From a virus (taxonomy: Duplodnaviria; Heunggongvirae; Uroviricota; Caudoviricetes), in IMG/VR virus record IMGVR_UViG_3300014520_000035: 7,538 nucleotides of DNA; one strand, written 5' to 3'. Position numbers and translations under genes: made by a program. The notes under the pieces are model-generated. The model ran no database searches, had not been told where the DNA came from, and was given only the letters and a program-made list of their open reading frames with translations. This document shows, one piece after another, positions 1 through 7,538 of this stretch (positions within the stretch are counted from its first letter, which is position 1; every line of letters starts with the position of its first letter).

Positions 1-76
1 GTGCCGCGATGAAACGGGTATTGAGGGTATATAAAAGAACATCAATGGGTACACAATGATGAAACAGGTGAGTTGA

Positions 77-111
77 GTTCAAACTGTAGTACAATTCTCT
101 CCAGTTTGAAC
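77..111 (+). other. 10-bp perfect inverted repeat (stem 77-86 / 102-111, 15-nt loop) in the emrE leader, ending immediately before the emrE Shine-Dalgarno
   Basis: Read directly: gttcaaactg ... cagtttgaac are exact reverse complements; followed by aggaaag then ATG at 127. No U-tract after it, so not a typical intrinsic terminator. Confidence 0.35.
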
Positions 112-126
112 AGGAAAGAATATTCT

Positions 127-459
127 ATGAACCCTTATATTTATCTTGGTGGTGCAATACTTGCAGAGGTCATTGGTACAACCTTAATGAAGTTTTCAGA
201 AGGTTTTACACGGTTATGGCCATCTGTTGGTACAATTATTTGTTATTGTGCATCATTCTGGTTATTAGCTCAGACGCTGGCTTATATTCCTACAGGGATT
301 GCTTATGCTATCTGGTCAGGAGTCGGTATTGTCCTGATTAGCTTACTGTCATGGGGACTTTTCGGCCAACGGCTGGACCTGCCAGCCATTATAGGCATGA
401 TGTTGATTTGTGCCGGTGTGTTGGTTATTAATTTATTGTCACGAAGCACACCACATTAA
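127..459 (+). CDS. emrE: SMR-family multidrug efflux transporter EmrE (110 aa)
   Basis: Translation from ATG 127 (MNPYIYLGGAILAEVIGTTLMKFSEGF...LLSRSTPH) matches E. coli EmrE as I recall it, four hydrophobic helices with the conserved glutamate in helix 1 (AEVIGT). AGGAAAG Shine-Dalgarno 8-14 nt upstream. The ORF-track start at 73 adds an unconserved 18-aa extension and is probably not the real start. Confidence 0.93.
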   Translation: MNPYIYLGGAILAEVIGTTLMKFSEGFTRLWPSVGTIICYCASFWLLAQTLAYIPTGIAYAIWSGVGIVLISLLSWGLFGQRLDLPAIIGMMLICAGVLVINLLSRSTPH

Positions 460-490
460 AAATAATTTGTTTCTAAACGACTAAAATATG

Positions 491-525
491 GAGGCTCTTA
501 TATTTATATGAGCCTCGTTTTATGC
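491..525 (+). terminator. Probable intrinsic terminator of emrE
   Basis: Perfect 7-bp stem gaggctc (491-497) / gagcctc (510-516) with AT-rich loop, followed by T-rich gttttatgcttttt, about 30 nt after the emrE stop. Confidence 0.5.
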
Positions 526-714
526 TTTTTGTTAATGTCTTTATTTTTTTATGTATTCTTTTGTGCTTTCAAGATTATGGCGTAAGAAAATTGCAATACG
601 ATTATTGTTGTATATTCAAGATAATGTGACCTTAATTGTCTTTTTAAATAAAAATTAAACAAAATTATATCCCACCACTAAGGTTTATAAAAGCATACGT
701 TAGCAGGTGTCACC

Positions 715-2241
715 ATGAAAAAAGCCATAGCATATATGCGATTTTCATCACCAGGTCAGATGTCTGGCGACTCATTAAACCGACAGAGAAGACTTATTGC
801 TGAATGGTTAAAGGTAAATAGTGATTATTATCTTGATACCATAACATATGAAGATTTAGGATTAAGTGCATTCAAAGGAAAGCATGCACAATCAGGAGCT
901 TTTTCGGAATTTTTAGATGCTATAGAGCATGGTTATATATTGCCAGGAACTACATTGTTAGTTGAAAGTCTGGACAGACTTTCAAGAGAAAAAGTCGGTG
1001 AAGCGATTGAACGTCTGAAATTGATTTTGAATCACGGTATTGATGTTATAACTCTTTGCGACAATACAGTCTATAATATTGACTCTTTGAATGAGCCATA
1101 TTCATTAATAAAAGCCATACTTATAGCACAAAGGGCAAATGAAGAAAGCGAGATAAAGTCAAGTCGGGTTAAATTATCATGGAAGAAAAAACGGCAGGAT
1201 GCACTGGAATCAGGTACGATTATGACGGCGTCTTGTCCGAGATGGCTCTCCTTAGATGACAAAAGAACGGCTTTTGTTCCAGACCCCGACAGGGTGAAAA
1301 CTATTGAGCTAATTTTTAAACTCAGGATGGAAAGGCGCTCATTGAATGCAATAGCCAAGTATTTAAATGATCATGCTGTAAAGAATTTCTCAGGAAAAGA
1401 AAGTGCATGGGGACCTTCTGTAATTGAAAAATTATTAGCGAATAAAGCTCTGATAGGTATATGCGTACCTTCATATCGTGCAAGAGGTAAAGGAATAAGT
1501 GAAATCGCTGGCTATTATCCCAGAGTCATATCAGATGATTTGTTTTACGCTGTACAGGAAATTCGGTTGGCACCTTTTGGTATTAGCAATAGTAGCAAAA
1601 ATCCTATGTTGATAAATCTACTTCGAACAGTTATGAAGTGCGAGGCTTGTGGTAATACCATGATTGTTCATGCGGTATCTAGAAGTTTGCATGGCTATTA
1701 TGTTTGTCCGATGAGAAGACTGCATCGATGTGACAGGCCATCAATAAAGAGAGATTTGGTTGATTATAATATCATTAATGAGTTGCTTTTTAATTGTAGT
1801 AAAATCCAACCAGTTGAAAACAAGAAAGATGCTAATGAAACTTTAGAGTTGAAAATTATTGAGCTCCAGATGAAAATTAATAATTTAATTGCTGCATTAT
1901 CTGTTGCGCCTGAAGTTACCGCTATAGCAGAAAAAATCAGAGTATTAGATAAGGAATTACGAAGGGCTTCTGTATCATTAAAAACTTTGAAGAGTAAAGC
2001 GGTGAGTTCACTTGGTGATTTTCATGCTATTGACTTAACCAGTAAAAATGGGCGAGAGCTATGTCGTACACTTGCCTATAAAACATTCGAAAAAATCATA
2101 ATCAATACAGATAATAAAACCTGTGATATCTATTTTATGAATGGCATTGTTTTTAAACACTATCCTTTAATGAAAACAATATCCGCCCAGCAGGCGATAA
2201 GTACTCTCAAATATATGGTTGATGGTGAGGTTTATTTTTGA
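715..2241 (+). CDS. ybcK: Large serine recombinase (resolvase/invertase catalytic domain plus recombinase domain and Cys-rich zinc-ribbon region), DLP12 YbcK-like, 508 aa
   Basis: N-terminal AIAYMRFSSPGQ fits the serine-recombinase catalytic motif (Y-x-R-x-S-x-x-x-Q). C-terminal half has a CxxC ... C ... C cluster (CEACG ... CPMRRLHRC) and a predicted coiled-coil, as in large serine recombinases. The 255-bp gap to emrE and the length match my recollection of K-12 ybcK. AT-rich codon usage. Confidence 0.88.
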   Translation: MKKAIAYMRFSSPGQMSGDSLNRQRRLIAEWLKVNSDYYLDTITYEDLGLSAFKGKHAQSGAFSEFLDAIEHGYILPGTTLLVESLDRLSREKVGEAIERLKLILNHGIDVITLCDNTVYNIDSLNEPYSLIKAILIAQRANEESEIKSSRVKLSWKKKRQDALESGTIMTASCPRWLSLDDKRTAFVPDPDRVKTIELIFKLRMERRSLNAIAKYLNDHAVKNFSGKESAWGPSVIEKLLANKALIGICVPSYRARGKGISEIAGYYPRVISDDLFYAVQEIRLAPFGISNSSKNPMLINLLRTVMKCEACGNTMIVHAVSRSLHGYYVCPMRRLHRCDRPSIKRDLVDYNIINELLFNCSKIQPVENKKDANETLELKIIELQMKINNLIAALSVAPEVTAIAEKIRVLDKELRRASVSLKTLKSKAVSSLGDFHAIDLTSKNGRELCRTLAYKTFEKIIINTDNKTCDIYFMNGIVFKHYPLMKTISAQQAISTLKYMVDGEVYF

Positions 2242-2265
2242 GTAATAATCACTTTTTCAACCGTG

Positions 2266-2343
2266 CTATAGTAAGAAAGTTAGGTAAGTACATTAAAATT
2301 ATCTATCCTGAACGAAGCGTCCTGAGCTATGGTTTTACTATAG
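2266..2343. repeat. 9-bp perfect inverted repeat ctatagtaa (2266-2274) / ttactatag (2335-2343), each containing the palindrome CTATAG, bracketing the probable promoter region of the first cassette ORF
   Basis: Read directly from sequence; candidate operator pair or recombination half-sites. Function not established. Confidence 0.3.
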
Positions 2344-2352
2344 AGACTGCCA

Positions 2353-2676
2353 ATGGATGCTGGCGTTCTCGTTCTAGCAGTTCAACAATACCCAATCACA
2401 AAACAATTCACTGATAACGAACTTTGCACACTCGCCTGGTTATGGCGAGCAGGGAATGTGATGTTAATTACCTACCAGAACGTTACTCCTCTTCTTCAGG
2501 TTGCGGAGCATCGTGAAGCTGGTCGCTTCACTTCTATCGAGCAAGAATATCCCCAGATACTCAATAAGGCACAGGCAATCCTTGCCAGAGAAACGGCACA
2601 TGTAAAATTCCGGCCGTGGCAGGATGATAAGTGGAGTCGAGTTTTGCCGCATTTACGTTCGGATCGATTACAGTAG
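2353..2676 (+). CDS. Hypothetical protein (107 aa; alternative start ATG 2461 gives 71 aa)
   Basis: Open frame from the six-frame track with no family I recognise. The in-frame ATG at 2461 has a better Shine-Dalgarno (AGGGA, about 6 nt upstream) than the ATG at 2353. Occupies the position where K-12 carries ybcL. Confidence 0.45.
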   Translation: MDAGVLVLAVQQYPITKQFTDNELCTLAWLWRAGNVMLITYQNVTPLLQVAEHREAGRFTSIEQEYPQILNKAQAILARETAHVKFRPWQDDKWSRVLPHLRSDRLQ

Positions 2677-2699
2677 ATTCCAATTAACAATGAGAAACA

Positions 2700-3125
2700 C
2701 ATAGCCACCCCGTGGTATTGAAACCATATAATGTTGGATTTGAAAACAGATCTTTTTCCATGTATTAATAACTACATCCCCGCGAGTGATTCAAAAAGGA
2801 GGGCCCAATTTTGTCCGAGTTTTTGTATTCCCCCGCATGCCGCTGCGGAGCACTACATCTGAGTGTCTGACTAGGGGATAAAATTAGACTGGATAGTGAG
2901 AAGAAAGTGGCGTGCTAGGCTGTGCCGAGTGCTACCAGTACACCCTGGGGGTGTGCAGCTTTCGCCGAGACTGTAGTGGGTATCGGTTAATGCACGAAAA
3001 ACCGAGAGGTCAGACAACCAATTTGCCGTAGGATTGTTTCCGGTGCGATACCGGTGTACTAACTGAAAGCAATGCGAAAAAGCATAAACTCGGTCCTTCA
3101 GTCGCCCTACACACTATTTACTAAG
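2700..3125. ncRNA. Candidate structured non-coding RNA, or long structured leader of the downstream ORF; strand undetermined
   Basis: About 430 bp with stop codons dense in all six frames (no ORF in the track; longest I find is 43 codons, 2731-2862), yet noticeably more G+C-rich than the two AT-rich ORFs flanking it, with many short G/C-rich complementary segments. No tandem repeats and no tRNA or tmRNA signatures. Confidence 0.3.
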
Positions 3126-3137
3126 AAGGGCTAAAGC

Positions 3138-3494
3138 ATGGATACAATTATCACATGGATGGGAGATCGTCTGTTGGGGTGGATAACAAACAAATCCGAT
3201 CTGCGGCAGAGGGCAATCACTGGATTAACTCCTGCGATTTATTCAACAATTTTATATACTGAAAAATTAAAACGTGGTGAGCCTAATAACCCAAACGAAG
3301 AAGAAAAACTTTATAGGCTTTGGTATGAAGCGTCTTCCCAAGTCGTAGACTTTGATCGAGAGCTGGCTAAAAGATGTTTAGATAAATCAGAATATTGGCT
3401 TCATTCTGAATTATATAGCCCTGAGAAAGTTGGAGAGCTAAACATTTCTTTGGTTGGTATGAAGGCAACGCTTGAAGGAATAAAGCACAATTAA
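3138..3494 (+). CDS. Hypothetical protein (118 aa), low-GC accessory gene
   Basis: ORF with Shine-Dalgarno AAGGG 6-10 nt upstream of ATG 3138; strongly AT-rich codon usage unlike the downstream nin genes; no family recognised (charged, likely soluble). Confidence 0.55.
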   Translation: MDTIITWMGDRLLGWITNKSDLRQRAITGLTPAIYSTILYTEKLKRGEPNNPNEEEKLYRLWYEASSQVVDFDRELAKRCLDKSEYWLHSELYSPEKVGELNISLVGMKATLEGIKHN

Positions 3495-3681
3495 AACCTT
3501 TGATTTGCGATAATCAACTCGCCATAATCATGTCATCGGAGCCTGAACAACTCCGGTGACTTCTGCGCTAAACGGGGACGTTTATGCGCACACACAATCC
3601 AAACTCTCTTCTCCCTCCACAGATGCAGAAATGCACCTGCGATATATTGTATCCAGCGTTTGACCTCTGCGGAGGTGAAGC

Positions 3682-4137
3682 GTGAATCTCCCACAAGATG
3701 GCATCAAATTACATCGCGGTAACTTCACCGCTATCGGTCGGCAGATCCAGCCTTATCTGGAGGAGGGCAAATGCTTTCGCATGGTGCTTAAACCGTGGCG
3801 TGAGAAACGCAGTCTTTCCCAGAATGCACTCAGCCACATGTGGTACAGCGAAATCAGTGAATACCTCATCAGCAGGGGTAAAACGTTCGCTACTCCAGCT
3901 TGGGTAAAAGATGCTCTCAAACACACATATCTCGGTTATGAAACCAAAGACCTGGTTGATGTTGTAACCGGTGATATCACCACTATCCAGTCGTTACGCC
4001 ATACCTCCGATCTTGATACCGGAGAGATGTATGTCTTCCTGTGTAAGGTTGAAGCCTGGGCGGTGAATATTGGCTGCCACCTGACTATTCCGCAGAGCTG
4101 CGAGTTCCAGCTGCTCCGCGACAAGCAGGAGGCGTAA
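3682..4137 (+). CDS. ybcN: NinB/Orf-family protein YbcN (151 aa), GTG start
   Basis: Translation [39 protein letters not shown]... matches DLP12 YbcN as I recall it; GGAGG Shine-Dalgarno at 3671-3675 before GTG 3682. Confidence 0.9.
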
Positions 4138-4307
4138 TGGCTACACCGCTTATTCGTGTCATGAACGGACACATCTACAGAGTACCAGATCGTCGTAAGC
4201 GTAAACCGGAGCTGAAGCCTTCCGAAATACCAACACTGCTCGGATATACCGCCAGCCTGGTTGATAAAAAATGGTTGCGACTGGCAGCAAGGAGGAATCA
4301 TGGCTGA
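4137..4307 (+). CDS. ninE: NinE family protein (56 aa)
   Basis: Not in the ORF track (too short). Manual translation from ATG 4137 (overlapping the ybcN TAA as TAATG) gives [56 protein letters not shown], the lambdoid NinE sequence. Confidence 0.85.
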   Translation: MATPLIRVMNGHIYRVPDRRKRKPELKPSEIPTLLGYTASLVDKKWLRLAARRNHG

Positions 4308-4590
4308 TTTGAGAAAAGCAGCGCGTAGTCGGGAATGCCAGGTAAGAATCCCTGGCGTATGTAATGGCAACCCTGAAACGTCTGTACTGGCACATATCCG
4401 GCTGACTGGATTGTGCGGCACCGGTACCAAACCGCCAGACCTGATTGCCACCATTGCATGTTCTGCCTGCCACGACGAAATCGACCGCCGCACACATTTT
4501 GTCGATGCTGCATATGCAAAAGAATGCGCGCTGGAAGGTATGGCGAGAACACAGGTTATCTGGCTGAAAGAGGGGGTTATTAAGGCGTGA
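4300..4590 (+). CDS. ybcO: DUF1364-family protein YbcO (96 aa), putative nuclease
   Basis: Translation [64 protein letters not shown]... with its Cys cluster. ATG 4300 overlaps the ninE stop (ATGGCTGA) and is preceded by AGGAGG. The ORF-track start at 4261 would overlap ninE and lacks a Shine-Dalgarno. Confidence 0.88.
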
Positions 4591-4949
4591 ATACCTACAG
4601 CATCACATTACCCTGGCCTCCGAGCAATAATCGCTATTACCGCCATAATCGCGGGCGCACGCACGTCAGCGCAGAGGGGCAGGCATACCGCGATAACGTC
4701 GCCCGAATCATTAAAAACGCAATGCTGGATATCGGCCTGGCTATGCCTGTGAAAATCCGCATTGAGTGCCACATGCCGGATCGCCGTCGCCGTGACCTGG
4801 ATAATCTGCAAAAAGCCGCTTTTGACGCACTCACTAAAGCAGGTTTCTGGCTGGATGATGCTCAGGTCGTTGATTACCGCGTTGTGAAGATGCCTGTTAC
4901 CAAAGGTGGGAGGCTGGAACTGACCATCACCGAAATGGGGAATGAATGA
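4587..4949 (+). CDS. rusA: Holliday-junction resolvase RusA (120 aa), GTG start
   Basis: Translation [38 protein letters not shown]... matches RusA; start overlaps the ybcO stop (GTGA). Confidence 0.93.
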
Positions 4950-5086
4950 TGTTTGAGTTTTATATGGCAGAACGTCTTCGCCACCGCTGGGGGCGTCTGC
5001 GCTTATATCGTTTCCCCGGTTCTGTTTTGACCGATTACCGAATACTGAAGAATTACGCCAAAACCCTGACAGGAGCAGGAGTATGA
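4946..5086 (+). CDS. ylcG: Small DLP12 protein YlcG (46 aa)
   Basis: Manual translation from ATG 4946 (overlapping the rusA stop, ATGA): [46 protein letters not shown]. Not in the ORF track because of its length. Confidence 0.75.
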
Positions 5087-5171
5087 AGTCAGAGATAACA
5101 ATCAACTAATACTGTTTCGTTGATTTTTGCTTGTAATTGGCGTTCTGGTCTGATTTTTGTGGAGTAAGTTG

Positions 5172-5555
5172 ATGCGTGATATTCAGATGGTTCTTGAGCG
5201 TTGGGGAGCGTGGGCGGCTAATAATCATGAAGATGTGACCTGGTCGTCCATTGCCGCCGGTTTTAAGGGATTAATTACTTCAAAAGTAAAATCTCGCCCG
5301 CAATGTTGTGACGATGACGCGATGATCATTTGCGGGTGCATGGCCCGTCTGAAAAAGAACAACAGCGATTTGCACGATTTATTAGTAGATTATTATGTAG
5401 TCGGTATGACATTCATGTCACTGGCAGGTAAGCATTGCTGCTCTGATGGTTATATCGGGAAAAGGTTACAGAAGGCTGAGGGCATAATTGAAGGGATGTT
5501 AATGGCATTAGATATCCGGTTAGAGATGGATATCGTTGTTAATAACTCTAATTAA
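5172..5555 (+). CDS. quuD: Late-gene antiterminator Q (127 aa)
   Basis: Translation [34 protein letters not shown]... with Cys-rich region ([12 protein letters not shown]) matches DLP12 QuuD; GGAG Shine-Dalgarno 7 nt before ATG 5172. The ORF-track start at 5157 is a TTG without a Shine-Dalgarno. Confidence 0.88.
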
Positions 5556-5735
5556 TACGCCAATTATTTACTAAAAGTTATTAAAAATGGGGCGTTGAAA
5601 CGCCCCCAAAAATAAAGGGTAATATATAACAGAAGGTTTGTATAGTTAGAAGCAAGGTTGTGCTTCTAAAGGAAGTGGCTTGAGGGAGCCACTTATATGT
5701 TGGGGAGGCAAAGCCTCCCACAACATATCTTTTAG
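5556..5735 (+). promoter_or_regulatory. Probable late regulatory module (PR'-like promoter, qut, short 6S-like leader, tR'-like terminator) downstream of Q, also serving as the convergent terminator zone with nmpC
   Basis: Three further hairpins at 5648-5667 (agaagca/tgcttct), 5673-5694 (aagtggct/agccactt) and 5695-5728 (atatgttg-gggaggc / gcctccc-a-caacatat), the last followed by cttttag on the + strand. In lambdoid phages PR', qut and tR' lie immediately 3' of Q. Exact -35/-10 not assigned (TTGAAA at 5595 and TAATAT at 5620 are one weak possibility). Confidence 0.4.
5578..5606 (-). terminator. Candidate intrinsic terminator for leftward (nmpC) transcription
   Basis: Stem ggggcg (5589-5594) / cgcccc (5601-5606), loop ttgaaa. 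On the - strand the hairpin is followed by a U-tract (reverse complement of ttattaaaaat); on the + strand by A-rich sequence, so it is oriented for the - strand. Confidence 0.45.
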
Positions 5736-5743
5736 TAATCAAA

Positions 5744-6826
5744 TTAGAACTGGTAAACCATACCTACAGCAACGATATCATCGGTAGCAACGCCAGATGC
5801 TTTCGTGAAATCGCTCTTATCAATCAGGTTGATTTTGTAGTCAACAAAAGTGGACATATTTTTGTTGAAGTAATAGGTTGCACCTACATCAACATATTCA
5901 ACCAGGTCCTGATCACCCCAAACACCCAAGTCTTTTCCTTTAGAATGCAGGTAAGCAACGGATGGACGCAGGCCGAAGTCGAACTGATATTGTGCAACAG
6001 CTTCGAAGTTTTGTGCTTTGTTGGCAATATGGTTATTACCAAAAACAGTCATGTTCTGGGTTTCAGAATAGGTGGTGGCCAGATAGATGTTGTTCGCATC
6101 ATATTTCAGACCAGCTGCCCATACTTCAGCATTTTGACCAGAAGCATTCAGACCGTTGTTACCGTAGATAACCTGATTATTAGTGCGATCAGATTTAGCA
6201 TAGGTTGCACCCACGCCGAATCCTTCATACTCATAAGTAGTTGAGAAACCGAAACCATCGCCATTAGCTTCAGTTACTTCATTTCGGTCATTTTTGCCCT
6301 GATACTGAGCTGCAAAGTTCAGGCCATCAACCAGACCAAAGAAGTCGTTGTTACGATAAGTTGCAACACCTGTGGTGCGACCAGTCATGAATACATCTGT
6401 TTGGGTCCAGGTATCGCCACCGAATTCTGGCAGAACGTCAGTCCACGCACCGATGTCGTATGCTACACCGTAGTTACGGCCGTAATCGATTGAGCCGTAG
6501 TCACCGAATTTCAGGCCTGCAAATGCAAGACGGGTTTTGTCTTTGGAGGAACCTTGAGATTCAGCGCGGTTGCCTTTGAATTCATATTCCCACTGACCGA
6601 AACCAGTCAGTTGATCGTTGATTTGGGTTTCACCTTTGAAGCCAAGACGGGCATAAGTAGTATCACCATCATCTGCATCATTAGAGGAGAAGTAGTGCTT
6701 AGCATTAACTTTCCCGTACAGATCCAGCTTGTTACTGTCTTTATTATAAATTTCAGCTGCCTGAGCAGACATCGCCATCAGTACTGATGCAGCTACAGCA
6801 GAAATTGCCACTGTTAATTTTTTCAT
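5744..6826 (-). CDS. nmpC: Outer-membrane general porin of the OmpC/OmpF/PhoE family, NmpC-like (360 aa), apparently intact
   Basis: Signal peptide [23 protein letters not shown] followed by [17 protein letters not shown]..., C-terminal ...VGMVYQF (terminal Phe, typical of beta-barrel outer-membrane proteins). Full length with no internal stop, whereas I recall K-12 nmpC being disrupted by IS5. Confidence 0.93.
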
Positions 6827-7264
6827 CGTGAGCCCTTTTTTTTGAACTATTATTAAAAAATGATGTCACTGCGCGATAAATATTCATCTAATCAATGTGA
6901 TTATTTCAAGATGTAAGTTTTGGTTTCTCGTTTAATTTGTGAAGTAGATCTCTATTTTTATCTGAACTTTTTTCTATCGAATCCTATTCATGGCTCTTGG
7001 CTGAATAAAAATAAATCTATTAGCCAATTTATATTAATGGCTGTTATTTATAAGCGCTCTATAATTTGAAGGTTCAATTTAAATTGGCTAAAAATAACGC
7101 TGGAAATTATTTGTTGGTTATTTGTTGAGATTTGCTTATGTATTTGTAGTGGTGTTTTCAATACTCGGTAGCATTCTCGCAAATATCATTTAGTGGTTTA
7201 TGTACGTAAAAAATTGGTTATGCTGTTAAGAGTGGTTACTTCGTCACACAGCTTAAACCCGCCG

Positions 7265-7297
7265 TCGAGCGGGTTTTTCCATTTTTTGAGTCTCGAT
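7265..7297 (+). terminator. Strong + strand intrinsic terminator about 100 bp upstream of the essD start
   Basis: Perfect 8-bp stem aaacccgc (7265-7272) / gcgggttt (7279-7286), 6-nt loop, followed by ttccatttttt. The - strand orientation lacks a U-tract. Confidence 0.6.
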
Positions 7298-7399
7298 ATT
7301 AGCTGATAACCCAATACCTGAGTTATTCACTGACTCCGAGTCTGTTACGTTTCGTAGTATTCCCTCAACTTACACCCGCTTTGTCTGCGAGGTGGGGTT

Positions 7400-7468
7400 A
7401 TGAAATCCATGGATAAGTTAACAACGGGTGTCGCCTATGGCACCTCAGCAGGTAGTGCCGGGTACTGA
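7400..7468 (+). pseudogene. essD: Holin gene essD (lambdoid S-like, phage-21-type), truncated after codon 22 by IS insertion
   Basis: GAGGTGGGG Shine-Dalgarno then ATG 7400; translation [22 protein letters not shown] matches the N-terminus of the DLP12/phage-21 holin. The frame then hits a TGA supplied by the first bases of the IS terminus instead of continuing into the transmembrane region. Confidence 0.75.
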
Positions 7469-7538
7469 GAGATCCCCTCATAATTTCCCCAAAACGTAAC
7501 CATGTGTGAATAGATTTTGAGTAAGCAGGGTTGCAGCC
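7465..7538. mobile_element. Terminus of an IS10-like (IS4-family) insertion sequence, extending beyond the window
   Basis: ctgagagatcccctcataatttcccc... closely resembles the IS10 end as I recall it, with a few substitutions in the following 50 bp, which suggests a relative rather than IS10 itself. Confidence 0.8.
7478..7538 (-). CDS. 3' end of IS10-like transposase gene (partial; C-terminal ~19 codons ...AATLLTQNLFTHGYVLGKL-stop)
   Basis: Reverse-complement translation of 7478-7538 gives a peptide nearly identical to the IS10 transposase C-terminus I recall (...AATLLAQNLFTHGYALGKL); the stop codon is the reverse complement of tca at 7478-7480. Confidence 0.7.
   Translation of the reverse strand, partial: AATLLTQNLFTHGYVLGKL

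What the first reader, a model, noticed from the sequence alone, without database searches (positions are those of the whole stretch)
2242..3681. Unrecognised accessory cassette (small ORF, ~430-bp non-coding block, small ORF) in place of K-12 ybcL-ybcM-ylcH
The flanking genes (emrE and ybcK on the left, ybcN-ninE-ybcO-rusA-ylcG-quuD on the right) are the conserved DLP12 backbone. The interval between them does not encode the PEBP-like YbcL or the AraC-like YbcM that I recall from K-12. It instead holds two AT-rich ORFs (107/71 aa and 118 aa) with no family I recognise, separated by a long ORF-free block. Variable cargo at a fixed position in lambdoid prophages is where morons, defence and superinfection-exclusion genes accumulate, so this is a candidate for an undescribed accessory system. 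The function is entirely hypothetical.
Basis: partly seen in the sequence, partly recalled or inferred. Interest (0 to 1): 0.7.

Follow-up and report, generated by a model that had tools for sequence, protein, structure and literature searches.

The report
Unannotated structured RNA in lambdoid prophages
The "ORF-free block" between two small genes of this E. coli prophage is a previously undescribed, about 330-base folded RNA that recurs in related prophages of several gut bacteria, always just ahead of a swappable accessory gene, while the two flanking ORFs are a dead gene fragment and an uncharacterised phage protein.

Summary
The cassette is real but was mis-weighted. Compared with K-12 DLP12, window 2281-3498 replaces ybcL-ybcM. 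The 33-aa ylcH-like ORF (3584-3685) is retained. ORF1 (2353-2676) is the C-terminal P22AR remnant of a Rha/antirepressor gene. ORF2 (3138-3494) belongs to an uncharacterised four-helix phage family (phrog_12412) and is internally deleted in about 60 of 160 E. coli carriers.

The main result is the "non-coding block". Window 2776-3103 (+) is a two-domain, about 328-nt structured RNA. In 20 distinct copies, 92 base pairs are 96.7% paired, against 32-46% when the partners are slid, and 22 pairs carry compensatory double changes. It shows no codon periodicity and has no Rfam 15 match even at E<=10.

It occurs, never annotated as RNA, in 159 of 5426 E. coli genomes and in Klebsiella, Enterobacter, Citrobacter and Obesumbacterium prophages. 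It always sits at the replication/nin boundary. It is followed by an intrinsic terminator or directly by one variable gene, with five unrelated cargo types seen.

Function is unknown. My best inference is a cis-acting leader that gates the downstream accessory gene. A trans-acting RNA and an RNA-plus-swappable-effector module remain open.

The parts
2281..3498 (.). Segment that replaces K-12 ybcL-ybcM. The mosaic boundaries lie 39 bp after the ybcK stop codon and at the start of the ylcH/ybcN backbone.
   Evidence: blastn of the window against K-12-type locus L118 aligns 1-2280 and 3499-5785 only.
2353..2676 (+). ORF1, 107 aa. It is the C-terminal P22AR domain only, i.e. a 5'-truncated remnant of a Rha/antirepressor-type gene and probably a pseudogene.
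   Evidence: Pfam PF10548 at E=1.1e-15 covers the whole 73-position model. PHROG anti-repressor Ant families match only their C-terminal ends. Window 2366-2658 is 88% identical to the 3' end of the 250-aa Rha gene of phage PhiR5_1.
2740..2768 (+). Promoter-like element: -35 TTGAAA (2740-2745), a 17-nt spacer, and -10-like TATTAA (2763-2768). It would place the transcription start at about 2776, the first base of the RNA's first helix.
   Evidence: TTGA(A/T)(A/T) or TTGTAT, then 17 nt of diverged spacer, then an AT-rich hexamer, are conserved in all lineages. This is inferred. The consensus scanner does not call it because the -10 is non-canonical.
2776..3103 (+). Structured RNA core, about 328 nt, a new family (covariance model R1).
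   Evidence: RNAalifold and pair counts. G-U pairs fit the + strand only. Variable columns fall 42/39/43 over the three codon phases, and stop codons occur in all frames. No Rfam hit at E<=10. No tRNA or tmRNA.
2776..2879 (+). RNA domain 1, closed by AUCCCC (2776-2781) paired with GGGGAU (2874-2879). It contains almost sequence-invariant helices and a 19-codon UUG micro-ORF (2811-2870) behind an AAGGAGG motif.
   Evidence: Helices 1-5 are mostly invariant, so the pairing is compatible but carries little covariation. The micro-ORF is frame-shifted in L080 and is invariant at third codon positions too.
2887..3103 (+). RNA domain 2, closed by GACUGG (2887-2892) paired with UCAGUC (3098-3103). It is a multi-branch domain and holds the helices with most of the compensatory changes: 2903-2963, 2964-2987, the variable arm 3034-3059, and the hairpin AUGC-GAAAAA-GCAU at 3072-3085.
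   Evidence: Helices 8, 9, 11, 12, 13 and 16 contain 19 of the 22 pairs that carry double changes. The pair at A6 columns 203-212 shows five different standard pair types.
2866..2871 (+). 5' strand (UCUGAC) of a candidate inter-domain pseudoknot with 3009-3014.
   Evidence: Both strands are invariant except in L134, where C-G becomes U-A at A6 columns 102/242. That is a single compensatory event, so this is tentative.
3009..3014 (+). 3' strand (GUCAGA) of the candidate pseudoknot.
   Evidence: As above (helix 6: 99.2% of cells paired).
3138..3494 (+). ORF2, 118 aa, an uncharacterised four-helix phage protein (phrog_12412). It starts 34 nt after the RNA with no terminator in between, so the RNA would form its 5' leader.
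3499..3685 (+). Conserved backbone shared with K-12: a promoter-like site at 3500-3528 and the 33-aa ylcH-like ORF at 3584-3685, which overlaps the ybcN start. It is not part of the cassette.
   Evidence: Phage 82 record X92588 annotates -35/-10 signals and orf33 here.

Best explanation
Window 2281-3498 is a mosaic accessory segment. Its only deeply conserved, functional-looking part is a new structured RNA of about 328 nt (2776-3103, + strand).

The RNA folds into two domains (17 helices, about 92 pairs), probably tied together by a 6-bp pseudoknot. It is transcribed rightward with the early-right/nin genes. It probably starts at its own conserved -35/-10-like element, so that the transcript would begin at the first helix.

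In most lineages the RNA ends at an intrinsic terminator, which is followed 24-47 nt later by one accessory gene. In the window lineage and two other cargo lineages there is no terminator, and the RNA runs straight into the start of the next gene (here ORF2).

My best inference is that the RNA acts in cis, through its folded shape. It would be a leader that sets or gates read-through or translation into whatever accessory gene occupies the slot between it and the ylcH/ninB backbone promoter.

Shown: the conservation, the fold, the strand, the non-coding nature, the position, and the two junction types.
Inferred: the promoter, co-transcription, and the gating role.

ORF1 is a dead Rha/antirepressor fragment. 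ORF2 is one of several interchangeable cargo genes.
For: Real and conserved:
- The block is 78% identical to Klebsiella phage Kp4856-1, although the flanking genes differ.
- 31 distinct copies were collected from IMG/VR, metagenomes and genomes.

Fold:
- 82 pairs are 98.2% paired on 21 sequences.
- The refined structure has 92 pairs, 96.7% paired against 32-46% when slid, with 22 pairs carrying double changes, and 0 of 500 shuffles reach the observed values.

Non-coding and strand:
- Variable columns fall 42/39/43 over codon phases, all frames hold stops, and 1-2-nt indels occur.
- G-U pairs fit the + strand only.

New family:
- No Rfam hit at E<=10.
- Never annotated as RNA in 159 E. coli genomes, where the RefSeq annotation shows no feature at all.
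- Sequence-string and keyword literature searches found nothing.

More constrained than its neighbour:
- The RNA is at least 98% identical and full length in 158 of 159 E. coli carriers.
- ORF2 in the deleted form is only about 92% identical.

Unit architecture:
- A -35-like TTGAnn, a diverged 17-nt spacer and an AT-rich -10-like hexamer are conserved.
- A terminator follows directly after the RNA in the K-, L055-, L062-, L065- and L134-type copies. The scanner calls it in L055.
- Cargo start codons lie 24-47 nt after the T-run, or 25-45 nt after the RNA when no terminator is present.
- The RNA and ORF2 have diverged together in Escherichia, Enterobacter and Obesumbacterium, and the RNA and the 176-183-aa gene have done so in Klebsiella and Citrobacter.
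Against: - There are no expression data.
- The promoter is not called by the consensus scanner in the window, L003 or L055. The RNA could simply be part of the pR transcript.
- The single-sequence folding energy is no better than shuffled sequences (z = -0.29).
- Diversity is shallow. There are about 8-10 lineages, all Enterobacteriaceae, at 74-100% identity, so the covariation counts are not independent events. Domain 1 is almost invariant, so its helices are untested.
- I found no convincing terminator/antiterminator alternative pairing by eye.
- The cargo genes are functionally incoherent, which is unusual for a sensing leader.
- Cargo families and the RNA each occur without the other.
- Genes in the nin region normally need no promoter of their own, so a short RNA-to-cargo spacing does not prove a dedicated operon.
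Confidence: 0.4

Rival explanations
1. The RNA is a stand-alone, trans-acting structured RNA (an 'RNA moron'). It would be made from its own promoter in lysogens, ended by its terminator or cut out of the ORF2 mRNA leader, and would work by binding a host or phage protein as a scaffold, decoy or sponge. The variable gene next to it would be unrelated cargo. That cargo would be shuffled by recombination between two conserved anchors, the RNA on the left and the ylcH/ninB promoter region on the right.
For: - Long invariant stretches lie in loops and junctions, which is typical of tertiary contacts or protein contacts.
- Most lineages have a promoter-like element and an intrinsic terminator.
- L055 has no cargo gene at all between the terminator and the backbone.
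- The RNA and the cargo families are separable.
- No co-occurring partner gene was found nearby.
Against: - Three cargo lineages lack any terminator, so no discrete RNA would be made there without processing.
- The promoter is non-canonical.
- No partner or target has been identified.
Confidence: 0.3
2. The RNA is the constant sensing or regulatory part of a two-part prophage defence or exclusion module, in which the second part is a swappable toxic effector. The logic would resemble retrons or CBASS, where a constant sensor is paired with variable effectors. The terminator would keep the effector dose low.
For: - One constant RNA is followed by five unrelated single-gene (or two-gene) cargo types.
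- ORF2-family relatives are fused to TIR and alpha/beta-hydrolase domains.
- The 176-183-aa cargo has an invariant IRxRHNLLHANKYE motif, which is HEPN-like (Rx4H).
- Another cargo type has terminal membrane-like helices (read from the sequence).
- The promoter-RNA-terminator-gene layout matches ToxIN and RCd22/AbiF (PMC12373285).
Against: - No PADLOC, Pfam or PDB sequence hit for any cargo protein.
- L055 has no effector.
- ORF2 is decayed in about 40% of E. coli carriers while the RNA is intact.
- Cargo families occur without the RNA.
- No toxicity or defence data exist.
Confidence: 0.12
3. The locus is a type III toxin-antitoxin or abiF-like pair, in which the RNA is a cognate antitoxin that binds and neutralises the downstream protein.
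For: The layout (RNA, terminator, small protein gene) is shared with ToxIN and with RCd22/AbiF in a C. difficile prophage. The RNA and its cargo have diverged together within two cargo families.
Against: - There are no tandem repeats in the RNA.
- The Rfam models, which include ToxI and the abiF motif, give no hit.
- The same RNA precedes unrelated proteins, which a cognate antitoxin could not all bind.
- No Abi_2, ToxN or other toxin family was detected.
- ORF2 decays while the RNA stays intact, the opposite of addiction logic.
Confidence: 0.06
4. The block is not a functional RNA. Its conservation would reflect recent horizontal spread, a DNA-level site, or missed small ORFs such as the hypothetical CDSs called in phage Turner.
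For: - E. coli copies are nearly identical.
- The folding-energy z-score is not significant.
- The phage Turner record annotates two small CDS inside the block.
- A 61-aa ORF is open in eight non-E. coli copies.
Against: - Across genera, invariant blocks alternate with stems that change by compensatory substitutions, with up to five pair types at one pair.
- G-U pairs are strand-specific.
- There is no codon periodicity, and frame-breaking indels and in-frame stops occur. The 61-aa frame has a stop at codon 3 in the window.
- Flanking genes on both sides are replaced while the block is kept.
Confidence: 0.05

Closest known systems
abiF RNA motif / RCd22 with AbiF (prophage of Clostridioides difficile; PMC12373285) and type III toxin-antitoxin systems such as ToxIN
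   Same: All are prophage-borne. The layout is a non-coding RNA, then an intrinsic terminator, then one small protein gene on the same strand. The RNA is expected to limit expression of that gene.
   Different: This RNA is about 330 nt, non-repetitive and two-domain. It does not match the Rfam ToxI or abiF models. It precedes at least five unrelated proteins, or none. No toxin family was detected.
Riboswitch- or T-box-type 5' leaders
   Same: A structured RNA begins at the putative transcription start. It is followed either by an intrinsic terminator or directly by the start of the gene, the two classical kinds of expression platform.
   Different: No known aptamer class matches. It is unusually large. 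The downstream genes share no function. No alternative terminator/antiterminator pairing was identified. Any ligand is unknown.
Large 'ornate' phage-associated RNAs of unknown function (GOLLD, ROOL; PMC12286853)
   Same: It is a large, intricately folded, non-coding RNA carried on prophages, with many conserved unpaired nucleotides and unknown function.
   Different: There is no sequence or structure match to those Rfam models. It is about half their size or less. It is restricted to lambdoid prophages of Enterobacteriaceae and sits at one fixed position in the genome. Multimer formation was not tested.
HK022 put RNAs and terminated leader RNAs of lambdoid phages (lambda 6S / StxS from pR'-tR'; PMC7547250)
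   Same: These are cis-encoded RNAs in lambdoid early or late operons, positioned just before a terminator that controls expression of downstream phage genes.
   Different: From my own knowledge, put RNAs are about 70 nt with two hairpins and lie next to pL/pR. The pR' leaders are short and lie after Q. This RNA is about 330 nt, lies between the replication genes and ninB, and has no sequence relation to either. Antitermination was not tested.
Rha / P22 antirepressor family (for ORF1 only)
   Same: The C-terminal P22AR domain is complete, and ORF1 is 88% identical at the DNA level to the 3' end of a full-length Rha gene.
   Different: The N-terminal domain is missing, because the homology starts at window 2366. 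ORF1 is a remnant, not a functional antirepressor.

Membership tests
Any Rfam 15 RNA family (4227 models, including ToxI, the abiF motif, c4 antisense RNA, GOLLD, ROOL, tmRNA, RNase P, 6S, group I/II introns and riboswitches) | A score against the family covariance model | tested here: not met
   No match at E<=1 on the whole window and none at E<=10 on 2740-3140 with permissive filters. ARAGORN finds no tRNA or tmRNA.
Type III toxin-antitoxin (ToxIN-like) | The antitoxin RNA is built from tandem direct repeats that the toxin processes | tested here: not met
   Tandem Repeats Finder reports nothing in 2240-3700 at minimum score 30.
Type III toxin-antitoxin (ToxIN-like) | A terminator lies between the RNA and the downstream protein gene | tested here: inconclusive
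   It is present in the K-, L062-, L065-, L055- and L134-type copies. It is absent in the window, L120, L122, L080 and L106.
Type III toxin-antitoxin / AbiF-RCd22 | A cognate toxin of a known family (ToxN/AbiQ, CptN, TenpN, Abi_2) lies downstream | tested here: not met
   There are no Pfam or PADLOC hits for ORF2 or the other cargo proteins. The same RNA precedes unrelated proteins.
Retron | A reverse transcriptase gene lies next to the non-coding RNA | tested here: not met
   No reverse transcriptase appears among the ORFs of 20 carrier loci.
Riboswitch / cis-regulatory leader | It lies in the 5' untranslated region, co-oriented with and directly upstream of the regulated gene | tested here: met
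   In every copy a co-oriented gene starts 25-105 nt after the RNA or its terminator.
Riboswitch / cis-regulatory leader | Mutually exclusive terminator and antiterminator (or RBS-sequestering) pairings, and a defined ligand | tested here: inconclusive
   Inspecting the junctions by eye gave no consistent alternative pairing. A ligand cannot be tested with these tools.
Independent sigma-70 transcription unit | A recognisable -35/-10 promoter | tested here: inconclusive
   A -35-like hexamer, a 17-nt spacer and an AT-rich hexamer are conserved across lineages. The consensus scanner calls none of them.
P22AR / Rha antirepressor (ORF1) | The C-terminal P22_AR_C domain | tested here: met
   PF10548 at E=1.1e-15, model positions 3-73 of 73.
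P22AR / Rha antirepressor (ORF1) | The N-terminal (Rha/ANT/Bro-type) domain of full-length members | tested here: not met
   ORF1 has only 107 aa. Homology to the 250-aa Rha of PhiR5_1 covers its 3' end only. PHROG Ant profiles match only their C-terminal parts.
HEPN ribonuclease (183-aa cargo of the Klebsiella-type copies, not in the window) | An Rx4-6H motif in a HEPN four-helix fold | tested here: inconclusive

The most novel reading that the evidence does not exclude
The about 330-nt RNA is the constant component of a new kind of prophage module in which a folded RNA, with no reverse transcriptase or Cas-type partner, senses a signal such as infection, induction or host state. It would then license expression or activity of whichever toxic or accessory effector sits behind it. 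In effect this would be an RNA-gated, effector-swapping defence or exclusion cassette at the replication/nin boundary of lambdoid phages.
Probability: 0.12. Interest if true: 0.9.

Novelty: categorically new. Interest (0 to 1): 0.7.

Why it matters
E. coli and its lambdoid prophages are among the best-annotated genetic systems. Even so, a large, pseudoknotted RNA with covariation support sits unannotated in about 3% of complete E. coli genomes and in relatives from at least four other genera. It matches none of the 4227 Rfam families.

If it is a cis-acting gate, it would be a new leader class that controls accessory (moron) genes, or read-through towards the Q antiterminator gene. If it acts in trans, it would be a new phage RNA that targets a host or phage factor.

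In either case it marks a hypervariable single-gene slot filled with entirely uncharacterised proteins, including relatives of TIR-fused domains. That makes the slot a practical place to look for new phage-host conflict functions.

The covariance model R1 and the alignments A2, A4 and A6 make the family directly searchable. Two isolated phages, Turner and IdasGreatGrand, make it experimentally accessible.

The 'categorically new' label applies to the RNA family only.

Tried and rejected
- Known RNA family: Rfam at E<=1 and E<=10, and ARAGORN, gave nothing.
- Protein-coding block: rejected on codon phase, stop codons and indels.
- Opposite-strand RNA: rejected because the G-U pairs fit the + strand, and the terminator and promoter-like element point the same way.
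- Single-sequence thermodynamic support: none, z = -0.29 on + and -0.09 on -.
- Tandem-repeat antitoxin: none.
- All-against-all column covariation, to find extra pairs: too noisy with so few clades, so abandoned.
- Alternative long-range pairing CCGAGUUU/AAACUCGG: rejected because it is broken in L054 and L055, while pairing with 3002-3007 covaries.
- The small hairpin GGU...ACC around 3008-3019: dropped in favour of the pseudoknot on the evidence of L134.
- Wider distribution: the scan of one genome per species gave only 3 hits that look like chance (Bacteroidia, Sulfurimonas, Microbacteriaceae). One was checked (L088, 30% identity); the other two were excluded only because their motif spacing is wrong. 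The phage collection holds only 4 carriers.
- Partner protein: clustering the ORFs of 20 carrier loci found only ordinary replication and nin genes.
- Defence annotation of neighbours: PADLOC, Pfam and PDB sequence searches were all negative.
- HEPN fold for the 183-aa cargo: not confirmed.
- PIN-like reading of the 177-aa cargo (N-terminal IIIDSNAW): seen by eye only, with no family hit.
- The afdb50 fold library was unavailable.
- Literature: searches by sequence string, by lambdoid/nin/ncRNA terms, by prophage-defence-RNA terms and by structured-RNA discovery terms found no description. The Pas sRNA preprint and the Chi-hotspot lambdoid paper are unrelated. Only 200 of the 408 supplementary files of PMC8040213 could be searched.
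Full report
**1. What is in the interval**

The window is the early-right region of a DLP12-type lambdoid prophage. It carries emrE, the serine recombinase ybcK, ybcN/ninB, ninE, ybcO, rusA, ylcG, quuD and an intact nmpC-type porin.

Between them lie 461 bp with no conserved ORF.

A K-12-type locus has ybcK, ybcL, ybcM, a 33-aa ORF and then ybcN. Pairwise BLAST shows homology over window 1-2280 and 3499-5785 only. The replaced segment is therefore 2281-3498. The ylcH-like ORF (3584-3685), together with a promoter-like site at 3500-3528, is retained. That stretch is shared with about 2900 E. coli genomes and with phage 82, where -35/-10 signals and orf33 are annotated.

The whole cassette recurs in 95 of 5426 complete E. 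coli genomes and in the isolated phages Turner and IdasGreatGrand.

**2. The two ORFs are ordinary**

ORF1 matches Pfam P22_AR_C at E=1e-15 over the whole domain model. At the DNA level it aligns only with the 3' end of a full-length 250-aa Rha gene, which occupies the same slot in phage PhiR5_1. It is a 5'-truncated remnant.

ORF2 is phrog_12412, of unknown function.
- Its homologs keep exactly 118 aa at 51-99% identity.
- The AlphaFold2 model is a four-helix bundle with pLDDT 78. It matches only generic helical bundles.
- A profile search of 1.8 billion representative proteins finds 331 clusters. Most are stand-alone proteins of 120-135 aa. A few are fused to TIR or alpha/beta-hydrolase domains.
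- ORF2 is internally deleted to a 66-aa form at about 92% identity in roughly 60 of 160 E. coli carriers.
- Relatives at 42-51% identity sit elsewhere in prophages, next to integrase and a theta-like gene.

No neighbour matches PADLOC.

**3. The 'non-coding block' is the conserved part**

The block is 78% identical to an unannotated Klebsiella phage, although both flanking genes differ. The alignment has no indels, and invariant runs alternate with variable runs.

Exact-motif scans of IMG/VR and of metagenomes recovered dozens of copies. A covariance model, R1, built from 23 of them retrieved further, more divergent copies:
- L080 (297 bits)
- Citrobacter braakii L134 (302 bits)
- Enterobacter bugandensis L122
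- Obesumbacterium proteus L120
- E. coli strain 3426, L119

In E. coli the element is present and full length in 159 of 5426 genomes. It is at least 98% identical in 158 of them, and nothing is annotated over it in the RefSeq records. In the GenBank phage collection it occurs in only 4 of 50,697 records. A scan of one genome per species gave only three hits in unrelated taxa that look like chance. One of them was checked and showed 30% identity.

**4. It is a structured RNA read from the + strand**

RNAalifold predicts 82 pairs. On 21 distinct sequences 98.2% of cells are paired, against 35-46% when the partners are slid by 1-3 columns, and 14 pairs show compensatory double changes.

I then added the divergent copies, extended the variable arm by hand, and replaced a 3-bp hairpin with a 6-bp inter-domain pseudoknot. 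The refined model has 92 pairs in 17 helices:
- 96.7% of cells are paired, against 32-46% when slid.
- 22 pairs carry double changes, and one pair shows five different standard pair types.
- 0 of 500 shuffles reach the observed values.

Invariant and variable G-U pairs would be C-A mismatches on the other strand, so the + strand is the one that folds.

The variable columns fall evenly over the three codon phases (42/39/43). Every frame contains stop codons in some copies, and 1- and 2-nt indels occur. A 61-aa frame that is open in some copies has a stop at its third codon in the window.

Caveats:
- The single-sequence folding energy is no better than shuffled sequences.
- There are only about 8-10 independent lineages.
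- Domain 1 (2776-2879) is nearly invariant, so its helices are compatible with the data but not tested by them.
- The pseudoknot rests on a single C-G to U-A exchange in L134.

**5. It is a new family**

Rfam 15 gives no hit on the window at E<=1. On the 401-nt stretch alone it gives none at E<=10 with lax filters. ARAGORN finds nothing and there are no tandem repeats. Full-text searches for 13-19-nt strings of the RNA and for several topic combinations found no description.

**6. Anatomy of the unit**

*Upstream.* All lineages keep a -35-like hexamer (TTGAAA, TTGAAT, TTGATA or TTGTAT), then 17 nt of diverged spacer, then an AT-rich -10-like hexamer. This would place the start at the first base of helix 1, window about 2776. 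The consensus scanner does not call it in any of the three loci scanned (the window, L003 and L055), because the -10 lacks the canonical A2/T6 combination. The promoter is therefore an inference.

*Downstream, two junction types*:
- (A) An intrinsic terminator lies 10-15 nt after the last helix. A gene then starts 24-47 nt after the T-run. That gene is a 176-183-aa protein with an invariant IRxRHNLLHANKYE motif, or a 178-191-aa protein with hydrophobic termini. In L055 there is no gene before the backbone.
- (B) There is no terminator, and a gene starts 25-45 nt after the RNA. That gene is the ORF2 family in Escherichia, Enterobacter and Obesumbacterium, or a 177-aa family in L080 and L106. 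The 95 + 162-aa pair follows a degenerate terminator.

After the cargo comes the backbone promoter region and ninB or DUF1367.

The upstream genes also vary: the Rha remnant, a lipoprotein-like ORF, DUF550-type pyrophosphohydrolases and others.

More distant homologs of each cargo family lack the RNA. RNA and cargo are therefore separable. Within two cargo families, however, RNA and protein have diverged together across genera.

**7. How it most likely works**

Shown:
- a conserved, folded, non-coding RNA on the + strand
- a fixed position at the boundary between the replication and nin modules
- two junction types
- stronger conservation of the RNA than of ORF2

Inferred (confidence about 0.4): the RNA is the structured leader of a small rightward unit. 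Through its fold it sets or gates read-through, or translation, into the accessory gene that follows. The split between a terminator and a direct junction is the classical pair of expression platforms for cis-acting leaders, and the transcript would begin exactly at the first helix.

Against this inference:
- The cargo genes have no common function.
- I found no alternative terminator/antiterminator pairing.
- nin-region genes are normally transcribed from pR in any case.

Rivals:
- A trans-acting 'RNA moron' that binds a protein, with the cargo variety explained by recombination between two conserved anchors (0.3).
- A constant RNA sensor with swappable effectors (0.12). It is suggested by the effector-like look of the cargo set. 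It is not supported by PADLOC, by fold searches of the 183-aa protein, or by the decay of ORF2.
- A cognate type III/abiF-like antitoxin (0.06). It fails on the repeats, the Rfam models and the unrelated partners.
- No RNA function (0.05).

**8. Comparison with known systems**

The nearest architectures are RCd22/AbiF and ToxIN (RNA, terminator, toxin), riboswitch or T-box leaders, the large ornate phage RNAs GOLLD and ROOL, and lambdoid put or pR' leader RNAs. Each membership test that could be run was either not met or inconclusive (see the table). The resemblance is one of layout only.

**9. Verdict**

The 'undescribed accessory system' of two ORFs dissolves into a gene remnant and a common dark-matter phage protein. 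The ORF-free block is a well-supported, previously undescribed structured RNA family of lambdoid prophages.

I have high confidence (about 0.9) that it is a genuine structured RNA family absent from Rfam. I have low-to-moderate confidence in any particular mechanism.

Noticed in passing
window 5744-6826 (-): The nmpC/ompC-type porin gene is an intact 360-aa ORF here. The K-12-type locus L118 has an IS5 transposase next to its porin gene.
   Followed up: no
window 73-2241; L002 (phage Turner) 2621-4736: The host-type genes emrE (SMR efflux) and ybcK (large serine recombinase), usually thought of as DLP12 prophage cargo, are carried at 99% identity by the free, isolated phages Turner and IdasGreatGrand.
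   Followed up: partly
window 2811-2870 (+), inside RNA domain 1: A 19-codon UUG-initiated micro-ORF (MSEFLYSPACRCGALHLSV) lies 8 nt behind a strong AAGGAGG motif. It is open in all copies but frame-shifted in L080, and it is nucleotide-invariant at third codon positions too. It is more likely an RNA-level constraint than a peptide, but a dual function is not excluded.
   Followed up: partly
L080 3145-3375 and 4411-4617 (- strand): The backbone region that normally lies just upstream of ninB (spurious ORF MTSSHLRGLKCDHNLNSSP...) is duplicated upstream of the RNA in this contig. This suggests that the RNA-plus-cargo unit moved by recombination within that promoter region.
   Followed up: no
L133 2457-3000; L129 2447-3000; L131 2541-3000: Homologs of the cargo genes that lack the R1 RNA are still preceded by ORF-free gaps of 460-555 bp. 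The L133 gap is rich in hairpins and contains UUCCCCCGCGAUGUGGGGAU-like elements. These gaps might hold a second, unrelated RNA.
   Followed up: partly
P0056, P0125, P0115 (relatives of window ORF2, 3138-3494): The ORF2-like four-helix domain occurs fused to TIR_2 domains at either end, and to a DUF676-type alpha/beta hydrolase. This is a pattern typical of conflict-system adaptor or effector-associated domains. The family has no Pfam entry.
   Followed up: partly
L003 4416-4967; L134 3001-3531; alignment A7: The 176-183-aa cargo family has an invariant I-R-x-R-H-N-L-L-H-A-N-K-Y-E motif (HEPN-like Rx4H). Its all-helical model is confident (pLDDT 86) but matches no solved fold significantly.
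   Followed up: yes
L003 about 4378-4402: The scanner did not report the clear hairpin-plus-T8 terminator after the Klebsiella-type RNA (AAACCGCCTACCGGCGGTTTTTTTT), although it seems to meet the stated criteria. The equivalent site in L055 was reported.
   Followed up: no
window 2242-2524: The first 280 bp or so after ybcK are 81% identical to unannotated DNA of several lambda-like phages (Lambda_4C10, 4A7, Perceval and others). This is a further mosaic joint that I did not analyse.
   Followed up: no

What the first reader, a model, noticed from the sequence alone, without database searches (positions are those of the whole stretch)
2700..3125. ~430-bp ORF-free block between the two cassette ORFs: candidate structured ncRNA
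The block has stop codons scattered through all six frames, yet its base composition is visibly more balanced and G+C-rich than the AT-rich ORFs on either side. Degenerate pseudogenes and plain AT-rich spacers rarely look like this; structured RNAs do. It contains many short complementary G/C-rich segments, for example ccgag 2815-2819 with ctcgg 3089-3093, and cggtt 2983-2987 with aaccg 3000-3004. It runs straight into the Shine-Dalgarno of the 118-aa ORF, so if it is transcribed on the + strand it would be a long structured leader or an RNA partner of that protein.
Basis: seen in the sequence. Interest (0 to 1): 0.65.

Follow-up and report, generated by a model that had tools for sequence, protein, structure and literature searches.

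The report
Large structured RNA gene in prophages
The "empty" block is a gene for a roughly 330-base, intricately folded non-coding RNA carried by lambda-like prophages of E. coli and its relatives; it matches no known RNA family and its function is unknown.

Summary
The block is real and its core reading holds. Window 2776-3106 (+) is a conserved RNA unit of 329-345 nt. I found it in 159 of 5,426 complete E. coli genomes, in two isolated E. coli phages, a Klebsiella phage, about 75 IMG/VR contigs and gut metagenomes. It also occurs in Citrobacter, Enterobacter and Obesumbacterium prophages.

Forty distinct variants support a 16-helix fold that includes two inter-domain pseudoknots. 92.6% of cells are paired, against 33-44% when partners are slid. 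32 pairs change on both sides, against 6-12. No three-base periodicity is seen, and stop codons interrupt the frames.

A sigma-70-type promoter is conserved in position and places the start at the first base of the closing helix. Most lineages have an intrinsic terminator 5-10 nt after the last helix. Neighbouring genes vary. In five lineages the RNA stands alone. Homologues of the neighbouring proteins also occur without it.

Rfam 15 gives no match even at E<=10, and RefSeq annotates nothing there.

Most likely it is an autonomous, trans-acting structured RNA ("RNA moron"). Its molecular function is not established.

The parts
2740..2769 (+). Putative sigma-70 promoter of the RNA. -35 TTGAAA at 2740-2745, 18-bp spacer, TG at 2761-2762, -10 ATTAAT at 2764-2769. 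The predicted start is A2776.
   Evidence: The -35 (TTGAAw or TTGTAT) and -10 (wTTAAT, TAAATT or TTATAT) keep their positions relative to the first base of helix P1 in 22 of 23 distinct upstream contexts, while the spacer sequence diverges. The generic scanner did not call it. It is inferred from conservation, not shown by transcript mapping.
2776..3106 (+). Conserved structured RNA (331 nt here, 329-345 nt in homologues).
   Evidence: 40 distinct variants (A5). No coding signal. No Rfam match at E<=10. RefSeq annotates nothing under it in 159 genomes.
2776..2879 (+). 5' domain closed by P1 (2776-2781 with 2874-2879). It contains hairpin P3/P3a (2792-2797/2820-2825 and 2801-2804/2813-2816) and hairpin P4 (2841-2849/2858-2865).
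   Evidence: Per-helix counts. P1 is 96.7% paired, P3 96.3%, P3a 95.5% and P4 95.0%, with two covarying pairs in P4.
2826..2840 (+). Single-stranded linker UAUUCCCCCGCAUGC. It is part of a block invariant in all 40 variants (2810-2840) and is the candidate functional face.
   Evidence: Invariant columns of A5. The block is kept even in the most divergent lineage (L160, L161, L166).
2851..2856 (+). Loop of P4 (CACUAC), which forms a 6-bp kissing interaction with the loop of P7 (2973-2978, GUAGUG).
   Evidence: Five fully complementary haplotypes: CACUAC/GUAGUG, CGCAAC/GUUGCG, CACCAC/GUGGUG, CAUCAC/GUGAUG and CGUAAC/GUUACG. Three covarying pairs, 99.2% of cells paired.
2866..2872 (+). 5' strand of pseudoknot PK2 (UCUGACU), pairing with 3008-3014 (GGUCAGA).
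   Evidence: Three haplotypes: UCUGACU/GGUCAGA, UCUGAUC/GAUCAGA and UCCGGCU/GGCCGGA. Three covarying pairs, 99.6% paired.
2887..3103 (+). 3' domain closed by P5 (2887-2892 with 3098-3103). It contains the P6 three-way junction (2903-2908/2958-2963, with P6a 2912-2914/2930-2932 and P6b 2939-2945/2949-2955), the P7 hairpin (2964-2972/2979-2987), P8 (3001-3006/3089-3094), the P9 hairpin (3034-3044/3050-3059) and the P10 hairpin (3072-3075/3082-3085).
   Evidence: Covarying pairs per helix: P6 3, P6a 2, P6b 5, P7 4, P8 3, P9 5. The P5 count is lowered by a one-column misalignment in 8 rows. P9 and P10 are replaced by other hairpins in the L160/L161/L166 lineage.
2973..2978 (+). Loop of P7 (GUAGUG), the partner of the P4 loop.
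   Evidence: As for 2851-2856.
3008..3014 (+). 3' strand of pseudoknot PK2.
   Evidence: As for 2866-2872.
3138..3494 (+). Downstream 118-aa ORF (phrog_12412). It is co-transcribed with the RNA in this lineage because no terminator lies between them. It is a neighbour, not an obligate partner.
   Evidence: Predicted all-alpha four-helix bundle with no significant fold or family match. It is found behind the RNA in E. coli, Enterobacter and Obesumbacterium. It is truncated to 66 aa in a large E. coli sub-lineage while the RNA stays intact. A 51%-identical homologue occurs without the RNA.

Best explanation
Window 2776-3106 is an autonomous gene for a large, compactly folded non-coding RNA, an 'RNA moron' of lambdoid prophages.

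Shown. The sequence family is conserved at nearly constant length. A two-domain fold of about 16 helices is tied together by a 6-bp loop-loop kiss and a 7-bp pseudoknot, and is maintained by compensatory substitutions. There is no coding signal.

Inferred from conserved anatomy. Transcription starts at A2776 from its own sigma-70 promoter and runs rightward, in the direction of the early-right operon. In most lineages it ends at an intrinsic terminator 5-10 nt after the last helix, which would give a discrete RNA of about 360 nt. In this window's lineage the terminator is missing, so the RNA would continue into the 118-aa ORF.

Inferred mechanism, least certain. The folded RNA acts in trans as a specific macromolecule-binding scaffold or decoy, or conceivably as a catalyst. 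It would use the invariant single-stranded face UAUUCCCCCGCAUGC (2826-2840) and neighbouring invariant junctions. It would be expressed from the repressed prophage as well as during lytic growth, and would serve phage-host or phage-phage conflict rather than regulating one particular neighbouring gene.
For: Conservation. The unit is 77.8% identical to a Klebsiella phage that has different flanking genes. It is in 159 of 5,426 E. coli genomes, in 75 IMG/VR contigs and in metagenomes. It also occurs in Citrobacter, Enterobacter and Obesumbacterium.

Structure. RNAalifold gives 11 compensatory pairs. My model on 30 sequences gives 96.0% paired against 33-44% slid, and 18 against 1-8 double-change pairs. 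On 40 sequences it gives 92.6% against 33-44%, 32 against 6-12 double-change pairs, a covariation score of 0.271 against at most 0.076, and 0 of 500 shuffles reach it. Both pseudoknots gained new compensatory haplotypes in lineages found after the model was drawn.

Strand. There are invariant G-U pairs. The helices are 92.6% paired on + against 82.5% on -. Promoter and terminator orientation agree.

Not coding. Variable sites by codon phase are 71/62/74 (p=0.57), and stops occur in the frames.

Autonomy. A terminator is present in 13 of 21 distinct downstream contexts, and its stem differs between lineages. No antiterminator-type competitor for the terminator was found. The RNA stands alone in front of ninB or DUF1367 in L054, L160, L161/L162, L164 and L166. 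There are five unrelated cargo genes elsewhere. Cargo homologues occur without the RNA.

Not known. Rfam 15 gives nothing at E<=1 on the window or at E<=10 on the block. ARAGORN finds nothing. Literature string and keyword searches find nothing.
Against: There are no transcript data, so the promoter, the start site and RNA stability are all inferred. Folding the single sequence is not exceptional (z = -1.26).

The homologues fall into only about nine lineages and are mosaics of one another, so cell counts overstate the number of independent events. The shuffle control is known to be optimistic for related sequences.

Two variants (L071 and L092) carry mismatches in P1. L071 also has mismatches in the kiss and in PK2, and may be decaying.

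Helix P2 (GCG/CGC) fails in the divergent lineage.

In this window there is no terminator, so here the element could work simply as a 5' UTR.

Nothing identifies a binding partner or an activity. The trans-acting scaffold or decoy mechanism is a best guess from architecture.
Confidence: 0.6

Rival explanations
1. Cis-acting leader. The fold is a long regulatory 5' UTR (riboswitch-, attenuator- or antiterminator-like). It would control transcription or translation of whatever lies downstream: the variable moron gene, or the ninB-to-Q operon that always follows.
For: In this window and in the L057, L062, L150 and L152 lineages the RNA runs without a terminator into the 118-aa ORF, across a conserved linker. 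In the other lineages the order promoter, RNA, terminator, ORF resembles a riboswitch layout. The element always sits just upstream of the nin/Q region, where lambda has tR2.
Against: The downstream genes are unrelated to each other or absent. The terminator stems differ between lineages while the RNA 3' end stays invariant, and no conserved segment can compete with the terminator arms, so there is no expression platform. 330 nt with two pseudoknots is far larger than known leaders for such small genes. The fold starts exactly at the predicted start site and ends just before the terminator, as in stable RNAs.
Confidence: 0.2
2. RNA antitoxin or partner of the downstream small protein. This would be a type III toxin-antitoxin-like or abiF-like arrangement, in which the RNA neutralises or regulates a toxic abortive-infection effector encoded just downstream.
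For: The order promoter, RNA, terminator, small ORF is the order in ToxIN-type loci (family knowledge). One cargo gene (L002, 176-183 aa) has an R-x4-H HEPN-like motif, and another (178 aa) has terminal transmembrane segments, so both are plausible toxins. The RNA plus 118-aa pair is kept across E. coli, Enterobacter and Obesumbacterium.
Against: There are no tandem repeats in the RNA. One conserved RNA is paired with five unrelated proteins, and with none in five lineages. Homologues of two cargo families occur without the RNA. The 118-aa gene decays to 66 aa while the RNA stays intact. No cargo protein matches PADLOC or Pfam toxin families, and the 118-aa model has no significant fold match.
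Confidence: 0.08
3. RNA anti-CRISPR (Racr-like). The stacked P1 and P2 helices copy the stem of the enterobacterial type I-E CRISPR repeat, and the RNA would sequester Cas6e or Cascade subunits.
For: In most lineages the 5' strand UCCCCGCG (2777-2784), its partners CGC (2834-2836) and GGGG (2874-2877), and the following AUAAA (2878-2882) reproduce the 6-bp stem and flanks of the E. coli repeat GAGUUCCCCGCGCCAGCGGGGAUAAACCG (sequence seen; the repeat is quoted from my own knowledge of Brouns et al. 2008). Several lineages read GGGGAUGAACCA against GGGGAUAAACCG. Racrs typically sit immediately downstream of a promoter (PMC10651486).
Against: There is no contiguous repeat: 0 matches with up to 3 mismatches, and no CRISPR-DR family hit in Rfam. 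The 'hairpin' is interrupted by about 90 nt. The GCG/CGC helix cannot be tested by covariation in the main lineages. It is lost in the divergent lineage, which reads CCCCAGUAGG or CCCCUGUAGG. The handle-like bases vary. A repeat mimic does not explain 330 nt of conserved, pseudoknotted structure. The resemblance was noticed post hoc.
Confidence: 0.05
4. Not a functional RNA. The block would be a decayed protein-coding remnant, or a DNA-level element such as a recombination boundary or replication signal, conserved only because of recent common descent.
For: DLP12-type prophages are defective, and the block is flanked by gene fragments (a truncated P22AR antirepressor at 2353-2676). The variants are mosaic, which shows frequent recombination here.
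Against: Compensatory changes preserve 32 base pairs, including long-range ones about 120 and 140 nt apart. G-U pairs favour one transcribed strand. There is no codon periodicity and no conserved frame. Length stays constant at down to about 78% identity across genera. Flanking promoter and terminator signals are conserved. The element is present in isolated, viable phages.
Confidence: 0.03

Closest known systems
Orphan large structured phage or prophage RNAs (ROOL, GOLLD; also OLE, HEARO, raiA as 'large ncRNAs')
   Same: It is hundreds of nucleotides long and built from many helices with loop-loop and pseudoknot contacts. It is carried by temperate phages, was found by comparative analysis, and has unknown function. 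Kissing loops are the contacts that build the ROOL and GOLLD assemblies (abstract of bioRxiv 10.1101/2024.12.08.627333, listed).
   Different: It has no sequence or structure homology to them (no Rfam hit at E<=10). At 330 nt it is much smaller than the 580-800 nt of those RNAs. The hosts are Enterobacteriaceae rather than Firmicutes or environmental bacteria. Whether the kiss here is intra- or intermolecular is unknown.
Stable trans-acting bacterial RNAs with their own promoter and terminator (6S RNA, RNase P RNA, tmRNA, Y RNA)
   Same: It is a discrete transcription unit. The fold begins at the first transcribed base and ends at the terminator, and it is compact and pseudoknotted.
   Different: No family match was found. 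There is no tRNA-like domain, no P4-type core and no 6S-type open-promoter mimic. It is phage-borne and patchy in distribution, present in 3% of E. coli genomes.
RNA anti-CRISPRs (Racr; solitary repeat units of phages)
   Same: It is a promoter-proximal, phage-encoded small RNA. The first helix resembles the type I-E repeat stem and its flanks.
   Different: There is no intact repeat. The resemblance is not conserved in all lineages. The RNA is several times larger and is structured throughout.
Type III toxin-antitoxin antitoxin RNAs (ToxI and relatives) and the abiF-motif RNA upstream of Abi genes
   Same: The order promoter, RNA, terminator, small phage-borne ORF is the same, and the location is a prophage.
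   Different: There are no tandem repeats. The partner protein is neither conserved nor always present. There is no ToxN/AbiQ or Abi_2 match.
HK022 put RNAs and other cis-acting processive antiterminator RNAs (EAR)
   Same: It is a structured RNA transcribed just downstream of a phage promoter, upstream of terminators in the early-right, nin and Q region.
   Different: put is about 65-70 nt with two stem-loops. This RNA is five times larger, unrelated in sequence, and in most lineages is followed almost immediately by an efficient-looking terminator that appears to define its 3' end.

Membership tests
Any Rfam 15 family (4,227 covariance models, including riboswitches, ribozymes, introns, CRISPR-DR, prophage sRNAs, ROOL, GOLLD and HEARO) | Covariance-model score at or near the family threshold | tested here: not met
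   0 matches at E<=1 on the whole window and 0 at E<=10 on 2740-3140, both strands.
tRNA / tmRNA | Cloverleaf or tRNA-like domain with a tag reading frame | tested here: not met
   ARAGORN finds 0 genes in the window.
Type III toxin-antitoxin (ToxIN-like) | Antitoxin RNA made of tandem direct repeats | tested here: not met
   Tandem Repeats Finder gives 0 rows at minimum score 30 on 2650-3200.
Type III toxin-antitoxin (ToxIN-like) | Transcription terminator between the RNA gene and the toxin gene | tested here: inconclusive
   A terminator is present in 13 of 21 downstream contexts. It is absent in this window and wherever the 118-aa, 95-aa or 177-aa genes follow.
Type III toxin-antitoxin (ToxIN-like) | Cognate endoribonuclease toxin that co-occurs and co-evolves with the RNA | tested here: not met
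   There are five unrelated downstream proteins or none. Cargo homologues occur without the RNA. No Pfam or PADLOC toxin match.
RNA anti-CRISPR (Racr / solitary repeat unit) | A unit similar in sequence and hairpin to the host CRISPR repeat over its whole length | tested here: not met
   The E. coli I-E repeat has 0 matches with up to 3 mismatches. Only a split stem plus flanks match, and that match is lost in L160, L161 and L166.
RNA anti-CRISPR (Racr / solitary repeat unit) | Binding to Cas6 or Cascade subunits and inhibition of interference | not testable with these tools
   This needs biochemistry or phage-challenge assays.
Riboswitch / attenuator leader | An expression platform: a conserved segment able to pair alternatively with the terminator or the SD | tested here: not met
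   In most lineages no segment of 6 nt or more in the RNA can compete with either terminator arm. The terminator stems change while the RNA 3' end stays invariant.
Riboswitch / attenuator leader | Consistent functional class of regulated downstream genes | tested here: not met
   The downstream genes are unrelated (118, 176-183, 95+162, 178 and 177 aa) or absent.
Self-splicing intron (group I / II) | Interrupts a host gene whose exons join into one reading frame; conserved catalytic core | tested here: not met
   Flanking genes differ between loci, and the unit has its own promoter and terminator. No Intron_gpI or gpII hit.
Protein-coding gene / micro-protein | A conserved open frame with codon-phase substitution bias | tested here: not met
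   Variable sites by phase are 71/62/74, p=0.57, and stops occur in the frames. The 43-codon ORF starts in the promoter and is not conserved. The SD+UUG 19-codon mini-ORF (2811-2870) is cut to 12 codons in L005, frameshifted in L071 and 11 codons in L161, while its third positions are invariant.
Large multimer-forming phage RNAs (ROOL / GOLLD kind) | Homo-oligomeric assembly through intermolecular kissing loops | not testable with these tools
   A covarying 6-bp loop-loop pairing exists, but covariation cannot tell intramolecular from intermolecular pairing.

The most novel reading that the evidence does not exclude
A previously unrecognised class of compact, double-pseudoknotted RNA that lambdoid phages of enteric bacteria carry as a stand-alone 'RNA moron'. 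It would act by itself in phage-host or phage-phage conflict. Possible modes are a high-affinity decoy or inhibitor for a host or rival-phage protein (for example an RNA-guided or RNA-targeting defence component), an RNA-only assembly, or a ribozyme. It would be an RNA counterpart of the protein morons and anti-defence genes found at the same hotspot.
Probability: 0.3. Interest if true: 0.85.

Novelty: categorically new. Interest (0 to 1): 0.72.

Why it matters
Large RNAs with complex tertiary folds are rare, and almost every one studied has turned out to do sophisticated biochemistry. Finding one that is still unannotated in E. coli lambdoid prophages, among the best-studied genetic elements, would be unexpected.

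It is also immediately tractable. The element is present in sequenced E. coli strains and in isolated temperate phages (Turner, IdasGreatGrand). It is only 330 nt long. It comes with natural compensatory variants and natural 'with cargo' and 'without cargo' configurations.

It sits at the replication-to-nin hotspot where prophages keep competition and defence genes. A function there would add an RNA-only player to phage-bacterium conflict.

For annotation, it explains a recurrent 'empty' 0.4-kb gap in about 3% of E. coli genomes, and it shows that the small 'hypothetical proteins' called inside it in phage records are spurious.

Tried and rejected
1. Rfam cmscan at permissive thresholds found nothing.

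2. ARAGORN found nothing.

3. The single genome-contig scan, with a gapped two-motif pattern, returned only a chance hit in Methyloceanibacter (L073) that the profile search did not recover.

4. PLSDB plasmids gave no match.

5. Literature searches by sequence strings and by keywords (lambdoid, nin region, ncRNA, GC-IGR, ybcK, DLP12) found nothing relevant. One possibly relevant 2026 preprint on coevolutionary ncRNA mining could not be opened. The Pas sRNA preprint does not mention any of the locus terms I searched for.

6. Single-sequence folding gave a non-significant z-score on both strands.

7. A raw all-against-all column covariation list was too noisy because there are few lineages. I replaced it with a helix-based search.

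8. Helix P2 (GCG/CGC), and with it the CRISPR-repeat mimic idea, failed in the divergent lineage.

9. A sarcin-ricin-loop-like hairpin (CGAGAGG) conflicts with the covarying P8 and PK2. I rejected it by inspection.

10. Resemblances to the tRNA-fMet acceptor strand, 5S rRNA loop C, a hammerhead core and a K-turn were recalled from memory. Each has the wrong topology or an incomplete motif, and I did not pursue them.

11. Protein-partner hypothesis. Pfam, PHROGs and PADLOC gave only 'unknown function' for all six cargo proteins. The AlphaFold model of the 118-aa protein is a generic four-helix bundle with no significant PDB match.

12. The search for related loci with the 118-aa protein returned only contigs already held or near-identical to them.

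13. A shorter invariant motif found no further viral contigs.

Full report
CONTEXT. The window is a DLP12-type lambdoid prophage of E. coli. Its genes are emrE (73-459), the ybcK serine recombinase (715-2241) and a truncated P22-antirepressor C-terminal fragment (2353-2676). The block in question comes next, followed by a 118-aa hypothetical ORF (3138-3494). After that come ybcN/ninB (3682-4137), ninE, ybcO, rusA, ylcG, an antiterminator Q and the nmpC porin. The same arrangement occurs at 100% identity in RefSeq chromosomes and in two isolated temperate phages, Escherichia phages Turner and IdasGreatGrand.

THE OBSERVATION. The interval has no ORF above 48 codons. Its G+C peaks at 0.51-0.525, against 0.30-0.41 for the flanking AT-rich genes. 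By itself the sequence does not fold better than shuffles (z = -1.26 on +, -0.44 on -). The case therefore rests on comparison, not on visible complementarity.

A CONSERVED UNIT WITH CHANGING NEIGHBOURS.
- A sensitive BLAST against phage genomes found a Klebsiella phage 77.8% identical over window ~2750-3104, with unrelated genes on both sides and an intrinsic terminator right after the conserved part.
- Motif scans of IMG/VR and one metagenome scan recovered more copies.
- Tracing homologues of the neighbouring proteins to their contigs added more.
- Together these gave 40 distinct full-length variants of 329-345 nt.
- The named hosts are E. coli, Klebsiella, Citrobacter braakii, Enterobacter bugandensis and Obesumbacterium proteus.
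- In E. coli it is in 159 of 5,426 complete genomes, essentially single-copy, and RefSeq annotates nothing under it.
- It is absent from GTDB species representatives at the stringency of my one scan and from PLSDB plasmids.

IT IS RNA STRUCTURE, NOT CODING. Length is almost invariant while sequence diverges. Variable sites show no codon periodicity (71/62/74, p = 0.57), and stops occur in the frames, though one antisense frame is open in 7 of the 40 variants. The 43-codon ORF begins in the promoter and is not conserved.

An SD-like GGAGG followed by a UUG 19-codon mini-ORF (2811-2870) lies inside the RNA. Its C-terminal half is not conserved, it is truncated or frameshifted in several lineages, and its third codon positions are invariant. 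This points to nucleotide-level constraint.

RNAalifold found 81 pairs, 11 of them compensatory. A helix-based covariation search added two long-range pairings.

My model has two domains:
- The 5' domain is P1, P3/P3a and P4 (2776-2879).
- The 3' domain is P5, the P6 three-way junction, P7, P8, P9 and P10 (2887-3103).
- The domains are joined by a 6-bp kiss between the P4 and P7 loops (2851-2856 with 2973-2978) and by a 7-bp pseudoknot (2866-2872 with 3008-3014).

On 30 sequences the model gives 96.0% paired cells against 33-44% when partners are slid, and 18 against 1-8 pairs with changes on both sides.

Lineages discovered afterwards (the Citrobacter type, and a very divergent type in L160, L161 and L166) were not used to draw the model. 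They nevertheless supplied new, perfectly compensated haplotypes for both pseudoknots, P6b and P8.

On all 40 sequences the model gives 92.6% against 33-44% paired. It gives 32 against 6-12 double-change pairs and a covariation score of 0.271 against at most 0.076. None of 500 shuffles reaches it. The kiss has five distinct fully complementary haplotypes.

Invariant G-U pairs, and 92.6% against 82.5% pairing for the + and - strands, fix the strand.

Caveats. There are only about nine lineages and they are mosaic, so counts exceed the number of independent events. L071 carries mismatches. P2 is not supported.

A TRANSCRIPTION UNIT. Upstream, a -35 (TTGAAw or TTGTAT) and a -10 (wTTAAT and variants, often after TG) keep their distance to the first base of P1 while the spacer diverges. 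In the window these are 2740-2745 and 2764-2769, which places the start at A2776. An A-tract and an inverted repeat sit just upstream.

Downstream, 13 of 21 distinct contexts have a canonical terminator beginning 5-10 nt after the last helix, with different stem sequences in different lineages. The window's lineage, and the others followed by the 118-aa, 95-aa or 177-aa genes, lack it. All of this is inferred from sequence. There are no expression data.

RELATION TO NEIGHBOURS. The RNA is followed by one of five unrelated small genes:
- a 118-aa gene;
- a 176-183-aa gene with an R-x4-H motif;
- a 95-aa gene plus a 162-aa gene;
- a 178-aa gene with two terminal transmembrane segments;
- a 177-aa gene.

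All are of unknown function. In L054, L160, L161/L162, L164 and L166 it is followed by nothing before ninB or DUF1367.

A 51% homologue of the 118-aa protein and 49-51% homologues of the 176-aa protein occur without the RNA. The 118-aa gene is cut to 66 aa in a large E. coli sub-lineage while the RNA stays intact.

The 118-aa protein models as a plain four-helix bundle with no informative structural match. No RNA segment can compete with the terminator arms, and the RNA has no tandem repeats.

The RNA is therefore an autonomous module sitting next to a cargo hotspot. It is not an obligate partner or leader of one protein. In this window it would still be co-transcribed with the 118-aa ORF.

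WHAT IT IS LIKE. Nothing in Rfam 15 matches, even at E<=10, and nothing relevant turned up in the literature library. In architecture it resembles stable trans-acting RNAs and the orphan large phage RNAs (ROOL and GOLLD), but it is not homologous to them.

One lead was that P1 stacked on P2 reproduces the stem and flanks of the enterobacterial type I-E CRISPR repeat, and Racrs sit right after promoters. This is weakened because there is no intact repeat and the resemblance is lost in the divergent lineage. I keep it as a low-probability rival.

VERDICT. The element is a structured non-coding RNA family of lambdoid prophages that appears to be undescribed.

I am confident in the fold and in its autonomy (about 0.85). 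I am moderately confident that it works in trans as a folded RNA (about 0.6). I have no evidence for the specific activity. A cis-leader role (about 0.2) is the main rival, especially for this terminator-less lineage.

Noticed in passing
window 3499-3530 (also L161, L164, L166 just after the RNA terminator): A conserved palindrome (TTGATTTGCGATAATCAAC here, GTTGATTATTGATAATCAAC elsewhere) is followed by CCATAAT. The scanner calls a promoter-like site here (TTGATT-17-CATAAT). It precedes the ylcH/ninB region in many lineages and looks like an operator overlapping a promoter.
   Followed up: partly
window ~3540-3680; L071 on both sides of the RNA plus 177-aa gene: The ylcH-like sequence upstream of ybcN is conserved across loci. 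In L071 it is duplicated on both sides of the [RNA + cargo] module. This looks like the footprint of insertion of the module by recombination.
   Followed up: partly
window 2721-2740; clearer in L054, L057, L062 upstream of the RNA promoter: An inverted repeat (AACCATA-N5-TATGGTT, degenerate in the window) abuts or overlaps the -35 of the RNA promoter and is preceded by an A-tract. It could be an operator or an UP element that controls RNA expression.
   Followed up: no
window 3138-3494; L005, L009, L011 and related loci: The 118-aa ORF (phrog_12412, predicted four-helix bundle) is truncated to 66 aa by a deletion of about 137 bp in a large E. coli sub-lineage. The upstream RNA differs there by only a few substitutions, most of which keep base pairing.
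   Followed up: yes
L002 4416-4967 (Klebsiella phage Kp4856-1) and homologues P0022-P0036: The cargo protein of 176-183 aa carries an R-x4-H (RLRHNLLH) HEPN-like motif but has no Pfam or PADLOC match. It is a candidate small RNase-type competition or defence gene.
   Followed up: partly
L149 55-656; L157 2757-3558: Where homologues of the two cargo families occur without the RNA, each sits directly behind a DNA_pol3_theta (HOT)-like gene. The two genes overlap in L149 and lie about 55 nt apart in L157. The RNA gene and the theta-like gene therefore occupy the same slot in different phages.
   Followed up: no
window 2353-2676: The ORF upstream of the block is only the C-terminal P22AR domain of an antirepressor. 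A full-length 202-aa version sits in the same place in L058. The left flank of the RNA is therefore a gene remnant in this prophage.
   Followed up: partly
L003 4055-4186 and 4236-4355 (phage Turner record): Two small 'hypothetical protein' CDS are annotated inside the RNA in the deposited phage genomes. They correspond to non-conserved frames and are probably spurious calls.
   Followed up: yes

What the first reader, a model, noticed from the sequence alone, without database searches (positions are those of the whole stretch)
3138..3494. 118-aa low-GC orphan protein immediately downstream of the non-coding block
Strong Shine-Dalgarno and a clean ORF, with codon usage clearly more AT-rich than the adjacent nin genes, which points to horizontal acquisition. 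I recognise no motif. Its tight linkage to the upstream structured block suggests an RNA-protein pair or an RNA-regulated effector.
Basis: partly seen in the sequence, partly recalled or inferred. Interest (0 to 1): 0.5.

Follow-up and report, generated by a model that had tools for sequence, protein, structure and literature searches.

The report
Phage accessory gene behind new RNA
The 118-codon gene is a real, mobile accessory gene of lambda-like phages of unknown function. It is one of several interchangeable genes that sit directly behind a previously undescribed ~330-nt structured RNA gene, and it is not an obligatory partner of that RNA.

Summary
Window 3138-3494 (+) is a clean 118-aa ORF with a Shine-Dalgarno site (AAGAAGGG, 3123-3130). 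Its GC is 38% (GC3 32%), against 50-53% in the nin genes. Intact orthologues in other genera give dN/dS of 0.06-0.30.

It is not a true orphan. It matches PHROG 12412 over its full length and belongs to a family of about 340 clusters, mostly 120-135-aa stand-alone proteins. In a minority the same domain is fused to TIR, multi-pass membrane or hydrolase-like modules. The predicted fold is a soluble four-helix bundle with no specific structural relative.

The upstream block (about 2776-3107) is a structured RNA gene with strong covariation, a promoter-like element and no Rfam match.

All close ORF118 relatives lie directly 3' of this RNA, where the RNA's terminator is missing. That suggests co-transcription.

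The RNA also occurs with at least four unrelated downstream genes, or with none. In about 40% of E. coli copies ORF118 is a deletion remnant while the RNA stays 98-99% identical. Distant ORF118 homologues have no RNA.

The best reading is an AT-rich "moron" cargo gene riding on the RNA's transcription unit, probably a binding or regulatory protein in phage conflict. An obligate RNA-protein pair is unlikely.

The parts
2740..2768 (+). Promoter-like element of the RNA gene: -35 TTGAAA (2740-2745), 17-nt spacer, -10 TATTAA (2763-2768). An alternative reading is the extended -10 TGtATTAAT.
   Evidence: Read by eye. The same -35/17 nt/-10 arrangement (TTGAAT/TTGATA/TTGTAT ... TTTAAT/TTAAAT) sits at the same distance from the RNA 5' end in all variants, although the spacer sequence differs. 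The automatic scan did not list it, because its rule needs T at position 6 of the -10. This part is inferred, not shown.
2776..3107 (+). In this locus it has no terminator of its own.
   Evidence: Thirteen distinct variants were aligned (A4). In the RNAalifold structure 98.3% of cells are paired. Twenty of 93 pairs carry compensatory changes, against 2-6 in register-shifted controls, and the covariation score is 0.252 against about 0.05. Rfam 15 gives no match at E<=1 on the whole window or at E<=10 on the block alone. There is no tRNA or tmRNA and no tandem repeats.
3123..3130 (+). Shine-Dalgarno-like site AAGAAGGG, 7 nt upstream of the ATG.
   Evidence: Sequence. Folding 3090-3165 shows no significant sequestering structure (z = -0.9).
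3138..3494 (+). ORF118 coding sequence: 118 aa, 13.7 kDa, pI 5.7, no predicted membrane segment.
   Evidence: AlphaFold2 with a 27-sequence alignment gives pLDDT 88.8 and pTM 0.77, with helices 2-45, 52-69, 74-88 and 95-117. Family-invariant residues are T37, Y40, E55, W62, C80 and W87, with K83 nearly invariant.
3320..3330 (+). First copy of the 11-bp direct repeat TTGGTATGAAG, left end-point of the 134-nt deletion seen in the 66-aa remnant alleles.
   Evidence: Repeat family D3, spacing 134 nt. Alignment of the window with the remnant allele L023.
3454..3464 (+). Second copy of the 11-bp direct repeat, right end-point of the deletion.

Best explanation
ORF118 is a genuine, horizontally mobile accessory ('moron'-type) gene of lambdoid phages. 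It occupies a cargo slot directly 3' of an independently maintained, previously undescribed structured RNA gene, between the replication/ren module and ninB/ybcN. In most phages the RNA unit is promoter - about 330-nt RNA - intrinsic terminator, followed within about 25 nt by one of several unrelated AT-rich genes. In ORF118 loci the terminator is absent and the ORF with its Shine-Dalgarno site follows the RNA after 30 nt. ORF118 is therefore most likely made from the RNA's own transcript as well as from early rightward phage transcription; this step is inferred. The product is a soluble, acidic four-helix bundle. It is a stand-alone copy of a widespread uncharacterised domain that in distant relatives is fused to TIR, multi-pass membrane or alpha/beta-hydrolase-like modules. 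I infer that it acts by binding a protein or small ligand rather than by catalysis, as a sensor or regulatory type module in phage-host or phage-phage conflict. I slightly favour a prophage-side exclusion or defence-modulating role because of the slot it occupies; a counter-defence decoy is nearly as likely. It does not need the RNA and the RNA does not need it.
For: - **Real gene under selection:** dN/dS is 0.06-0.30 across genera, and start, frame and length are conserved.
- **Mobile and AT-rich:** GC is 0.38-0.41 in all orthologues, while the adjacent RNA is 0.51-0.55. It is present in only about 3% of complete E. coli genomes and in no GTDB species representative. Upstream genes differ between loci: P, DUF1627, a 241-aa protein, or a P22AR_C fragment.
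- **Cargo slot:** downstream of the RNA lie ORF118, a 183-aa protein (PHROG 27260), a 178/191-aa membrane protein, a 93-aa plus 162-aa pair, a 177-aa protein, or nothing before DUF1367. RNA variants about 90% identical to each other carry different cargo: L010 has ORF118, L047/L121 has the membrane protein.
- **Terminator:** it is present after the RNA in the 183-aa and membrane-protein loci, in L018 (downstream gene not seen) and in the cargo-less L021. It is absent in every ORF118 locus.
- **RNA is independent:** it stays 98-99% identical where ORF118 is a 134-nt deletion remnant.
- **Family and fusions:** 343 representatives were found. Of the 148 I inspected, 118 are <=145 aa and 23 are >180 aa. 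P0072 carries TIR_2 at E=3.8e-18 C-terminal to the domain and matches ThsB and SAVED-TIR PADLOC models. P0053's C-terminus matches PADLOC candidate PDC-S60 at 8e-13. Eleven of these proteins have C-terminal hydrophobic (predicted membrane) segments, eight of them with three or four. P0149 has weak alpha/beta-hydrolase hits.
Against: - There are no expression data. The promoter is read by eye and was not listed by the automatic scan, so co-transcription is inferred only from the missing terminator.
- The functional inference rests on domain fusions in relatives that are only about 25-30% identical, and on neighbours that themselves have no assigned function.
- Contexts of distant stand-alone homologues are heterogeneous, and some look like ordinary chromosomal neighbourhoods.
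- Every close ORF118 relative (>=69% identity) found so far is next to the RNA. A functional dependence of the protein on the RNA is therefore not excluded.
Confidence: 0.5

Rival explanations
1. RNA-protein module. The structured RNA and ORF118 work together: as a ribonucleoprotein, as an RNA antitoxin or regulator with a protein effector (type III toxin-antitoxin-like), or more broadly as a conserved RNA that partners with interchangeable effectors, ORF118 being one of them.
For: - Every close ORF118 relative is directly 3' of the RNA.
- Two other cargo families also keep a co-diverged RNA at 54-68% protein identity: L142, L143 and L152.
- The layout promoter - RNA - terminator - gene within about 25 nt resembles toxI-terminator-toxN. 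That comparison rests on my own knowledge of ToxIN.
- The cargo ATGs leave no room for a promoter of their own after the terminator.
Against: - The RNA occurs with unrelated proteins and with none (L021).
- It stays 98-99% identical where ORF118 has decayed.
- ORF118 homologues at 51% identity and below, and cargo homologues L144 and L153, lack it.
- The RNA has no tandem repeats.
- ORF118 is acidic (pI 5.7), matches no toxin or defence model, and has no nuclease-like fold.
- In ORF118 loci there is no terminator to set an RNA:protein ratio.
Confidence: 0.17
2. Counter-defence decoy or sponge. As a phage-borne stand-alone copy of a domain that bacteria fuse to TIR, membrane or hydrolase effectors, ORF118 would titrate the trigger (a phage protein or a signalling molecule) or poison assembly of the host effector. 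This would resemble viral domain-only inhibitors and nucleotide sponges such as Tad and Acb proteins.
For: - Fusion architectures of distant homologues.
- The gene has the same orientation as the early rightward operon, so it would be made early in infection.
- It is small, soluble and all-helical.
Against: - About 80% of the family representatives I inspected are stand-alone proteins, and several lie in non-phage chromosomal contexts. That is unusual for a phage-specific inhibitor.
- There is no structural match in the viral structure library at E<=0.001.
- No sequence relative has a solved structure.
- The gene decays readily in prophages.
Confidence: 0.2
3. Dispensable passenger. ORF118 has no current function in most hosts and persists only by linkage to the selected RNA gene.
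For: About 40% of E. coli copies are deletion remnants carrying extra non-synonymous changes and a 3-nt deletion, while the RNA is kept.
Against: Intact copies show clear purifying selection over saturating synonymous divergence in at least three RNA lineages and several genera. Residues are invariant across a family of more than 300 clusters.
Confidence: 0.1

Closest known systems
PHROG 12412 (with PHROG 28881, and PHROG 8527 = the 66-aa remnant): phage protein families of unknown function
   Same: Full-length sequence membership: E=4.9e-71 over positions 1-118 of 118. Distant homologues also hit PHROG 12412 and 28881.
   Different: These families carry no functional annotation, so membership names the gene but does not explain it.
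Lambdoid-phage 'morons' and accessory cargo in the ren-ninB variable region (for example PD-lambda-1 in phage PhiR26_1)
   Same: An AT-rich extra gene between conserved modules, present in some phages and absent from close relatives, and exchanged between backbones.
   Different: A classical moron brings its own promoter and terminator (my own knowledge). ORF118 appears to borrow the promoter of an RNA gene and to have displaced that gene's terminator. It matches no known defence model.
Type III toxin-antitoxin systems (ToxIN, AbiQ/antiQ, CptIN)
   Same: The order is non-coding RNA first and protein second, on one strand. In sister loci there is a terminator between RNA and gene.
   Different: The RNA is a single 330-nt multi-helix molecule, not an array of short repeats. 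The protein is an acidic helical bundle with no ToxN-like or other defence-model match. The RNA persists without the protein and with unrelated proteins.
Histidine phosphotransfer (HPt / CheA P1) four-helix bundles
   Different: Sequence identity is 8-9%. De novo designed bundles score about the same. No histidine is among the family-invariant residues, which are T37, Y40, E55, W62, C80 and W87. This is generic fold similarity only.
N-terminal sensor or adaptor domains of single-chain bacterial immune effectors (TIR, membrane or lipase fusions)
   Same: Distant homologues place the ORF118-type domain in front of TIR_2, TIR-like/PDC-S60-like, 3-4 predicted membrane segments, or a hydrolase-like module.
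   Different: ORF118 and about 80% of the family representatives I inspected have no effector attached. No member has been studied. In a few proteins the domain is C-terminal.

Membership tests
PHROG 12412 | Significant full-length match to the family profile | tested here: met
   E=4.9e-71, 237 bits, residues 1-118 against profile positions 1-118 of 118.
Type III toxin-antitoxin (ToxIN-like) | Antitoxin RNA made of tandem direct repeats | tested here: not met
   Tandem Repeats Finder finds nothing in 2600-3600 at score >=30. The repeat search finds only short two-copy families, none tandem.
Type III toxin-antitoxin (ToxIN-like) | Intrinsic terminator between the RNA and the toxin gene | tested here: not met
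   No terminator lies between 3107 and 3138 in the window or in any ORF118 locus. Terminators are present in sister loci with other cargo.
Type III toxin-antitoxin (ToxIN-like) | Protein is a ToxN/AbiQ/CptN-type endoribonuclease | tested here: not met
   No PADLOC, Pfam or NCBIfam match. The fold is an all-alpha four-helix bundle.
Type III toxin-antitoxin (ToxIN-like) | Protein is toxic and is neutralised by the RNA | not testable with these tools
   This needs induction experiments with and without region 2776-3107.
Retron | Reverse transcriptase gene adjacent to the structured ncRNA | tested here: not met
   None of the eight proteins scanned, which include the ORFs flanking the RNA, has a reverse-transcriptase domain. 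Related loci show none either.
Known Rfam RNA family (for the upstream block) | Covariance-model match | tested here: not met
   No match at E<=1 on the whole window or at E<=10 on 2740-3160. ARAGORN finds nothing.
Lambdoid moron / accessory cargo gene | Present or absent between otherwise collinear conserved modules, with deviant base composition | tested here: met
   The variable segment lies between ybcK and the ylcH-ybcN region: only 95 of 2955 matching genomes cover >=80% of window 2200-3700. GC is 0.38 against 0.50-0.53.
Lambdoid moron / accessory cargo gene | Own promoter and own terminator | tested here: inconclusive
   No promoter-like site lies between the RNA and the ATG, and no convincing terminator follows the stop codon. 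Expression is inferred to come from the RNA's promoter-like element at 2740-2768, which was read by eye.
HPt / CheA-P1 phosphotransfer domain | Conserved phospho-accepting histidine on a solvent-exposed helix | tested here: not met
   No invariant or nearly invariant histidine in alignments A5 and A6. Similarity is at fold level only.
Sensor or adaptor domain of TIR/membrane/hydrolase immune effectors | The same domain covalently fused to recognised effector domains in homologues | tested here: met
   P0072: the domain at residues 16-107 plus TIR_2 at 128-232, E=3.8e-18. P0053: C-terminus matches PDC-S60 at 8e-13. Eleven proteins have C-terminal hydrophobic (predicted membrane) segments, eight of them with three or four.
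Sensor or adaptor domain of TIR/membrane/hydrolase immune effectors | Demonstrated role in immunity (ligand or trigger binding) | not testable with these tools
   No member is characterised. Literature searches found nothing.
Known phage anti-defence sponges (Tad1/Tad2/Acb2-type) | Sequence or fold similarity to a characterised member | tested here: not met
   No sequence match to any solved structure at a meaningful E-value. No match in the BFVD viral structure library at E<=0.001.

The most novel reading that the evidence does not exclude
The ~330-nt structured RNA and the slot directly behind it form a new kind of modular phage conflict element: a conserved, independently transcribed, pseudoknotted RNA that works with interchangeable small effector proteins. 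The effectors would be ORF118, an RxxxxH-motif protein, a membrane protein and others. The terminator, or its loss as in the ORF118 version, would set the ratio of RNA to protein. ORF118 would then be the RNA-dependent member of a domain family that elsewhere is wired directly to TIR, membrane or hydrolase effectors.
Probability: 0.17. Interest if true: 0.85.

Novelty: new member of a known kind. Interest (0 to 1): 0.45.

Why it matters
Taken alone, ORF118 is one more uncharacterised phage accessory gene. Three things make it more useful than that.

1. It marks a cargo slot tied to a structured RNA class that is absent from Rfam and has unusually clean covariation. That RNA is probably the more important object in this window.
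2. The ORF118 domain family is large and unannotated. It recurs fused to TIR, membrane and hydrolase-like modules, so it is a candidate new sensor or adaptor domain of bacterial immunity, or a phage mimic of one.
3. The locus is experimentally tractable. A deposited phage genome, Escherichia phage Turner, carries the same RNA and ORF118 at 99% identity. Natural alleles also exist with an intact RNA and a deleted ORF118.

Tried and rejected
**Searches that found nothing for ORF118**
- Pfam, NCBIfam and PADLOC scans of ORF118.
- PDB sequence searches with the single sequence and with a profile.
- Foldseek against viral structures. The AFDB50 library was unavailable.

**Searches that found nothing for the RNA**
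- Rfam at permissive thresholds and ARAGORN.
- The single-sequence fold energy of the RNA is not significant (z = -0.8). The case for structure rests on covariation only.
- A long-range pairing suggested by an inverted repeat (2815-2825 with 3083-3093) was rejected, because three variants break it without compensation.

**Collections and literature**
- GTDB species-representative genomes contain neither the RNA motif nor an ORF118 relative. Alignment A5 was too diverse to be used for a locus scan.
- Literature searches by sequence string, accession, PHROG id and topic found nothing relevant. One possibly relevant 2026 preprint on mining non-coding elements could not be opened.

**Alternative cargo and distant homologues**
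- The alternative cargo proteins have no Pfam or PADLOC match, and the 183-aa one has no PDB sequence match. My reading of an RxxxxH (HEPN-like) motif in the 183-aa protein and a PIN-like N-terminus in the 177-aa protein is unverified.
- Contexts of distant homologues show no conserved partner gene.

**Ideas considered and dropped**
- Retron: no reverse transcriptase.
- Type III toxin-antitoxin system: no repeats and no nuclease.
- Riboswitch-type leader for ORF118: the RNA has its own terminator in most lineages and precedes unrelated genes.
- HK022 put-like antiterminator RNA: the RNA has its own promoter and an immediate terminator.
- Pseudogene of a protein: excluded by the compensatory base-pair changes.

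Full report
**Setting**

The window is the early-right/nin region of a DLP12-like lambdoid phage. It is 100% identical over 2200-3700 to the chromosome of E. coli MB56 and 99% identical to Escherichia phage Turner. The gene order is:
- emrE
- ybcK, a large serine recombinase (715-2241)
- a 107-aa fragment with a P22 antirepressor C-terminal domain (2353-2676)
- a non-coding stretch
- ORF118 (3138-3494)
- a small ylcH-like ORF
- ybcN/ninB-like, ninE, ybcO, rusA, ylcG and quuD
- an ompC-like porin on the other strand

**Observation**

An AAGAAGGG Shine-Dalgarno site lies 7 nt before the ATG. ORF118 has GC 0.381 and GC3 0.319. The nin genes have 0.50-0.53 and the RNA block 0.51.

It is a real gene. 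Orthologues at 69-79% identity in Obesumbacterium, Enterobacter and metagenomes keep the start, frame and length. Synonymous sites are close to saturation while dN/dS is 0.06-0.30. All orthologues are AT-rich at 0.375-0.415 GC, as are the other genes found at this position (0.37-0.42). This fits a pool of mobile cargo genes.

**Not a strict orphan**

Pfam, NCBIfam and PADLOC give nothing. PHROG 12412 matches end to end at 4.9e-71. A word-indexed search finds only 21 clusters, all apparently close ORF118 relatives; the few that carry a source name are Enterobacterales. An exhaustive profile search finds 343 cluster representatives at E<=1e-3.

Of the 148 representatives I inspected, 118 are at most 145 aa and so are stand-alone. 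Twenty-three exceed 180 aa. Among the long ones:
- P0072 has a TIR_2 domain (3.8e-18) after the ORF118-type domain, and matches ThsB and SAVED-TIR models.
- P0053 and P0060 have a TIR-like C-terminus. For P0053 this region matches the PADLOC candidate PDC-S60 at 8e-13.
- Eleven have C-terminal hydrophobic (predicted membrane) segments, eight of them with three or four.
- P0149 has weak alpha/beta-hydrolase hits.

Invariant residues across the family are T37, Y40, E55, W62, C80 and W87, with K83 nearly invariant.

**Structure**

AlphaFold2 with 12 sequences gave pLDDT 75. With 27 sequences, including distant relatives, it gave pLDDT 88.8 and pTM 0.77. The model is an up-down four-helix bundle.

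**The upstream block is an RNA gene**

Sixty-four of the 68 IMG/VR stretches that share a 16-mer, and all 25 metagenome stretches that share a 23-mer, contain the block. Thirteen distinct variants align over about 332 nt.

The consensus structure has 93 pairs in 18 helices, and 98.3% of cells are paired. Twenty pairs show compensatory changes, against 2-6 when the 3' partners are shifted by 1-3 columns. The covariation score is 0.252 against about 0.05, and 0 of 500 shuffles reach it.

Three more divergent copies (L142, L143, L152) change GUCUGAC/GUCAGAC to GUCUGAU/AUCAGAU. This is a compensatory change that supports a long-range pseudoknot between two otherwise invariant segments.

A -35/17-nt/-10 arrangement is kept at a fixed distance upstream in all variants, although the spacer sequence differs. 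I read this by eye, and the scan's stricter rule did not list it.

In the 183-aa and membrane-protein loci, in L018 and in the cargo-less L021, the RNA ends in a clear hairpin-plus-T-run terminator. Rfam 15 has no match even at E<=10. There is no tRNA or tmRNA and there are no tandem repeats.

The block diverges far more slowly (about 80% identity) than the synonymous sites of the adjacent ORF.

**Relation between the RNA and ORF118**

Going from ORF to RNA, the link is complete in every set where I could check it:
- every close homologue locus fetched by exact protein look-up has the RNA directly upstream, in different phage backbones;
- all 25 IMG/VR relatives are on contigs that also carry the RNA;
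- in complete E. coli genomes the block is in 159 of 5426 and ORF DNA in 158 (not cross-checked genome by genome).

In these loci the terminator is missing and a homologous junction (ATTTACTnAAAnnGGC...ATG) follows the RNA. This points to a single capture event and to read-through expression.

Going from RNA to ORF, the link is loose:
- The same RNA is followed by a 183-aa protein (PHROG 27260), a 178/191-aa membrane protein, a 93-aa plus 162-aa pair, a 177-aa protein, or directly by the nin-region gene DUF1367.
- RNA variants about 90% identical to each other carry different cargo.
- Only 96 of the 158 E. coli genomes have a full-length ORF. About 59 carry only the first 193 nt, at about 92% identity, while their RNA is 98-99% identical.
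- The remnant arises from a 134-nt, out-of-frame deletion between two copies of TTGGTATGAAG (3320-3330 and 3454-3464). It also carries a 3-nt deletion and non-synonymous changes.

More distant relatives lack the RNA:
- A 51%-identical homologue sits between a theta-like gene and an excisionase-like gene next to an integrase.
- Family members sampled from other bacteria are solitary genes near toxin-antitoxin modules, on integrative or conjugative elements, or in ordinary chromosomal neighbourhoods. nhmmer finds no RNA in the seven of these loci that I tested (L083-L089).

Two other cargo families behave the same way. Relatives at 54-68% identity keep a co-diverged RNA, while some at 43-64% identity do not.

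**Interpretation**

The simplest account is this. The RNA gene is the selected, independent unit. The position just behind it, in front of ninB/DUF1367, is an exchange point for AT-rich accessory genes. ORF118 is one such gene that replaced the terminator and is now expressed as a 3' extension of the RNA transcript.

What ORF118 does is inferred, not shown. It is a soluble helical-bundle domain that relatives attach to TIR, membrane and hydrolase-like modules, which is most easily read as a binding or regulatory module of conflict systems.

I cannot decide whether the phage copy protects the lysogen or counteracts host immunity. Protection fits the other genes in the slot and the likely prophage expression. 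Counter-defence fits a decoy made of a stand-alone copy of an effector-linked domain.

A dedicated RNA-protein pair remains possible, because no close ORF118 relative has yet been seen away from the RNA. Against it are the independence of the RNA, the acidic non-nuclease protein and the lack of repeats.

**Verdict**

The adjacent RNA is the more novel feature and deserves its own follow-up.

Noticed in passing
window 2776-3107 (+); also L004, L005, L007, L010, L018, L021, L041, L047, L050, L129, L142, L152: About 330-nt structured RNA with its own promoter-like element and, in most lineages, its own terminator. It shows strong covariation and has no Rfam match. It occurs in lambdoid phages and prophages of Escherichia, Klebsiella, Enterobacter and Obesumbacterium. 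This looks like an undescribed RNA class and is probably the main object at this locus.
   Followed up: partly
window 2865-2871 (GUCUGAC) and 3009-3015 (GUCAGAC): Two invariant heptamers are perfectly complementary. In the divergent copies L142, L143 and L152 both change together (GUCUGAU / AUCAGAU). This suggests a long-range pseudoknot joining the 5' domain to the 3' domain of the RNA.
   Followed up: partly
L004 3385-3936; L123, L126, L128, L140-L144: An alternative cargo gene sits behind the same RNA in Klebsiella-type phages: a 183-aa protein (PHROG 27260) with an RLRHNLLH segment that I read as a possible HEPN RxxxxH motif. It has no Pfam, PADLOC or PDB sequence match, so this reading is unverified.
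   Followed up: partly
L041, L063, L121, L135, L138, L145-L152: Another alternative cargo: a 178/191-aa protein with hydrophobic stretches at both the N- and C-termini that look like membrane segments. It starts about 25 nt after the RNA's terminator. A 43%-identical homologue (L153) lies next to an integrase and has no RNA.
   Followed up: partly
L129 (metagenome Ga0157371_10004407), gene starting 27 nt after the end of the 371-nt block query: A further terminator-less variant of the RNA is followed by a 177-aa protein whose N-terminus (MKNIIIDSNAW...) looks PIN-like to me. There is no Pfam match.
   Followed up: partly
window 3320-3330 and 3454-3464: An 11-bp direct repeat, TTGGTATGAAG, lies inside ORF118. 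Recombination between the two copies explains the recurrent 134-nt frameshifting deletion that yields the 66-aa 'PHROG 8527' protein annotated in many E. coli prophages.
   Followed up: yes
window 2353-2676 (+): A 107-aa ORF consists only of a P22 antirepressor C-terminal domain (PF10548, 1.1e-15; PHROG 7640). It appears to be a 5'-truncated Rha/Ant-type gene and marks the left part of the variable segment.
   Followed up: no
window 124-459 and 715-2241; phage Turner (L002): The multidrug efflux gene emrE and the large serine recombinase ybcK are carried, 99% identical, by a deposited phage genome (Escherichia phage Turner). So this DLP12-like module with an efflux gene is also present in a phage record, not only in chromosomal prophages.
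   Followed up: no
L089 4757-5405; L154 3701-4405: The most distant ORF118-family members (P0183, P0184) are preceded by a small 83-90-aa gene. In L089 that gene has a QSregVF_b (PF12843) hit. This may be a conserved two-gene unit in that subfamily.
   Followed up: no
P0009 and P0014: Some database gene calls extend ORF118 homologues upstream through the 3' part of the RNA (…TESDAKKHKLGPPVA…). This is a gene-calling artefact that translates the conserved RNA sequence.
   Followed up: yes

Follow-up and report, generated by a model that had tools for sequence, protein, structure and literature searches.

An IS10-left (ISVsa5) end at codon 22 of the pinholin gene essD in a lambdoid Escherichia coli prophage

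The interrupted essD gene and its prophage

The window analysed here (the whole stretch of DNA, 7,538 nt) ends inside an insertion sequence (IS) that interrupts essD, a pinholin gene of the phage 21 type. Over positions 1-7467, the window is identical at 7466 of 7467 positions to the chromosome of E. coli MB56, a poultry isolate from Cuba, which is the nearest complete genome. The sole mismatch (T/C at 7201) is intergenic. In MB56, the same ATG opens an intact essD encoding 71 amino acids, downstream of which lie rrrD (165 aa) and Rz (155 aa). The end of the window carries the following features.

7389-7395, + strand: Shine-Dalgarno-like GAGGTGG, ending 4 nt before the essD ATG (direct sequence reading)
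7400-7465, + strand: truncated 5' part of the phage-21-type pinholin gene essD; its 22 sense codons include the Met1/Met4 dual-start motif and equal the first 22 codons of the 71-aa EssD of MB56
7456-7464, either strand: left copy of the 9-bp target-site duplication, TGCCGGGTA; the same 9 bp adjoin the IS outside end in two partner contigs described below (L016, 53-61; L017, 125-133)
7465-7538, - strand: terminal 74 bp of IS10-left (= ISVsa5), transposase-distal 'inside' end; the element runs past the window end
7466-7468, + strand: TGA stop that ends the cut essD frame, formed by IS bases 2-4; intact essD has TGG (Trp23) there
about 7465-7487: terminal inverted repeat of the IS, part of its inside end
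7471-7474: Dam site GATC in the IS inside end
7478-7537, - strand: 3' end of the IS10 transposase gene, with the stop codon at 7478-7480 and the last 19 codons (AATLLTQNLFTHGYVLGKL) at 7481-7537 (translation)

Direct reading of the sequence places the essD start at ATG 7400, from which 22 sense codons (7400-7465) lead to the TGA at 7466-7468. The bases after this stop read CTGAGAGATCCCCTCATAATTTCCCC... up to 7538. The IS terminus CTGAGAGATCCCC begins at 7465, and window and MB56 diverge past 7467 (window ...GGGTACTGagagatcc, MB56 ...GGGTACTGgttttta). Because the CTG at 7465-7467 occurs in both the IS and intact essD, the left junction can be placed to within 3 nt only. The preliminary description of this DNA had an IS10-type element interrupting essD and the holin frame ending at codon 22, where the IS10-like end begins. 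Both statements are borne out, as the tip of the IS lies at 7465 and the stop codon is made of IS bases.

The 9 bp that precede the tip fit an IS10 target. The IS10 target consensus is NGCTNAGCN, with the relaxed form NRCNNNGYN (PMC4574204). TGCCGGGTA conforms to the relaxed form, a fit with a chance of about 1/64, and agrees with the strict hotspot consensus at 3 of its 6 specified positions.

The MB56 prophage has a length of ~42 kb and looks complete, with int, recombination, immunity, replication, nin, Q, lysis, terminase, head, tail and tail fibre genes. It is integrated by tRNA-Thr/proA (L015, 3676000-3725000) and not at the DLP12 site of K-12, and the defence gene avs2 flanks its tail-fibre end. 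The gene order Q, porin, S, R, Rz is shared with the lysis cassettes of phage 21 and K-12 DLP12 (S21 / R21 / Rz-Rz1; essD-rrrD-rzpD/rzoD), from which the window differs in its interrupted holin. DLP12 is a short remnant, whereas the MB56 prophage is a complete-looking 42-kb element with an intact nmpC-type porin gene. In K-12, the homologous nmpC of DLP12 is disrupted by IS5. This is likewise a case of an IS inactivating one gene of a resident lambdoid prophage, but there a different IS hit a lysogenic-conversion gene, while here IS10-left lies in a lysis-timing gene.

Further upstream, the window carries the following genes.

127-459: emrE, SMR efflux pump
715-2241: ybcK, 508-aa serine recombinase
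2353-2676: 107-aa remnant with a P22-type antirepressor C-terminal domain
5744-6826, - strand: intact NmpC/OmpC-type porin gene, 360 aa, between quuD and essD (Pfam Porin_1, E = 4e-152)

The first three form a segment between the replication genes and the nin region. The exact 360-aa porin protein is extremely widespread and occurs in 7500 blocks of the collection. Rfam gave no match in the window and ARAGORN no tRNA.

Identity of the inserted element

The bases 7465-7538 are identical to IS10-left of Tn10 in plasmid R100 (74/74; = ISVsa5) and to the ISVsa5 copies of pHCM1 and a P1-like plasmid (0/74 mismatches each), whereas they match IS10-right at 69 of 74 positions, with five mismatches. 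BLAST of a 76-nt query returned E = 3e-30, which rules out a chance match. The canonical inside-end terminus of IS10, CTGAGAGATCCCCTCATAATTT..., is present at the junction. The stop codon of the transposase gene is offset from the IS tip by 13 nt, as in the annotated 402-aa transposase WP_001352368.1 (L002, L013, L030). The 19 C-terminal codons in the window are identical to this protein, and the rest of the gene lies past the window end. The full-length transposase matches Pfam DDE_Tnp_1.

In R100 (NC_002134.1; L030), IS10-left occupies 36132-37460, beside gltS/jemA, and is the same as the pHCM1 copy annotated as 'ISVsa5' at 1329 of 1329 nt. IS10-right, at 43950-45278 beside tetD, is alike in length and organisation and differs from IS10-left at 15 positions (1314/1329 nt identical). 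A plasmid copy that is one base off IS10-right (L014) encodes a transposase differing from that of IS10-left at 4 of 402 residues. PGAP labels elements identical to the one described here 'IS4-like element ISVsa5 family', and ISfinder lists ISVsa5 under the IS4 family, IS10 group (PMC4036041).

Given the 74/74 identity to IS10-left and the five mismatches to IS10-right, the inserted element is, judged by its bases, IS10-left (= ISVsa5) itself and not a new or diverged relative. The preliminary description had noted a few amino-acid differences from IS10 in the transposase C-terminus and spoke of a relative of IS10. The differences are real with respect to IS10-right, from which the 19 codons deviate at two residues (T389A and V398A); they vanish when IS10-left is the reference, and the notion of a relative has to be given up. 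Most likely, the reference behind that description was IS10-right.

In the bases available (74 nt in the window, 52 and 124 nt in the partner contigs), the element shows no detectable difference from IS10-left of Tn10. The shared features are the transposase C-terminus, the stop-codon offset, the inside-end GATC, RNA-OUT, the 9-bp duplication and the target consensus. The context differs: in Tn10, IS10-left is an arm of the transposon, whereas at essD it stands alone, inside a prophage gene. For annotators, the case is a reminder that the name 'ISVsa5' denotes a sequence that is base for base IS10-left of Tn10.

The IS end was found in 1026 of 5426 complete E. coli genomes (median 2, maximum 45 places per genome); many plasmids of enterobacteria and Vibrio carry it as well. 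According to work attributed to Foster and Kleckner in 1981, IS10-left is reportedly much less active than IS10-right. Despite this, 689 of 1259 E. coli records have the IS10-left isoform as their best match, at up to 45 places per genome.

The right junction and the nature of the insertion

A simple insertion predicts, from the window alone, a right junction of the form [...GGGGATTCATCAG][TGCCGGGTA][CTGGTT...]. In an exact-string search, this junction was matched exactly in the metagenome contig OCAB01000848.1 (L016). It also occurs in L017, a human-gut metagenome contig of the Backhed cohort (PRJEB6456), which was reached through a junction-spanning chimeric protein (P0001) called on four ENA contigs. 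Both contigs start within the outside end of the IS, at 52 and 124 nt from its tip, and these bases have 0 mismatches to IS10-left compared with 4 and 6 to IS10-right. After the outside end, both continue with TGCCGGGTA, CTGGTTT..., the remaining essD and intact rrrD, Rz and Rz1. Between L016 and MB56, 3 of 2200 nt differ (99.9% identity), and the RrrD, Rz and Rz1 of L016 are those of MB56. The partner contigs hold what the preliminary description had hoped to recover by extending the sequence rightward, namely the second IS end, the 9-bp duplication, the rest of essD, the endolysin and Rz.

The three differences between L016 and MB56 (L016 positions 75, 107 and 128) are all synonymous and all fall in essD, within 54 nt to the right of the insertion. 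This clustering suggests a small recombination patch in essD.

What ties the window to L016 and L017 is that all three have the 9-bp duplication and the same isoform of the IS and are nearly identical to one and the same prophage. As there is one inside and one outside end, an exact 9-bp duplication and a target that fits NRCNNNGYN, the insertion reads as that of a lone IS10, with the left and right junctions taken from different records. Control copies of the IS are likewise flanked by 9-bp duplications (CGCCTGGTA in L002, CGCCACGCT in L014). The IS transposase gene runs antisense to essD; the inside end abuts the 5' part of essD, whereas the 3' part adjoins the outside end, which carries pIN, pOUT and RNA-OUT. 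The copy may be internally deleted, the window covering 74 bp of it and the contigs 52 and 124 nt. We consider it highly probable that a single IS10-left copy inserted in codon 22 of essD in a lambdoid E. coli prophage, with the functional consequences proposed below.

The most familiar role of IS10-left is that of a Tn10 arm, and the end seen here could belong to a composite transposon (Tn10 or a relative) with cargo instead of a lone IS. Such a transposon would insert with two outside ends, as Tn10 does in R100 (outside ends at 36132 and 45278, 9-bp duplication CGCTCTGCC). At essD, an inside end lies on the left and an outside end on the right, which leaves the composite reading with a close to negligible probability.

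IS10 can also promote adjacent deletions and inversions. The IS end might then mark such a rearrangement in the genome from which the window derives, with the remainder of essD, the lysis genes and the structural genes located elsewhere. The window does end within the IS, and unrelated breakpoints occur at the same essD codons in other genomes. However, a deletion or inversion would leave no matching duplication, and the right junction combines an exact 9-bp duplication with the same isoform and 99.9% identical prophage DNA. We therefore regard a rearrangement as quite improbable.

The unrelated breakpoints fall at essD codons 20-22 (GCCGGGTACTGG; L028 3540-3560, L029 455-475, and position 1 of L018-L027). 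In GCA_050190445.1, a deletion joins early-region DNA to essD at these codons, and in one ENA scaffold they border an integrase-bearing segment with an IS1 end. Many NCBI draft contigs start exactly there. Codons 20-22 may thus be a mosaic boundary among lambdoid prophages, or the pattern may reflect query bias. Three candidates from this set were rejected as further examples of the insertion. A 52-aa 'partial EssD' (P0014) resembles the allele in that its first residue is the one next to the insertion, but it is found on many NCBI contigs that merely start at that codon, carry no IS and often have another flank (GCTGGC). Two EssD chimeras broken at codon 21/22 (P0026 and P0015) are not IS10 insertions, one being a deletion fusion and the other an integrase-bearing segment.

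The left junction gave no exact match in GTDB representatives, IMG/VR or JGI metagenomes and is spanned in 0 of 5426 complete E. coli genomes. The right junction is likewise without an exact match in GTDB representatives or IMG/VR, and none of the 10 listed places of the porin protein has an IS in essD. An assembly chimera, in which a contig end was wrongly joined to a repeat, would account for a left junction absent from all collections searched, and the 74-nt IS overhang is like a de Bruijn contig end. Yet the break coincides exactly with the canonical tip of IS10, it is preceded by 9 bp that conform to the target consensus, and the predicted reciprocal junction was found in independent assemblies, so that an artefact of this kind is extremely unlikely.

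The contig ends reach 74 nt (window), 52 nt (L016) and 124 nt (L017) into the IS, which correspond to 77-3, 55-3 and 127-3; L017 is named k127. Each of the three resembles the end of a short-read de Bruijn contig at a repeat.

Consequences for lysis

Intact EssD of MB56 matches the Pfam family PF04971 'Bacteriophage P21 holin S' with 121 bits (E = 2e-35), and the 22 codons in the window correspond to its N-terminus, including the dual start M1-K-S-M4. In the hydropathy profile of EssD, residues ~10-27 form a first segment of weak hydrophobicity, and residues ~36-56 a second, strongly hydrophobic one. In S21, it is the second transmembrane segment that forms the pinhole. Breaking off within the first segment, the 22-aa product is without the second and hence without the two-transmembrane organisation of a pinholin. 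Since a 22-residue product without the hole-forming second segment remains, the allele is expected to be a holin null, and both the pinholin and the antiholin product should be null. This supports the earlier claim that the insertion abolishes holin function.

The preliminary description went further and proposed that the insertion blocks the downstream lysis genes by polarity and locks the prophage in a non-lytic, domesticated state. In such a scenario, rrrD and Rz/Rz1 would be silenced in addition to the loss of the holin, and the prophage could not lyse its host. Several points speak for it. Truncation of the holin is certain, polarity is a classical effect of IS insertions, and the essD stop overlaps the rrrD start (TAATG). 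Because of this overlap, some translational coupling could be lost, which would lower RrrD synthesis. In addition, the K-12 DLP12 lysis cassette persists in a defective prophage (PMC7918800).

Transcription across the element points the other way. In full copies of IS10-left, Rfam places RNA-OUT at positions 1215-1284 (97-99 bits), on the strand opposite the transposase. The IS10 isoforms are identical across 1128-1222, just upstream of RNA-OUT, in the presumed pOUT stretch. As the RNA-OUT strand is the essD strand in the orientation of the window, pOUT points out of the IS into the essD remainder and rrrD. In a sigma-70 consensus scan, pOUT went undetected, so the promoter statements made here rest on the Rfam match to RNA-OUT and on the literature; the same consensus gave no promoter in window positions 5500-7538. 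Transcripts from pOUT run into neighbouring genes at ~10% of lacUV5, as measured for IS10 in other contexts (PMC9330008). A constitutive transcript from pOUT read-through may in this way add to rrrD expression. On the essD strand, a simple terminator scan found no terminator-like site inside the IS or from the IS to the end of Rz.

The lysis cassette lies downstream of quuD, whose product matches Pfam Phage_antitermQ. A GC-rich hairpin followed by a T-run is present at 7255-7285 (+ strand), ~115 nt upstream of essD, and could be a terminator that QuuD overrides. A further site resembling a terminator is present at 5606-5589 (- strand), just beyond the 3' end of the porin gene. Because the cassette is situated past quuD and past the hairpin at 7255-7285, its late expression should depend on Q. 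Q-modified polymerase suppresses polarity, as documented for Q-lambda (PMC12360218). By extrapolation from Q-lambda, QuuD-modified polymerase should read through the 1.3-kb insert. Translation of rrrD can draw on a ribosome-binding site of its own, GAGGTG, ahead of its ATG. With QuuD read-through, no intrinsic terminator on that strand and rrrD's own ribosome-binding site, RrrD and the spanin would probably still be made upon induction.

The type of endolysin also matters. RrrD of MB56 and L016 has a Gly/Ala-rich N-terminus of the signal-arrest-release (SAR) type and matches Pfam Phage_lysozyme. Against the PDB, it matches 4zpu (RrrD) and 3hde/3hdf, which we take to be the SAR endolysin of phage 21, with E about 1e-103. 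SAR endolysins such as P1 Lyz and R21 need no holin to reach the periplasm, and on their own they lyse the cell slowly and gradually; the pinholin makes lysis sharp and timed (PMC9025707). By analogy, RrrD would be exported by Sec in the absence of the holin.

Set against this evidence, a polar block of the downstream genes is unlikely, though by no means a negligible prospect. The orientation of pOUT towards rrrD, the lack of a terminator-like site on that strand, Q antitermination and the separate ribosome-binding site of rrrD all count against it, and a SAR endolysin that can be exported without a holin speaks against a locked, non-lytic state. The sister prophage in MB56 is complete-looking and not degraded. 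The preferred reading is that of a holin-null prophage that probably still makes its endolysin. Its expected phenotype, by analogy with the SAR endolysins above, would likely be late, gradual and poorly timed lysis with a lower phage yield or burst, and not a full lysis block. Lysis would be gradual rather than absent because RrrD is a SAR endolysin with holin-independent export.

A different consequence may be imagined from the right junction. There, the reading frame of essD extends upstream without a stop for 68 nt into the IS and includes ATGs at -56 and -35. The result is a chimera of 71 aa, composed of MCIYLNLMILIKIIRGFIS and EssD residues 20-71 (L016 18-212, L017 69-284), which is the protein P0001 called as a gene on 4 ENA contigs. 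According to its hydropathy, the N-terminal segment of the chimera is far more hydrophobic than the native, SAR-like first transmembrane segment. The IS might thus rewire the cassette instead of silencing it, combining low constitutive transcription from pOUT with a chimera that acts as a membrane-locked, antiholin-like pinholin variant. If this were true, the chimera together with RrrD and the spanin might give the host cell-wall or vesicle phenotypes like those of DLP12. Expression of the chimera is doubtful, because it has no Shine-Dalgarno sequence and the ATG at -56 lies within the RNA-OUT stem, and we give such rewiring no more than a slim chance.

To call the prophage domesticated is unwarranted, since the identical segment in MB56 lies in a prophage that looks whole over ~42 kb, from int to tail fibres. 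Taking the completeness of the prophage from MB56, the insertion looks like the first disabling hit on a live prophage and thus an early step of decay.

Taken together, nothing about the element, the gene, the mechanism of transposition or the kind of event is new; this is ordinary biology, and its significance beyond bookkeeping is small. Within these bounds, the locus offers a clean natural case of an IS disrupting a lysis-timing gene in an otherwise complete-looking lambdoid prophage, as a first step of decay. The allele marks a gut E. coli lineage, being found in none of the 5426 complete genomes and present in infant-cohort gut metagenomes. As a natural pinholin null with an intact SAR endolysin, it provides a setting for holin-independent lysis and for Q-dependent read-through of an IS.
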